From positions 36,044-100,043 of the forward strand of contig NZ_DATESC010000008.1 in the NCBI RefSeq assembly GCF_035271045.1: a DNA stretch of 64,000 nt. The letters run 5' to 3'. Under the pieces are notes generated by a model that was not told where the DNA came from, ran no database searches, and saw only the letters and a list, made by a program, of their open reading frames with translations. This DNA is from Marinospirillum sp. GTDB taxonomy: Bacteria > Pseudomonadota > Gammaproteobacteria > Pseudomonadales > Halomonadaceae. Position 1 is the first letter of the stretch; each line of letters begins with the position of its first letter. Positions 1-64,000 of the stretch are shown here, piece after piece. The translations under genes and the position numbers were made by a program.

Positions 1-473
1 CCCAAGTGCTTAACGCCCTTGGCTTCATTGTCGCCATGAAAACTACCGTCTTCAGCGTATAAATCGACTAGTGCCAACTGACCATCTTGCTTTAAATGCT
101 GGTAGAACTGTTTAAGTAGGGCTTCGGTGGAAGCAACATGGTGCAGCGCCATGCAGCTGACAACACCATCGTAATCACAAGGTAAGCCAGAAAAAACGTT
201 TTGGTTTAGCGTTTGAATGTTTTTAATGCCCTTCTCGACTAACACTTCCAACATTTTTTCTGACGTATCTAAAGCCGTTACCTGCTCCACCCTTGCCGCA
301 AGCGGCACACTTAATAGCCCAGTACCTGATCCAAAATCTAACCAGTGCTGGCGGTCATTTAACACCAACTGAGGTAGCAATAAATTTGCTACTTCTGCTA
401 ACTGTACCGACATACGGCGTGTGTCCCAGTTTTTGGCTGAACTATCAAAAGGATTATTGGGTGAAGCTGACAT
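1..473 (-). CDS. Class I SAM-dependent methyltransferase, 3' end runs off the window
   Basis: Not in ORF track; manual translation from ATG at 473: MSASPNNPFDSSAKNWD...WLDFGSGTGLLS...VTALDTSEKML...YDGVVSCMALHHV...LALVDL; motif I (DxGxGxG) and post-motifs present; open to the window edge. Confidence 0.85.
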   Translation of the reverse strand, partial: MSASPNNPFDSSAKNWDTRRMSVQLAEVANLLLPQLVLNDRQHWLDFGSGTGLLSVPLAARVEQVTALDTSEKMLEVLVEKGIKNIQTLNQNVFSGLPCDYDGVVSCMALHHVASTEALLKQFYQHLKQDGQLALVDLYAEDGSFHGDNEAKGVKHL

Positions 474-481
474 AAAAACTC

Positions 482-2017
482 CTAGTCTGACTGTTTAGGT
501 TTCATGTGGCCGGTTTCTTCATAACGCTGGTGCCAGCTAAGTGCTTCACCCAAAATATGCGGTGTATGCTGGCTGCCACTGTTTTGATTGGCTCGTTCAA
601 AGTAATCCATTAGCTCGGCACGGTAATCTGGGTGGGCGCAATTATTAATAATTGCAATGGCACGTTTACGTGGCGATAGACCACGTAAATCAGCTAAGCC
701 TTGTTCTGTAACAATAATTTTTACATCATGCTCCGTATGATCGACGTGTGAAACCATAGGAACAATCGAAGAAATAGCGCCATCTTTAGCAATGGATGGT
801 GTTACAAAAATGGATAAATAACCATTACGCGCAAAGTCACCTGAACCACCAATACCGTTCATCATGCGTGTACCCATAATATGAGTCGAGTTAACATTAC
901 CGTAAATATCGGCTTCTATTAAACCGTTCATGGCAATAATACCCATACGGCGTGCTAATTCTGGGTGATTACTGATGTCTTGCTGGCGCAAAATAATTTT
1001 GTCACGGTAAAGGTCAATGTTTTCATCAAACTCTTTTAAACCATCGGGACTTAAAGAAAAAGCCGTTGCCGAGGCAACGTCTAACGTGCCTGATTTAAGC
1101 ATTTTTAACATACCATCCTGAATCACTTCAGTAAAAGCCGTTAAGTTTTTGAAAGGGCCAGCATTCAAACCTTCTAATACCGCGTTGGCAATGTTGCCCA
1201 CGCCTGATTGCAAAGGCAGCAGATTTTTTGGCAAGCGACCAATATCAATTTCTTTTTGGAAAAATTCAAGAATGTGATCAGCAATTTTAATCGACACAGC
1301 ATCAGGGGCTTTAAACGCTGAGTTACGATCCATTGAATTAGTTTCAACGACCGCAATGACTTTTTCAGCAGGGCAACGTAGGTAATGTTCACCAATGCGA
1401 TCCGATGGATGAGTCATCATAATCGGCTTACGGTTAGGCGGCATCGCTGTCCCGTAATAAATATCGTGCATACCTTCTAACTTAGCGTTTTGCTTGGCAT
1501 TCACTTCAATAATCACATGATCGGCTTGCTCGATCCAAGTTTTGTTATTACCAATGGAAGAAGAAGGAATTAAACTGCCATCTTCACGAATACCCGCGAC
1601 TTCAATCAGCGCAATATTCATCTTACCTAAAAAACCCGACCAAGCGTATTGAGAAACTTCTGATAGGTGCAAGTCAACATAGTCCATCTTACCGTTGTTA
1701 ATGCGGTCACGGCAGATAGGGTCACTTTGGAAAGGCAGACGCATTTCAATGCCATCAACTTCTGCCAGCGTGCCATCCAATTCAGGTGCAGTGGAAGCAC
1801 CTGTCCAAACGTTAATGCGAAAAGGCTTACTGCCTTCTTGTGCATTGTGCTTACGAATGCGTTCAGCTAAAGCACCTGGAACCGCTTTGGGATAACCAGC
1901 ACCCGTAAAACCACTCATCCCCACGTTAGCGCCAGCAGGAATCAATTCAGCAGCTTTTTCTGCTGTCATTACACGCTGACGCAGTATTGGACAATGAATT
2001 CTAGTTGTTTCAGACAT
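482..2017 (-). CDS. Acetyl-CoA hydrolase / succinyl-CoA:acetate CoA-transferase family (Ach1/AarC/ScpC-like)
   Basis: 511 aa; SGFTGAGYPK, LQSGVGNIANAV, FTEVIQD, NGIGGSGDFARN, VSHVDHTEHDV motifs. Confidence 0.9.
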   Translation of the reverse strand: MSETTRIHCPILRQRVMTAEKAAELIPAGANVGMSGFTGAGYPKAVPGALAERIRKHNAQEGSKPFRINVWTGASTAPELDGTLAEVDGIEMRLPFQSDPICRDRINNGKMDYVDLHLSEVSQYAWSGFLGKMNIALIEVAGIREDGSLIPSSSIGNNKTWIEQADHVIIEVNAKQNAKLEGMHDIYYGTAMPPNRKPIMMTHPSDRIGEHYLRCPAEKVIAVVETNSMDRNSAFKAPDAVSIKIADHILEFFQKEIDIGRLPKNLLPLQSGVGNIANAVLEGLNAGPFKNLTAFTEVIQDGMLKMLKSGTLDVASATAFSLSPDGLKEFDENIDLYRDKIILRQQDISNHPELARRMGIIAMNGLIEADIYGNVNSTHIMGTRMMNGIGGSGDFARNGYLSIFVTPSIAKDGAISSIVPMVSHVDHTEHDVKIIVTEQGLADLRGLSPRKRAIAIINNCAHPDYRAELMDYFERANQNSGSQHTPHILGEALSWHQRYEETGHMKPKQSD

Positions 2018-2099
2018 ATTGCAATCTCGCTTAAAGGGTATTATTAACCTTGCACTAGCGATCTTGTTATTATTTTTTCATGGCAAGCCAAAGGGCGGC

Positions 2100-2108
2100 A
2101 TTATATCA
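2100..2108 (-). promoter_or_regulatory. Extended -10 sigma70 promoter (TGaTATAAT) with GC-rich discriminator upstream of the CoA-transferase
   Basis: Minus strand reads TGATATAATGCCGCCC, 83 nt upstream of the start at 2017. Confidence 0.5.
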
Positions 2109-2131
2109 GCAATCTTATCAAACCTAGCTTT

Positions 2132-3073
2132 TTAAGGTCGCTTAATACTTTTGCCACCCGCACCTTTTCTTTTGCCTGTTGTTTTTTTACCTAACCGCTT
2201 ATTATCATTAGATTTTTTATTATTTTTATACGTTTCTGAAGCGGTTTTTTTACCTTTAAATGGCTTATTTTTAGACGGCGCAAGCTTATCAACTTTAGTC
2301 GTATTAAAACGTTTAATTTGCTTTTTTGGGGTAAATTCAACATCAACGGTAGAACTAGAGTTCGCCAACATATCAGCAACCAGACTTAACTCTTTTTGAT
2401 TCAATAAACGCCATTGCCCTACTTTCAAACCATCTAAGCCAATGTTCATGATTCGCACCCGTTTTAAGCGCGTTACGTTATAACCTAGGTATTCAGTCAT
2501 GCGGCGAATTTGACGATTTAAGCCTTGGTGTAAAATAATATTAAAGCTGGTAGCTGAAATTTTGCGTACCTTACACGGCTTGGTAACCGTACCCAAAATT
2601 GGAATACCTGCAGCCATACGCCTTATAAACTCAGCATCAAACGGCTTATCAACCGAGACGATGTATTCTTTATCGTGGGCATTACCCGCGCGTAGAATTT
2701 TATTAACAATGTCACCATCATTGGTTAGCAGAATTAACCCTTCAGACGGTTTATCTAAACGACCGATCGGAAAAATTCGACCTTTACGATAATTCACTGC
2801 TGCAACAATATTGTCTGGTACTTCAGGATCCGTTGTACAAGTAATCCCCACCGGCTTGTTATAAACTAAATAAACTGGCGCTGGCTTAGCTTTTAAAGGT
2901 TTTCCACCTACAGAAATAAAATCAGCAGCAGTCACTCGCAAGCCCATACCGGCTACCTTGCCATTAACTTTTACACGGCCTTCTTCAATAAAAATATCAG
3001 CTTCTCGGCGTGAACAAATGCCTGTTTCACTAATGTATTTATTAAGGCGGATGCCACTAACGTCTTGAGTCAT
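2132..3073 (-). CDS. rluF: 23S rRNA pseudouridine synthase RluF with Lys-rich C-terminal tail
   Basis: S4-like N-terminus ([18 protein letters not shown]), [10 protein letters not shown], catalytic [20 protein letters not shown]. Confidence 0.9.
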
Positions 3074-3215
3074 TAAAATAATCTCGAATTAACTTGAATA
3101 GTAGGGTGTTTTAGCCTAGCCATTATACCCTCTTAAACTTTTCTAATTTTTTTGATTTTTGTTACAATCAAAGGCTTAGTTACAATCTGTGGCTGACCTA
3201 CTTGAGACTACACTT

Positions 3216-3749
3216 ATGGCTACTAAGCCAACCATCTATAAATTGAATATCGCTATTTCTGATTTTAATCGTAATTATTATGATTCTATTCAGCTGACCG
3301 TTGCCTTACATCCTTCAGAAACAGTAGAAAGAATGATGGCTAGAATCATTGCCTATTGCTTAAATTCTCAAGAAAACATGGCTTTTTCCAAAGGACTTGC
3401 AGCAGTCGAAGAACCCGACATTTGGGTAAAAAGCCTTGATGACCAAATTAAACTGTGGATTGACATGGGCGAGCCAATACCCGACCGTGTAAAAAAATCC
3501 AGCCGCCTTGCTCCCGCTGTTAAAGTGTATAGTTTTAACAGCAAATCCAATACTTGGTGGGAACAAAATAAAAGCAAAATGCAGCCATTTAACAACGTAC
3601 AGTTTTACCAATTTGATTGGAGCCAAATGCAAGTGTTAGCAAGTTTTGTAGAACGCACAATGGATTGGTCCATCAGCATCAGCGGCGACAGCGCTTACAT
3701 AGCCGCTGAAGGAAAAGAATGCGAGCTGACGGTGAGAGAACTGGTTTAA
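3216..3749 (+). CDS. yaeQ: YaeQ family protein
   Basis: MATKPTIYK...ALHPSETVERMMARIIAYC...SKGL...EEPDIW...WIDMGEP; ATG 3216 preferred over the track GTG at 3189. Confidence 0.85.
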   Translation: MATKPTIYKLNIAISDFNRNYYDSIQLTVALHPSETVERMMARIIAYCLNSQENMAFSKGLAAVEEPDIWVKSLDDQIKLWIDMGEPIPDRVKKSSRLAPAVKVYSFNSKSNTWWEQNKSKMQPFNNVQFYQFDWSQMQVLASFVERTMDWSISISGDSAYIAAEGKECELTVRELV

Positions 3750-3759
3750 TTAACAAAAC

Positions 3760-4326
3760 CTAAGCTTTTGGCAAGGTCACGCCTTCTTGCCCTTGGTATT
3801 TGCCGTTGCGGTCTTTATACGAAACATCACACACCTGATCGCCACCAAAAAACAGCATTTGTGCGATGCCTTCGTTGGCATAAATCACGGCTGGCAAGGT
3901 AGTCGTATTAGAAAATTCCAACGTCACATAACCTTCCCATTCAGGTTCTAGCGGTGTGACGTTAACAATAATACCGCAGCGGGCGTAGGTACTTTTACCC
4001 AAGCAGACTACCAACACATCACGCGGAATTTTAAAACGTTCAACCGTACGCGCCAAAGCAAACGAGTTAGGCGGAATAATGCAGCGATCACCTTTAAATT
4101 CAACAAAATTCTTTTCATCAAATTTTTTAGGATCAACGATGGTCGAGTTAATGTTGGTAAAAATCTTAAATTCATCGGCGCAACGCACATCATAGCCATA
4201 GCTTGAAGTGCCGTAAGAAATAATTTTCTCGCCATCGGCTTCACGCACTTGACCTTTTTCAAAAGGTACAATCATACCCTGCTCTTGCGACATACGGCGA
4301 ATCCAATGATCCGATTTAATACTCAT
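3760..4326 (-). CDS. dcd: dCTP deaminase
   Basis: 188 aa; [35 protein letters not shown]. Confidence 0.95.
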
Positions 4327-4455
4327 AAAAAGCCCCCAAGCTGTGCCAAATTAGGTGTTGAAAAAAACCCAGCCATTCTAACAGATTAAAAATGTTAAAA
4401 TCGCCCTAGCCTGCCCACTAAGGGTTGAAATTTTTTGAACGGAAACACCGCTACA

Positions 4456-5271
4456 ATGAAAATTATTAGTTTTAATATCAATAGTTTACGTGCTCGCCCT
4501 CACCAAATGGAAGCACTTATCGCTGCTGACCAGCCTGAAATTATTGCCCTACAAGAAACCAAAGTGAATGACCCTGACTTTCCGCTTGCGCTGGTGCAGT
4601 CTTGGGGCTATCACGTCGAATACCACGGTCAAAAAGGTCACTATGGCGTAGCTACGCTTTCTAAACAGCCACCGTTAAACGTTAAAAAAGGCTTTATTAG
4701 CGATGATGAAACGTCACAAAAGCGCCTAATTACCACCCAGCACCTATGTTCAGACGGTGAAACAATTACCGTAATTAATGGTTATTTTCCACAAGGTGAA
4801 AATATTAAGCATGAAATTAAATTCCCTGCTAAACGTCAGTTTTATAATGATTTACAAGCCATGCTAGAAACTGACTACACGCCTCAACAGCGAGTGTTGT
4901 TAGTGGGTGATATGAACATTTCTTCAACTGATTTAGACATTGGCATTGGTGATAAAAATCGCAAACGTTGGCTGCAAACCGGCAAAACCAGCTTTCAGCC
5001 AGAAGAACGTGAATGGATGGAACGCCTTATGGCTTGGGGATTTACCGACAGCTACCGTGAACAAAACCCTACTAGTAATGAATTATTTAGCTGGTTTGAT
5101 TACCGCAGCAAAGGTTTTGAAGATGCACCCAAGCGTGGTTTAAGAATTGATTTGCTATTAGCCAGTGAAGGCTTAGCGCCTTTTTGCGTAGCTACAGGCA
5201 TTGATTATGAAATCCGTGGCATGGAAAAACCCTCTGACCATGCGCCAGTTTGGAGTAAGTTTAAGTTTTAA
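4456..5271 (+). CDS. xthA: Exodeoxyribonuclease III
   Basis: [50 protein letters not shown]; start at ATG 4456. Confidence 0.95.
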
Positions 5272-5279
5272 AAAAACAT

Positions 5280-5840
5280 TTAAACTTTAAGAAAATCGGT
5301 AATGGTTTTTAAGTGTTTATCAAAGCCAGTAAAACCATGATTTCCACCTTCTTCAAGGATTTGCTTTGCCGCCGGGTAGTGAGTCACTGCTTGGCGGTAA
5401 TCTAACAGTTCATCGCCAGTTTGTACCATTAACAAACAGCGTTTTGTCGGCGGTTGTACAACCTTAAACTTTAACAAGCTAGCGGTGTGCTGGGCATTCC
5501 ATTCATAACGGCTTGAATCATGGAAGTTAACGCCCTGACCGATTGCTCGCTCTAAAGTGACGTAAGGCTCGACCGAAGGGTTAACTAACACATAAGGCAA
5601 GTCGTAGTGATTAGCCAACCAAGTGGCATAAAACCCGCCCAAAGACGAACCGACCAAACCTACTGGCTCATATTTTTGCATTGCTTCAATAATAGCTTGC
5701 AGGGTTTCTATCGCTAGTTCTGGAATATTCGGTAAAGAAGGTGCCATAAAGCTAATGCCTTGTTCGTGACACCAGCTTTTTAACAGCCGAGCTTTATCAC
5801 CCCGACCGCTTGAACCAAAACCATGAATAAATAACAGCAT
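5280..5840 (-). CDS. yqiA: YqiA/YcfP-family alpha/beta hydrolase (esterase)
   Basis: LFIHGFGSS, GSSLGG nucleophile elbow, QTGDELLDY, GGNHGF. Confidence 0.85.
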   Translation of the reverse strand: MLLFIHGFGSSGRGDKARLLKSWCHEQGISFMAPSLPNIPELAIETLQAIIEAMQKYEPVGLVGSSLGGFYATWLANHYDLPYVLVNPSVEPYVTLERAIGQGVNFHDSSRYEWNAQHTASLLKFKVVQPPTKRCLLMVQTGDELLDYRQAVTHYPAAKQILEEGGNHGFTGFDKHLKTITDFLKV

Positions 5841-5844
5841 TGTT

Positions 5845-6612
5845 TTAGTCTTCCATGCTTTGTGGGCGAATAAGCAGTTCGCTTACATCAACATGAGCAG
5901 GTTGCGATACTGCATAAAAAATAGCTTCAGCAATGTCTTCAGGCTGTAGTAACAGACTAGGATCAGCATAAAGGTTATCTTTGACAGCATTACGAATTTT
6001 GTCGTGCTTAATGGAATCAGGCAATTCAGTCGCTACCGAACCTGGCTGAATGTCTGTTACACGCACGCCATAACGTATCGCTTCTTTACGCAGCGTGTCG
6101 GAAATAGCCCTAACTGCGTGTTTAGTACCAGCATAAACACCAGCGCTTTGAAAGGTGATGCGAGCAGCCACTGAGCTAATATTAACGATATGCCCTTGTT
6201 TGCGTTCAACCATGCCAGAATAAACTGCATGAATCGCATAAAGCACACCTTTAATATTCACGTCTATCATCTGCTCCCACTCATCAACCCGACCCGAGAG
6301 TATTGGGCTAATGGGCATGGTGCCAGCATTGTTAACGAGTAGATCAACACCGCCCTGAGCAGCAAGGCGTTCGCCCACTGCCGCCATCGCCGCACGATCC
6401 GACACATCGACCGGCTCTAAAACCACTTCGACACCCGTGGCTTTTAATTCAGTAGCCAAGGCTTCTAAGCGATCAACACGGCGGGCAGACAAAACTAGGT
6501 TCATGCCCGCAGCGGCTAAACGGCGTGCTGTGGCTTCACCGATACCAGAGCTAGCACCGGTAATCCAAGCTTTTTTACCTAATAACGTTTTGTTTAATAA
6601 CGGGCTGGTCAT
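5845..6612 (-). CDS. Short-chain dehydrogenase/reductase (YdfG-like NADP-dependent)
   Basis: TGASSGIG, NNAG, NISS, YAGTK; start overlaps thrH stop (TAATG). Confidence 0.85.
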   Translation of the reverse strand: MTSPLLNKTLLGKKAWITGASSGIGEATARRLAAAGMNLVLSARRVDRLEALATELKATGVEVVLEPVDVSDRAAMAAVGERLAAQGGVDLLVNNAGTMPISPILSGRVDEWEQMIDVNIKGVLYAIHAVYSGMVERKQGHIVNISSVAARITFQSAGVYAGTKHAVRAISDTLRKEAIRYGVRVTDIQPGSVATELPDSIKHDKIRNAVKDNLYADPSLLLQPEDIAEAIFYAVSQPAHVDVSELLIRPQSMED

Positions 6613-7229
6613 TACAAAGCCAACTCACGAACACTGGCGTTAATAAAGGCTTTTTTCAGGTCTTCAAAGGTTTGTACTGCCGGAAACTGTGGAAATTCTT
6701 CAATCACATTTTGTGGTGCATGAAAAAGAATACCCTGTTCAGCTTGCGCCAGCATAGTGGTGTCGTTATAAGAATCACCCGCAGCAATAACACGGTAATT
6801 TAATAGCTGTAAAGCTCTAACACTTTGGCGCTTAGGGTCACGCTGACGTAGTTTGTAATCAGTCACACGGCCATTAGCATCCACTTCTAGTTTGTGGCAC
6901 AACAAGGTTGGAAAGCCTAGCTGACGCATTAATGGCTGAGAAAACTCATAAAAAGTATCAGATAAAATAATGACTTGAAAACGTGCCCTTAACCAATTTA
7001 CAAAATCAATTGCACCCGGTAGTGGCTCTAACTCAGCAATAACAGCTTGAATGTCCGGCAATTTTAAATTGTGCTCATCTAAAATACGCAAACGCTGACG
7101 CATTAACACATCGTAATCAGGAATATCACGCGTGGTTGCTTTAAGTTCATCAATGCCAGTCTTTTCAGCAAAAGCAATCCAAATTTCGGGTACCAAAACC
7201 CCTTCTAGGTCTAAACAAGCTAATTCCAT
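6612..7229 (-). CDS. thrH: Phosphoserine phosphatase / homoserine phosphotransferase (HAD)
   Basis: MELACLDLEGVLVPEIW, SDTF, GDSYNDTTML; directly downstream of cysB. Confidence 0.93.
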   Translation of the reverse strand: MELACLDLEGVLVPEIWIAFAEKTGIDELKATTRDIPDYDVLMRQRLRILDEHNLKLPDIQAVIAELEPLPGAIDFVNWLRARFQVIILSDTFYEFSQPLMRQLGFPTLLCHKLEVDANGRVTDYKLRQRDPKRQSVRALQLLNYRVIAAGDSYNDTTMLAQAEQGILFHAPQNVIEEFPQFPAVQTFEDLKKAFINASVRELAL

Positions 7230-7303
7230 AACAATCCTTAAACAGTCGTAGGGTGAAAGATAAAATAAAGGTTTAATTATCAGCGTTTAATTATAAAGGT
7301 TTA

Positions 7304-8275
7304 TCAACGCTTAGGCAGCTCTAGCTTAACAAACATCTGTTCAATTTCTTGTTTATTCGCCGCAACTAAAGCTTTATCAAGGGTGTCTTTATCTAAATGC
7401 GCGGCTAGTTTTTCTATAAAATGATATAGATAGCCACGCATAAAAGTACCTTTACGGATGCCTAAGCGAGTAATGCTGGGTTCAAATAAATGGCTAGCGT
7501 CAATAACCACCAAATCATCGTCACGTACATCAGCCGCCATGTGTGCAACAATCCCCACACCAACGCCTAAACGCACATAGGTTTTAATTACATCTGAGTC
7601 AGCAGCCGTAAAGACAATTTTAGGCGCTAATCCTGCATTCGCAAAGGCTTCATCGACCTTGGCTCGCCCCGTAAAACCATTGATATAAGTCACCAACGGA
7701 TAGTCTGCAAGCGTTTCTAAGGTTAGTTTTTTCTGCTGCGCTAAAGGGTGACTTTTTGGCACTAGAATGCAACGATTCCATTGGTAACAAGGCAGGGTGA
7801 CTAAATCATTCGTATTGGCAATGGATTCAGTAGCAATCGCAAGGTCTGCTTCGCCTTCAGCAACCATTTGAGCAATTTGTGGTGGCGTACCTTGCTTTAA
7901 ACTGAGTGTAACATCAGGGTATTTTTCCATAAATTGTTGAATAACGGCGGGTAAAATATAACGGGCTTGCGTATGAGTGGTTGCTAAAACTAAGCTGCCA
8001 CGGCGCTCGTTGCTGAATTCAAATGCCACTTTTTTAATGTTTTCTGCGGTTTTTAAAATTTCACCGGCCATATTAATCACCGCTTGCCCAGCGGGTGTAA
8101 TGCGCGTTAAGTGCTTACCGCTTCGCACAAAAATTTCAATGCCTAATTCATCTTCCAACAGGCGGATCTGCTTACTTACCCCTGGTTGAGACGTAAACAT
8201 ATTTTGTGCTGTAGCTGACACATTCAAATTATTATGCGCTACTTCCCAAATGTACCGTAATTGCTGCAACTTCAT
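7304..8275 (-). CDS. cysB: LysR-family regulator CysB
   Basis: MKLQQLRYIWEV...TSQPGVSKQIRLLEDELG, TTHTQARY, DVIKTYVRLGVGVG; start ATG 8275. Confidence 0.93.
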   Translation of the reverse strand: MKLQQLRYIWEVAHNNLNVSATAQNMFTSQPGVSKQIRLLEDELGIEIFVRSGKHLTRITPAGQAVINMAGEILKTAENIKKVAFEFSNERRGSLVLATTHTQARYILPAVIQQFMEKYPDVTLSLKQGTPPQIAQMVAEGEADLAIATESIANTNDLVTLPCYQWNRCILVPKSHPLAQQKKLTLETLADYPLVTYINGFTGRAKVDEAFANAGLAPKIVFTAADSDVIKTYVRLGVGVGIVAHMAADVRDDDLVVIDASHLFEPSITRLGIRKGTFMRGYLYHFIEKLAAHLDKDTLDKALVAANKQEIEQMFVKLELPKR

Positions 8276-8350
8276 GGCAAACGCTCCAACCAAATAAAGG
8301 TTATAAGAAACAGATTATAAATTACCTTTAAGAATATAGAGAAATGCTTT

Positions 8351-10282
8351 TTAGAGCAAGAGACCTAGTTCAATCATTTTACGCCAATCTAAAATCCATG
8401 CATTTTGGGCTTGCGACTTACCTTTTAACTCTAGGCCAGTTACAGGATAACAAGGCAACCTATCTTTGACTGCCGCAAAGGTTTTTTCGCCAATAAGAAT
8501 ATCTACGGTTTCACAGGGCTTAACTTCTCCTGCTTGCTTGGCAACTTGCCATTCAAGATTTACTTCTTTGGTAACGCTTTCTAACCTTGCTGCCGTGTTT
8601 ACTGCATCACCTATCGCGGTATAGTTAAAACGGTTAGCAGCACCAATATTACCAACTACAGCCTCGCCGGTATTAATGCCTATACCCATTCTTAAGTAAT
8701 GAGGATCATCCACCGAATAGGGTAGATTAAAAGCATCTAAGGCTTGCATCATACCGGCAGCTGCTAAACAAGCATGGTAGGCGTGGTCTTCATCTTTTAA
8801 AGGCGCATTAAATAAAGCCATTACAGCATCACCTATTAACTTATCTAAGGTGCCGTTATAACAATGCACCTGATCAATCATTAATCCAAAATAACGATTT
8901 AAATGGCTGACTAAATCTTCAGTGGTTAATAGTTCAGTAGTTGGAGTAAAACCTCTTAAATCACTAAACAGCACACTTAATTGCTGACGCTTACCACCTA
9001 GCTGTAGTTCAGCTCCTTGGGCTACTAAAGTATCCACTAAGGCTGGTGCAATATAACTACTAAAAGCTGTACGCAAATAAGCTGTTTCTATCCGATTAAC
9101 TATAAATAGCCACAATTCGCCCACCAGAACAGCTGCTAGTAAAAATAACAGCGGATAAAAAACTTCTAACCATAAATTAAAAAATAAATAACCGCTTACT
9201 CCTACACCATAAACAGCCAAGCCTAAGATTAAAGACAACAGCAAACGCAGCCAAGGTAAGCTGAGTTGCCAAATTAACGATAAAAATAATAAGATCACTA
9301 ACAAGCTTGCCAACAGTGCCCAGCCTGTTATATCTGTTAAGAAACTGTTATCCAGCAGGTTAGCTAAAAAGGTAAGGTGCACTAATGGCCCAGCAAGCTG
9401 ACCTATGGGTGTCGCACGTAAATCGGTTACCCCTGCTTCACTTACACCTACTAACACCCAGCGATCTGCAAGTAATTGTGGATCCCAAGTTGGCTGCATC
9501 AGCTCAGCAAAGGTAACTCTTTGCCAAGCATCTTCTGGATAAAAGTTAAGGCGTGCTTGAGATTTTTTATCTATAGGCAACTTTTGTTTACCTAAAACTG
9601 CCAATTGCTCTACAAGCTGTAGATCTTCATAACGTCCTAAACGCCACATTTGTACCCCTAAGTTAGGTAACACTGCATCTTGTAACCAAAAAGCCAGTGG
9701 GTAATGACGAAATTTTTGGTCAGCATCGGGCGCTATATTAAGAGCTGCCAAAAAAGGTAAGGCTTCACGCAAGATAGGTATAGGTAATTCAGCTCGCTCA
9801 GTATCAATGAGCTGGGGGTTATCAATTTGCATCAAAGAGGAATGTAGAATTTGACTATAAGCTACTTCATCGAGTTCTTTAGCCTGAGGGCCATTTAAAA
9901 AGACACCCCCAATCACTGACAAACTTTCAAGTACCTTAGCTAACTCTTGATCTTGCTCTAGATCTGTTGGTTCTGAAAACAACATATCTAAGCCTATTAC
10001 ATCTGCAGCTTCTAAACCTTTCAAGCCTTGTGCGATTAAATCTCGCGACCAAGGCCAACGGCCAAAAGCTTGAATACTGGTGTTTTCTATTTCTAAAAAA
10101 ACCAATTTGTTTGAAGGCTTACGCTTATTCCAATCAAAATAACTATCACTGAGTGCACTGGCTAAAGATTGCACCATAACAGGTGGTTTTAAGGTTAATA
10201 AAAAAACCAACCCTAGTAGGCAAAGTGCTAATAGATAAATGCCTTGTTTTTTTAACAGGCTTGTCCAGTTTATTGCAACCAT
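8351..10282 (-). CDS. Membrane-bound class III adenylate cyclase with periplasmic CHASE2 domain
   Basis: N-terminal TM; CHASE2 motifs (GRWPWSR, IGLDMLFSE, DADQKFR, VLVG, TP, GPLVH); three TMs; catalytic FSDLRGFT, KLIGDAVM, GIGINTG, YTAIGDAVNTAARLE. Confidence 0.9.
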   Translation of the reverse strand: MVAINWTSLLKKQGIYLLALCLLGLVFLLTLKPPVMVQSLASALSDSYFDWNKRKPSNKLVFLEIENTSIQAFGRWPWSRDLIAQGLKGLEAADVIGLDMLFSEPTDLEQDQELAKVLESLSVIGGVFLNGPQAKELDEVAYSQILHSSLMQIDNPQLIDTERAELPIPILREALPFLAALNIAPDADQKFRHYPLAFWLQDAVLPNLGVQMWRLGRYEDLQLVEQLAVLGKQKLPIDKKSQARLNFYPEDAWQRVTFAELMQPTWDPQLLADRWVLVGVSEAGVTDLRATPIGQLAGPLVHLTFLANLLDNSFLTDITGWALLASLLVILLFLSLIWQLSLPWLRLLLSLILGLAVYGVGVSGYLFFNLWLEVFYPLLFLLAAVLVGELWLFIVNRIETAYLRTAFSSYIAPALVDTLVAQGAELQLGGKRQQLSVLFSDLRGFTPTTELLTTEDLVSHLNRYFGLMIDQVHCYNGTLDKLIGDAVMALFNAPLKDEDHAYHACLAAAGMMQALDAFNLPYSVDDPHYLRMGIGINTGEAVVGNIGAANRFNYTAIGDAVNTAARLESVTKEVNLEWQVAKQAGEVKPCETVDILIGEKTFAAVKDRLPCYPVTGLELKGKSQAQNAWILDWRKMIELGLLL

Positions 10283-11046
10283 GACGTAAGCTGCTGCTGT
10301 AGTTTTTCAACCGTTTTGCTAATAGGCACATCTACTGCTTCTGGCTTTACACTGTCACCACTTAAAGTAAGCTGCCGACCAGCTTTTAAGTCCACACCCG
10401 CTACATAAGCTTGAAACTCAGCCATTTGCTGTTCTTTATAGTCATTAAAAGCTTGGTTAAGATCACTTTTATATTTAGTAAAAGACTTTTGTTGATATTC
10501 ACTGTATTCCTGAAAGCTCATTTCAGAAACAGGTTTGGTGCGATAATAAGCCATCTCTTGACCATCCTGTCGCTCAACTGCAACCGAACCCTTAAATAAA
10601 GCCACATCATTACGCTCAGTTTGACTGCTAACTAAAAACTCAGTGCCTTTAACGCCTATAACAATTAAAGGGGTTTTAGCAATAAACCTATGTCCTTCAC
10701 GCTGGGAAATTTGAAATAAAGCGGCTCCTTCAGCTAAAGATAAACTGTCAACATCTAACACCTCTAAACGGCTGTTTTCTGCTAACACCACTTCTCCACC
10801 CACATGAGCAATAAGTGCTTGTGCTTTAGAAACGGTTTGCACTAGATCACCCGTGCAAAGCGCATAAGGCAATTCAGGATTACGCACAGGAAAAGGAGAG
10901 TTAACTTTAACTAGCTGAACCTGACCTTCCATTCGCTTTAATGAAGCATAAGAGTCACAGGTTTGGGTGGCTGCTAAACCTAAAGATGAATAGATAAAGA
11001 CTAATAATAAAAAAGCTATAGATAAAAAACGCTGATGCATTTTCAT
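10270..11046 (-). CDS. Secreted/periplasmic FecR-domain protein
   Basis: Sec-type signal peptide; GDLVQT, LAENSRL, EGAALF, TPLIVIGVKGTEF, VALFKGSV FecR-like strands; overlaps cyclase start by 13 nt. Confidence 0.8.
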   Translation of the reverse strand: MKMHQRFLSIAFLLLVFIYSSLGLAATQTCDSYASLKRMEGQVQLVKVNSPFPVRNPELPYALCTGDLVQTVSKAQALIAHVGGEVVLAENSRLEVLDVDSLSLAEGAALFQISQREGHRFIAKTPLIVIGVKGTEFLVSSQTERNDVALFKGSVAVERQDGQEMAYYRTKPVSEMSFQEYSEYQQKSFTKYKSDLNQAFNDYKEQQMAEFQAYVAGVDLKAGRQLTLSGDSVKPEAVDVPISKTVEKLQQQLTSWLQ

Positions 11047-11118
11047 TGATTTTAACTCTGCAAATATAGTTTATTATTTGGCGTATGTTACTACATGCTG
11101 CAGTTGATGTGATTATAA

Positions 11119-11150
11119 ATAAAAAAGACCTGCTAGTTACCTAGCAGGTC
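11119..11150 (-). terminator. Intrinsic terminator of the ABC transporter operon
   Basis: Perfect 10-bp stem GACCTGCTAG-ttac-CTAGCAGGTC (11127-11150) followed on the minus strand by TTTTTTATTT. Confidence 0.8.
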
Positions 11151-11200
11151 AAACAAGGGCACAGAGAAGTTACCCACAGAGCCACATAAAAGCTTAAATC

Positions 11201-12193
11201 TTATTTAAAGTTTTTCTTTGCAAATTTTTGAATTTCGCCCACGATGCCTGCACGAAATGCCATTACACAGGCAACAAATACTAAACCTAAGATGACGTTA
11301 ACCCAATCACCCAAGGCACTTTGTGCTAATTGGTGTGTTAGCGTTAGTACAAAGGTAGCGCCAACAATGGGGCCAACTAAAGTACCTACACCGCCAACCA
11401 GAGTCATTAGGATAACTTCACCTGACATGTGCCAATGCGCATCGTTCAAAGAGGCTAACTGGAAGACCACTGTTTTAGTGGAGCCAGCTAAACCCGCCAA
11501 ACCCGCTGAGATAACAAAAGCCACTAATTTATAAGCATCTACGTTGTATCCTAGCGAAGTTGCGCGAGGTTCGTTTTCACGTATAGCTTTTAACACCTGA
11601 CCAAAAGGCGAATGAATGGTGCGCTGAATTAGCATAAAACCTATTAAGAACACCGCTAGTACAAAATAGTACATAGACAGGTTGTTTTCTAAGTCTATAA
11701 AGCCAAACAGGTGACCACGAGGCACGCCCTGCATTCCATCTTCACCGCCAGTAAAGTCTGCCTGTAGGTAGAAGAAGAACACTAGTTGCGCCAGCGCTAG
11801 GGTAATCATTGCAAAATAAATACCCTGACGACGAATCGACAAGAGACCAAAGAAAGTACCCAGAATAATGGCGGCTAAAGTACCGACAAGAATACCCACT
11901 TCAGGTGTTACCGCATGCTGGCTAAGTAGGTAACCAGTAAAGTAACCACCGGTTGCCAAGAAAGCAGCGTGTCCAAAAGACAGCAGCCCTGTATAACCAA
12001 GCACTAGATTAAAAGCACAAGCAAAGAGCGCAAAACACAGAATTTTCATTAGAAAAACTGGGTAAGCAAGGAAAGGAGCAACCAGTGCAATAGCCAGCAA
12101 AACAACGTAAATCATCACACGACGGCGTTTAATGGCTTGTTGCGTTTTTTGTGCTGAACTTACTCTAGCTTTTTTAATTTCAGTACTAGCCAT
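11201..12193 (-). CDS. livM: Liv-type ABC transporter permease (LivM-like)
   Basis: GYTGLLSFGHAAF, TGGEDG, SPFGQVLKAIRENE, GGVGTLVGPIVGA. Confidence 0.88.
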   Translation of the reverse strand: MASTEIKKARVSSAQKTQQAIKRRRVMIYVVLLAIALVAPFLAYPVFLMKILCFALFACAFNLVLGYTGLLSFGHAAFLATGGYFTGYLLSQHAVTPEVGILVGTLAAIILGTFFGLLSIRRQGIYFAMITLALAQLVFFFYLQADFTGGEDGMQGVPRGHLFGFIDLENNLSMYYFVLAVFLIGFMLIQRTIHSPFGQVLKAIRENEPRATSLGYNVDAYKLVAFVISAGLAGLAGSTKTVVFQLASLNDAHWHMSGEVILMTLVGGVGTLVGPIVGATFVLTLTHQLAQSALGDWVNVILGLVFVACVMAFRAGIVGEIQKFAKKNFK

Positions 12194-12196
12194 GGT

Positions 12197-13084
12197 CTAT
12201 GCCTCCTTACCAAATAGTCCTGCTGGGCGCAGCAGTAGTACAAATATCATTACTAAGAAAATTACCGTATTCGATGCCTCTGGGTAATAAACTTTGGTGA
12301 GTCCTTCAACAATACCCATTGCTAAGCCGGTAATAATTGCGCCCATAATAGAGCCCATACCACCAATAACCACCACTGCAAATACCACAATTAATAAGTT
12401 AGCACCCATACCTGGAGCAACTGAGTAGATAGGTGCAGCTAATACGCCGGCAAAGGCGGCCAGTGCCACACCAAAACCATAAGTTAAAGTAACTAACAAG
12501 GGTACGTTAATACCAAAAGCTTGCATGATTGCAGGATTTTCAGTACCTGCTCGTAAGTAACCACCCAGCTTAGTTTTTTCAATTAAAAACCAAACGGCAA
12601 TACAAACAACCAACGCAATAGCAACAATCCAACCACGGTAATAGGGTAGGAACATAAAGCCTAGATTAACACCACCACTAAGCTCGCTGGGTACTGGATA
12701 GCGATTCCCAGAAACACCAAACAAATTAGTAAATAAACCTTGGATAATCAGTGCTAAACCAAAAGTAAGTAGCAAACCATAAATATGGTCAATATGCGTA
12801 ATACGACGTAATAAGTAACGTTCTATTAATGCACCAATAGTACCCACAATAATGGGTGCTAAAAACAAAGCAGCCCAATAGTTAATACCGAGTAAATTTA
12901 ATAGTAGATAAGCGGCAAAAGCCCCCAGCATATACTGGGCACCATGCGCAAAATTGATTATCTTGAGCAGGCCAAAAATAATTGCTAACCCAAGGCTCAA
13001 AAGAGCATAAAAAGCGCCGTTAATCAGACCTAGCAACAGCTGACCGAAAAATGCGGCTGCAGGCACTCCAAATATCATGGTCAT
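12197..13084 (-). CDS. livH: Liv-type ABC transporter permease (LivH-like)
   Basis: GLINGAFYALLSLGLAIIFG...INFAHG, VVVIGGMGS, RPAGLFG; start ATG 13084. Confidence 0.88.
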   Translation of the reverse strand: MTMIFGVPAAAFFGQLLLGLINGAFYALLSLGLAIIFGLLKIINFAHGAQYMLGAFAAYLLLNLLGINYWAALFLAPIIVGTIGALIERYLLRRITHIDHIYGLLLTFGLALIIQGLFTNLFGVSGNRYPVPSELSGGVNLGFMFLPYYRGWIVAIALVVCIAVWFLIEKTKLGGYLRAGTENPAIMQAFGINVPLLVTLTYGFGVALAAFAGVLAAPIYSVAPGMGANLLIVVFAVVVIGGMGSIMGAIITGLAMGIVEGLTKVYYPEASNTVIFLVMIFVLLLRPAGLFGKEA

Positions 13085-13120
13085 CTGCGTACCATCCTTT
13101 AACAAAATTCTTATTTATAA

Positions 13121-13143
13121 AGCGGGGTCAGAAGGACCCCGCT
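13121..13143 (-). other. Intercistronic hairpin between binding-protein and permease genes (mRNA stabiliser or partial terminator)
   Basis: AGCGGGGTC-agaag-GACCCCGCT, 9-bp perfect stem, only a short U run. Confidence 0.6.
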
Positions 13144-13160
13144 AATCTATTTCTAATGAC

Positions 13161-14372
13161 TTATTTTTTTACCAAAGAGCAGTTGCTCTCTGATAATGGA
13201 CGGAAAGCACTATCGGCTGGAATGGTACGAATAATCTTGTATAGATCCCAAGGGTTCTTAGATTCAGCAGGCGTTTTAACTTGGGCTAGGTACATATCGT
13301 GCACCATACGGCCATCTTCACGGATGTAGCCACCCTTAGTGAACATGTCGTTAACCTTGTTTTTAGCCATTTCAGCGCGAACTATTTTGGCATTGTCACT
13401 ACCTGTTGTTTCTACTGCTTTTAGGTAATGCATGGTGCTTGAGTAAATACCGGCATGAACCATACTTGGGCGAGCGTTAGTACGCTTATAGAAGTCATCT
13501 GACCAAGCACGCGCTTCTTTGTCTTTATCCCAGTACCAACCGGTTACTAGCTGAATACCTTGCGCAGTTTTTACACCCAAAGCGTGAACGTCAGTAAGGA
13601 AGAAAAGTAGAGCAGCAACAGTTTGACCCGATTGCGCTAAGCCAAATTCACCTGCGGTAATGACCGAGTTAACGGTATCGCCACCGGCGTTAGCAAAACC
13701 AACCACCTGAGCGCCTGAAGCCTGTGCTTGTAAGATATAAGAAGAGAAGTCACTAGTGGCGAGTGGGTGACGAACCGTGCCTACAATTTTGCCGCCTTCG
13801 CGTTCAACAACGGTACGCACGTCACTTTCAAGAGAGTGACCAAACGCATAGTCAGCAGTCACGATAAACCAATTTTTGCCACCTTCAGCAACGATGGCCG
13901 AGGCTGTTGAGTTAGCTAATGGGTAAGTATCGTAAGCCCAGTGAATGTGGTTAGGAGAACAATGTTCGTTGGTAATACTTGAAGCAGCAGAACCATTAAC
14001 AAGACCAATCGCATCTGAACCATTCAACACTTTAGTCGCTGCGATAGTTACGGAGGAAGCAACTAAACCTGCAACCATGTCAACCTTGTCGCTATCCAAC
14101 CACTGACGAACAGTACTTGAAGCTACGTCTGGGCTATTACGGTCATCCGCATTCATTACAACGATTTTTTTACCTTTAACCGTACCGCCAAAGTCTTCAA
14201 CGGCCATACGCAAGGCTTCTAAACCATTAGGGCCAGCTAGATCGCGGTAGGTACCCGACATATCTGCTAGATAACCAATACGCACTTCATTATCGGTGAT
14301 TGCTGCCTGAGCAGCTCCTGCGGTCATTGCGGTTGCCACTGCTGCGGTTAATACTTTTTTTATTAGTTTCAT
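13161..14372 (-). CDS. Liv-type ABC transporter substrate-binding protein
   Basis: Signal peptide; IGYLADMSG, TADYAFGHSLE, HPLATSDFSS, IREDGRMVHDMYL. Confidence 0.88.
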   Translation of the reverse strand: MKLIKKVLTAAVATAMTAGAAQAAITDNEVRIGYLADMSGTYRDLAGPNGLEALRMAVEDFGGTVKGKKIVVMNADDRNSPDVASSTVRQWLDSDKVDMVAGLVASSVTIAATKVLNGSDAIGLVNGSAASSITNEHCSPNHIHWAYDTYPLANSTASAIVAEGGKNWFIVTADYAFGHSLESDVRTVVEREGGKIVGTVRHPLATSDFSSYILQAQASGAQVVGFANAGGDTVNSVITAGEFGLAQSGQTVAALLFFLTDVHALGVKTAQGIQLVTGWYWDKDKEARAWSDDFYKRTNARPSMVHAGIYSSTMHYLKAVETTGSDNAKIVRAEMAKNKVNDMFTKGGYIREDGRMVHDMYLAQVKTPAESKNPWDLYKIIRTIPADSAFRPLSESNCSLVKK

Positions 14373-14421
14373 GCTTAATACCCCATTGCCTTATTGGCTT
14401 TTGTTGTTGTTTTTAATTGAA

Positions 14422-15132
14422 TCAAACACCCAAATAGGTGTTAAGTATGTCTTGTTTGCTGTCTAATTCATCCTTTTTAATTTCTTCAACAATTTGACCG
14501 TGCTCCATTAAATAATGGCGGTCGGCAATCGGTGCTGCAAAACGAAAATTCTGCTCAACCAATAAAATAGTTAAACCTTTTTCTTTAAGCTGCATTAATA
14601 CTTCGGCTAGTTTTTGTACGATAACAGGGGCTAAGCCTTCCGTTATTTCGTCTAGCAACAACATATTAGCACCCGTGCGTAAAATACGCGCTAAAGCCAA
14701 CATTTGCTGTTCACCACCTGAAAGACGCGTACCCACACTTTTACGACGCTCGTAAAGGTTAGGGAACATCGCATAGATTTCATCCAGTGACATACCACCG
14801 CTGCGGACGGTTGGTGGTAACAATAAATTTTCTTCTACGTTAAGGCTTGAAAAAATAGCACGCTCTTCTGGGCAATAACCAACACCTAAACGCGCAATAT
14901 GGTGCGGTGCAGTGTTAATGGTTTCGTTACCATTAATCATAATCGAACCCGTACGGCGGCTGACCATATTCATAATGGATTTTAATGTAGTGCTGCGACC
15001 CGAACCATTACGACCTAACAAGGTAACTAACTCACCTCGGTTTATATGCAAATCTAAACCGTGCAAAATGTGTGATTCGCCGTAATAAGAGTGAAGATCA
15101 GTAATACGCAGCTGCTCATAAGCCTTACTCAT
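14422..15132 (-). CDS. livF: ABC ATPase (LivF-like)
   Basis: GRNGSGRST Walker A (R in place of K), LSGGEQQML, LLLDE, LVEQN. Confidence 0.9.
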   Translation of the reverse strand: MSKAYEQLRITDLHSYYGESHILHGLDLHINRGELVTLLGRNGSGRSTTLKSIMNMVSRRTGSIMINGNETINTAPHHIARLGVGYCPEERAIFSSLNVEENLLLPPTVRSGGMSLDEIYAMFPNLYERRKSVGTRLSGGEQQMLALARILRTGANMLLLDEITEGLAPVIVQKLAEVLMQLKEKGLTILLVEQNFRFAAPIADRHYLMEHGQIVEEIKKDELDSKQDILNTYLGV

Positions 15133-15905
15133 GCTTCTTCCTCCTGATGCTGATCCGCTTCAGTACCCATGTAAGCTTCCCGCACTTGAGGGTTAGCCGA
15201 CACAGTCGCGTAATCACCTTCAGCAATTACAGCACCACGCGCCAAAACAGTGACTTGATTACACAAGGTGCTAACAACACGCAAGTTATGCTCAACCATC
15301 AGAATAGTACGCCCTACTGCTGCTTTACGAATAAGCTCCGTCACACGATCAACGTCTTCCAAACCCATACCTTGGGTTGGTTCATCTAGCAGCATAATGG
15401 TAGGTTCCATTGCCAGTGTCGTGGCTAATTCAAGCGCACGCTTACGACCATAAGGCAGCTCAATAGTTACATTATCAGCATATTCATCTAAACCCACCGA
15501 CTCTAACAATTCCATTGCACGGTCATTTAATTGGTTTAAAACTTTTTCACTTTTCCAAAAATGAAAAGAGTTACCCATTGGGCGCTGTAAAGCAACACGC
15601 ACGTTTTCTAACACAGTCATGTGCGGGAAAACTGCCGAAATCTGGAACGAACGCACCACACCCAAACGCGCAATTTCACTTGACTTCATTTTAACGATGG
15701 ATTTACCACGGTATAAAATATCGCCACGCGTAACAGGCAGGTATTTAGTAAGCAGGTTGAAAAGCGTGGTTTTACCTGCACCGTTAGGGCCGATAAGCGC
15801 ATGAATACTGCCTTCTTTCACTTGCAGGTTAACCGAGTCAACAGCAGTGAAGCCGCGAAACTCTTTAGTCAGACCTCGCGTTTCTAACACGAACTCCTGG
15901 CTCAT
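15129..15905 (-). CDS. livG: ABC ATPase (LivG-like)
   Basis: GPNGAGKTT, LPYGRKRALE, LLDEP, MVEHN. Confidence 0.9.
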   Translation of the reverse strand: MSQEFVLETRGLTKEFRGFTAVDSVNLQVKEGSIHALIGPNGAGKTTLFNLLTKYLPVTRGDILYRGKSIVKMKSSEIARLGVVRSFQISAVFPHMTVLENVRVALQRPMGNSFHFWKSEKVLNQLNDRAMELLESVGLDEYADNVTIELPYGRKRALELATTLAMEPTIMLLDEPTQGMGLEDVDRVTELIRKAAVGRTILMVEHNLRVVSTLCNQVTVLARGAVIAEGDYATVSANPQVREAYMGTEADQHQEEEA

Positions 15906-15987
15906 TGTAAATCCTCTTGCTGTGGGTTTAACCCTGTTATTTTTATACCAGCTAACTTTAGAGCTTGTAGAACTGATTTTTTATGAC

Positions 15988-16005
15988 CTTGACGTAAACG
16001 TAAAC
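15988..16005. promoter_or_regulatory. LiuR-type operator upstream of livG
   Basis: CTTGACGTAAACGTAAAC; matches the TTKACGTnnACGTMAA palindrome found at three other sites in this window. Confidence 0.75.
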
Positions 16006-16062
16006 CATAAACACCATTCCTACAAGCTCTGTTTTAGATTTTTTTGCGATTTTTAACTTAAA

Positions 16063-17955
16063 TTACGTTTTAGTTATGCCTGCCGCTTTTAATGATGCGC
16101 TAATCTCTGGAAGAATGGATAAATCATCAATGGTTGAAGGCGGTGCATAATCTTCACCTTCAGCAATTTTACGCAAAATAGCACGTAAAATTTTACCGGA
16201 ACGTGTTTTAGGCAAACGATCAACCACTAACGCTTTTTGAAAACAGGCTAATGCCCCTATTTTCTCACGCACTAAAGCAATTAGCTGTTTTTCTAACTCA
16301 GCAGGCTCAATTTTAACGCCATCTTTAAGTAGAATAAGACCTATTGGCAACTGACCTTTTAGATCATCAGAAACCGCAATCACTGCACATTCAGCAACCG
16401 CTGGGTGAGTGGCAACCACTTCTTCCATTTCGCCGGTCGATAAACGGTGTCCAGAGACATTAATGACATCATCGGTACGGCCCATAATGTACACAAAACC
16501 GTCTTTGTCGATATAACCACCATCACCCGTGTGGTAATAACCCTTAAAAGTTTGCAAGTAAGAGCTTAGGTAACGCTGATGATCGCCCCAAAGTGTTTGT
16601 GCCACACCCGGTGGTAAAGGCAGCTTAATAACAATAGAACCCATTTCATCCGGCGCAGCTTGCGAACCATCCACACGCAATACCTGCACGTTATAACCCG
16701 GCACGCCTTGGTTAGTAGACCCCATGCGTACATCACTCTCACCCATACCCGTTAAGGGCGCAGTTACAGGCCAGCCTGTTTCTGTTTGCCACCAGTGGTC
16801 AAACACTGGCTTTTGCGACATTTCACGCAACCAATGGTAGGTAGGTGAATCGAGTTTTTCTCCTGCCACAAAAATGTGTTTTAGTGAAGAGACATCGTAT
16901 TGACGGAACAACTCACCTTCTGGATCTTCTTTACGAATAGCACGAAAAGCAGTAGGCGCACAGAAGATACCGTTCACGCCATATTCCTGAATCACTCGCC
17001 ATAATGCACCAGCATCAGGGGTACGCACAGGCTTACCTTCATAAAATACGGTTGTACAACCACCGATTAACGGGCCATACATAATAAACGAGTGACCAAC
17101 CACCCAACCAATATCAGAAATACCCCACCAAACATCGCCTTCTTGCATATTGTAAATATTACGCAGGGCAAAGTTTAATGCTACAGCATAACTGCCATTA
17201 TCACGCAGTACACCCTTGGGCTTACCTGTCGTGCCCGAGGTATACATAATGTACAAGGGGTCAGTAGCAGCCATCGGTTCACAATCTGCTGGCTGTACAT
17301 CTTTTTGAATTGCGTACCAATCTAAATCACGCCCAGCAATCATTTCTGCTTTAACTTCAGGGCGTTGCAACATAATGACCTTTTCAGGCTTATGCGTTGC
17401 TTGCTCAATCGCTACATCAACCAATGGTTTGTATTCAATGATTTTAGTGAATTCGATACCACAAGAAGCCGATAAAACAATTTTTGGTTTGGAATCATCA
17501 ATCCGCACACCCAATTCATGGGCAGCAAAGCCTCCAAAAACAACCGAGTGAATCGCACCAATGCGCGAACAAGCCAACATAGCAATACCGGCTTCTGGCA
17601 CCATTGGCATATAAATCACCACGCCATCACCTTTGCCTATACCCTGCGCTTTTAGTGCGCCAGCAAACAAAGCAACGGCATCTAAGAGTTCTTTGTAGGT
17701 ATAGGTTTTTTTGGTGTTGGTAACGGGTGAGTCATAAATTAACGCAATGCGGTCGCCTTTACCGGCAGCAACGTGACGATCCAGCGCTAAAAAGCAGGTG
17801 TTCAATTCACCATCGGCATACCAAGTATGTGTGCCGTCTGAATTTTCTTGCAAAATTTGGGTCGGTTTTTTGTACCAATCAAGCTGATCGGCCTGCTCTG
17901 CCCAAAACTCACTTGGGTTTTGAAGGGCACGCGCACGCGCTTCTTGTGCTTGCAT
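16063..17955 (-). CDS. prpE: Propionyl-CoA / short-chain acyl-CoA synthetase (PrpE/ACSS3-like)
   Basis: 630 aa; YTSGTTGKPKG, HWWQTETG, YHTGD, GRTDDVINVSGHRLST, LPKTRSGK. Confidence 0.8.
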   Translation of the reverse strand: MQAQEARARALQNPSEFWAEQADQLDWYKKPTQILQENSDGTHTWYADGELNTCFLALDRHVAAGKGDRIALIYDSPVTNTKKTYTYKELLDAVALFAGALKAQGIGKGDGVVIYMPMVPEAGIAMLACSRIGAIHSVVFGGFAAHELGVRIDDSKPKIVLSASCGIEFTKIIEYKPLVDVAIEQATHKPEKVIMLQRPEVKAEMIAGRDLDWYAIQKDVQPADCEPMAATDPLYIMYTSGTTGKPKGVLRDNGSYAVALNFALRNIYNMQEGDVWWGISDIGWVVGHSFIMYGPLIGGCTTVFYEGKPVRTPDAGALWRVIQEYGVNGIFCAPTAFRAIRKEDPEGELFRQYDVSSLKHIFVAGEKLDSPTYHWLREMSQKPVFDHWWQTETGWPVTAPLTGMGESDVRMGSTNQGVPGYNVQVLRVDGSQAAPDEMGSIVIKLPLPPGVAQTLWGDHQRYLSSYLQTFKGYYHTGDGGYIDKDGFVYIMGRTDDVINVSGHRLSTGEMEEVVATHPAVAECAVIAVSDDLKGQLPIGLILLKDGVKIEPAELEKQLIALVREKIGALACFQKALVVDRLPKTRSGKILRAILRKIAEGEDYAPPSTIDDLSILPEISASLKAAGITKT

Positions 17956-17993
17956 AATAAGACCTCATGTCTGTTTATTTTTATGGTGAGGCA

Positions 17994-18021
17994 AAGCAGG
18001 GTAAGTAACGCTACCCTGCTT
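17994..18021 (-). other. Intercistronic hairpin between mmsB and the acyl-CoA synthetase
   Basis: AAGCAGGGTA-agtaacgc-TACCCTGCTT, 10-bp perfect stem. Confidence 0.55.
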
Positions 18022-18046
18022 CTAATTCTAATTCATCAACGATAGA

Positions 18047-18931
18047 CTATTCAGCAAACATCTGTTGAATGCTAGAAAAATCTAATCCGCCATTACCCTT
18101 TTGAGCATGCAATGCAAACAAGTTACGCGCCAAAGAACCCATCGGAATGGATGACTTGCTGCTAAGGGCTGTTTCCCAAGCTAAACCTAAGTCTTTAGCC
18201 ATTAAATCAACCTGGAAACCGCCTTGATAGCCATTGGAAGCGGGCACACCTTCCATTACACCCGGCCAAGGATTATAAACATTCAACACCCAGTTAGCAC
18301 CTGAGCTTTGCTTCATAATCTCTGATAATACCGCTGGGTCTAAACCATTTTTAGCGCCTAACGCTAATGCTTCTGTCGTGCCCGCCATTAAAATAGAAAG
18401 CAGCATATTATTACAAGCTTTAGCAACTTGACCCGCACCCGCTTCACCGGCGTGAAAAATATTCTTGCCCATATTTTCTAATAATGGTTTAGCCTGAGCA
18501 AAATCGTCAGCGCTGCCGCCTACAATAAAGCTAAGCGTGCCAGCGGTTGCGCCGCCCACACCACCAGAAACTGGCGCATCAATAAACTTAATGCCTTTTT
18601 CTAGTGCCGCTTTACTCACTTGGCGCGAAGTTTCAGCAGCAATGGTGGACGAATCAATAACCAAAGTACCCGCAGGCAACTGGCTGAACAAACCCGCTTC
18701 ACCTAGGTATAAACCGGCAACGTGTTGGCTAGCTGGTAGCATAGAAACAACCACTTCAGCACCAACCACTGCTTCTGCCGCTGAACTTGCAGCTGTACCA
18801 CCTGCTGCTGCTAAGGCTTTTAGTGCTTCAGCGCTTAAATCAAAACCTGTGACTGTATGGCCTGCTTTAACTAGGTTGTGAGCCATAGGGCCGCCCATGT
18901 TACCCAAACCTATAAATGCGACTTTACTCAT
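18047..18931 (-). CDS. mmsB: 3-hydroxyisobutyrate dehydrogenase
   Basis: FIGLGNMGGPMA, DAPVSGGVGGA, KACNNMLL, NPWPG, LMAKDL. Confidence 0.93.
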   Translation of the reverse strand: MSKVAFIGLGNMGGPMAHNLVKAGHTVTGFDLSAEALKALAAAGGTAASSAAEAVVGAEVVVSMLPASQHVAGLYLGEAGLFSQLPAGTLVIDSSTIAAETSRQVSKAALEKGIKFIDAPVSGGVGGATAGTLSFIVGGSADDFAQAKPLLENMGKNIFHAGEAGAGQVAKACNNMLLSILMAGTTEALALGAKNGLDPAVLSEIMKQSSGANWVLNVYNPWPGVMEGVPASNGYQGGFQVDLMAKDLGLAWETALSSKSSIPMGSLARNLFALHAQKGNGGLDFSSIQQMFAE

Positions 18932-18991
18932 AAACTAACTCCATCTTGTTTTTTATTTTAAATAGCTTTTTTATAATTAGCTGTCTTTTAT

Positions 18992-20113
18992 TTAAAGCGC
19001 TTGTAACGGGCTTTCTGACCAAAGCGGTTCAAAGAAGCTGTCAATCCACTGCTGCTCAACGGCATCAACCGTCGCGTAATGCCAGCGTGGGTTTTTGTCT
19101 TTATCAATAAGCAAGGCACGAATACCTTCGGCAAATTCACCTTTTAAACTGGCTTGCACTGAAAGGTTTAATTCCTGCTGGAACACTTCACGCAAAGAGG
19201 CATGGCGAGTACGGCGTAGCTGCTCTTGAATCAGCAACATGGCCGTAGGCGAACCAGCAGCTAAACTACTGGCCGCACGTTGCAACCACTTGTCTTCGCC
19301 AGCATAGGCGGCAATTTTCTTAGCCCTTTCTAAATCAGAATCGGCATCGGTCAGCTGCTGAATTTCGGTAAAATGTGCTTCAACCTGCGCTGCGGGTAAG
19401 GCGGCTTGGCTAGCGGTTTCAAACTCACGCAAGACATGGCTAACAGTACGGAAGTCATCTTCGCCCCAAGGCGCTTCTTCTAACGCAGCCAGCACTTTAT
19501 TACGCTGTTCATGGGTAATAAAACGGTCTGCCAAGCCAACAAACAAGGCATCGGCCGCATTAAAGTGCGCACCGGTTAAGCCTAAAAACAAACCACAACG
19601 CCCAGGCATACGGTTTAAGAACCAGCTACCGCCTACGTCTGGGTAAAGACCGATAGTGATTTCTGGCATGGCTAGGCGTGAAGTTTCTGTTACCACACGA
19701 AAAGCCGCACCGGCAAACAAGCCCATACCACCGCCCATGACTATGCCGTTACCCCAAACAATCAAAGGTTTTGGGTAGGTATGAATTAAATAGTCGAGCT
19801 TATATTCCGTAGTAAAAAAGTTCTCTGCGTAAGGGTTTTCTTTAGCAGGATCGGTGCCGCCTGTGTATTCAGTCATCGAACGGTAAAGCGCAACGATATC
19901 GCCACCGGCACAAAAGGCTTTATCGCCAGTGCCTTCCAGCCAAACCGCCGCTATCTGTGCATTGCTTGCCCAGCTTTCAAACTTGGCTAACAGCTGGTCA
20001 ATCATTTCTAATGACAAGGCATTTAATGCACGGGGCGCATTTAATGTTGCTACACCAATTTTCTGGCCATTATTCAGCGGCAACTCGCTAAAGAGTACGG
20101 GTAGATCACTCAT
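18992..20113 (-). CDS. 3-hydroxyisobutyryl-CoA hydrolase (crotonase family)
   Basis: 373 aa; KAFCAGGDI, GIVMGGG, AMPEITIGLYPDVG, EGIRALLIDKD. Confidence 0.85.
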   Translation of the reverse strand: MSDLPVLFSELPLNNGQKIGVATLNAPRALNALSLEMIDQLLAKFESWASNAQIAAVWLEGTGDKAFCAGGDIVALYRSMTEYTGGTDPAKENPYAENFFTTEYKLDYLIHTYPKPLIVWGNGIVMGGGMGLFAGAAFRVVTETSRLAMPEITIGLYPDVGGSWFLNRMPGRCGLFLGLTGAHFNAADALFVGLADRFITHEQRNKVLAALEEAPWGEDDFRTVSHVLREFETASQAALPAAQVEAHFTEIQQLTDADSDLERAKKIAAYAGEDKWLQRAASSLAAGSPTAMLLIQEQLRRTRHASLREVFQQELNLSVQASLKGEFAEGIRALLIDKDKNPRWHYATVDAVEQQWIDSFFEPLWSESPLQAL

Positions 20114-20123
20114 ACACTGCTCC

Positions 20124-20903
20124 TCAGCGGTTTTTCCATTGGGCAGTACGCTTCTCTAGGAAAGCCTGTACACCTTCTTTTTGATCTTCGGTATCGAATA
20201 GATCAACAAACAACTCACGCTCTAAACGCCAACCTTGTTCGTGGCTGCTAGATTCACGTGAATGCATAACCAGCTGCTTGCAAGACGCAATGGAGGAAGG
20301 TGACTGTTGGCAAGCCATTTCAGCTAGCTCTAACGCACGCTCTAAGGCTTTACCCTGAGGAACCACTTCTTCAACTAAACCAATTTCTAGGGCTTTATCG
20401 GCTTTAATGCGCTCGCCACATAAAATCAAACGCTTCGCCCAACCTTCGCCCACTATCCAAGGCAGGTTTTGGGTACCGCCAGCGCAGGGCAATAAACCTA
20501 CTTTTGCTTCAGGCAGTGCCATTTGTGCTTGTTCTTCAGCGACACGTAAGTCGCAAGACAGTGCACATTCCAAACCACCACCCATGGCATAACCATTAAT
20601 CGCGGCAATAGAAACACCACGGAAGTTGGTTAGCGCTTCAAAAGCTAAACCAAAGTGGCGTGCCATATCACGTGCCACGGCTTTATCGCCATCAGCAAAC
20701 TTGTTTAAATCAGCGCCAGCAGAGAAAAACTTATCGCCCTGACCCGTTATAACAAGCGCATAAATATCACGGTCTTCGTTTAAACCTTCAACTAGGCTTT
20801 TAAGGCCAGATAAAGACTCTTCGTTCCAAGTATTAGCCGGTGGGTTGTTAATAGTAACAACAGCTATGTGGCCACGCTTTTCATATTTTAATAAAGGGGT
20901 CAT
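20124..20903 (-). CDS. Enoyl-CoA hydratase (probable methacrylyl-CoA hydratase)
   Basis: FSAGADL, GYAMGGGLE, PEAKVGLLP, EGVQAFLEKR. Confidence 0.88.
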   Translation of the reverse strand: MTPLLKYEKRGHIAVVTINNPPANTWNEESLSGLKSLVEGLNEDRDIYALVITGQGDKFFSAGADLNKFADGDKAVARDMARHFGLAFEALTNFRGVSIAAINGYAMGGGLECALSCDLRVAEEQAQMALPEAKVGLLPCAGGTQNLPWIVGEGWAKRLILCGERIKADKALEIGLVEEVVPQGKALERALELAEMACQQSPSSIASCKQLVMHSRESSSHEQGWRLERELFVDLFDTEDQKEGVQAFLEKRTAQWKNR

Positions 20904-22069
20904 TAGTAGATTGCCTCCAAAACGCCTTCTTCAAGAATGCGACGCGCCACAATTAAACGCATCACCTCATTTGTGCCCTCTAAAATGCGATGTACACGCG
21001 TATCACGCAAGTAACGCTCTAGTGGGTAATCACGAATATAACCATAACCGCCATGCAATTGCAGGGCATCATCTATTATTTGGAAACAAGCATCGGTAGC
21101 AAAACGCTTGGCCATAGCACAATAAAGTGTAGCTTCTGGGTCGGCTTGGTCAAGTTTAAACGCAGCCAAACGCACCATTTGTCTAGCAGCAGTAAGGTCT
21201 GTTGCCATATCAGCAATTTTAAATTGTAGCGCTTGAAAATGTGCCAATTCTTTACCAAATTGCTTGCGTTCATGCATATAGTCACGGGTTAAGGTAATCG
21301 CTGCTTGAGCGGCACCCAACGAGCAAGTCGCAATATTAATACGTCCACCGTCCAAACCTTTCATGGCAAACTTAAAGCCTTCACCTTCTTTACCAAGCAA
21401 GTTAGCAGCTGGAACTCTTACTTTATCCAAGGTAATTAAGCGTGTAGGTTGACTATTCCAACCTAGTTTGTCTTCGCACTTGCCGTATTCAATACCGGCG
21501 GTTTTTGCATCCACAATAAATGCTGAAATACCACGAGCGCCTTCGTCTTGGCTGCCCGTACGTGCCATTACAATTAATATATCGGTACTACCCGCGCCGG
21601 AAATAAACATCTTCGAGCCTTCCAGCACATATTCATCGCCTTCTTTTACGGCTTTAGTACGCAGGCTAGCGGCATCTGAGCCAGCGCCGGGTTCAGTTAA
21701 GCAGTAGGAACCTAAAAGCTCGCCACTGGCTAGGCGAGGCGCAATGTCATCCGCGACCTTGGCCTGACCAAAGCTTGCTACCATCCAGCTCACCATATTA
21801 TGAATGGTGATATAAGCAGCGGTAGAAGGACAAGCAGCGGCTAATTCTTCAACAATAACACTGGTGTCTAAACGTGATAAACCCATACCACCGTGGCTTT
21901 CAGGCGTATACATACCACAAAAACCCATCTCACCCGCTTCTTTAATCACGTCAACAGGGAAAATATGCTCGGCATCCCATTGGGCGGCGTGGGGTGCCAT
22001 TTCATTCTGAGCAAAAGCTTTGGCAGCATCACGAAAAGCAACTTGGTCTTCGGTTAAGTTAAAATTCAT
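20903..22069 (-). CDS. Acyl-CoA dehydrogenase (isobutyryl-CoA dehydrogenase-like)
   Basis: YCLTEPGAGSDA, GSKMFISGAG, GWNSQPT, GLDGGRINIA, ILEGTNEVMR; second ATG (22069) has better RBS spacing. Confidence 0.88.
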   Translation of the reverse strand: MNFNLTEDQVAFRDAAKAFAQNEMAPHAAQWDAEHIFPVDVIKEAGEMGFCGMYTPESHGGMGLSRLDTSVIVEELAAACPSTAAYITIHNMVSWMVASFGQAKVADDIAPRLASGELLGSYCLTEPGAGSDAASLRTKAVKEGDEYVLEGSKMFISGAGSTDILIVMARTGSQDEGARGISAFIVDAKTAGIEYGKCEDKLGWNSQPTRLITLDKVRVPAANLLGKEGEGFKFAMKGLDGGRINIATCSLGAAQAAITLTRDYMHERKQFGKELAHFQALQFKIADMATDLTAARQMVRLAAFKLDQADPEATLYCAMAKRFATDACFQIIDDALQLHGGYGYIRDYPLERYLRDTRVHRILEGTNEVMRLIVARRILEEGVLEAIY

Positions 22070-22154
22070 TAGCATTCCTCTGAGGTTTTTTAATTATTTT
22101 TAGCTAGGCCACAAAAAACCAAGCACTCGCTAGGTATTACTAAAAATAACAAGA

Positions 22155-22172
22155 GTTGACGCTAACGTAAAT
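22155..22172. promoter_or_regulatory. LiuR-type operator between the acyl-CoA dehydrogenase and mmsR
   Basis: GTTGACGCTAACGTAAAT; on the minus strand gives TTTACG-17 nt-TATTTT promoter geometry. Confidence 0.75.
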
Positions 22173-22227
22173 TGACTAAATTGTGTACAAGATGGATTAT
22201 ATTGCGATCAAGATAAAGGAATTGCTT

Positions 22228-23109
22228 ATGTCACAAACCTCAGATTGGCCGCTTCCTGTTGGTAGTTTGCGCTACATCATTCCACAGCGCTTAATAAAAC
22301 TATTAGAAAAACACCCACTTACGCGTGAACTTTACCCTGTTTCTTTTGGGCATTATCAAAGGGCTAAAGGTCATACAATGGACAGAAGCCAGCATAAAGA
22401 CGAACTGCTGATTTATTGCACGGAAGGTGAAGCTGAAATAACGACTGGACAACAGAGCTTTCACCTAATCGCAGGTGATTTACTTTATTTACCGGCTGGT
22501 GAACCACATCGCTATGCAACACCCGACCACAACCCTTGGACGATCCATTGGGTGCATTACTCAGGTCCTTTAGCCAGCTATTTTCGTCAATACCTAGGCT
22601 TTAATGGCTTAAATCGGCGCATTAACTTAGGACGACAACCACGCTTATTGGTCGACTTTAACGGTTTACTTTCAGTACAAGACAGCGGTTTTCAAGAGCA
22701 GCCTTTAATTCATGCCAGCAACCGTTTACGCCAGCTACTTACAGCCTTACCTTTATCGCATAAACGCCCAAAAATTAAGCAGCAAATGGAGTTGAATCTC
22801 CCCCAATTACAACAACAAATGCGCGACAACCTTAACACTCGACTTGATTTGGATAGCCTTGCTGCAACAGCAAGATTATCAAGGTATCATTTTATCATGC
22901 GTTACAAGCAATTAACCGGCGAAACACCTATTCAGCATTACCTACACATGAAAATTGAACGCGCCTGTTACCTACTCGATACCGGCGAATCAAGCATTAG
23001 CAGTATTGCCGAACAACTGGGTTATGAAGATAGTTATTATTTTTCACGGTTATTTAAAAAAGTAATGGGCGTTAGCCCCGGAAATTATCGCCGTGTTAAC
23101 CGCTATTAA
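22228..23109 (+). CDS. mmsR: AraC-family regulator (MmsR-like)
   Basis: Cupin N-domain (HYQRAKGH, PHRY, WTIHWVHY) plus double HTH (LGYEDSYYFSRLFKK); divergent from the valine/isobutyrate operon; ATG 22228 has an AAGGA RBS. Confidence 0.75.
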   Translation: MSQTSDWPLPVGSLRYIIPQRLIKLLEKHPLTRELYPVSFGHYQRAKGHTMDRSQHKDELLIYCTEGEAEITTGQQSFHLIAGDLLYLPAGEPHRYATPDHNPWTIHWVHYSGPLASYFRQYLGFNGLNRRINLGRQPRLLVDFNGLLSVQDSGFQEQPLIHASNRLRQLLTALPLSHKRPKIKQQMELNLPQLQQQMRDNLNTRLDLDSLAATARLSRYHFIMRYKQLTGETPIQHYLHMKIERACYLLDTGESSISSIAEQLGYEDSYYFSRLFKKVMGVSPGNYRRVNRY

Positions 23110-23141
23110 AGAGTGCATTGTTTAAAAAAACAAACATTATC

Positions 23142-23159
23142 CTTTACGTAAACGTCAAC
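23142..23159. promoter_or_regulatory. LiuR-type operator overlapping the liuR promoter (autoregulation)
   Basis: CTTTACGTAAACGTCAAC; TTTACG-17 nt-TAGAGT promoter geometry. Confidence 0.78.
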
Positions 23160-23202
23160 CTTGATTAGAGTTAACAGAATTAGTCTTATGGAAGTATATA
23201 AA

Positions 23203-23661
23203 ATGAATAAGCAGGTGAAAGTTCGTACCTTCAGTATTAGCGAGCTAGCCAAAGAGTTTGATGTAACCACGCGAACTATTCGCTTTTATGAGCAACAAGG
23301 TTTGCTGAATCCTGCACGTCAGGGCCAAACCCGCATTTACAGTGCTCAAGACCGTGTCAGGCTAATGCTTACCCTACGTGGTAAGCGTTTAGGTTTTAGC
23401 TTGGCCGAAAGTAAAGAATTATTTGATATGCACGACTCAACGGCGCAAGGTAATGAAAAGCAGCTATTGTATATGCTGGATATTTTGTCAAAAAAACAAG
23501 CCGATATGCGCCAACAACTCAGTGATATTCAACGCTTGCAAGAAGAATTAAACATTGCAGAAGTACGCTGCCAAGATGCATTAAGCAAAGTGCGGTTAAG
23601 GGATCAAAAAAAAAATTCAGACAAACAACAATTAATACAAGAACAACGAAGAGTAGGGTAA
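23203..23661 (+). CDS. liuR: MerR-family regulator LiuR
   Basis: TFSISELAKEFDVTTRTIRFYEQQGLL, DRVRLMLTLRGKRLGFSLAESKELF; start ATG 23203, downstream of the predicted -10. Confidence 0.85.
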   Translation: MNKQVKVRTFSISELAKEFDVTTRTIRFYEQQGLLNPARQGQTRIYSAQDRVRLMLTLRGKRLGFSLAESKELFDMHDSTAQGNEKQLLYMLDILSKKQADMRQQLSDIQRLQEELNIAEVRCQDALSKVRLRDQKKNSDKQQLIQEQRRVG

Positions 23662-23741
23662 TAAATAACAAGTAGTACCCCAAGTTCTTACCCTACTGTT
23701 CAAAACCAACACACAACAAAGATAACATTAGAGGTGGGTTT

Positions 23742-25421
23742 ATGAGCAAGACGCTAAGCTATGTCAGCGGTATCAGTGATCGTCCTTTACTAGGAATGAC
23801 CATTGGCGATCTTTTCGATCAAACCGTTGCCAGCTTTCCCAATAATGATGCATTAATTTCGCGTCATCAGAACCTTCGTTACACCTACATCCAACTACAG
23901 CAAGAAGTTAACCGCTGTGCGCGTGGGCTTTTAAAAATGGGCGTAACCAAAGGTGAGCGAGTCGGTATCTGGTCGCCAAACAATGCTCAGTGGTGCATTA
24001 CTCAGTTAGCGACAGCAAAAATTGGTGCTATTCTGGTTAACATTAACCCTAGCTATCGCACCCATGAATTAGCCTATGCACTCAAGCATTCAGGTACAAA
24101 TACACTGATTCTTGAAGGTAAATTTAAGCATTCTCACTACGCTAATATGATTTGTGAGCTAGTGCCAGAACTCAACACCAGCATACCCAATAAGCTTAAC
24201 AGCGAAAAACTACCCGACCTGAAGCGAGTCATTTGTTTAAACGATGATTTAGCCGCTGAAGGTATGTACACTTGGTCAGACTTAATGGCGATGTACGATC
24301 AAGTGACTGAAGCTGAACTTAATGCCATTCAAGCTACACTACAGTTTGATGACCCCATTAATATTCAGTACACCTCTGGCACAACCGGCGCACCTAAAGG
24401 CGCTACGCTCTCTCACCACAATATTTTGAACAATGGTTATTTTGTGGCAGAAGGCATGGATTTAACCGACCAAGACCGCGTTGTTATTCCTGTACCACTT
24501 TATCACTGCTTTGGCATGGTTATGGGAAACTTGGGTTGCATTACTCACGGTGCAACCATGATTTACCCTTCAGACGGCTTTGATCCTGAAATAACCCTAC
24601 AAACCGTTGAAGAAGAAAAAGCGACGGCGCTTTATGGCGTTCCAACCATGTTTATCGCCGAGCTAGAACACCCCAACTTTGCTAACTATGACCTTAGGTA
24701 CCTACGCACAGGTATCATGGCTGGTTCAAATTGCCCCATTGAAGTGATGAAAAAAGTCATCGAAAAGATGAATATGAAAGATGTCACCATCTGCTATGGC
24801 ATGACTGAAACCAGCCCAGTTAGCTTCCAAACACGTATGGATGCGCCAATTGAAAAACGTGTTTCAACAGTGGGTACTATTCACCCTCATTTAGAAGTAA
24901 AACTGGTTAATCCTGAATCAGGTGAAGTTGTTGAGCGCGGTGAAAAAGGTGAGCTATGTACGCGCGGCTACAGCGTTATGCTGAGTTATTGGAACAACGA
25001 ACAAGCCACCAAAGAATCCATTGTTAATGGCTGGATGCACACCGGCGATTTAGCACAAATGGATGATGAAGGTTATGTTGCCATTACTGGTCGTATTAAA
25101 GACTTAATTATTCGTGGTGGAGAAAACATTTATCCACGTGAATTAGAAGAATTCTTCTATACCCATCCAGCCATTTCTGATGTTCAGGTCATTGGTATTC
25201 CAGACCAGAAATACGGTGAAGAAGTCATGGCATGGATTAAAGTTCACGAAGGTAAAACCCTTAACGAAGAAGAACTTAAAGCTTTTTGTGCAGGAAAAAT
25301 TGCCCACTATAAAGTGCCACGCTACTTTAAATTTACGCAAGAATTCCCGATGACAGTCACGGGTAAAATTCAAAAATTTAAAATGCGTGATTTAAGCATT
25401 GAAGAATTAGGTATACGTTAA
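23742..25421 (+). CDS. AMP-binding acyl-CoA synthetase
   Basis: [49 protein letters not shown]. Confidence 0.9.
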
Positions 25422-25426
25422 TTAAT

Positions 25427-25455
25427 AAAAAAACGGGGCTTATGCCCCGTTTTTT
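25427..25455. terminator. Bidirectional intrinsic terminator
   Basis: AAAAAAACGGGGC-ttat-GCCCCGTTTTTT between convergent genes. Confidence 0.85.
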
Positions 25456-25484
25456 CTTTTATTACTAACATAACGATTAATGAC

Positions 25485-27134
25485 TCAACCGCGATACACC
25501 TTAAACTGACGACGAAGGTCATTAAGTATTGTGGTTGTTGCTTGCACCTGTTGACTGGCTACCAAAGACTGAGCCGCTTGAGCTGAGTTGGCTTCTGCCA
25601 AACGCGCAATCCCTTCAACAGTTTCAGCCACTTCCCGCGCAGCCAGAGCCTGCTCTTGTAAAATAGCTTGAATGTCTTGCGTTGCAAGCACTACTTTTTG
25701 CGTTTCACTTTCAATTTCAGCAACCGAGTGACCTGCACGTTCAGCCTTACTAACACCTTCACTTACTTGCTTAACACTGGATTGCATTTCTGCAACCGCC
25801 TCATCAGTACGCTTTTGAATCTGCTCAACCATATCAGAAATTTCACCCGTAGCCTGCTGAGTACGGCTAGCAAGCTGACGCACTTCATCAGCAACCACCG
25901 CAAAACCACGCCCATGCTCACCGGCACGCGCTGCTTCAATAGCAGCGTTCAATGCTAAAAGGTTGGTTTGATCGGCAATTTCACGAATCGTCGAAACAAT
26001 TTGACCAATATTGTTAGAAAGCATCTCAAGTTGTTGTAGTTTTTCAGCTGAGTTTTTCACGGTATCAGCAATGGTGGCTATTTCACGGGTACTGGCATAA
26101 ACCGCTTCAGCACCATAACGCGACACATCACCTGCTTTATTAGAGGCAGCATGAGCAACCGTGGCGCTATGGCCAATTTGTTCAACTGAAGCACTTAACT
26201 CTTCCAAGGCGGCCGCCATACTGGCTGAAGCAGTAGATTGCTCAACGGCACCTTTTTCTGTTTCATGGCTTGCTGCCAACATATCTTCAGCTGCATTACT
26301 TAAAAATTTAGTAGATTGGTTCATTTGAAAAACAATTTCAAACAAGCGGTTACGCATAATTTGTACAGCATTAAAAACACTACCAATTTCGTCGTCTTTA
26401 CCCATAGGCGCATCACCGACAAGGTTGCCTGAACCTATTTCTAAAGTGACTCTTTTTAGGTAATTAAGACGCGTTGTTTGCTGATGCATAATGATGTACT
26501 GCCAAATAAAAGCGACAAAACCACCACCAAATAAAAGTTTTAATATAGGTAGTAGTGCCTGCTCTACTTCTTTGTCAGTAATAGTAATAAACTGCCAAAT
26601 TGTAACTGTTGCCATAATCAATATTAAAAAGAACATTGGCATTAAAGAAGTAGGTGTCAGCTTAATATTTTTATAGTAATGGTTGAGCCGTGCAGCATAA
26701 CCTGGTAGATGGTAACCGCCTTGTAATTGATCGCGGCTTCCTTCACGCATCCGTTTATAAAGTGCTTCAGCATCGTGTACTTCTTGGTTGGTAGCTTTTA
26801 AACGCACACTCATGTAACCGCCATCAGCTAAAGGTGTTGCTGTTGCTTTCACCCAGTAATGATCACCATTTTTACGACGATTTTTTACCATACCTTGCCA
26901 AGCACGCCCTTTTTTTAGCGTTGCCCACATATCGCGGAAGGCTTCTGAAGGCATATCAGGGTGGCGAATAATATTATGGGGTTTACCAATTAATTCTTCA
27001 CGCGTAAATCCTGCATATTCAACAAACTCATCATTCACATAAGTAATCTGACCTTTAGCATCTGTATGAGAAATAATGGCACAGTTATAGCGTACTTCGT
27101 ATTCTTTTTGCGTCACAGATTGATTATTACGCAT
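25485..27134 (-). CDS. aer: Aer-type PAS-domain methyl-accepting chemotaxis protein
   Basis: N-terminal PAS ([22 protein letters not shown]), two close TMs, HAMP, MCP core [31 protein letters not shown]. Confidence 0.88.
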
Positions 27135-27412
27135 AACTAAATGCTCCTAGATCAGTAATAAAGCTATACAAGAACTATACAGCAATAGCAAGCATTCTAG
27201 CCTAATACACAGGATGCACAAGTGACTCTTGCTGTTTTTAGCAATTAGTAAAGCAAAAGACTCATCGTAAAGTCAGCCTTAACCTGACAAACAAAGGTTA
27301 TTAATGCGTTTAATTAAGTAGTGACAAAAGGTCTACTTAATGGGTTGTTGTGTTCAAATAAAATAAGCGCTTTGAATGCAACAACCCATTAAAAAAGCAA
27401 GATTAAAAATAA

Positions 27413-28594
27413 CTAACTAGCCATACCACGTGCTAAATCAGCTTTAATGTCTTTAATATCTTCTAAACCAACCGATACTCGAATAAGTCCATCCGCTATT
27501 CCAACTTCAGCACGCGCTTCAGGGGTTAATCTGGCATGGGTTGTGGTTGCAGGATGCGTAATAGTCGACTTTGCATCGCCTAAATTACCCGTAATCGACA
27601 ACATTTGCGTGTTATCAATAACCTTCCAAGCCGCTTCTTTTCCGCCAACCATTTCAAAAGATAATACGCCACCAAAAGCACGCATTTGTTTTTTAGCTAA
27701 TTCATGCTGCGGGTGACTGGTTAAACCAGCATAGTGAACTTTGGCAACATTAGGCTGCTGCTCTAACCAACTCGCCAATTCTAAAGCGCTAGCAGAGTGT
27801 GCATCCATACGCAGGCGCAAGGTTTCTAGGCCTTTCAAAAACACCCAAGCATTAAAAGGGCTCATGCAAGGGCCAGCGGTACGCACCACACCAAAGACTT
27901 CAGCCATGTCTTTATCACTGCCCACCACAGCACCACCTATCATCCGGCCTTGGCCGTCTAGGTATTTAGTCGCCGAGTGAACGACGATATCGGCACCTAG
28001 CTGTAAAGGCAGTTGTAGCGCAGGCGTACAGAAGCAATTATCGACCACTAGGCGCAAGCCTTTGCTTTTTGCCAAAGCAGACAAAGCGCCTAAGTCCGCA
28101 ATTTCGCTTAAAGGGTTAGAAGGCGTTTCAACAAAAAGCAGCCGCGTTTTGTCGTTACAAGCCGCTTCCCAAGCCGCTAAGTTTTGTAGCTCCACAAAGT
28201 GAGTAGTAATACCAAAACGGTTCATCATGCGGCTAAACAAACCAATGGTGGAACCAAACACACTACGTGAACAAACGATTTCATCGCCTTGCTGCAAAAA
28301 CGCCATGCAAACCGATAAAATAGCAGCCATACCCGAACTGGTCGCTATCGCACGCTCACCACCTTCTAAAGCAGCTAGGCGATCTTCAAAACAACGCACG
28401 GTTGGGTTAGTAAAGCGCGAATAAATATTCTGCTCACCTGTTTCATTAGCAAAGCAATCAGCCGCATGAGCCGCTGATTCAAAAATATAACTGGAGGTCG
28501 TAAAAATGGGTTCAGCGTGTTCACGTTCAGCGGTACGCTGCTGGCCGGTACGCAATGCAAGTGTACTTAAACCCCAAGCTGTTTTATCTGTCAT
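27413..28594 (-). CDS. metZ: O-succinylhomoserine sulfhydrylase
   Basis: YSRFTNPTV, SSGMAAI, HSATKYLDGQGR, HPATTTH; downstream of purF. Confidence 0.92.
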   Translation of the reverse strand: MTDKTAWGLSTLALRTGQQRTAEREHAEPIFTTSSYIFESAAHAADCFANETGEQNIYSRFTNPTVRCFEDRLAALEGGERAIATSSGMAAILSVCMAFLQQGDEIVCSRSVFGSTIGLFSRMMNRFGITTHFVELQNLAAWEAACNDKTRLLFVETPSNPLSEIADLGALSALAKSKGLRLVVDNCFCTPALQLPLQLGADIVVHSATKYLDGQGRMIGGAVVGSDKDMAEVFGVVRTAGPCMSPFNAWVFLKGLETLRLRMDAHSASALELASWLEQQPNVAKVHYAGLTSHPQHELAKKQMRAFGGVLSFEMVGGKEAAWKVIDNTQMLSITGNLGDAKSTITHPATTTHARLTPEARAEVGIADGLIRVSVGLEDIKDIKADLARGMAS

Positions 28595-28597
28595 GCC

Positions 28598-30121
28598 TTA
28601 ATCCTCTGTTTCTGCCGAGCTGTCATTGTGTAGATCAATTGCACAGTCCGCTGAATCATTGGCATTGTTATTAACGTCACTGCGCTGCTTTTCTAAGTTA
28701 TTAAGGTAGGCTTGATCAATCCCACCCGTGATGTAATTGCCATCGAATACTGAACAATCAAACTGTTTAACGGCTGGATTAAGCTCTTTACAAGCATCAA
28801 TCAAGTCGTTTAAATCTTGATAAACCAGCCAGTCAGCACCAATTAGCTTACAAATTTCTTCTTCCGTACGTCCATGAGCAATCAACTCTTTGGCCGCTGG
28901 CATATCAATACCATACACATTCGGATAGCGAACCGGTGGTGCTGCAGAAGCAAAATAAACCTTATTTGCACCCGCATCACGCGCCATCATAATAATTTCG
29001 TTACAAGTCGTACCACGCACAATGGAGTCATCCACTAACAGTACGTTTTTACCTTTAAACTCCATATCAATGGCATTGAGTTTTTGGCGCACTGATTTTT
29101 TACGCAGCATTTGCCCAGGCATAATAAAAGTACGGCCAATGTAACGGTTTTTAATAAAAGCTTCGCGGTAGGTTATACCCAAATGCTGAGCAAGCTCTAA
29201 AGCAGAGGTTCGACTGGTATCAGGAATCGGAATCACCACATCAATATCATGATTGGGCATAACGCGCTTAATTTTTTCAGCCAACTTTTCACCCATCTGC
29301 ATCCGTGCATGATAGATATTAATGCCATCCATAATGGAATCTGGGCGTGCTAAATAAACGTGTTCAAAAATACAGGGTGAAAGCTGCGTTTTAGCCGCAC
29401 AAATACGGGTATGCAGTTGACCTTGCATATCTAAATAAACCGCTTCACCCGGCTGTACATCACGAATCAGCTCAAAACCAACAGCATCTAAAGCCACGCT
29501 TTCTGAAGCAATCATGTATTCAGTGCCTTGGCTGCTTTCACGCTTGCCAATCACAATAGGACGAATCGCATTAGGATCACGAAAGCCTACCAAACCATAA
29601 CCACTAATCATGGCTACAGCGGCATAACCCCCTTCGCAACGCTCGTAAAGGCGACTGATCGCTGAAAAGATGTCATCAGGCGTTAAACTCATGCCTTGCC
29701 TACTTAACTCGTGAGCAAAAACGTTAAGCAAAACTTCTGAATCAGAGTTGGTATTAATGTGACGTAAATCAGCACGAAAAACTTCTTCGCTTAATGCTTC
29801 TGAATTAGTCAAATTACCATTGTGCGCTAAAGCAATACCATAAGGCGAATTCACATAAAAAGGCTGAGATTCTGCTTCCGTTGCTGAACCTGCTGTCGGG
29901 TAACGCACATGACCTATCCCCATATTGCCAAATAGGTTTTTCATGTGGCGAGTACGAAACACATCCCTAGCCAAGCCGTTGCTTTTGCGTAGAAAAAAAC
30001 GCCCTTTATCACAGGTCATGATACCGGCGGCATCTTGGCCTCTATGCTGCAACACAGTCAGACTATCGAACAGTAACTGATTTACCGACTCATGAGCCAT
30101 AATGCCTGCTATTCCACACAT
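28598..30121 (-). CDS. purF: Amidophosphoribosyltransferase
   Basis: Start MCGIAG at 30121 (catalytic Cys2); [33 protein letters not shown]. Confidence 0.96.
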
Positions 30122-30132
30122 GAAACTTTCAC

Positions 30133-30609
30133 CTATCTTTTTGAATAATTTTCTAAATGCCCGGCGGTCCAGTCGCGTATTTGCTCCATATATGGCATAA
30201 GCTTTGATTCTTGCCACATTGACTGTTGGCGCAACTCAGTTAAGCTAGCAATCGCTACCAATAACACAACAATGACAATGCCGCGGAATAAACCAAAAAA
30301 AACACCAAAAAATTTATCGACTGTTCCCAAACCAATTTTTTGAATCAGCGTACCAAAAGCACTGGAAAGTACTTTAGTCGCTAATAGCACCACCACGGCA
30401 ATAGCAACATAAGCCATGGCTAGCTGTATACCCGGCTCAGCAATCACCACCTCAAGGTGAGGTGCTAATTCAGGTCCTAATATGCGGGCGGCAAATAGAG
30501 CAACCAACCAACCGGCTAAAGAAATGGCCTGCTGTATAAAACCTTTCCAAAAAGCTAATAATACCGATGCACCAACAATGACCAAAATACCAATATCAAT
30601 GGCATTCAT
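30133..30609 (-). CDS. cvpA: CvpA (colicin V production) family membrane protein
   Basis: MNAIDIGIL...GFIQQAISL...[13 protein letters not shown]; conserved position before purF. Confidence 0.88.
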
Positions 30610-30632
30610 ACAAGGTCTCCTTAACCATAAAA

Positions 30633-31181
30633 TCAATCATTAACAGTGGGTAAACTACCCTGAACTTTTGCTTCATATTCAGGCACATAACGGGTTAACA
30701 AGGTTTTAAGCCCTTGCACTTGCAGTAGTTGATCTTGATCTTCTCGACCCTGCTGCTGGTCAATATAAGGACCAACAAACACCACTGTTAGGCTATTTAT
30801 TTTGCGCCAATACGCATGGTATTGCTGTTTTCCCAATTCACCGACCAAGCGTTTAGCGTTATCGGCATCACCAAAGGTAGCCACCTGTATTGTCCAAGCA
30901 TCAACACCCCCTTCAGGATTAAGCCTTAAACCTGAATCAATTAATGCTTTATTATCAGCGACAACCTGTTGTTTTTGCTGCTCAGTTAAACTGTCGGGTA
31001 ATATTGGTATTTTAGGTTTTTCAACATTGGACGTTATTGGCTTGGGTGGTTCTGGGGTAATTATTTTATCAGCAACGGGTATTTCTGGGCGCTTTTCTTC
31101 TAACAAAAAAGGCACAAAAATGACCGCTGCAGCAATCAAAATTACCGCACCTAATAAACGTTCTTTTAAGCCATAACGCAT
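30633..31181 (-). CDS. dedD: SPOR-domain cell division protein DedD-like
   Basis: KERLLGAVILIAAAVIFVP TM, Pro-rich linker, WTIQVATF...VFVGPY SPOR; between folC and cvpA. Confidence 0.8.
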   Translation of the reverse strand: MRYGLKERLLGAVILIAAAVIFVPFLLEEKRPEIPVADKIITPEPPKPITSNVEKPKIPILPDSLTEQQKQQVVADNKALIDSGLRLNPEGGVDAWTIQVATFGDADNAKRLVGELGKQQYHAYWRKINSLTVVFVGPYIDQQQGREDQDQLLQVQGLKTLLTRYVPEYEAKVQGSLPTVND

Positions 31182-31223
31182 AAAGCTGATCTCACGGTAC
31201 AAGCACTCACTAGGCAACAGTCA

Positions 31224-32591
31224 CTATTCAACAGCCGTGTGTTTTAATTGCAGCAATACCTGTGCCAGTGTAAAAAAAGAACCCATAACCAACACTTCAT
31301 CATAATCGACTTGCAACGCTTGTTGAGCCGTAGAAAAAGCTAAATCACCTTGGTCATTTAAGTCTGTCACCATCACTTGAGCACCCAGCGATTCTAATAA
31401 AGCCGCTAGTTTGTCGGCTTTAGCGGCACGCGATAAAGGTAAGCTAGTCACTATCCAAGCATCCACCCAAGGCAGCAAGGGTAACAAGGTGGCGTGTATA
31501 TCTTTATCAGCCATCATTCCCACTAATGCTAAACGTTTTTTCTTACCTTGTTCAGCTAATCTAGCGGCTAAGTAACTGGCTGCTTCGGGGTTATGTGCCA
31601 CATCTAATAACCACTGCCCTTCTCGCTGCATACGTCCGGTTAAACGGGCAGTTGCCAACCCATTTTTAATCGCCTGTTCTGTTAAGTTAGGGCACACCAG
31701 CAGCAAAGCTTGAATCGCTGTTGCAGCATTATCAGGGGGCAAAGGGTTACTGGGTAAATCAGAGAAGTAAACAGAGGTTTGTTCTTCAACGCCTAAATTA
31801 ATCGTCGCACCAATGCCCTGCCAAGCCCAGTTACCTTCTGTATTGACAGTGCGTTGAAAGGCTTCCCATAATTGAAAAACTTGGCAATCTAAAGCTTCTG
31901 CAGCCAAGTAAACGCTATTGGGCAAGTTTAGACTACCCAATACCACTGGACGACTTTTACGAAAAATACCCGCTTTTTCTTGACCAATAATGTTTAAATC
32001 AGCACCCAAATAATTCATATGGTCTTGTGCCACAGTGACTAACACCGCCACGTCAGCATCCACGATATTTACGGCATCTAAGCGCCCACCTAAACCCACT
32101 TCTAAAAGCCATAAATCAACAGCAGCGTCTTGAAAAATCAACAAACCGGCTAAGGTAGCAAATTCAAAATAGCTTAAAGAAATCGGTTCTGCAGCCGGTG
32201 TTACACGCGCAGTTTCAATACGCAAAAAAGCAGTGGTCAGCGTGGTATCACTGACCGGCTGACCATTGAGCTTAATGCGCTCGTTAAAATGTAAAAAATG
32301 TGGCGAAGTGTAACTGCCGACCGTTAAACCTTGAGCAAGCGCCATAGATTCGGTGAGTGCCAGCGTCGAGCCTTTACCATTTGTGCCAGAAAAAGTGATA
32401 ACTTTAGATAAGCCTTGCTGACGCGCTTCAAACAATAAAGGCAGTTTTAAGCGTTGCGCCACTGCCCTTACTCTTGCTAAACCTAAATCTATTTCACAAG
32501 GATGCAGATTTTCTAAATGTTTAAGCCAAGCTGCTAAGCTAGTTGATGAATCTAACGCTAAAGAAGCGCTTGGTGATAAATTAACAGTCAC
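31224..32591 (-). CDS. folC: Dihydrofolate synthase / folylpolyglutamate synthase
   Basis: GTNGKGST, YTSPH, LEVGLGGRLDAVN, DVAHNP, GSF. Confidence 0.93.
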   Translation of the reverse strand: MTVNLSPSASLALDSSTSLAAWLKHLENLHPCEIDLGLARVRAVAQRLKLPLLFEARQQGLSKVITFSGTNGKGSTLALTESMALAQGLTVGSYTSPHFLHFNERIKLNGQPVSDTTLTTAFLRIETARVTPAAEPISLSYFEFATLAGLLIFQDAAVDLWLLEVGLGGRLDAVNIVDADVAVLVTVAQDHMNYLGADLNIIGQEKAGIFRKSRPVVLGSLNLPNSVYLAAEALDCQVFQLWEAFQRTVNTEGNWAWQGIGATINLGVEEQTSVYFSDLPSNPLPPDNAATAIQALLLVCPNLTEQAIKNGLATARLTGRMQREGQWLLDVAHNPEAASYLAARLAEQGKKKRLALVGMMADKDIHATLLPLLPWVDAWIVTSLPLSRAAKADKLAALLESLGAQVMVTDLNDQGDLAFSTAQQALQVDYDEVLVMGSFFTLAQVLLQLKHTAVE

Positions 32592-32598
32592 GAGGCGA

Positions 32599-33465
32599 TC
32601 AACAAAAAGCAGGTTGTTGCGTCATTTTACGCAGCAAACCACCCAGTTTTGAAGGCAATTCACGGCGATGAATAATCATATCCACCGTACCGTGTGCTAA
32701 CAAAAATTCGGCGCGTTGAAAGCCTTCAGGGAGTTTTTCTCTTACGGTTTGCTCAATAACACGCGGGCCTGCAAAACCACAAAGTGCGAAAGGTTCAGAG
32801 ACATTCAAATCACCCAGCATGGCTAAAGAAGCAGAAACACCACCATAAACCGGGTCGGTTAATACTGAAATGTAAGGTACGCCTGCTTGTTTAAGGCGCT
32901 CTAATGCCGCCGACGTTTTTGCCATTTGCATCAGCGAAAAAAGCGCTTCTTGCATTCGCGCACCACCTGAAGCAGAAAAGCAAATCAAAGGAATACGCTC
33001 TTTTAAAGCCAGTTCAGCAGCGCGAACAAATTTTTCGCCAACCACAGAACCCATCGAGCCACCCATAAAATTAAACTCAAAAGCAACCGCAACAACAGAC
33101 AAGCCGTCTAATTCACCCAACATAGCGATTAGCGCATCTTTTTCACCCGTTGCACGCTGAGCCGCGGTTAAGCGGTCTTTATACTTTTTAGAGTCACGAA
33201 ATTTTAAACGGTCGACAGGTTCCAAATCACCAAATAATTCACTAGCGGTATTGGTATCTAAGAAGCCTTCTAAACGCTTACGCGCAGAGATACGCATATG
33301 ATGATCGCACTTAGGGCAAACGTGCTGATTTTTTTCTAATTCAGGGCGGTAAATGGCTGAAGCACACTTAGGGCAATTACGCCATAAGCCTTCAGGCACG
33401 CTAGCCTTGCGATCATTGGCTTCAGAACGGATGATGGATGGAACAATGCGATTTAACCAGCTCAT
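32599..33465 (-). CDS. accD: Acetyl-CoA carboxylase carboxyltransferase beta subunit
   Basis: CPKC...CPKC zinc finger, [25 protein letters not shown]. Confidence 0.96.
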
Positions 33466-33487
33466 AATAAACTCTATAACCTAAATT

Positions 33488-34300
33488 TTATTTGGGTAAT
33501 TGATCTAATGCTTGGCGCATTTCACTTAGTATTTTCGCCATAGCGGGCGCAATTTTTTCAGGCGTGTCGGCTAATTCAGCTACTTTGCTAACCAAGGCAC
33601 TGCCCACAATAACACCGTCAGACACAGCACCTAAAGCAGCAGCCGTTGCACCATCACGAATACCAAAACCTACCGCAATAGGTAGTTCGGTAATACCCGC
33701 AAACTCATTTAAGCGTTCAGCCACTGCATCCACATCTAAAGTTGCAGAACCTGTAACGCCTTTGATGGATACATAATATAGGTAACCGGTGGTTGCCGCA
33801 CAGATTTTTTTAGCCCGCTCAAGGGTGGTCGTCGGTGCTAGCAAAAAGATAGAATCCATTTGCTGAGCCGTTAATAACGCAGAAAATTCAACGGCTTCTT
33901 CGGGTGGTAAGTCAACCACCAGCACGCCGTCTAACCCAACTTTAGCCGCAGCATCTACAAACGTTGCATAGCCCAGCACTTCAATGGGATTTAAATAACC
34001 CATTAAAACAACGGGCGTGGTGTCGTTAGTTTTACGAAACTCAGCAACCATGCCTAGCACATCCACTAAACGTGTACCGTGCAATAAAGCCCTTTCACAG
34101 GCTTTTTGAATCACAGGGCCATCGGCCATCGGGTCTGAAAAAGGCACACCCAGTTCAATAATATCGGCACCAGCTTCAACCAAGGCGTGCATATAACCCA
34201 AGGTTGCATCTGGCTTAGGATCACCCGCAGTAATAAAAGGAATTAACGCCTTGCGTCCTTGCTGCTTTAAGTTAGCAAAGGTAGTTTTAATACGGCTCAT
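33488..34300 (-). CDS. trpA: Tryptophan synthase alpha subunit
   Basis: [34 protein letters not shown]; start ATG 34300. Confidence 0.96.
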
Positions 34301-34321
34301 GCTTTTCTCCATCAGACGCAG

Positions 34322-35533
34322 TTATAGGGTGATCCCTTGCATTTTAGCAACGGTCATAATGTCTTTATCGCCACGGCCCGACAAATTAACGATTAGGTGT
34401 TTGTCTGTGCCTAAGGTGGGCGCTAAACGCTTAGCAAAGGCTAAAGCATGGCTAGATTCTAAGGCCGGAATAATGCCTTCAAAAGAACACAAATCACCAA
34501 AAGCGTCCATCACTTCATCATCGGTAGCTATTTCATACTTAACACGGCCAACATCTTTTAAATAAGCGTGTTCAGGGCCGACACCTGGGTAATCTAAACC
34601 CGCAGAAATAGAGTGAGTTGGGGTAATCTGCCCAGCATCGTCTTCCATTAAATAAGTACGATTACCGTGTAAAACTCCAGGACGACCGGCATTTAAAGGC
34701 GCAGCATGACGACCCGAAGCGATACCTTCACCGCCCGCTTCAACGCCATACATTTCAACCTCATCATCGGTAATAAATGGATGAAATAAACCCAAAGCGT
34801 TAGAACCGCCACCAATGCAAGCAATTAATGCATCGGGTAAACGACCAATCTGTTTTAGTGATTGTTCACGCGCTTCACGCCCAGCCACTGCGTTAAAATC
34901 ACGCACTAACATGGGGTAAGGGTGCGGGCCTGCAACCGTACCAATAATATAAAAGGTGTCGTCAACGTTAGTTACCCAGTCGCGCATGGCTTCATTCATG
35001 GCATCTTTTAGTGTTTTAGAGCCAGATTCTACCGCAAAAACTTCAGCACCTAATAACTTCATACGGTAAACATTAGGGGCTTGGCGCTGTACGTCTTCTG
35101 CACCCATATAAATTTGGCATTTTAAACCTAAACGTGCTGCAACAGTGGCTGTGGCAACGCCGTGTTGACCTGCGCCGGTTTCGGCAATAATGCGTTTTTT
35201 GCCAGAATACTTAGCCAATAAAGCTTGACCAACGGTATTATTAACCTTGTGTGCGCCAGTGTGATTCAAGTCTTCACGCTTTAGCCAAATTTGTGCGCCA
35301 CCTAAATGCTTAGACCAACGCTCAGCGTGGTAAAGCGGCGAAGGACGACCCACATACTGTGCTAGATCTTTGTCAAATTCGGCCTGAAAGGCTGGGTCAG
35401 CACTTAAACGAGCATACTGCTCTTCTAGCTGTTCCAAAGCATAGCTCAGGGTTTCTGATACAAAACGACCACCATAAGGACCAAAATGGCCTTTCGCATC
35501 GGGCAAGTTTAGCAAATCAGCATATTTGGACAC
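34322..35533 (-). CDS. trpB: Tryptophan synthase beta subunit
   Basis: [48 protein letters not shown]. Confidence 0.97.
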
Positions 35534-35544
35534 ACTTTATCCCC

Positions 35545-36165
35545 TTAACTTCTAACCGCCTTAATAAAGGCATGAATTTTTATCGGGCATTTTATACCTC
35601 GACTGCTTTCAACTCCACCAGAAACATCCACTGCATAAGGCTGAGTGATCCGAATGGCTTCAGCAACATTATCTGGTGTTAAACCACCAGCAAGAATCCA
35701 GCTAGGTGATTCACTGGCTGGAAAGCGTTGCCAATCAAACACTTCACCCGTACCACCAGGAGTGCCCGGTGTGTAAGCATCAAGCAAAAAACCTCTGGCG
35801 CTGGGCCAACCTGCTGCTGCCTGTTCAGGATCAAAATCAGGTTTCATTCGCAGTGCTTTTATATAAGGCCGACCAAAGCTTTGGCAAAAAGCTTCAGTTT
35901 CATCGCCATGAAACTGTAATAAATCGAGCGGCACTTGTTCAAGTACAGCGTCTACCCAAGCGGGTTCAGGGTCAACAAATAAGCCAACCATCATCACAAA
36001 AGGGGGTAGCTGTTGAATAATTTTGGCGGCTTGTTCAGGTGCAATGGCTCTTGGGCTGGGTGGATAAAAAACAAATCCTAGGGCATCTGCACCCGCTTTA
36101 ACAGCAGTTAAAGCATCATCGACTTGCGTTAAACCACACACTTTAATACGCACGCTAATCAGCAT
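35545..36165 (-). CDS. trpF: Phosphoribosylanthranilate isomerase
   Basis: [39 protein letters not shown]; exact start uncertain (ATG 36165 or GTG 36153). Confidence 0.93.
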
Positions 36166-37105
36166 CCTTTTGCAAAGATGTAATTTTCTGCTGAGAACGG
36201 GTTAAATCACTGCGATACCATTCAGGCAAAAATTCTGGATAAGGATCATCGAGGTGTTCATCCGCTAGCAGATGCATAAAATGTGGCCCAAGTGGTTCTA
36301 GTGGTAAATTAAAGCGCTCTGGATAATGTGCTGCTACTAAATACAAACCTTCTGCGGGTGCTGTTATACCCGCTACAGCGCGTTGCTTTGCTTCTAGCAG
36401 TTCGGTTAACCATTCAACAGGGCGCTGCCCCTCACCCACGTCCATTAAAGCACCGGCAATATTACGCACCATGTGGTGTAAAAAAGCATTGGCTTGAATG
36501 TCTATAACAATTAACTGACCACGGCGATACACGCGAATAAAGTGCAGGTGTCGCCAAGGTGTGGATGACTGACAGCGTACCGAACGAAATGCCGAAAAAT
36601 CTTTTTCACCCACTAACAATTGTGCTGCCTGATGCATTTTATCAGCATCTAAAGGTTTCGTGTGCCAAGTTAGCTGATCGTGCATTTGGGCAAAAGGCAC
36701 GCTGCTGTTATAAATCACATAACGGTAACGCCTAGCTAACGCAGAGTGACGCGCATGAAAATTATCAACAACAGGCTGTGACCAACGAATACGAATATCG
36801 GGCGGCAGGTTATTATTAGTACCTAACACCCAAGCTCGACTTGGGCGAGCAACAGCCGTATCAAAATGAACCACCTGACAACAAGCATGAACCTCTGCAT
36901 CGGTTCGACCAGCGCAGTGAACTGTAATCGGCTCTAAAGCTATTTTTTGTAAGGCTTTTTCAACCAAAGGTTGAATGCTAGGTACACCCGTGTGCTGCGC
37001 TTGCCAACCACGATAATTACTGCCCAAGTACTCCACACCCAAGGCAATGCGCCCTGATGCAGCATCATCAATAGCAAATAAAGTAAAAGGATCAGACAAA
37101 GGCAT
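36155..37105 (-). CDS. truA: tRNA pseudouridine(38-40) synthase
   Basis: [46 protein letters not shown]. Confidence 0.94.
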
Positions 37106-37106
37106 A

Positions 37107-39467
37107 TTAATCAGATAAAACCTCTAGCATTTGCTGAGCCGTTGCTCTGCTATCAGCATCCCCTTGCTCAATGACTTTTTCTAAAATTTCTCTAGCGCCT
37201 TCTTGATCGCCCATTTCAATGTAAGCCGTTGCTAAATCTAGTTGCGTCGTTAAATCATTCTCAAAACTACTTAACTCTACATTACCTAAATCGCTTAAAT
37301 CATTTAAACCACTAAAACCACCCAAATCATCTAAATCGGCTAGGTCATCTAAATCAGTTAAGTCGCTTAAATCATCCGTACCAGATGACTCTGGTGAATG
37401 TTCACTAAAAGCTTTTAACTCAGCTAAATTTTCATTTAAAGCCGCTAATTCTTCATCAATGCTTTGCGTATTATAAATATCTTTTGATTCATTAGCCGCT
37501 GTTGGTTCTGGCTCACTATCAAGATCAAGGTTATCTAAAGCCTGCATAAAATCATTCGCATCTGAATTATAATTAACAGGTTCAAAATTAGCAGAGGAAT
37601 CGTTTTGGTCAGTTAACTCGTTAGCATCCAGTGGTTTTTCTAAATCTAAATCCGATTCCAAATCTAAATCTAAATCTAAACGCATAATATCAGAAGGATC
37701 AAGCTCTTCTAAATCAAAGCCATTGTTTTCTATTGGTTCATCTACGCTAGGCTGTAAAGGCGGCTTGCTAGCAATCAACTGATCTAACTCAGCTTCTAAA
37801 GGCTCTATCTCTGTTAAGTCATCTAAAGAATTATCTACATAAGCATCAAAACTTTCTAAATCAACAAAGGGTTCTTTATCTAAATTCAAATCACCTAAAT
37901 CCATTTCATTTACCTCGTCCATTTCATTTACCTCGTCCATAGACCCAAAATTCATTGTTGCTAGGTCTAGGTCATTAAAATCTTCTTCATTCGCCTCCGC
38001 CTTAGACTGCTCGCTGACAACGTTAGCGGCGACAAAAAATGACGCTAATTCTTTAGCCCGTTCTAAAGCAGTAGTCGATGCTTGATTTTCTGCTAACTGC
38101 TGCTGCTGTTGACGAAAGGTTTCTTCATCGTTTAACTCAACCAATACTTCTAACAGTTTGAGGCGTAAATCTTCACGATCAGGTTCGTTAACTAAAGCTG
38201 TTTGTAAAAAACCTGCCGCTTGCTCTAAACGCCCATAAGCAATGAACGTTTCAGCTTCTTGTAGTGCATCACGCTCAGCAGGTGGCTGAAGTGGTGGCTG
38301 AAGTGGTGGCTGAAGTGGTTGAGCTTCGGATTCTTCGTCAAAATTACTCAATTCGTCTTCTAGGGAGTCCAAGTTAAAATTAGTATCCAGCGCAACAACC
38401 TCTAAATCATTCACAGGCTCAACAGGCTCAGCAGCCGTTGCATTAACTTGATCTATCACAGGGCTAGCTGAATCAGTAGGCGTAACGGGGGCAACAGCAG
38501 GGCTAGGTTTATTAGCTGCTTTTAATTTTTTACGTGTTGAAATAAGCGCCCATAACAAACCCAACAACAATAAAACCGAACCACCTAGCGCCGTATAAAG
38601 CACCGATTGATTTTTAATTTGGCTAGCTAAATCATCAGGTACAGGTACTTTAGGCATAATAACGGGGCTAATGCGGGGTTCAGTTTGTCCTAAGACCAGT
38701 TGTTTTTCCATGTCAGTTAGCTGCTGATCTTTCAATTGAATCAATTGCTGCAAGGTGCTGACTTGCTGTTGCATATTAGAAATGCGTTCAGCTAATTCAT
38801 CTTTTTCACGTTCAGCAATTTGTAAATTTTCTTCACTGCTGGCTAAGTCATTTTGTAATTGATTAATGCGTTGTTGCTGCGCGGCGCTGATTTTATTAGC
38901 TTCATCAGCCTTAGCTGCTTCATTAGTATTGGGTGCCACTAAGGTTAAATCACGCAATTCTGGTTCTGGTGCTGCGGGTTTAGATTGGTCAGCTACACTA
39001 GGCGCTTTAGGTTTAACAAGTGGCGTTTTAATAACCGGAGCGGGTGCTGTTCGGCTTGCTACCCACGCTTGATTTTGGCGACGTACTTCTTGCTCTGCTT
39101 CCATCGCGCTACGGCGAGTCATGGCTTGCGTAGAAGGAATAATGATAGGATTGCCGATTTCCATTTCATTAATATTACCCGAAGGAAAGGCTTTAGCATT
39201 GGCATCACGTATGGCAAGCATTGCTTGTTTAATGGTGACATTATTATTGGGCCTATTGGTACGTGCAATGCTCCACAAAGTATCTTTAGATCCAATTTTT
39301 ACTGTGCGCTGACGATTAGGCGTAGCCGTTGTAGAGGCGAAAGCAGTACGCAATTCTTCCTTGCTTAGTGCAACCGAGTCAGAAGTCGCATATAAAGGCA
39401 CAGCCACTAAACCTGCTGTTAACCCGACCAGCAACCAAGATCGAACACCGTTCAACTTACTTTGCAT
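37107..39467 (-). CDS. fimV: FimV/HubP-family polar landmark protein
   Basis: Signal peptide, LysM-like (DTLWSIA...N..AF..GNIN), coiled coil, TM, TPR (FIAYGR), acidic low-complexity region, C-terminal QLDLATAYIEMGDQEGAREILEKV; between asd and truA. Confidence 0.9.
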   Translation of the reverse strand: MQSKLNGVRSWLLVGLTAGLVAVPLYATSDSVALSKEELRTAFASTTATPNRQRTVKIGSKDTLWSIARTNRPNNNVTIKQAMLAIRDANAKAFPSGNINEMEIGNPIIIPSTQAMTRRSAMEAEQEVRRQNQAWVASRTAPAPVIKTPLVKPKAPSVADQSKPAAPEPELRDLTLVAPNTNEAAKADEANKISAAQQQRINQLQNDLASSEENLQIAEREKDELAERISNMQQQVSTLQQLIQLKDQQLTDMEKQLVLGQTEPRISPVIMPKVPVPDDLASQIKNQSVLYTALGGSVLLLLGLLWALISTRKKLKAANKPSPAVAPVTPTDSASPVIDQVNATAAEPVEPVNDLEVVALDTNFNLDSLEDELSNFDEESEAQPLQPPLQPPLQPPAERDALQEAETFIAYGRLEQAAGFLQTALVNEPDREDLRLKLLEVLVELNDEETFRQQQQQLAENQASTTALERAKELASFFVAANVVSEQSKAEANEEDFNDLDLATMNFGSMDEVNEMDEVNEMDLGDLNLDKEPFVDLESFDAYVDNSLDDLTEIEPLEAELDQLIASKPPLQPSVDEPIENNGFDLEELDPSDIMRLDLDLDLESDLDLEKPLDANELTDQNDSSANFEPVNYNSDANDFMQALDNLDLDSEPEPTAANESKDIYNTQSIDEELAALNENLAELKAFSEHSPESSGTDDLSDLTDLDDLADLDDLGGFSGLNDLSDLGNVELSSFENDLTTQLDLATAYIEMGDQEGAREILEKVIEQGDADSRATAQQMLEVLSD
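37901..37940. repeat. In-frame 18-bp tandem repeat in fimV (DEVNEM x2)
   Basis: CCATTTCATTTACCTCGT at 37901-37918 and 37919-37936, plus CCAT. Confidence 0.9.
38281..38318. repeat. In-frame 12-bp tandem repeat in fimV (LQPP x3)
   Basis: GGTGGCTGAAGT three times from 38281. Confidence 0.9.
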
Positions 39468-39583
39468 AAACCCTGCCTCATACCTTGTATAACCCAGCGA
39501 AGCGTAGAAAAAACCATTTCTTCTACAAATTTTATTAAGTAAGCGTTTTTAACAGCTTTTACGCGCTTTGTCATCGCTGATTT

Positions 39584-39612
39584 AAAAAAACGGCAGCCAA
39601 AGCTGCCGCTTT
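39584..39612 (-). terminator. Intrinsic terminator after asd
   Basis: CGGCAGC-caaa-GCTGCCG (39591-39608) followed on the minus strand by T7. Confidence 0.8.
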
Positions 39613-39629
39613 GTGTACTTATTACTATT

Positions 39630-40736
39630 TTAACGCTCTAAAAGAATGCGTAACATTCTTCTTAACGGTTCTGCAGCACCCCATAACAACTGGTCGCCCA
39701 CAGAAAATGCCGATAGGTACTGAGATCCCATGTTCATTTTGCGTAAACGACCGACTGGAACAGATAAAGTTCCGGTAACTGCGGTTGGGCCTAGGTCACG
39801 AATCGACGCTTCACGTTCGTTAGGCACTACTTTTACCCAGTCATTATGCGCTGCTAGCAGGCCATGAATTTCATCCATAGGCACATCTTGCTTTAACTTA
39901 ATGGTAAAGGCTTGGCTATGGCAACGCATCGCACCAATACGCACACAAAGGCCATCAATAGGAATAGGATTGTTGGCCAAACCTAAAATTTTATTGGTTT
40001 CGGCATGGCCTTTCCATTCTTCACGGCTTTGTAAGTTATCTAGCTGAGTGTCTATGTAAGGAATTAAGCTTCCCGCCAAAGGCATTCCAAACTTATCGGT
40101 TGGGAAGTCTGGCGAACGCATCGCCGCAGCAACTTTACGGTCGATATCTAAAATAGCTGAAGCTGGGTCTGCCAATTCACTAGCCACTGAATCACGCAAA
40201 GCGCCCATTTGGTTCAGCAATTCACGCATATTTTGTGCGCCAGCGCCAGAAGCTGCTTGATAAGTCATGGAGGTCATCCATTCAATCAAGCCTTTATCAA
40301 ACAAACCACCCAGACTCATAAGCATTAAACTAACTGTACAGTTACCGCCAACAAAGGTTTTTATGCCTTTTTGTAAACCTGCATCAATGACCTTACGATT
40401 CACTGGGTCTAGCACAACAATGCTGTCGTCTGCCATACGCAAGCTAGAAGCTGCGTCTATCCAATAGCCTTTCCAGCCCGCCGCACGTAAAGGACCATAC
40501 ACTTCAGTGGTGTAATCACCACCTTGGCAAGTCAAAATAACGTCTAACTTTTTAAGCGCGTCTAAATCAGTAGCGCTTTGCAATGGCTGACCATTTGGGC
40601 CCGCTTTACCTGCCTGAGAGGTTGTAAAATAAACCGCCTCAATCAAGTCAAAATCATTTTCTTCCTGCATCCGCTGCATAAGTACCGAACCGACCATCCC
40701 GCGCCAGCCAACTAAACCTACCGTGAGTTTACGCAT
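39630..40736 (-). CDS. asd: Aspartate-semialdehyde dehydrogenase
   Basis: [50 protein letters not shown]. Confidence 0.97.
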
Positions 40737-40760
40737 AGTATCCTCTTATTTAAGTGCTTT

Positions 40761-41849
40761 TTATTTAAGTACTTTTAAAGCTTTAACAACAGCAGCACCC
40801 ATTTCGGCTGTGCCCACTTTAGTCATACCATTCGATAGTATATCAGCAGTACGCAAACCTTGATCTAACACATCGCTAACAGCTTGCTCGATTTTATCGG
40901 CAACATCACTATGATCAAATGAGTAGCGTAGCATCATGGCCACCGATAAAATACACGCCAAGGGGTTAGCCATATCTTTACCAGCAATATCCGGCGCTGA
41001 GCCGTGGCAAGGCTCGTACATACCTTTAGCATTTTCATCTAAAGATGCGGAAGGCAACATACCGATAGAACCGGTTAGCATGGCCGCTGCATCCGATAAA
41101 ATATCACCAAACATATTACCAGTAACCATCACATCAAATTGTTTAGGCGCACGTACTAGCTGCATGGCCGCGTTATCAACGTACATGTGCGACAGTTCAA
41201 CATCTGGGTAGTCTTTAGCCACTTCTTCCATCACATCACGCCATAGCATGGTCACTTCTAGCACGTTGGCTTTATCGACCGAACATAAACGCTTGTTACG
41301 TTTACGTGCCATTTCAAAAGCAACTCTGGCAATGCGGCGAATTTCACTTTCTGAATAAACGTAAGTGTTAAAACCTTCTTTTTCGCCATTTTCTAAGGTA
41401 CGAATACCCCGTGGCTGACCAAAGTAAATGCCACCGGTTAGCTCACGTACTATCATAATATCTAAACCTGAAACCACTTCAGGCTTAAGGCTAGAAGCAT
41501 CGGCTAGCTGAGGGTAAAGCAGGGCTGGGCGAAGGTTTCCAAACAAGGCTAATTCTTTACGAATACCGAGCAAGCCACGCTCTGGGCGCAGACTAATATC
41601 GGGCAATTTATCCCACTTAGGGCCGCCCACAGCGCCTAGTAAAATAGCATCGGCGGCTTGTGCTTTAGCCAAAGTTTCAGGCGGCAAAGGATGACCGGCT
41701 GCATCATAAGCAGAACCGCCCACCAAGCCTTCTTCCCAGCTAATATCAACACCAAAATCATCACGGCAAATTTCCATTACTTTTACCGCTTGGGCAGTAA
41801 TTTCAGGGCCAATACCATCACCCGGTAACACTAGAATATGTTTAGTCAT
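40761..41849 (-). CDS. leuB: 3-isopropylmalate dehydrogenase
   Basis: [45 protein letters not shown]. Confidence 0.97.
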
Positions 41850-41870
41850 TACAATTCTCTTTCAATAAAT

Positions 41871-42509
41871 TTAGGCAAAAATCCACGGGGTTACTTTAGC
41901 GCGTGCTTCTTCATAAGCTTTGATGTCGACTGCATCTTTTAGCGTTAAGCCGATATCGTCTAAGCCTTCAATTAAGCAATGCTTACGGAACTGATCCATT
42001 TCAAAACTTAATACTTCACCGCTTGGCGTAGTCACTGTTTGCGCTGGTAAATCGACTAATAAACGGTAGCCTTCTGTGGCTTCTACTTCGTTAAACAGGC
42101 GATCAATCGTGGCATCGTCTAGCTGAATTAACAGCAGGCCATTTTTGGGTGCGTTATTAAAGAAAATATCTGCAAAGCTGGGTGCAATAATGGCGCGAAA
42201 GCCGTAATCAACCAATGCCCAAGGTGCGTGCTCGCGTGACGAACCACAACCAAAGTTAGCACGAGATAACAGCACTTCACTGTTTTTAAAACGTGGCTGA
42301 TTCAGTACAAAGTCTTTATTCAAGGGGCGATTGCTTGCATCTTGCCCGGGAAAGCCTTCGTCTAAATAACGCAGCTCATCAAACAAGTTAGGGCCAAAGC
42401 CAGTGCGCTTGATGGATTTTAAAAACTGCTTAGGAATAATCAGGTCAGTATCCACGTTGGCTCTATCTAAAGGCGCAACCAAACCATTTAATTGGGTAAA
42501 CTTTTCCAT
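41871..42509 (-). CDS. leuD: 3-isopropylmalate dehydratase small subunit
   Basis: [34 protein letters not shown]; start ATG 42509. Confidence 0.96.
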
Positions 42510-42511
42510 TC

Positions 42512-43930
42512 TTAACTCCACTCACGAACGTCAACAAAATGACCGGCAATTGCCGCTGCTGCTGCCATCGCTGGGCTTACTAAGTGGGTACGACCACCAT
42601 AGCCTTGGCGACTTTCAAAGTTACGATTAGAAGTCGAAGCACAATGCTCACCCTGACCTAACTTATCGGCATTCATCGCTAAACACATAGAGCAACCCGG
42701 CTCACGCCATTCAAAGCCCGCTTCAATAAAGATTTTATCTAAACCTTCTTCTTCGGCTTGCTTTTTAACCAAACCAGAACCCGGCACTACCAAAGCCTGC
42801 ATTAAAGTTGATGCAACTTTACGACCTTTAGCCACTTCAGCCGCAGCACGTAGGTCTTCAATGCGTGAGTTGGTGCAAGAACCAATAAAGACTCTATCGA
42901 GCTTAATATCAGTAATTGCTTGATTGGCTTTTAAACCCATGTATTTTAAAGCCGATTCCCAGCTTTTACGTAGATTCTCATCGCCAGCCTTAGCAGGGTC
43001 GGGTACACGACTATTCACTGAGCCGACCATTTCTGGCGAAGTACCCCAGCTTACTTGCGGCTCAATTTTGGCAGCATCTAACTTAACCACTTTATCGAAC
43101 TTGGCATCAGCATCAGAATGCAATGTTTTCCACCATTCAACCGCTAAATCCCAATCTTTACCCTTAGGTGCAAAAGGACGACCTTCAACGTAATCAATCG
43201 TGGTTTGGTCACAACCCACCAAGCCTACACGCGCACCGGCTTCAATCGCCATATTACAAATGGTCATACGGCCTTCCATTGACAGGTCGGCAATGGCAGA
43301 ACCGGCAAATTCCATGGCATAACCTGTACCACCCGCTGTACCAATTTCACCAATAATGGCCAGTACTATGTCTTTAGCGGTCACGCCCTTTTGCAACTCG
43401 CCATCTACCTGAATCAGTAGGTTTTTCATTTTGCGCTGAATTAAGCACTGGGTTGCTAAAACGTGTTCAACTTCTGACGTACCCACCCCGTGGGCTAACG
43501 CAGCAAATGCACCATGAGTTGCCGTGTGCGAATCACCACACACCAGCGTCATGCCGGGAAGTGTTGCACCTTGTTCTGGGCCAACGACGTGAACAATACC
43601 TTGGCGCAAATCGTTAATTTTAAATTCAGTAATACCAAAAGCTTCACAGTTATCATCCAAGGTTTGCACTTGAATACGTGACGTTTCATCTTCAATTCCA
43701 CTCACACCCTGCGCCCGCTCTTTAAGCGTTGTTGGCACGTTATGGTCTGGCGTGGCTAGGTTTGCCGATAAGCGCCAAGGTTGGCGGTTCGCTAAACGTA
43801 AGCCTTCAAAGGCTTGGGGTGAAGTCACTTCATGCAATAAATGACGGTCAATATAAATAAGCGCCGTACCATCATCACGCTGTTTAACTAGGTGGGCATC
43901 CCACAATTTGTCATATAGGGTTTGAGCCAT
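42512..43930 (-). CDS. leuC: 3-isopropylmalate dehydratase large subunit
   Basis: [44 protein letters not shown]. Confidence 0.97.
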
Positions 43931-44051
43931 TTTTTTCTTCTCCTCAATGGGTAGCCTTTATTTAGGCTTGCTAACATCTTAATGGTTGGGCTTTAATAAA
44001 ACCAATTCATAGCATTCATATTAAGCATAACTTTTTGGAATACTAATTAAA

Positions 44052-44942
44052 GTGGACATTCAATCCTTACAAGCGTTTGTTGCGGTTGCCGAGCAGGAAT
44101 CTTTTTCACGCGCTGGCGATGCATTGCACCTAACCCAGCCAGCAGTTAGCAAACGTATTGCCAGCCTTGAAGAACAACTTAACCAAAAGCTGTTTGATCG
44201 CATTGGTCGCAACATTAAACTGACCCAAGCCGGTAACGCACTTTTGCCTAGAGCAAGGCATTTGTTAGCCGATTTAAAAGATACGCGCCGGATGCTGGCT
44301 AATTTAAGTGGTGAAATTCAAGGCTCGCTTATTTTAGCAACCAGCCACCATATTGGCCTACACCGCTTACCGCCTTTATTAAAAGCCTTTACCCAAGCCC
44401 ACCCCCAAGTAAAGCTCGATATGCGCTTTCAAGATTCTGAACAGGCTTATGCAGGTGTATTAACTGGCAATTTAGAATTGGCAATCGTAACGCTAGCACC
44501 CCAACCCGACCCAGCCTTGGTCGTCGTACCTGTTTGGTTAGATCAACTTAGGTTTGTGGTGGCTAAAGACCACCCTTTAAGCCAGCAAGCTAATTTAAAG
44601 TTAGAAGATTTAACCCAGCACGATGCGGTATTACCGGGGCAGCAGACTTTTACCCGTGGCATAGTAAGCAAAGTATTCAAAGAACAAGGATTGGAATTAA
44701 ATGTAACGCTATCGACCAATTATATGGAAACCATAAAAATGATGGTCTCGATAGGTTTGGGTTGGAGTTTGCTGCCTGAAACGTTGATTGATGAAAGCTT
44801 AGCAGTGCTAAAACTGGATCATCAACCCATTACCCGTCCACTGGGTTTTTTGTACCACCGCGAGCGCACCCTATCGAATGCCGCACATCAAATGATTCAG
44901 CTTTTATTAGGACTTAAAAACCTCAAAACTAACAAGGTTTAA
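44052..44942 (+). CDS. LysR-family regulator divergent from leuC
   Basis: GTG start; SFSRAGDALHLTQPAVSKRIASLE HTH; substrate-binding domain. Confidence 0.9.
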   Translation: MDIQSLQAFVAVAEQESFSRAGDALHLTQPAVSKRIASLEEQLNQKLFDRIGRNIKLTQAGNALLPRARHLLADLKDTRRMLANLSGEIQGSLILATSHHIGLHRLPPLLKAFTQAHPQVKLDMRFQDSEQAYAGVLTGNLELAIVTLAPQPDPALVVVPVWLDQLRFVVAKDHPLSQQANLKLEDLTQHDAVLPGQQTFTRGIVSKVFKEQGLELNVTLSTNYMETIKMMVSIGLGWSLLPETLIDESLAVLKLDHQPITRPLGFLYHRERTLSNAAHQMIQLLLGLKNLKTNKV

Positions 44943-46992
44943 GTAACTTTATCAACTCTAACTCTGGTAAGGGTTTGTAATACAAAAAGCCTTGCGCCTG
45001 CTGACAACCCATCGCTAATAACTGCATGGCTTGGGTTTCTTCTTCAACGCCTTCAGCAACCAAATCTAATTTAAGGTTATGCGCCAACTGCACAATGGTT
45101 TGTACAATGCTTAGGCTAATATCATCGGACCCCATATCCACTACAAAAGAACGGTCTATTTTTAGCGTTGAAAGCGGTAGTTTACGTAGATAAGAAAGAC
45201 TGGAGTAGCCAGTACCAAAGTCATCTAAAGCAATACGAAAACCTTTTTCCTGTAACTCACTAAGCGTACTTAATGCACACAATTCATTTTGCATTAAACC
45301 TGTTTCAGTGATTTCTAACTCAAAACAATCTACGCTTAATCCATAATTTTTAATCGTGGCATTCAACCAAACTGGAAACTCTTTTTGTTCTAGCTGCTGT
45401 ACTGCAACATTAATCGCCACTCTAGGCAGCACTAACCCCGCATCACGCCAGCGCACCATAGCGCGGCAAGCTTCCTGAACCACCCAAGCACCTATTTCAA
45501 CAATCAGCCCAGACTCTTCTGCCAAAGGGATAAATACCGCGGGTGATAAAGCCCCTAATTCTGGGTGTTGCCAACGAATTAAGGCTTCAACACCATAAAC
45601 TTGTTGATCAACCAACTGTACTTTAGGTTGAAAATGTAAACTTAAACCTTCACCCGTAATAGCAATACGCAATGCCTGTTCAAGTTTTAATAACTTACGG
45701 GCTTCATCACTCATTTTATGGTCAAAAAAGCGGAAAGTATCGCGCCCTGCGTGTTTAGCTTCATTTAAAGCCGTTTGTGCATTGGTTAATAATGTATCGG
45801 TATCCTCACCATCTTCGGGATAAAAAGCGACGCCAATCGAAGGACTTAAAGTAACTTGCTTATCATCAATGGCAACTGGCTGTTGGAGCTTTTGTTTTAT
45901 TTCATCCGCTAGCTGTGTAATGTCATGGATAGACTCGTAATCTTCAATTAACAAAGCAAACTCATCGGCACCCACTCGCACCAAAGTATCAGCATCACCC
46001 ACTAGATCTAGTAGCTTGTTGCTTTGTTCACTTATTAGCTTATCGCACCAATTATGCCCAAAGGTTTCATTAATAATTTGAATATGACCTAAATCAAGTA
46101 GCAATAAAGCCAACTCTTCGCCTTGGCTTTTAGCTTGGCGTACAGCATGGTTTAAACGTTCTTTTAATTGGTGACGATTACCCAAGCCCGTTAATACATC
46201 GTGATGCACCAAATGCTGTATCTGTGCTTCTTTAGCACGCAACTCGCTTAAATCATGAATAATGGAGATATAGTTTTCTATTACACCGCGCTCATTACGC
46301 ACACAATTAATAGAAAGCCATTGTAAATACACACTGCCGTCTTTACGGCGATTCCAAACTTCACCCTGCCAACGATCAAATTCTGCAATACTTTCCCACA
46401 TGGCATCATAAAAAGCTTTATCGTGGTGATTAGAGCGCAACAAGCTAGGTGTTCTACCTAAAACTTCTTCGGGCTGGTAGCCAGTTATTTCAGTAAATGC
46501 AGCATTAACCTGCTGAATCTTGGCTCTACCATCAGTCACCATGATCCCTTCAATGGTTGATTCAAAAACGCGTACCGCTAAGCGTTGCTGCGACTCAAAA
46601 ATCTTCCTACGGCGCAAATCTCTGGCAATGGCTGTAATCCACAAGATTTCACCCGCAATATTCAGGTGTGGAATAATAGTTAAATAACTAGGAAATTCTT
46701 CACCTTTTAAATCACAAAACGTTAATTCACCTTCCCAAGTTTTTTTATCCGTAATCAATTGCGGAATAATGCCTTCATTAATGGTTTGGTAAACGTCAAG
46801 GGAATGCAGATTACGCACATAGATTCTTTCTAAATCTAAATTAAGCGCAACAGGAATACCTAACATTCGGCGACCCGCCAAATTTAAATACATTAGACGC
46901 TGATCTAACGAAATAGTGGCGATCAATTCATTGGAAGCTTCTAATATAGCCTGCTGGCGGCTTAGGATTTCAAAGGTCAAAGTATCTCTCAT
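44929..46992 (-). CDS. Cytoplasmic PAS-PAS-GGDEF-EAL protein (probable c-di-GMP phosphodiesterase)
   Basis: Two PAS; GGDEF motif reads GADEF; EAL intact (EALIRW, DDFGTGYSS, KIDRSFV, AEGVE, QG); 3' end overlaps the LysR gene by 14 nt. Confidence 0.88.
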   Translation of the reverse strand: MRDTLTFEILSRQQAILEASNELIATISLDQRLMYLNLAGRRMLGIPVALNLDLERIYVRNLHSLDVYQTINEGIIPQLITDKKTWEGELTFCDLKGEEFPSYLTIIPHLNIAGEILWITAIARDLRRRKIFESQQRLAVRVFESTIEGIMVTDGRAKIQQVNAAFTEITGYQPEEVLGRTPSLLRSNHHDKAFYDAMWESIAEFDRWQGEVWNRRKDGSVYLQWLSINCVRNERGVIENYISIIHDLSELRAKEAQIQHLVHHDVLTGLGNRHQLKERLNHAVRQAKSQGEELALLLLDLGHIQIINETFGHNWCDKLISEQSNKLLDLVGDADTLVRVGADEFALLIEDYESIHDITQLADEIKQKLQQPVAIDDKQVTLSPSIGVAFYPEDGEDTDTLLTNAQTALNEAKHAGRDTFRFFDHKMSDEARKLLKLEQALRIAITGEGLSLHFQPKVQLVDQQVYGVEALIRWQHPELGALSPAVFIPLAEESGLIVEIGAWVVQEACRAMVRWRDAGLVLPRVAINVAVQQLEQKEFPVWLNATIKNYGLSVDCFELEITETGLMQNELCALSTLSELQEKGFRIALDDFGTGYSSLSYLRKLPLSTLKIDRSFVVDMGSDDISLSIVQTIVQLAHNLKLDLVAEGVEEETQAMQLLAMGCQQAQGFLYYKPLPELELIKLLKPC

Positions 46993-47123
46993 GATTTAAA
47001 AATAGCATCAATGGCAATATTGCTTGAGTTGGATAGATTATGACTAGAACAACAAAATAACAACACTCAGGCTAGGGTTTTCTGGTTTTTATGAGTAAAT
47101 GACGATTCATTCAGAAAATTTAA

Positions 47124-47141
47124 CTTTACGTTAACGTCAAC
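47124..47141. promoter_or_regulatory. LiuR-type operator overlapping the liuA promoter
   Basis: CTTTACGTTAACGTCAAC; TTTACG-17 nt-TAAAGT promoter geometry. Confidence 0.8.
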
Positions 47142-47209
47142 TTACCCTAAAGTTAATTAACTAAAAACAAAGCAATTTATTTATACCAAAACCAGCAGAG
47201 GGACACACC

Positions 47210-48379
47210 ATGCAATCCATTTTTAAAGATATGAACTTCGGTTTGGACGATGACTTAAATATGCTGCGCGAATCTATTAATGCTTTCGCTGCTGCGGAAA
47301 TTGCACCACGCGCGGCTGAAATTGACAAAAACAATGAATTCCCTATGGATCTTTGGAAAAAATTCGGTGATATGGGCTTACTAGGCATCACCGTTCCTGA
47401 AGAGTTCGGTGGTTCTGGCATGGGTTATTTAGCACATTCTATCGCAGTTGAAGAAATTTCTCGTGCATCAGCTTCGGTTGGCTTGTCTTACGGCGCACAT
47501 TCAAACCTTTGTGTTAACCAAATTAAAATTAACGGCACGCAAGCGCAAAAAGAAAAATACCTACCTAAACTTTGCTCTGGCGAACATATTGGTGCTTTGG
47601 CTATGTCTGAGCCAAATGCCGGTTCAGACGTAGTCAGCATGAAACTACGTGCCGACAAGAAAGGTGACAAGTACATTCTAAACGGTAACAAAATGTGGAT
47701 CACCAATGGTCCGGATGCTCACACCTTTGTTATCTACGCTAAAACCGACACCTCTGCTGGTTCTAAAGGCATTACCGCGTTTATCGTTGAAGGCGATTCG
47801 CCCGGTTTTTCACGTCACCAAAAATTAGACAAACTGGGTATGCGTGGCTCTAACACTTGTGAATTAGTTTTCCAAGATTGCGAAGTGCCTGCAGAAAACG
47901 TACTCGGTGAAGTGGGTAAAGGTGTTCGTGTACTCATGAGCGGCCTAGATTTTGAACGTACTGTTTTAGCTGCTGGTCCTATCGGCATCATGCAGGCGGC
48001 TATGGATATCGTGGTTCCTTATATTCACGAACGTAAGCAGTTTGATCAGTCCATTGGTGAATTCCAGTTAGTGCAAGGCAAAATTGCCGATATGTACACC
48101 ACCATGACGGCTTGCCGCGCTTATTTATATGCTGTTGCGGCAGGTTGTGACCGTGGCGAAGTCAGCCGCAAAGATGCTGCTGGCGTTATTCTTTATTGTG
48201 CTGAAAAAGCGACTCAGGTTGCCTTGGATTCTATTCAACTGCTTGGCGGTAATGGTTACACCAATGAATATGCTACGGGTCGTTTACTGCGAGATGCCAA
48301 ACTCTACGAAATTGGCGCAGGTACCAGTGAAGTACGTCGCATGTTGATTGGGCGTGAGATTTTTAACGAGTCTCGCTAG
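47210..48379 (+). CDS. liuA: Isovaleryl-CoA dehydrogenase
   Basis: [51 protein letters not shown]. Confidence 0.94.
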
Positions 48380-48427
48380 CCTCAAACGAACTGCTTTTAG
48401 CCACGGATTACACAGATAGGTGGTTTT

Positions 48428-48485
48428 GTAGGTCAGTCTTTAGGCTGACAAGCTTTGTCTTTGTCGCCCTAAAGGGTCGACCTAC
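48428..48485. repeat. GTAG-type REP inverted doublet (REPIN-like) in the liuA-liuB spacer
   Basis: GTAG-GTCAGTCT-TT-AGGCTGAC-A, spacer, then TGTCGCCCTAAAGGGTCGAC-CTAC (a second REP on the opposite strand, GTAGGTCGACCCTTTAGGGCGACA). Confidence 0.7.
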
Positions 48486-48557
48486 TCGCCACCAAACAGC
48501 AGCTACACTCTAATCGAAGCCACCCAGCTGCACTATTACAATAAAAGGATCACTGAA

Positions 48558-50165
48558 ATGACTGTGATTAAAACGCAGGTAAATACCCGAGCGCCGCAGT
48601 TTGCTGAAAACGAAGCCGCTATGCGTGAAGTAATTGCCGATTTGCACAAAAAATTAGGCGAAGTAAAACAAGGTGGTGGCGCTAAAGCACAAGAACGTCA
48701 CCTAAGCCGTGGCAAACTTTTACCGCGTGAACGCATTGAACGCCTACTTGACCAAGGCGCACCTTTTTTAGAGTTTTCACAACTTGCCGCCCTTGATGTG
48801 TACGATGATTTTGTACCCAGCGCCGGTATAATAACCGGCATTGGCCGTGTTTCTGGTGTGGAGTGCATTATTGTAGCCAACGATGCCACCACCAAAGGCG
48901 GTACTTATTATCCGCTAACCGTTAAAAAGCACCTAAGAGCACAAGAAATTGCTCGCAAAAACCGCCTACCCTGTATTTACCTAGTCGATTCCGGCGGTGC
49001 TAACCTACCCAACCAAGATGAAGTTTTCCCCGACCGAGATCACTTCGGGCGTATTTTCTACAACCAAGCGACTATGTCTAGCGAAGGCATTCCACAAATT
49101 GCTTCGGTTATGGGCTCTTGTACTGCCGGTGGTGCTTATGTGCCGGCCATGGCGGATGAATCCATTATCGTTAAAGAACAAGGCACTATTTTTCTAGCCG
49201 GCCCACCACTGGTAAAAGCTGCCACAGGTGAAGTTGTAACGGCTGAAGACCTAGGTGGAGCTGATGTTCACGCACGAATTTCTGGTGTGGTCGATCACTA
49301 CGCCCTAAGCGATGAACACGCCCTACAATTAGTACGCCGTGCCGTTAGCCGCTTGAATTGGAAAAAACTGGGTGAACTCGACATTCAACCTTCACGCCCA
49401 CCGCTTTACGACCCAGAAGAAATCTACGGCATAGTCGGCACAGATCTTCGCAAACCTTACGATGTACGTGAAGTCATTGCCCGTGTGGTTGATGGTTCAG
49501 AGTTTGATGAATTCAAACGTTGGTACGGTGAAACGCTAGTCACTGGCTTTGCACGTATTCACGGCTACCCAGTCGGTATTCTGGCCAATAATGGCGTACT
49601 TTTTTCAGAGTCCGCTCAAAAAGGCGCTCACTTTATCGAGCTTTGCGCTCAGCGTGGCATTCCTCTTGTGTTCCTACAAAACATCACCGGCTTTATGGTG
49701 GGTTCACGTTACGAACATGAAGGTATCGCTAAACACGGTGCCAAAATGGTCACCGCGGTTGCCTGTGCTCAAGTACCCAAATTCACCATTTTAATTGGTG
49801 GTAGTTTTGGTGCGGGTAACTACGGTATGTGTGGTCGTGCTTATGATCCTAACTTTATGTGGATGTGGCCGAATGCCCGTATTTCGGTGATGGGTGGCGA
49901 ACAAGCTGCCAACGTACTAGCGCAAGTTAAACGTGAGCAGCACGAGCGTAACGGCACTGAATGGTCTGAAGCAGAAGAAGAAGCTTTCAAAAAGCCCACC
50001 CGTGAAATGTACGAGCACCAAGGCCACCCCTACTTTGCCAGCGCACGTTTATGGGATGACGGTATTCTTGACCCCATTCAAACCCGTGACACTCTAGGTT
50101 TAGCCATTTCAGCTTCATTAAATGCCGCTAATAAACCAACACGTTTTGGCGTGTTCCGTATGTAA
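48558..50165 (+). CDS. liuB: 3-methylcrotonyl-CoA carboxylase beta (carboxyltransferase) subunit
   Basis: [50 protein letters not shown]. Confidence 0.95.
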
Positions 50166-50186
50166 GCGCAGCTAAAGGAAAATGAA

Positions 50187-50975
50187 ATGACCACCACTAA
50201 TCAACCCGTTCTACTAACTATTGACCAGCGTGGCGTGGCTTATTTAACACTTAATCGCCCAGCTATCCATAACGCTTTTGATGACCACCTAATAGCAGAA
50301 ATTCTTAATCAGCTAGCAATAGTGCGAGAAGCAAAAGCCCGAGTGTTAGTTTTTGGATCAGAAGGCAAAAGCTTTTCTGCCGGTGCCGACCTAGGTTGGA
50401 TGAAACGCATGGCAGAATACAGCCAAGCTGAAAATAAAAAAGATGCCCAAGAACTCGCCAGACTAATGCACGAACTCGACACCCTGCCCTGCCCCACTAT
50501 TTGCCGTGTGCAAGGGGCTGCCTATGGTGGTGCTGTTGGCTTAGCCGCTTGTTGCGATTTGGTTGTCGCCACACCCAAAGCCCGTTTTTGCTTATCTGAA
50601 GTAAAAATTGGCTTATCGCCCGCCGTTATTAGCCCTTATGTGGTTAGAGCTTTAGGTGTGCGAGCCATGCGCCGCTACGCCTTAACCGCCGAAGTGATAA
50701 ACGTAGAAAAAGCCCAACAACTAGGCTTGGTTGATGAAGTGGTTGCCGAAGAAGCGCTCGATGCTGAAATAGAACAACTGGTAAAAGTTTTGCTCGCCAA
50801 TAGCCCGCAAGCCGTCGCCCACACCAAAGCGCTAGTTCACTTTGTTGCCGACCGCCCAGCCGACTTAACAACACAAGACTACACTACCGATTTAATCGCC
50901 AAAATCCGTGTATCAGCCGAAGGCCAAGAAGGACTGAGTGCATTTTTTGCCAAGCGCTCGCCCAAATGGCAGTAA
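50187..50975 (+). CDS. liuC: Methylglutaconyl-CoA hydratase
   Basis: FSAGADLGWM, GGAVGLAACCD, SEVKIGLSPAVISPYV, EGQEGLSAF; operon position. Confidence 0.9.
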   Translation: MTTTNQPVLLTIDQRGVAYLTLNRPAIHNAFDDHLIAEILNQLAIVREAKARVLVFGSEGKSFSAGADLGWMKRMAEYSQAENKKDAQELARLMHELDTLPCPTICRVQGAAYGGAVGLAACCDLVVATPKARFCLSEVKIGLSPAVISPYVVRALGVRAMRRYALTAEVINVEKAQQLGLVDEVVAEEALDAEIEQLVKVLLANSPQAVAHTKALVHFVADRPADLTTQDYTTDLIAKIRVSAEGQEGLSAFFAKRSPKWQ

Positions 50976-51006
50976 TTAACCCTTTTGACTTAAAGAGGAA
51001 CGCACC

Positions 51007-53037
51007 ATGTTCCGTAAGATCCTAATTGCCAACCGTGGCGAAATTGCTTGCCGCGTAATACGTACCGCCCACCAGATGGGCATTCGCTGTGTTGCTGTTT
51101 ACTCCGATGCCGACCGTGATTCTTTACACGTAAAAATGGCCGATGAAGCCGTTTACTTAGGCGCAGCACCAGCGCGTGACAGCTACCTAATGCTAGATAA
51201 AGTAATTGCAGCAGCTAAACAAACAGGCGCTGAAGCCATTCATCCTGGTTATGGTTTTTTATCTGAAAACAGCCAATTTGTAGAAGCTTGCGATGCCGCT
51301 GGCATTGTCTTTATTGGCCCCCCCATTAAAGCCATTGAAGCGATGGGTTCTAAATCTGCAGCCAAAATCATTATGGAAAAAGCCGGTGTGCCGCTAGTAC
51401 CCGGCTACCACGGCAAAGATCAATCGCCTGAGCTTATTAAAGCTGAAGCCGAAAAAATTGGCTACCCAGTGCTACTAAAAGCCACTGCAGGTGGTGGTGG
51501 TAAGGGAATGCGTATAGTTGAAAAAGCCAGCGACTTTGACGAAGCCCTAGCCGCAGCCAAGCGTGAAGCCATGAATGGTTTTGGCGATGACACCATGCTG
51601 GTTGAAAAATACCTCGTTAAACCGCGCCACGTTGAATTTCAAGTCTTCTGTGATTCACAAGGCAACGGTGTTTATCTGTTTGAACGCGACTGTTCAGTAC
51701 AGCGTCGCCACCAAAAAGTGATTGAAGAAGCGCCAGCACCGGGCATGAGCGAAGAACTGCGTGCCAAAATGGGTGATGCCGCCCTTAAAGCCGCGCAAGC
51801 CATTGGCTATGTAAACGCTGGAACGGTCGAATTTCTATTAGATGCTGATGGCAGCTTCTTCTTTATGGAAATGAACACTCGTTTGCAGGTTGAGCACCCC
51901 ATCACCGAAATGATTACGGGTGAAGACTTGGTGGCTTGGCAGTTAAAAATAGCCGCTGGTTTACCATTACCTAAGCAACAAAAAGATTTACAAATTCATG
52001 GCCATGCGTTTGAAGCCCGTATTTATGCTGAAGACCCAGACCAAGACTTTTTACCAGCAACGGGCACACTTAGCTATGTGCGCACCCCAGCAGAAACCCG
52101 TCATGTGCGTGTCGATACGGGTGTGTTAGAAGGCGATGAGGTTAGCATTTATTACGACCCAATGATTGCCAAGCTAATTGTTTGGGACATTAACCGCGAA
52201 GCTGCATTAAGCCGCATGGCACAAGCGTTAAGTGAATACCGCATTGCTGGCGTAAAAACCAATACCCGTTTTTTAAAACGTTTAGCAGAATCAGCACCCT
52301 TCCAACGCTTTGATGTCGACACAGGTTTTATTGAACGCAACGAAGACCTACTCTTCACCAAAAAAGGCGGCAGCTACAATCCCAATCTATTAGCTTTAAC
52401 CGCGCTTTATGCACTACTAAAGCTAGACCAAGAACGCCAAGCAGAAGCCAAGCATTCGATTGATCCTTATTCACCTTGGCACGGTTTTGGTGGCTGGCGA
52501 ATGAACACCGACCCTAGCTTAAACCTACGCTTTGCAGTTGAAGGACAAGAAGAGCCAGTTGACATTCGTGTTATCGCCAAAAGCAACAGCGCCAAAAATT
52601 TCTGGACAGTTTTTGTAGGTGAACACAAGTTGCTGGTTGAAGGCTGTCTAACCGATGATTGCCTTAACGCCGTGGTCAATGGTCATCACCGCACCATTCA
52701 CGTTGCTGACTTAAATAATGCCCTAACGCTATTTACTAACGAAGAACACTTCACTTGCCAGTGGTTGCGTCCTGATTTAGACAGCCACGAGTTTGAAGAA
52801 GCCACCGCCAGCCTAACAGCACCCATGAACGGTTCTGTAGTAACGCTACTGGTTGAAGCCGGTGCAGAAGTTAAAAAAGGTGATTCGCTGATTGTTATTG
52901 AAGCCATGAAAATGGAACACACCCTAAGCGCACCAGCCGATGGTAAAGTGGCAGAATTCTTCTTTGCCGCCGGTGATTTAGTGTCGCAAGGGGCAGAGCT
53001 GCTTAAATTTGAAGCAGACGAAGCAGCAGAGGCTTAA
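51007..53037 (+). CDS. liuD: 3-methylcrotonyl-CoA carboxylase alpha (biotin carboxylase + BCCP) subunit
   Basis: ANRGEIA, GGGGKGMR, ERDCSVQRRHQK, EMNTRLQVEH, biotinylation EAMKM. Confidence 0.95.
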   Translation: MFRKILIANRGEIACRVIRTAHQMGIRCVAVYSDADRDSLHVKMADEAVYLGAAPARDSYLMLDKVIAAAKQTGAEAIHPGYGFLSENSQFVEACDAAGIVFIGPPIKAIEAMGSKSAAKIIMEKAGVPLVPGYHGKDQSPELIKAEAEKIGYPVLLKATAGGGGKGMRIVEKASDFDEALAAAKREAMNGFGDDTMLVEKYLVKPRHVEFQVFCDSQGNGVYLFERDCSVQRRHQKVIEEAPAPGMSEELRAKMGDAALKAAQAIGYVNAGTVEFLLDADGSFFFMEMNTRLQVEHPITEMITGEDLVAWQLKIAAGLPLPKQQKDLQIHGHAFEARIYAEDPDQDFLPATGTLSYVRTPAETRHVRVDTGVLEGDEVSIYYDPMIAKLIVWDINREAALSRMAQALSEYRIAGVKTNTRFLKRLAESAPFQRFDVDTGFIERNEDLLFTKKGGSYNPNLLALTALYALLKLDQERQAEAKHSIDPYSPWHGFGGWRMNTDPSLNLRFAVEGQEEPVDIRVIAKSNSAKNFWTVFVGEHKLLVEGCLTDDCLNAVVNGHHRTIHVADLNNALTLFTNEEHFTCQWLRPDLDSHEFEEATASLTAPMNGSVVTLLVEAGAEVKKGDSLIVIEAMKMEHTLSAPADGKVAEFFFAAGDLVSQGAELLKFEADEAAEA

Positions 53038-53040
53038 ATT

Positions 53041-53940
53041 ATGGCTTTTCCAGAGTTTGTAAGATTAGTCGAAGTCGGTGCTAGAGATGGTCTTCAAAAC
53101 GAAGCCAATCCCGTTAGCACCGCTATTAAGCTAGAACTAATCGACCGGCTAAGTGATGCCGGCCTTAGCTACATAGAAGCCGCCAGTTTTGTATCACCTA
53201 AATGGGTGCCACAAATGGGCGATGCGCGTGAAGTGATGACCGGCATTCAACGTCGAAAAGGCATTACCTATGCAGCACTAACGCCCAACTTAAAAGGCTT
53301 AGAAAGTGCTTTAGAGTGCGGTGTTCAAGAAGTAGCGGTATTTGGTGCCGCATCAGAAAGTTTCACCCAAAAAAACATTAACTGCAGCATTGCTGAATCA
53401 CTGGAACGCTTTGCACCCGTTATAGAACTGGCGAAAAAATCCAACATTCCAGTGCGTGGTTATGTTTCAACCGTGATGGGCTGCCCTTACGAAGGCGACA
53501 TAGCACCTAGCAAAGTCGCTGAAGTGAGTAAAATCTTGTTTGATATGGGCTGCTACGAAATTTCTCTTGGCGATACCGTAGGTGTAGGCACACCGCTTAA
53601 AGCCAAGCGTATGTTAGAAGCAGTTAACCAGCACATTCCCATGAATAAGCTAGCCGCCCACTTTCACGACACCTACGGCCAAGCCCTAGCCAACCTTTAT
53701 GCTGTATTAGAAGAAGGCATAGCAGTCATTGATAGCTCGGTAGCTGGCTTAGGTGGCTGCCCCTACGCCAAAGGCGCAGCCGGTAATGTCGCCAGTGAAG
53801 ACGTGATTTACCTATTAAATGGCCTAGGTATAAAAAGCGGCATCGACCTAGAAAAACTAGCTGCCACCGGCGACTGGATTAGCCAAACCATCAACCGCCC
53901 CAACCGCTCTAAAGTAGGCATAGCCATGATGGCTGGGTAG
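53041..53940 (+). CDS. liuE: Hydroxymethylglutaryl-CoA lyase
   Basis: [31 protein letters not shown]. Confidence 0.95.
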
Positions 53941-53969
53941 GTTTTTTTGTAGAAGTGGTTTATAGATAG

Positions 53970-54003
53970 AAAACCCCAAGGTTAAAGTTTTAACGCTTGG
54001 GGG
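53970..54003 (-). terminator. Probable terminator between convergent liuE and the methyltransferase
   Basis: Imperfect stem ACCCCAAG-GTTAAA...TTTAAC-g-CTTGGGG, followed on the minus strand by TTTTCT. Confidence 0.55.
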
Positions 54004-54034
54004 TACGTTTATAAGTGGACGCTCTTTTGAACTA

Positions 54035-54067
54035 GAAAAATTGCCTAGCAGCAGTGCCTTGTTAGCT
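54035..54067 (-). mobile_element. Possible truncated integron attC site (left half only) overlapping the methyltransferase stop codon
   Basis: Minus strand AGC-TAAC-AAGGCACTGCTGCTAGGCAATTTTTC; inverse-core-like ...TAAC on the stop codon followed by AAGGCACTGC; no complementary right arm found. Confidence 0.4.
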
Positions 54068-55249
54068 CTTGTTGATTTGTTCGGCTATAAGCAAGGCAGG
54101 TGATAGAACAACCTCCATACCATCAAAATTAATTACAGCATCAAATAAATTTTCATTATTTGATGTTTTTATTAAAAATGATTTTTTAGATTTTCTTGTC
54201 TTCATTGCTTTACTCAAGAAAGACGCTGCCTGCTCCAAGGATTCTCCTTTCTTCTGTACTCTAACTAGTATCGGAGACCCTTCAAACTGCTCAACTAATA
54301 TCGCATCTATCCCCTTATTTCTTTGCACTGGATTAAAGTTTATATCTTGTAGGTAGCTAAGAGCATCAACATCAGCATTTAAGTATGATTCACGCCCTTT
54401 CTTAAGAAGGTTAGATTCTGTTTTAATAGGATTGGCTAAGCGTTCTTTACTAAGCTCAACAGCATCTAGGGATTCATCAATTCCAATGTAGTTTCTATTA
54501 AGAAGCGTTGCAGCAACACATGTAGTTCCGCTACCACAAAAAGGATCAAGAACAATGTCTTCTTCTGAAGTTACAAGTTCTATTATCTGCTCTAAAAGTA
54601 AGAGAGGTTTTTGAGTTGGATAACCTACCCTTTCTTTTGCCTTTGGATTTAAGTAAGGAATATCCCAAACATCACTTAATGGGACTCCTTTTTTTTTATC
54701 TCCATTTTTCACTTCTCCAGAGCAGTCCCTTTCATATATGGTTTTATTGTTTTTATCCCTAGCTCTACGCTGAAGAATTTGATCTATATTTGTTGTTTCA
54801 GAGTAAGGTTTATAAATAGTGTTAAATTTAAAATCCTTACTCTTTGAGTAAAAATATATATTTTGATGGTTTGGAAGAAGTCCTTTTTTTGAATTGGACC
54901 ACCTTTTATAAGACCATATAATTTCTGACTGAAAATTATTTTCACCAAAAACGTGATCTAATATTGCACGAATAATATGCTCTCCATTTTTGTCGCAATG
55001 AACAAAAATAGAGCCGCTATCTTTTAATAAAGAGTGCATTACTTCTATTCGAGCTTTAATAAACTCAGCATAACTTTGATTACTTCCCCAATTGTCACAA
55101 AAGCTAAATTTTTTAGTGCGCTCACGATTTTTTAAAGTATGCACTTTTTCAGTAAAAAATGGTGGGTCCAAATAAATCAAATCAATTGAATTACTCTCAA
55201 TTAACTTCATTTTATCTAAACAATCACCGTATAAAATATTATTAAGCAT
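54062..55249 (-). CDS. Type II amino-DNA methyltransferase (N6-A/N4-C, beta class), intact
   Basis: IYLDPPF near the N-terminus, YPTQKP, VLDPFCGSGTT near the end of the catalytic domain (beta order); extra ~110-aa C-terminal domain. Confidence 0.9.
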   Translation of the reverse strand: MLNNILYGDCLDKMKLIESNSIDLIYLDPPFFTEKVHTLKNRERTKKFSFCDNWGSNQSYAEFIKARIEVMHSLLKDSGSIFVHCDKNGEHIIRAILDHVFGENNFQSEIIWSYKRWSNSKKGLLPNHQNIYFYSKSKDFKFNTIYKPYSETTNIDQILQRRARDKNNKTIYERDCSGEVKNGDKKKGVPLSDVWDIPYLNPKAKERVGYPTQKPLLLLEQIIELVTSEEDIVLDPFCGSGTTCVAATLLNRNYIGIDESLDAVELSKERLANPIKTESNLLKKGRESYLNADVDALSYLQDINFNPVQRNKGIDAILVEQFEGSPILVRVQKKGESLEQAASFLSKAMKTRKSKKSFLIKTSNNENLFDAVINFDGMEVVLSPALLIAEQINKS

Positions 55250-56044
55250 TAGTTAGCTCTTTATCTCTATTTTCAGCAATTTCAGTTAAGATTGCTTTAA
55301 GATTGCTTTAAGATTATATCCGCTTAATTTTTCCAAGTAATCCCAAGCTTCATCACCAGCGTAATAATCACCACCTACACCAGCATAAATGGTTTTTAGT
55401 GTTTCTTGAATTTTAATAGCTTGCTCTCGTAGTGGGTAATAAAACATAACTCGAATAGGCTTGTAACCGTGAGACTTGATAGCTTGTACACGAGTATGCT
55501 CTTTCGTAATGTGATCACCATCCGTTGTAGCATCGCGCCATTTTATCTCTACAGCATCTGTACCATTAAGAAAATCAATCTCAAAATTTTTAGGCTTATC
55601 TCCAATAGTATTTTTTACTAGAACTTTACCACCTTCACTGTTTGAAAAAAACATACACATTGTGGCTGCTTCCTCTAAAAATGAACCTGCATAGTTATAC
55701 AGAAAGCGACCAATATTTTGATACTCATCAATAAGAATACCTTCCTCATGAGAGATTCATAAAACTCGATAAATCAGATAATGCGAGTTATCATCAGCCT
55801 TCATTTCTTCCTTACGAGCCACTGTTTTATTTTTTAGGTTGTCAGCATATTCATCAGCGAGTTTACCAATTTTATTTTTTAATAAGCTCAAGCAGCACCC
55901 TTCTGAAATTGCCTTATTAATGAGAGCGCGTTCATACTCATAAACCGCCTGAATTAGCTCTGCTTTTTTCTTCTTTTTAATATTAATTCCTAAAGAAACA
56001 CAATAAGCATTAAGCTCATCTATTTTCATTCTATCAACTTTCAT
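55242..56044 (-). pseudogene. ApaLI/XbaI-family type II restriction endonuclease, disrupted twice
   Basis: AGGAGG RBS before ATG 56044; continuous frame SHYLIYRVL*ISHEEG...YQNIGRFLYNYAGSFLEEA...FEIDFL...AVEIKWRDATTDGDH; in-frame TGA at 55757-55759; 11-bp duplication at 55286-55307 truncates the end (removing one copy gives ...KAILTEIAENRDKELTNA*, stop at 55242 overlapping the MTase start). Confidence 0.85.
55286..55315. repeat. 11-bp tandem duplication causing a frameshift
   Basis: TTAAGATTGCT at 55286-55296 and 55297-55307, then TTAAGATT. Confidence 0.92.
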
Positions 56045-56415
56045 AGCACCTCCTAAATTCACCTTACACTTGGTGGAAAAGCACCATAATGCCATAAAGA
56101 ATACTCTCTCAAACACTCAAAGAACATCGACTATTCAACCCCAATAAACCATTTTGGCTGCATAACTTCGAAGTCCAGCCGAATGTTTTCTGGCAAGGAA
56201 GCTGCTGAGTCTATAACCAATGACTTGCCATCAATGCGTTTAAATACCTAGGTTATTAGCTAGTGCTTTCATTTCTGAGTAAGTCTTGCCAAGAATATTG
56301 GCAACCGCTGCATAGTATTTCCCTTTTAACTCAACTTGCTAAGCCTTCTAAAACCTACTGGTCACTAAGCTAAAAATGTGTTTAAGTAGCAAGCTATTTA
56401 ACCGAACTAAGAGGT

Positions 56416-56748
56416 TTGCCGCTAGTGGTTATTAGTAAGCGATTAGGGCGAGTTGTTTTACTGCTGTTACTCGTGTTTTTTAGCACGCTACAGCAGGTTT
56501 CTACACCAGTATTTAATTGCAAAAGCGCCGACAGTTATAGTTACCATAATCCTAATGCCAATACCAAGCCTTGCCATTTAATTGATTGCATAAGCAGCGT
56601 AGCGCATTGTTGCAGCAATGTTATGTGTGACACCCCTCAGTTAGCAATATTTGAACAAATCTCAACCCCTATTAACTTACTAGGCTATTTCTTTAGCTCT
56701 ATAGAAATTACTCCTAAAACACCACCACCCAAAATAACTGGGTGTTAA
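56416..56748 (+). CDS. Small exported Cys/His-rich protein (CopL/DUF2946-like)
   Basis: TTG start; hydrophobic N-terminus; CH..DC...HCC...C cluster; C-terminal PKTPPPK; directly upstream of a DUF411 gene. Confidence 0.5.
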   Translation: MPLVVISKRLGRVVLLLLLVFFSTLQQVSTPVFNCKSADSYSYHNPNANTKPCHLIDCISSVAHCCSNVMCDTPQLAIFEQISTPINLLGYFFSSIEITPKTPPPKITGC

Positions 56749-56781
56749 TTGTTTATTTTTTAATAATTCAGGAGTAATCAA

Positions 56782-57222
56782 ATGCAAAGAAATATTATTA
56801 GCTTTATCTACCTTGGCCTACTCAGTATTTTTAGTAGCCAACTTATTGCAGCACCCATCAATGCCACCCTTCACAAAGATCCTAATTGTGGTTGCTGTGT
56901 GGAATATGCCCATTATTTAGAGAAAAATGGCTTTAATGTTATCTCTAAAAACCATGCCAATATGACACTTGTCAAACAACGGCTTGGTACACTAAAAGCA
57001 GCTAGTTGCCACACAATAGAAATTCAAGGTTATGTTGTTGAGGGGCACGTGCCTGTTGCAGCAATTGAAAAAATGCTTAAAGAGCAGCCTGATATTAAGG
57101 GGCTTTCCTTACCAGGTATGCCTTATAATTCACCAGGAATGGGGCCTGAAAAGAAAGGTAGCTTACAAATTTTAGGGCTGAATGCACAGGGTAAACCAAC
57201 TGGGGTGTATATCACTTTATAA
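56782..57222 (+). CDS. DUF411 / CopG-like periplasmic metal-binding protein
   Basis: Signal peptide, KDPNCGCC, SCHT, YVVEGHVP, PGMPYNSPGM. Confidence 0.88.
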   Translation: MQRNIISFIYLGLLSIFSSQLIAAPINATLHKDPNCGCCVEYAHYLEKNGFNVISKNHANMTLVKQRLGTLKAASCHTIEIQGYVVEGHVPVAAIEKMLKEQPDIKGLSLPGMPYNSPGMGPEKKGSLQILGLNAQGKPTGVYITL

Positions 57223-57251
57223 GCTAGCATGAATAAGTAATAAAACTAAGA

Positions 57252-57284
57252 AAGCTAGCCACAATTTTAAATTGTGGCTAGCTT
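57252..57284. terminator. Perfect 16-bp inverted repeat between convergent genes (probable terminator)
   Basis: AAGCTAGCCACAATTT-t-AAATTGTGGCTAGCTT. Confidence 0.7.
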
Positions 57285-57384
57285 GGGTACATAGCTTGAT
57301 CAGCAGTCTTTTTTGACTGACTCGTCCGACTCTAAAAGCACCTTCTGCCCAACAATATCTGATTTACGCATCAAGCTCGTTAAC

Positions 57385-57525
57385 CTATGCACCTACCTCT
57401 TCTATAGCCAAATCAACTTGCTTAGCCTTACTAATGTATTTGGGTTTGTTGGATGAAACTAATTTAGCATTGGCTTTTTTTGCACGCGATTTTAATATTT
57501 GATTAGCTTTTTTACGACGATTCAT
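57385..57525 (-). CDS. DUF2986-family small basic protein (46 aa)
   Basis: Below the track cutoff; MNRRKKANQILKSRAKKANAKLVSSNKPKYISKAKQVDLAIEEVGA with an AGGT RBS-like sequence upstream. Confidence 0.75.
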   Translation of the reverse strand: MNRRKKANQILKSRAKKANAKLVSSNKPKYISKAKQVDLAIEEVGA

Positions 57526-57671
57526 AGATACCTACTTAATTAAATTTTAAATGTGCGTTAAGATTTCTAGGTTCTTACTTTAAGTTACTTTACTTTACTT
57601 AACTCAGTTAAAAAAACAGTACACTTGCTTAAATTTCTAACCCTATCATTCGTTTACCTTTAGACCCTACC

Positions 57672-59504
57672 ATGAACTTACCTTTATTTTTTGTTTTAAG
57701 CCTATTATTTTTAGCCATTGTTTTATTTGTGCGTAACCGCCCCCGCATGGATGTTGTGGCTATTTTAGTTTTGCTAGCACTGCCTTTAAGTGGCGTGTTA
57801 ACAGTACACGAAGCCTTAACTGGGTTTAGTGACCCTAGCGTGGTGGTGATTGCTGCCCTTTTTATTGTGGGTGAAGGGCTGGTGCGTACCGGCGTGGCGT
57901 ATCAAATTGGTGAAAAACTCCTTCACCATTCAGGAAACAGTGAAGCCAAATTAATTGTGTATTTAATGCTGGCAGTCGCTGGATTAGGTTCAATTATGAG
58001 TTCTACCGGTGTTGTAGCTATTTTTATTCCTGTGGTGCTGAGTATTTGTGCGCGTAACAACATTCACCCTAGTAAGTTAATGATGCCGCTCAGTTTTGCT
58101 GGATTGATTAGCGGTATGCTGACCTTGGTTGCAACGCCACCTAATATGGTGATTCACAGTGAGTTGGTGCGGCATGGTTATGAAGGTTTTAGCTTTTTAT
58201 CTTTCACGCCAATCGGTTTAGTGGTGTTGGTTTTGGGAATGGGCTATATGCTAATCGCTCGCCGGTGGCTGGTGAATGAAAAAAGCCAAGCTGCTGCCGG
58301 TGAACCCCGCCACACCCTTGCCGATTTAGTGCGTGAATACAATTTGGACGGCCGCCAATTACGTTTAAAAGTTAACCTTAATTCAAGCCTAGTTGGACAA
58401 ACGCTAAACGAATTAAAATTGCGTCGTCAATATGGTATTAACGTGATTGCAGTTGAACGGCAAAGGCACTTTAGGCGTTTGTTATTAGGCGCAACGGGTA
58501 GCACCGATTTACGCGCAGGCGATTGGTTATTGGTGAGCTTGGTTGACCCAGACTGTGACCTAAGCAGTGCTTATGCTGAACTGGGTGTTGAACCCTTGAT
58601 ATTAAGGCAAAGTTGTTTTGCAGAACATTCACGCAGTCTTGGTTTAGCCGAAGTGTTGCTACCGCCCGATTCACGCTTGTTAGGTAAAACCATTCAAGAA
58701 CTGGGTTTTCGTACCCGCCGTCAATTAAACGTCATTGGTTTAAGACGACAACAAAGCGCCTTAGAAGGCCTGCTGATTGATGAAGAATTAAAAGCGGGTG
58801 ATACCTTGTTAGTGGTGGGTAGCTGGCAAAACATTCAGCGTTTGCAAACTTATAGCCGTGACTTTATTGTTTTAAACTTACCCGCTGAAAAAGACAACAG
58901 TGCGCCAGCTTTAGATAAAGCGCCTTACGCTTTGTTTAGCCTAGCCGTAATGGTCGGCTTAATGATTAGCGGCCTAGTACCCAATGTATTGGCGGCGATT
59001 ATTGGCTGTGTTTTGATGGGTGCTTTTCGCTGCATTGATATGGACAGCGCCTATAAATCCATTCATTGGCCCAGTCTAATTTTAATTGTGGGCATGATTC
59101 CTTTTGCAGCTGCTTTACAAAAAACTGGCGGGATAGACTTAGCCGTACAAGGCATGATGAATGTGTTTGGAAATTCTGCACCTAGAGTGATTTTGGTCGT
59201 CTTATTTATAGCGACAGCAACCACGGGTTTGTTTATTTCTAATACAGCAACCGCGGTACTTTTTGCGCCCATTGCCATAGCAGCAGCCGATGCCTTTGGT
59301 GTTGCGCCAGCAGCTTTTGCCATGACCGTTGCCATTGCTGCCTCTGCGGCTTTTATGACACCCGTATCATCGCCTGTGAACACCCTAGTTTTAGGGCCAG
59401 GGCAATACCGTTTTAGTGATTTTTTACGTATTGGCGTACCTTTTACAGTGTTGATATTAATAACCACAGTATTATTAGTACCGCTGCTATTTCCTTTTAA
59501 TTGA
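57672..59504 (+). CDS. SLC13/CitT-family permease with two TrkA-C (RCK-C) domains
   Basis: RPRMDVVA, GMLTLVATPPN, cytoplasmic RCK-C region, ISNTATAVL, FMTPVSSPVN, YRFSDF. Confidence 0.88.
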   Translation: MNLPLFFVLSLLFLAIVLFVRNRPRMDVVAILVLLALPLSGVLTVHEALTGFSDPSVVVIAALFIVGEGLVRTGVAYQIGEKLLHHSGNSEAKLIVYLMLAVAGLGSIMSSTGVVAIFIPVVLSICARNNIHPSKLMMPLSFAGLISGMLTLVATPPNMVIHSELVRHGYEGFSFLSFTPIGLVVLVLGMGYMLIARRWLVNEKSQAAAGEPRHTLADLVREYNLDGRQLRLKVNLNSSLVGQTLNELKLRRQYGINVIAVERQRHFRRLLLGATGSTDLRAGDWLLVSLVDPDCDLSSAYAELGVEPLILRQSCFAEHSRSLGLAEVLLPPDSRLLGKTIQELGFRTRRQLNVIGLRRQQSALEGLLIDEELKAGDTLLVVGSWQNIQRLQTYSRDFIVLNLPAEKDNSAPALDKAPYALFSLAVMVGLMISGLVPNVLAAIIGCVLMGAFRCIDMDSAYKSIHWPSLILIVGMIPFAAALQKTGGIDLAVQGMMNVFGNSAPRVILVVLFIATATTGLFISNTATAVLFAPIAIAAADAFGVAPAAFAMTVAIAASAAFMTPVSSPVNTLVLGPGQYRFSDFLRIGVPFTVLILITTVLLVPLLFPFN

Positions 59505-59573
59505 ATTTTAAGGCTAAACCAACAAGTGCAACTCATTAAGTTAGGATAGGTATCCTTAAACCACCCACTGAAT

Positions 59574-60728
59574 TTAGCCCATAGTTATACGCTGTTGTTG
59601 CTCTAAAGCGGCTTGTAATTCTTCTTTCAGGGCTTTTAAGTAAGCGTCAACTTCTGCTTGGGTTTCAATATAAGCGCCTTTCGTTTGCTGGTTAAAAATT
59701 TCAATGGGGTTAATGTGCGTCACGGTTTTTTCAGGTGTATTAACCGTTGAATTTGGTATAGCAAATAAATCATTTATGGCTGACTCAGGTTGTGTAAAAA
59801 CTGGCGGCGCTGTTTTAAAACAAGCAAAGTCTTCGGTCATAGGCTGGCCGCCAAGTTTTATTAATTCTTGGTTGCCTAACTGCTCGTTATTACGCACCCA
59901 CAAAGGGCACCACTGGTGTTTAAGGTTTTCATTAGCGCCTTCCCAAGTGCCGCCTTTAATACCTGATTTAACGACAAGAACTGTTTCAGACAAGGCATAA
60001 ATGGATTTATTTCTTGCCATAGCATTACCAACACTAAAGCCTGCTTCTGGGTAAAAGGCGCTAAGTAACAATAGTCTGTTGTCACGCAATCCTTCACGGT
60101 AAGCTTTGCTGGTTGATGTGCGTAATAAACTGTCTGCTAGCACGCCTATGCTTGAACCCCCTTCGTCTAAAGCCGTTAACATGGCTGTTTGGTCAATGCC
60201 CTTAGCGCCACCTGATACCACCACAAACCCTTGTGAAACCGCGAGTTTAGCTTTGTTTTGAGTAAAGCTTTCATCGTCTTGGGTAATCTCACGGGAGCCA
60301 ACAAAGCCAATAGCAGGCTGATTCAGTAGTGCTAAATTACCGATAGTGAAAAACACCGGCGGGCGATTATCACCCAGTTTTTCACGAATTTTTTGTGGGT
60401 AGTTAGCGCAGGCACGAGTAATTAGATTAACGCCTTGCTTAGTCCACTGCTCTAAGGCAAAAGCCATGCTGCCACCCCGTGCTAGTAATTTTTTTAACCG
60501 CTCGGTGGTTATTTCGTTTTTCTTAGCGCCAGGTTTAGGGTCTTGCCAGTGTGCTAAAACCTTTTCAGCACCTTTAAGTAGGCTAGCTGGCGAGTAGTTA
60601 TTCTGGTGCAGCCAAACCGCTAAACGTGAATATTGCAAAGGCGTTAGAGGCCTCACGTCTTTTACTTCACTTTTATTGAAGTAGCAGGTAAGCAATAAAA
60701 TGGCTTGGGCTGTTTCTGTGTAATGCAT
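59574..60728 (-). CDS. DprA/SMF-family protein (PsyrA/RqlI-type antitoxin) with atypical C-terminal tail
   Basis: ATG 60728; LLLT...PLTPLQYSRLA.WL, YPQKIREKLG..RPP, GFVGSR, VVSGGAKGID, AMARNKSIYALS, GGTWEGA; immediately downstream of a RecQ-like gene. Confidence 0.85.
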   Translation of the reverse strand: MHYTETAQAILLLTCYFNKSEVKDVRPLTPLQYSRLAVWLHQNNYSPASLLKGAEKVLAHWQDPKPGAKKNEITTERLKKLLARGGSMAFALEQWTKQGVNLITRACANYPQKIREKLGDNRPPVFFTIGNLALLNQPAIGFVGSREITQDDESFTQNKAKLAVSQGFVVVSGGAKGIDQTAMLTALDEGGSSIGVLADSLLRTSTSKAYREGLRDNRLLLLSAFYPEAGFSVGNAMARNKSIYALSETVLVVKSGIKGGTWEGANENLKHQWCPLWVRNNEQLGNQELIKLGGQPMTEDFACFKTAPPVFTQPESAINDLFAIPNSTVNTPEKTVTHINPIEIFNQQTKGAYIETQAEVDAYLKALKEELQAALEQQQRITMG

Positions 60729-60733
60729 TAATT

Positions 60734-62564
60734 TTAACCTTGTACGCTGGTACTGGTAAGGGTGACAGGGTAAACAGCCCCTGAGTTTGCACGCCGCAAA
60801 GAAGGAATATAGGTTAACCACCTAGGTTGTTGTGTAAAGGGTAGTGTGCGAATCATGGCAACCATAGGTGCGATTAGTTCATCACTAAAAGCATTGGCTT
60901 TTTTACCCTCAGCAACCAAGCTCCCCCAAGTACCATCACGCCAGCGCGATAAGGTCAGACCGGGTTCCGAAATAAGGTTGGTGTCTTGGTAAGGAAAACG
61001 GTAGGTTGCAAAAGCGGTTAAAGTCATGTCTTTTGATGCACCAAAGCGTTTTCTGGGCTGAATGGGTAGGTAGCGGTGTTTAGCAAATTCTTTAGCTGCT
61101 TCAGATAAATGCTCTGCTACGGCCGTGCTTAAACTTTCACTTGGTAGGCAATTAGCGCACTGACCGCAATCTTCAGCAAAGCTATCATCCAAGGCGTTGG
61201 CTAAAAACTTCATTAAACAAGCGGTGCTGCGGTGATAACTTAATAGCTGCAACCATTCATCTTTTTTAATGCTTGATAAGCGTGCAATGCGCTCATGGGG
61301 CAGGGTGTAGTCCGTACTGGTGCGATAATAGGTTGCCTTGTCTTTATAAATGGGTGCTGGATCAGCAACGCTTAAAAATTTAAGCACCTTGTCTATATTC
61401 GATGAAGAAAGGTTAGTGTGTTGCTCCATTTCAGCTTTTTTTAAGCCGTTTTCAGCATCTTCTAGCGCATTTAAAAGCTCAGTCACTTGTTCTGCACTAG
61501 GAAAAGCGGCTTGAATAAAATGGTTTTGGATGACTTCATCTTCATAACCCATCATTAAAATACCATAAGCATTATCAATGCCACGCCCAGCTCGCCCTAC
61601 TTGCTGGTAATACTCAATAATGTTGCCCGGTGCTTGATAATGAATAACAAAACCTATGTCGGGCTTGTCAAACCCCATACCCAGTGCAGAAGTGGCAACC
61701 AGCACTTTAAGGCGGTTGTGAATTAAGTCATCTTCCAAAGCTTGGCGTTCATTGTTATCAGCTTGGCCGTGGTAGGCTTTGGCGTCAATGCCGTGTTGCT
61801 TAAGCCAGTCGGCAACCAGTTCACAATCACGGGTTGTTTTGGTATACACAATGCCCGTGTGGGGTAACTTGGGTAGGGTATTAACCAGCCAGAGGCATTT
61901 GTGGAAGGGTTTGTAGGCGCAGTGATTCACGCATTAACGCCCCACGCAAGGTTTTCATTTCACTACCAATTTGTACCTGAATGTCGTTTATTACTCGATC
62001 ATTGGCAGTTGCTGTGGTCGCTAATACTGGCAGGTTTTTTGGCATGGCTTGGATGATGCCAACAATGCGCTGATAATCAGGTCGAAAATCATGCCCCCAA
62101 TCAGATATACAGTGCGCTTCATCAACAACAAATAAACCAATATTGGATAGAACTTTGCTTAAAACGTTTTGCACAAACCAATCATTGCCCAACTGCTCGG
62201 GTGAAATAATAATGGCATCGGCTTTTTGCTGAATAATTTGCTGTTCGTTGTACTGGCGCTCGGTTTTGTCTAATGATGAGTTAATAGTGATGACATTTAA
62301 CCCAAGCTTAGCAGCGCTAATAACCTGGTTACGCATCAGTGCTATCAAGGGCGAAATAATAATGGTAGGGCCTTTGCCTTGCTCTCGTAGCAATATAGTT
62401 GAAATAAAGTACACCGCACTTTTACCCCAACCAGTTTTCTGTACAACCAGCATTTTGCTGCTATTGGTGACTAGCTTATTAATTGATTCATATTGCCCAT
62501 CATGAAAACTGGCTAATGGGTTGTTGGTCATTTGCTGTAAACATTGCCTAGCTTTATTTTGCAT
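60734..62564 (-). pseudogene. RecQ-like helicase (PsyrT/RqlH-type toxin), frameshifted and lacking the PRTase core
   Basis: 5' part 61881-62564: QKTGWGKS, VDEAHCISDWGHDFRPDY, TTATA; frame change at ~61890; 3' part: TGIVY, TSALGMGFDKPD, YYQQVGRAGR, C...CGQCANC; ends IPSLRR-ANSGAVYP with no VDD motif. Confidence 0.85.
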
Positions 62565-62829
62565 ACTGCTCTCCTTAGCGATTAAAAATTCAACTCTTTT
62601 TTAAACCTGCTAGCTTAGCTAGGTTATTTTTCTGTATCCTCTTAGTCTAGCTGGTAGATGTTCACTTAAAAAGCATTAAAAAAGTATAGCCACGCTTCTC
62701 AAGAGGGTTGACGACCGCTGCAAGCCCTCTAATAACCACTGTTGGAAAAAAGTTTAGGTTATAGTCATAATGCTTGCCGTAAATCAGATAAAAAATGCTC
62801 TAAGCTAAAAAATTAAGGGACGCCAGCGT

Positions 62830-63774
62830 ATGTACTTAAGGATTCTAATCTTATTTTTAATTTCTCTGTCGCTCAATGCAGCAGAGATGGTTTGGGATAC
62901 TGATTCAACAAAAAAAGTAAAAAAAATAAGCGATAGTGAGTACCAGTCTGTTCTTGATAGTTACCTAAAAGCTAATACTCTTAAAACACAGCAACTACTA
63001 AACAAGCTAGGTTATTACTTGAATGATTTAGACGGAAATTATGGCCCTCCTACAGCTCATGCAATAAAAAGCTATCAGCGTGATAACTTAAAAATTCAAG
63101 ATGGCAAAGTAAGCAATAACTTGATTATTGCACTAGAAAAATCATATCAACAATATTTAAAAGAATTAAAAAACAATAAAAACCTTACCGTAGAAAACTA
63201 TAATACAGGGTTTGAAGCTGCTAAATCAGGTAATTACGAAAAAGCGGCACGGCTTTATAAGCTTAGTGCTGATCAAGGCTATGCAAGTGCACAAGTTAAC
63301 TTAGGTGTGCTGTACCGATATGGCCAAGGTGTAAAGCAAGATTACTATGAGGCCACACGGCTTTTTAAGCTTAGTGCGGATCAAGGCTATGCAAGGGCAC
63401 AAGTTAATTTAGGCTTGATGTATTACCATGGCCAAGGTGTAAAGCAAAACTACCAAGAAGCGGCACGGCTTTATAAGCTTAGTGCTGATCAAGGCTATGC
63501 AAGTGCACAAGTTAGTTTAGGCTGGATGTACCGATATGGGGAAGGTGTAAAGCAAGATTATCAAGAAGCAGCACGGCTTTATAAGCTTAGTGCTGATCAA
63601 GGCGATGCAACTGCACAATTTAATTTAGGCTGGATGTACCGATATGGCCAAGGTGTAAAGCAGAATAACCAAGAGGCGGCACGGCTTTATAAGCTTAGTG
63701 CTGATCAAGGCCATGCAGACGCAAAGAATAACCTTGAATTTTTATGTAAAGCCCAACCTTCTGTTTGTAGGTAA
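62830..63774 (+). CDS. Secreted protein with a peptidoglycan-binding-like domain and Sel1-like repeats
   Basis: Signal peptide; QQLLNKLGY...DGNYGPPTAHAIKSYQ...DG; five AARLYKLSADQG-type 36-aa repeats. Confidence 0.85.
   Translation: MYLRILILFLISLSLNAAEMVWDTDSTKKVKKISDSEYQSVLDSYLKANTLKTQQLLNKLGYYLNDLDGNYGPPTAHAIKSYQRDNLKIQDGKVSNNLIIALEKSYQQYLKELKNNKNLTVENYNTGFEAAKSGNYEKAARLYKLSADQGYASAQVNLGVLYRYGQGVKQDYYEATRLFKLSADQGYARAQVNLGLMYYHGQGVKQNYQEAARLYKLSADQGYASAQVSLGWMYRYGEGVKQDYQEAARLYKLSADQGDATAQFNLGWMYRYGQGVKQNNQEAARLYKLSADQGHADAKNNLEFLCKAQPSVCR
63241..63740. repeat. 108-bp coding tandem repeat (Sel1 units)
   Basis: Near-identical units starting at 63241, 63349, 63457, 63565 and 63673, each containing ...CACGGCTTT.TAAGCTTAGTGC.GATCAAGGC. 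Confidence 0.9.
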
Positions 63775-63803
63775 GTTATTACTAATTGCAAAATGGATTT
63801 AAA

Positions 63804-64000
63804 ATGTTAAACAAAATGCTTTTAATTACAGTCGCACTATTACTTATTGGTGGGTGTGCCAGCAATCAAGTTAATACTCAAAATGAACAAGACACTGCTA
63901 AAGATGATGAATATAAAAATATTTTAAGCCACCAAGAAAGATTTCAGGTGCTAACTAGCTACCTAGTTCAACAGGAACTAGACGTTGCTAAGCCTGTTTT
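63804..64000 (+). CDS. Putative lipoprotein, 3' end runs off the window
   Basis: Manual translation MLNKMLLITVALLLIGG-C-ASNQVNTQ...; lipobox-like IGGC; open to the window edge. Confidence 0.65.
   Translation, partial: MLNKMLLITVALLLIGGCASNQVNTQNEQDTAKDDEYKNILSHQERFQVLTSYLVQQELDVAKPV

What the first reader, a model, noticed from the sequence alone, without database searches (positions are those of the whole stretch)
59574..59735. DprA-type antitoxin ends in a tail resembling the C-terminus of BREX BrxC
Seen: after the DprA core and a Pro/Thr linker the ORF ends PEKTVTHINPIEIFNQQTKGAYIETQAEVDAYLKALKEELQAALEQQQRITMG. Recalled knowledge: type I BREX BrxC ATPases end with a closely similar pattern (I.P.E....YLET..DVDA(F/Y)L..L...L..A(I/L)....RI.I), whereas RqlI/PsyrA proteins normally end in a helix-turn-helix. 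No other brx gene is in the window. Inference: either a large deletion fused psyrA to the last ~55 codons of brxC, leaving a fossil of a lost psyrTA-BREX island, or this is a recurrent DprA-BrxC-tail fusion that could physically link a PsyrTA module to BREX, which I do not know to be described.
Basis: partly seen in the sequence, partly recalled or inferred. Interest (0 to 1): 0.7.

Follow-up and report, generated by a model that had tools for sequence, protein, structure and literature searches.

The report
PsyrA antitoxin carrying BrxC's dimerisation tail
A DprA-like antitoxin (PsyrA) has swapped its usual DNA-binding end for the small dimerisation module of the BREX protein BrxC; the swap arose once, in toxin-antitoxin cassettes lodged inside BREX operons, and the copy in this window is a relocated, half-decayed descendant in a genome without BREX.

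Summary
The ORF at 59574-60728 (-) is a PsyrA/RqlI-type antitoxin. Its last ~50 residues are homologous to the extreme C-terminus of BrxC (hhalign 99.4%, E 3e-21, ungapped to the last residue). AlphaFold2 gives both the same strand-helix-helix-strand layout in identical register. A 2026 paper shows this BrxC module is its constitutive dimerisation domain.

The tail is not the ordinary PsyrA end. Of the 120 best homologues, 13 carry it and the full-length remainder end in a winged helix. Tail-bearers form one clade (support 0.997), a single 50%-identity cluster among 1.84 billion representatives.

That clade and its winged-helix sister clade sit between brxC and pglX of type I BREX operons, so the swap happened inside BREX. 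The tail is under purifying selection (dN/dS about 0.1-0.2).

The window copy is secondary:
- No BrxC or PglZ is found in this genome, and no BrxC in 13 species of the genus.
- The toxin gene psyrT is dead (17-nt frameshift deletion plus a 249-nt deletion of the PRPP loop).

The most likely function is dimerisation of PsyrA. Pairing with BrxC is possible but untested.

This is a new variant of a known kind, of moderate interest.

The parts
59574..60728 (-). psyrA: DprA-like antitoxin, 384 aa plus stop, intact reading frame
   Evidence: ORF. PADLOC PsyrA E 1.1e-123. Pfam DNA_processg_A E 6.4e-40. AF2 mean pLDDT 87.4, with best PDB fold matches DprA 3uqz and ShosA 8zva. 94-96% identical to 384-aa homologues P0001 and P0002.
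59574..59735 (-). BrxC-type C-terminal tail (BrxC_ab module; 53 codons plus stop). The predicted strand-helix-helix-strand occupies residues 336-383.
   Evidence: PADLOC BrxC models hit at their C-termini. hhalign 99.4% against BrxC tails. AF2 elements E336-339, H341-348, H357-376, E380-383 match the BrxC tail model element for element when counted from the C-terminus. dN/dS 0.07-0.26 between lineages.
59736..59822 (-). Pro/Thr/Ser-rich disordered linker between the DprA core and the tail
   Evidence: AF2 pLDDT below 50 at residues 313-318 and 324-334. This region varies strongly in length and sequence among homologues.
59841..60446 (-). DprA Rossmann-fold core of PsyrA
   Evidence: Pfam PF02481 covers residues 126-327 of the 415-aa ORF, which is 95-296 of the 384-aa protein. 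AF2 pLDDT above 90.
60734..62564 (-). psyrT pseudogene (RecQ-like helicase plus PRTase toxin), split into two ORFs
   Evidence: PADLOC PsyrT matches two ORFs, profile positions 5-221 and 228-589 of 689. Against the intact 698-aa psyrT of L015 (99.0% nt identity) there is a 17-nt deletion at codon 225 (window ~61891, frameshift). There is also a 249-nt in-frame deletion of codons 595-677 (window ~60799), flanked by the repeat TTGCGGCG, which removes the PRPP loop VLLLDDAIDSGWT.
59525..59573 (-). 3' edge of the transplanted psyrTA cassette
   Evidence: The 36 nt after the stop are shared with L008, L014, L015 and L017. This is the same length as the tail-to-pglX spacer in the BREX-embedded loci. 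Homology with L008 ends 49 nt after the stop, and the flanks differ beyond that.
62565..62829 (-). Upstream intergenic region of psyrT, containing a spacer related to the brxC-psyrT spacer of BREX-embedded loci
   Evidence: GGTTTAAA...GCTAAGGAGAGCA..ATG in the window resembles GGTTTAAACAGCCAAGGAGAGCACCATG, which follows the brxC stop in L016 and L018. This is a weak resemblance read by eye, not a scored result.

Best explanation
The gene encodes a PsyrA/RqlI-type antitoxin: an N-terminal helical domain plus a DprA Rossmann core. These are the parts that, in characterised relatives, neutralise the PRTase toxin. Its ancestral, dispensable C-terminal winged helix has been replaced. After a disordered Pro/Thr linker it now carries a ~50-residue strand-helix-helix-strand module homologous to the terminal subdomain of the BREX ATPase BrxC. 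That subdomain is BrxC's constitutive, ATP-independent dimerisation domain.

The replacement happened once, in a psyrTA cassette that already lived between brxC and pglX of a type I BREX operon. It probably arose by recombination that joined the low-complexity linker of psyrA to a copy of the brxC 3' end. The brxC 3' end is a recurrent rearrangement junction in these operons.

The module has since been kept by selection on the protein. Its most likely role is to dimerise PsyrA on its own. In BREX-embedded members it might additionally pair with BrxC.

The window copy is a secondary transplant of the whole inter-brxC/pglX cassette into a BREX-free Marinospirillum-like genome. There the toxin gene has been destroyed, leaving an orphan antitoxin.

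Shown here: homology, fold prediction, single origin, BREX context, selection, decay of psyrT. Inferred: the recombination route and the dimerisation function.

The confidence of 0.65 is for the whole statement. I put homology, single origin inside BREX and decay of the window copy at about 0.9, and self-dimerisation as the tail's function at about 0.6.
For: Homology:
- PADLOC BrxC models match at their C-termini.
- hhalign gives 99.4%, E 2.9e-21, ungapped to the last residue.
- Close homologues carry Pfam BrxC_ab hits.
- AF2 models of the PsyrA tail and of a BrxC tail have identical element boundaries counted from the C-terminus.

Function of the BrxC module:
- Deleting the last 80 residues turns dimeric BrxC into a monomer (PMC13326643).
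- The terminal subdomain is described as two antiparallel strands separated by one or two helices (PMC12839542).

The C-terminus of PsyrA is replaceable:
- RqlI 1-320, lacking the HTH, still neutralises RqlH (PMC4670107).
- The ShosA C-terminal truncation still neutralises its toxin (PMC11961720).

Single origin:
- On a core-only tree the 12 tail-bearers are monophyletic (support 0.997), sister to a winged-helix clade.
- Only one PsyrA cluster representative appears among 1.84 billion proteins searched with the tail profile.
- Only 3 GTDB species representatives carry the pattern.

BREX origin:
- L003 and L016 have brxC-psyrT-psyrA(tail)-pglX. L002 has the same with a retron between brxC and psyrT. 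L011 and L018 show pglX downstream.
- Sister winged-helix lineages L021, L023, L025, L048, L057 and L072 have brxC-psyrT-psyrA-pglX.
- The published coordinates for Halomonas meridiana show the same order (PMC11232893).

Junction evidence:
- brxC 3' remnants lie upstream of psyrT in L002 (39 codons), L018 and L004 (last 6-7 codons plus spacer). Another lies between two pglX copies in L103.

Selection:
- Tail dN/dS is 0.07-0.26 between lineages.

Window copy:
- No BrxC or PglZ in the genome, and no BrxC in 13 species of the genus.
- psyrT carries two deletions relative to an intact copy that is 99% identical.
Against: - No experiment or multimer prediction shows that the PsyrA tail dimerises. 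The AF2 confidence for it in the monomer is only moderate (pLDDT 61-84).
- No donor BrxC lineage could be identified. The best identity is 42%, within the general BrxC tail spread. The recombination route is therefore a reconstruction.
- The short brxC remnants in L018 and L004 are only 6-7 codons. The window's spacer resemblance is weak.
- Contexts come mostly from short metagenomic contigs. None shows pglZ or brxL downstream of a tail-bearing locus, so whether those BREX systems are complete is unknown.
- Within the BREX-free window clade, tail dN/dS rises to 0.2-0.5, though on 1-5.5 substitutions per class. An invariant Asp is His in L014. The module may be relaxing there.
Confidence: 0.65

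Rival explanations
1. Physical coupling to BREX. In BREX-embedded members the PsyrA tail pairs with the homologous dimerisation module of BrxC. This tethers the PsyrT-PsyrA pair to the BREX complex, so the toxin-antitoxin module acts as a guard or second layer that fires when BrxC or BREX is disturbed by a phage.
For: - The tail is homologous to the very module that holds BrxC dimers together.
- Most lineages of the tail clade sit immediately next to brxC and pglX, apparently in one operon with short spacers.
- The fusion arose inside BREX.
Against: - The PsyrA tails form a long separate branch, only 20-42% identical to BrxC tails and 21-35% to the BrxC tail of the same locus.
- The last strand changed from basic RVRIR to RINIQ. 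This looks more like insulation from BrxC than pairing with it.
- The tail is retained with an intact psyrT in genomes of a genus without any BrxC.
- Winged-helix PsyrA lineages live in the same BREX position without such a tail.
Confidence: 0.2
2. Recent local fossil. In this genome a large deletion removed a BREX island and fused psyrA in frame to the last ~55 codons of brxC. On this reading the tail is a functionless remnant.
For: - The locus is visibly decaying. psyrT has two deletions and a neighbouring restriction gene is split.
- The cassette descends from BREX-embedded ancestors.
Against: - The identical architecture is found in 12 clusters down to 55% identity.
- In BREX loci brxC is upstream of psyrT, not downstream of psyrA, and keeps its own tail.
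- Tail dN/dS is 0.07-0.26.
- No BrxC exists anywhere in the genus.
- Relatives at 96% identity have the same fusion with an intact psyrT.
Confidence: 0.02
3. Chance or convergent resemblance. The tail is a generic amphipathic helix flanked by short strands, unrelated to BrxC.
For: - The module is short (~50 aa).
- Pairwise identity to BrxC tails is only 20-42%.
- The local Pfam copy returned nothing for the tail.
- Some repetitive Q/A-rich proteins also scored with the tail profile.
Against: - hhalign gives 99.4%, E 2.9e-21, over 52 ungapped columns with both ends at the C-terminus.
- Four independent BrxC models match at their last positions.
- The predicted secondary-structure register is identical.
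- Both are preceded by the same kind of Pro-rich linker.
- The clade has a genomic origin next to brxC.
- The profile search retrieved mainly BrxC C-termini.
Confidence: 0.03
4. Instability element. The tail mainly sets the turnover of the antitoxin, as the C-terminus of ShosA does, so that transcription shut-off by a phage releases the toxin.
For: In ShosA the C-terminal region confers instability and is dispensable for neutralisation (PMC11961720). The PsyrA C-terminus is likewise dispensable for neutralisation (PMC4670107).
Against: The ShosA element is a disordered loop. Here the module is predicted to be folded, is homologous to a stable dimerisation domain, and has 17 invariant positions. 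Nothing links BrxC tails to proteolysis.
Confidence: 0.07

Closest known systems
PsyrA / RqlI (DprA-like antitoxin of the PsyrTA = RqlHI system; PADLOC PDLC03927)
   Same: Full-length match to the PsyrA model over the N-terminal helical domain and the DprA core. It is encoded 5 nt downstream of a PsyrT RecQ-PRTase gene. Its fold matches DprA and ShosA.
   Different: The C-terminal winged helix-turn-helix that ends ordinary PsyrA/RqlI is absent and replaced by a BrxC-type module. Here the partner toxin gene is a pseudogene.
BrxC C-terminal dimerisation subdomain (Pfam PF27153 BrxC_ab; residues 1147-1226 of Acinetobacter BrxC, PMC13326643)
   Same: Profile-profile homology over the whole module. 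Same position at the extreme C-terminus after a Pro-rich linker. Same predicted strand-helix-helix-strand layout in the same register.
   Different: It is attached to a 330-aa DprA-like protein instead of a 1200-aa AAA+ ATPase with a coiled coil. The PsyrA tails form a divergent branch with a neutral last strand (RINIQ, or RITMG in the window) instead of the basic RVRIR. Dimerisation has not been shown for it.
ShosA (DprA-like antitoxin of ShosTA, PDB 8zva)
   Same: Second-best structural match. It is a DprA-like antitoxin of a PRTase toxin whose C-terminal region is dispensable for neutralisation.
   Different: ShosA ends in a disordered loop that makes it unstable, not in a folded BrxC-type module. 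Its toxin lacks the RecQ helicase.
Accessory defence genes embedded in type I BREX operons (e.g. BrxU/GmrSD in pEFER, PMC8565348)
   Same: In its ancestral context psyrTA sits inside the operon between brxC and pglX. Other cassettes occupy the same site in related loci: PARIS-like, GmrSD-like, retron, SbcCD-like.
   Different: No other embedded accessory protein was found to carry a piece of a core BREX protein. The window copy is no longer embedded.

Membership tests
PsyrA / RqlI antitoxin | DprA Rossmann core preceded by a helical (SAM-like) N-terminal domain | tested here: met
   PADLOC PsyrA E 1.1e-123. Pfam PF02481 E 6.4e-40. The AF2 model matches DprA 3uqz and ShosA 8zva.
PsyrA / RqlI antitoxin | Encoded immediately downstream of a PsyrT/RqlH RecQ-like helicase-PRTase gene | tested here: met
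   The psyrT stop is at 60734-60736 and the psyrA ATG at 60728. PsyrT model hits are E 8e-100 and 9e-125. The psyrT gene is, however, disrupted.
PsyrA / RqlI antitoxin | C-terminal winged helix-turn-helix | tested here: not met
   The end of the protein is the BrxC-type tail. Of the full-length homologues in the tree, 96 of 109 end in a winged-helix motif, as classified by a crude regular expression. This domain is dispensable for antitoxin activity (PMC4670107), so I still file the protein as a PsyrA variant.
PsyrA / RqlI antitoxin | Neutralises the toxicity of its PsyrT partner | not testable with these tools
   Needs co-expression assays. The window's partner is a pseudogene.
BrxC_ab domain (PF27153, BrxC terminal dimerisation subdomain) | Sequence match to BrxC C-terminal profiles | tested here: met
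   PADLOC BrxC models: E 9.3e-7, 2.1e-5, 1.9e-4 and 5.4e-3, each at its C-terminus. hhalign 99.4%. Precomputed PF27153 hits on homologues at 59-94% identity. The local Pfam copy gave no hit, apparently because it lacks this model.
BrxC_ab domain (PF27153, BrxC terminal dimerisation subdomain) | Two antiparallel strands separated by one or two helices, at the extreme C-terminus after a flexible linker | tested here: met
   AF2 gives E336-339, H341-348, H357-376, E380-383 of 384 for PsyrA. For the last 90 aa of L016 BrxC it gives E42-45, H47-54, H63-82, E86-89. Published description in PMC12839542. These are predictions, not solved structures.
BrxC_ab domain (PF27153, BrxC terminal dimerisation subdomain) | Mediates stable, ATP-independent dimerisation | not testable with these tools
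   Shown for BrxC by truncation (PMC13326643). No multimer prediction or experiment was available for PsyrA.
BrxC (BREX AAA+ ATPase) | N-terminal ORC/Cdc6-type AAA+ ATPase, wHTH, alpha+beta domain and long coiled coil | tested here: not met
   Only positions 1134-1189 of the 1190-position BrxC model are matched. The rest of the protein is DprA-like.
Type I BREX system | Presence of brxA, brxB, brxC, pglX, pglZ and brxL in the locus or genome | tested here: not met
   No BrxC beyond the PsyrA tail and no PglZ in the 2.5-Mb, 97.5%-complete genome. No BrxC in 13 species of the genus.

The most novel reading that the evidence does not exclude
In the BREX-embedded members of this clade the borrowed tail pairs with the homologous dimerisation module of BrxC. 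The PsyrT-PsyrA toxin-antitoxin pair would then be physically docked onto the BREX machine and serve as a built-in guard or abortive back-up that senses disturbance of BrxC. More generally, the brxC 3' end would serve both as the DNA junction at which accessory cassettes are swapped and as the source of a protein docking handle.
Probability: 0.2. Interest if true: 0.8.

Novelty: new variant of a known kind. Interest (0 to 1): 0.55.

Why it matters
How accessory defence genes lodged inside BREX operons relate to the core machine is not known. Here a toxin-antitoxin module has taken over the exact piece of BrxC that a 2026 study showed to hold BrxC dimers together.

This gives a concrete, cheap test of physical coupling between an abortive-infection module and BREX: does the PsyrA tail bind itself, BrxC, or both? 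It also shows that psyrTA is a recurrent resident of the brxC-pglX gap. I found no paper in five full-text searches that comments on this, although the gene order is visible in one published table.

For this genome itself the element is a decaying orphan antitoxin of little functional weight.

Tried and rejected
- Local Pfam scan of the tail at E up to 10 found nothing. The copy seems to lack PF27153.
- An exact DNA pattern of the tail-pglX spacer, searched in GTDB genomes to find an uninterrupted brxC-pglX ancestor, returned only the L016 contig itself.
- The search for a donor BrxC lineage found none. The best tail identity is 42% (L035), within the general BrxC spread, and the 50-aa tree is weak.
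- Contexts of other tail hits from the representative search were uninformative. P0146 (unknown N-terminus plus tail) and P0135 (a 57-aa tail-only ORF) lie on contigs of 1 kb or less. Most short hits are BrxC C-terminal fragments.
- Foldseek of the BrxC tail model against the PDB gave no significant match, so there is no solved structure of this module.
- The ungapped-slice dN/dS for the core is meaningless for pairs with indels (L002, L003, L004, L016). I used only the aligned pairs and the tail values.
- A metagenome scan added only two new contexts.
- The scan's notebook had nothing on a PsyrA-BrxC link.
- I considered an anti-BREX decoy role for the tail. I dropped it because the fusion lives inside BREX operons.
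Full report
**1. What is in the window**

The minus-strand ORF 59574-60821 is real. Its 384-aa homologues, and the psyrT stop at 60734-60736, place the start at the ATG at 60728. The protein matches the PADLOC PsyrA model over almost its whole length (E 1.1e-123) and Pfam DNA_processg_A in the core (E 6.4e-40).

Upstream lies a PsyrT gene (RecQ-like helicase plus PRTase toxin) split into two ORFs.

**2. Is the tail really BrxC-like?**

Yes, on four lines of evidence.

- The 53-aa tail alone hits four PADLOC BrxC models, each at its extreme C-terminus. The best is E 9.3e-7, positions 1143-1189 of 1190.
- A profile of ten PsyrA tails (A1) against a profile of 37 BrxC C-termini taken from fetched loci (A3) gives hhalign probability 99.4% and E 2.9e-21. 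The 52 aligned columns are ungapped and end at both C-termini.
- Close homologues carry a precomputed Pfam hit PF27153, named BrxC_ab in the context tables. The local Pfam copy gave nothing for the tail, apparently because it lacks that model.
- AlphaFold2 with a 69-sequence alignment gives a confident DprA-like body (mean pLDDT 87.4), a disordered linker (pLDDT below 50 at 313-318 and 324-334), and then E336-339, H341-348, H357-376, E380-383 at pLDDT 61-84. The last 90 residues of the L016 BrxC fold as E42-45, H47-54, H63-82, E86-89 at pLDDT 85-96. Counted from the C-terminus, the element boundaries are identical.

The body's best PDB matches are DprA (3uqz) and the antitoxin ShosA (8zva). 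The tail module has no solved relative.

**3. What the BrxC module does**

The terminal subdomain of BrxC has been described as two antiparallel strands separated by one or two helices at the end of the coiled coil, and likened to a hinge (PMC12839542).

Experimentally, full-length Acinetobacter BrxC is a dimer. Removing its last 80 residues makes it monomeric. The authors call this a constitutive, ATP-independent dimerisation motif (PMC13326643).

**4. Is it the ordinary PsyrA end?**

No.

- Of the 120 best homologues, 13 (P0001-P0012 and the fragment P0097) carry the tail. The full-length remainder end in a winged-helix motif.
- On a tree built from the core only, the 12 full-length tail-bearers are monophyletic (support 0.997). 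Their sister is a winged-helix clade.
- A search of 1.84 billion cluster representatives with the tail profile found one PsyrA cluster. The other hits were BrxC C-termini and fragments, plus a few repetitive proteins and a few oddities on tiny contigs.
- Only three of about 185,000 GTDB species representatives carry the pattern.

**5. Where the fusion was born**

Tail-bearing psyrTA in BREX loci:

| Locus | Gene order |
|---|---|
| L003 | brxC - psyrT - psyrA(tail) - pglX |
| L016 (Pseudomonas sp. MAG) | brxC - psyrT - psyrA(tail) - pglX |
| L002 | brxA - brxB - brxC - retron I-A - psyrT - psyrA(tail) - pglX |
| L011-13 | psyrA(tail) followed by pglX after the same 36-nt spacer |
| L018 | psyrA(tail) followed by pglX after the same 36-nt spacer |

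The nearest winged-helix relatives are embedded in the same place. L021, L023 and L025 have brxR-brxA-brxB-brxC-psyrT-psyrA-pglX, with pglZ further downstream in L021 and L025 (L023's contig ends within the gene after psyrA). The genomes L048, L057 and L072 (Halomonas ventosae) show the same order. So do the published coordinates for Halomonas meridiana, where the arrangement is not commented on (PMC11232893).

So psyrTA was resident in the brxC-pglX gap before the tail was acquired. About half of the related gammaproteobacterial BREX loci have some 1-4 kb insert in that gap.

**6. How it probably arose (inference)**

The brxC 3' end recurs at rearrangement junctions.

- L002 holds a 39-codon BrxC-type tail remnant (72% identical to a BrxC tail) between the retron and psyrT. 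This is in addition to BrxC's own tail and the PsyrA tail.
- L018 and the BREX-less L004 keep the last 6-7 brxC codons and the spacer upstream of psyrT.
- L103 (Rhodobacter flavimaris) has brxC, pglX, a 26-codon tail remnant, and then a second pglX.

Both PsyrA and BrxC have Pro/Ala/Thr-rich linkers before their last domain. The loci of the tail clade also carry a different, split pglX. A crossover joining the psyrA linker to a brxC linker-tail-pglX segment would explain the architecture. No donor lineage could be named: identities to BrxC tails are 20-42%, whereas BrxC tails average 41% among themselves.

**7. Is the tail functional?**

Between lineages whose synonymous sites are near saturation, tail dN/dS is 0.07-0.26. 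The core gives 0.05-0.13 in the pairs that align without gaps. Seventeen of the 53 tail columns are invariant across proteins that are 55-62% identical overall. The tail is therefore a selected protein domain, not a scar.

The C-terminal HTH of RqlI is dispensable for neutralising RqlH. RqlI binds the toxic PRTase domain through its N-terminal parts (PMC4670107). ShosA behaves likewise (PMC11961720). The C-terminus was thus free to be exchanged.

The most economical function is dimerisation of PsyrA. Pairing with BrxC is possible. Against it:

- The PsyrA tails form a long separate branch.
- The basic last strand RVRIR of BrxC has become RINIQ.
- The tail persists, with an intact psyrT, in genomes lacking BREX.

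**8. The window copy**

The genome (2.5 Mb, 97.5% complete) has no BrxC apart from this tail, and no PglZ. None of 13 species of the genus has a BrxC. By the title of L014 the genus is Marinospirillum. Two congeners carry the same gene at 96% identity. One of them, L015, has an intact 698-aa psyrT.

The window's psyrT is 99.0% identical to the L015 copy but has two lesions:

- a 17-nt deletion at codon 225, which shifts the frame;
- a 249-nt in-frame deletion of codons 595-677, flanked by the repeat TTGCGGCG, which removes the PRPP-binding loop of the toxic domain.

The transplanted unit ends 36-49 nt after the psyrA stop. That is the length of the tail-pglX spacer in the BREX loci, and the downstream flanks differ among relatives. 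Within the tail clade the window lineage is nested among BREX-embedded lineages.

The copy is therefore a relocated cassette with a dead toxin and an intact orphan antitoxin. Two earlier first-reader notes on this genome, on the PRTase loss and on the disarmed modules, agree with this.

**9. Verdict**

- Observation: confirmed.
- Interpretation: the local-deletion fossil is rejected. The recurrent BREX-linked fusion is supported as a fact of sequence and context. Its proposed physical link to BREX is open, at about 0.2.
- Novelty: five full-text searches turned up no paper that mentions a PsyrA or DprA protein with a BrxC module, or that comments on psyrTA inside BREX.
- Classification: a new variant of a known kind, of moderate interest, with an easy decisive experiment.

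Noticed in passing
window 55286-56116 (-) and 54062-55249 (-): An ApaLI-like restriction endonuclease gene is split into two ORFs covering Pfam profile positions 2-42 and 83-187. The adjacent N6/N4 DNA methyltransferase gene is intact.
   Followed up: partly
L002 11314-13263 and 17039-18094; L003 7172-9136; L016 8257-10206: In the BREX loci of the tail clade, pglX is split. An N-terminal half of 649-654 aa matches PglX profile positions 1-623 of 1174. It is followed by an inserted SIR2-HerA pair (L002, L003) or a PDC-S22 gene (L016). In L002 a separate ORF then matches profile positions 619-929. Defence cassettes thus sit inside the methyltransferase gene itself.
   Followed up: partly
L002 4375-7566 (-) and 7755-7871 (+): A type I-A retron (RT, ATPase, HNH) is inserted between brxC and psyrT. 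It leaves a 39-codon duplicate of the brxC 3' end just upstream of psyrT, so this locus holds three tail copies.
   Followed up: partly
L103 3323-7001 (Rhodobacter flavimaris NZ_JAJUOS010000002): Two pglX genes lie in tandem after brxC. Between them is a 62-aa ORF whose end duplicates the last 26 codons of brxC and whose start resembles a PglZ N-terminus. This is a scar of module swapping at the brxC 3' end in an alphaproteobacterium.
   Followed up: partly
L028-L072, region between brxC end and pglX start: About half of the related gammaproteobacterial type I BREX loci carry 1-4 kb inserts between brxC and pglX. From ORF sizes and termini, without family searches on them, they look like AAA_15 plus DUF4435-like pairs, ~590-aa GmrSD-like proteins, PIN-type pairs with a ~485-aa protein, SbcCD-like pairs, a three-gene set of ~220+225+240 aa, and psyrTA.
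   Followed up: partly
protein P0130 (163 aa): A BrxA-like N-terminus joined directly to a BrxC-type tail. It looks like the product of a deletion spanning brxA to the end of brxC in some metagenome.
   Followed up: no
window 62830-63774 (+): A Sel1-repeat protein with a signal peptide lies divergently upstream of psyrT. The same neighbour is present in L015, so the upstream flank of the cassette is conserved among congeners while the downstream flank is not.
   Followed up: partly
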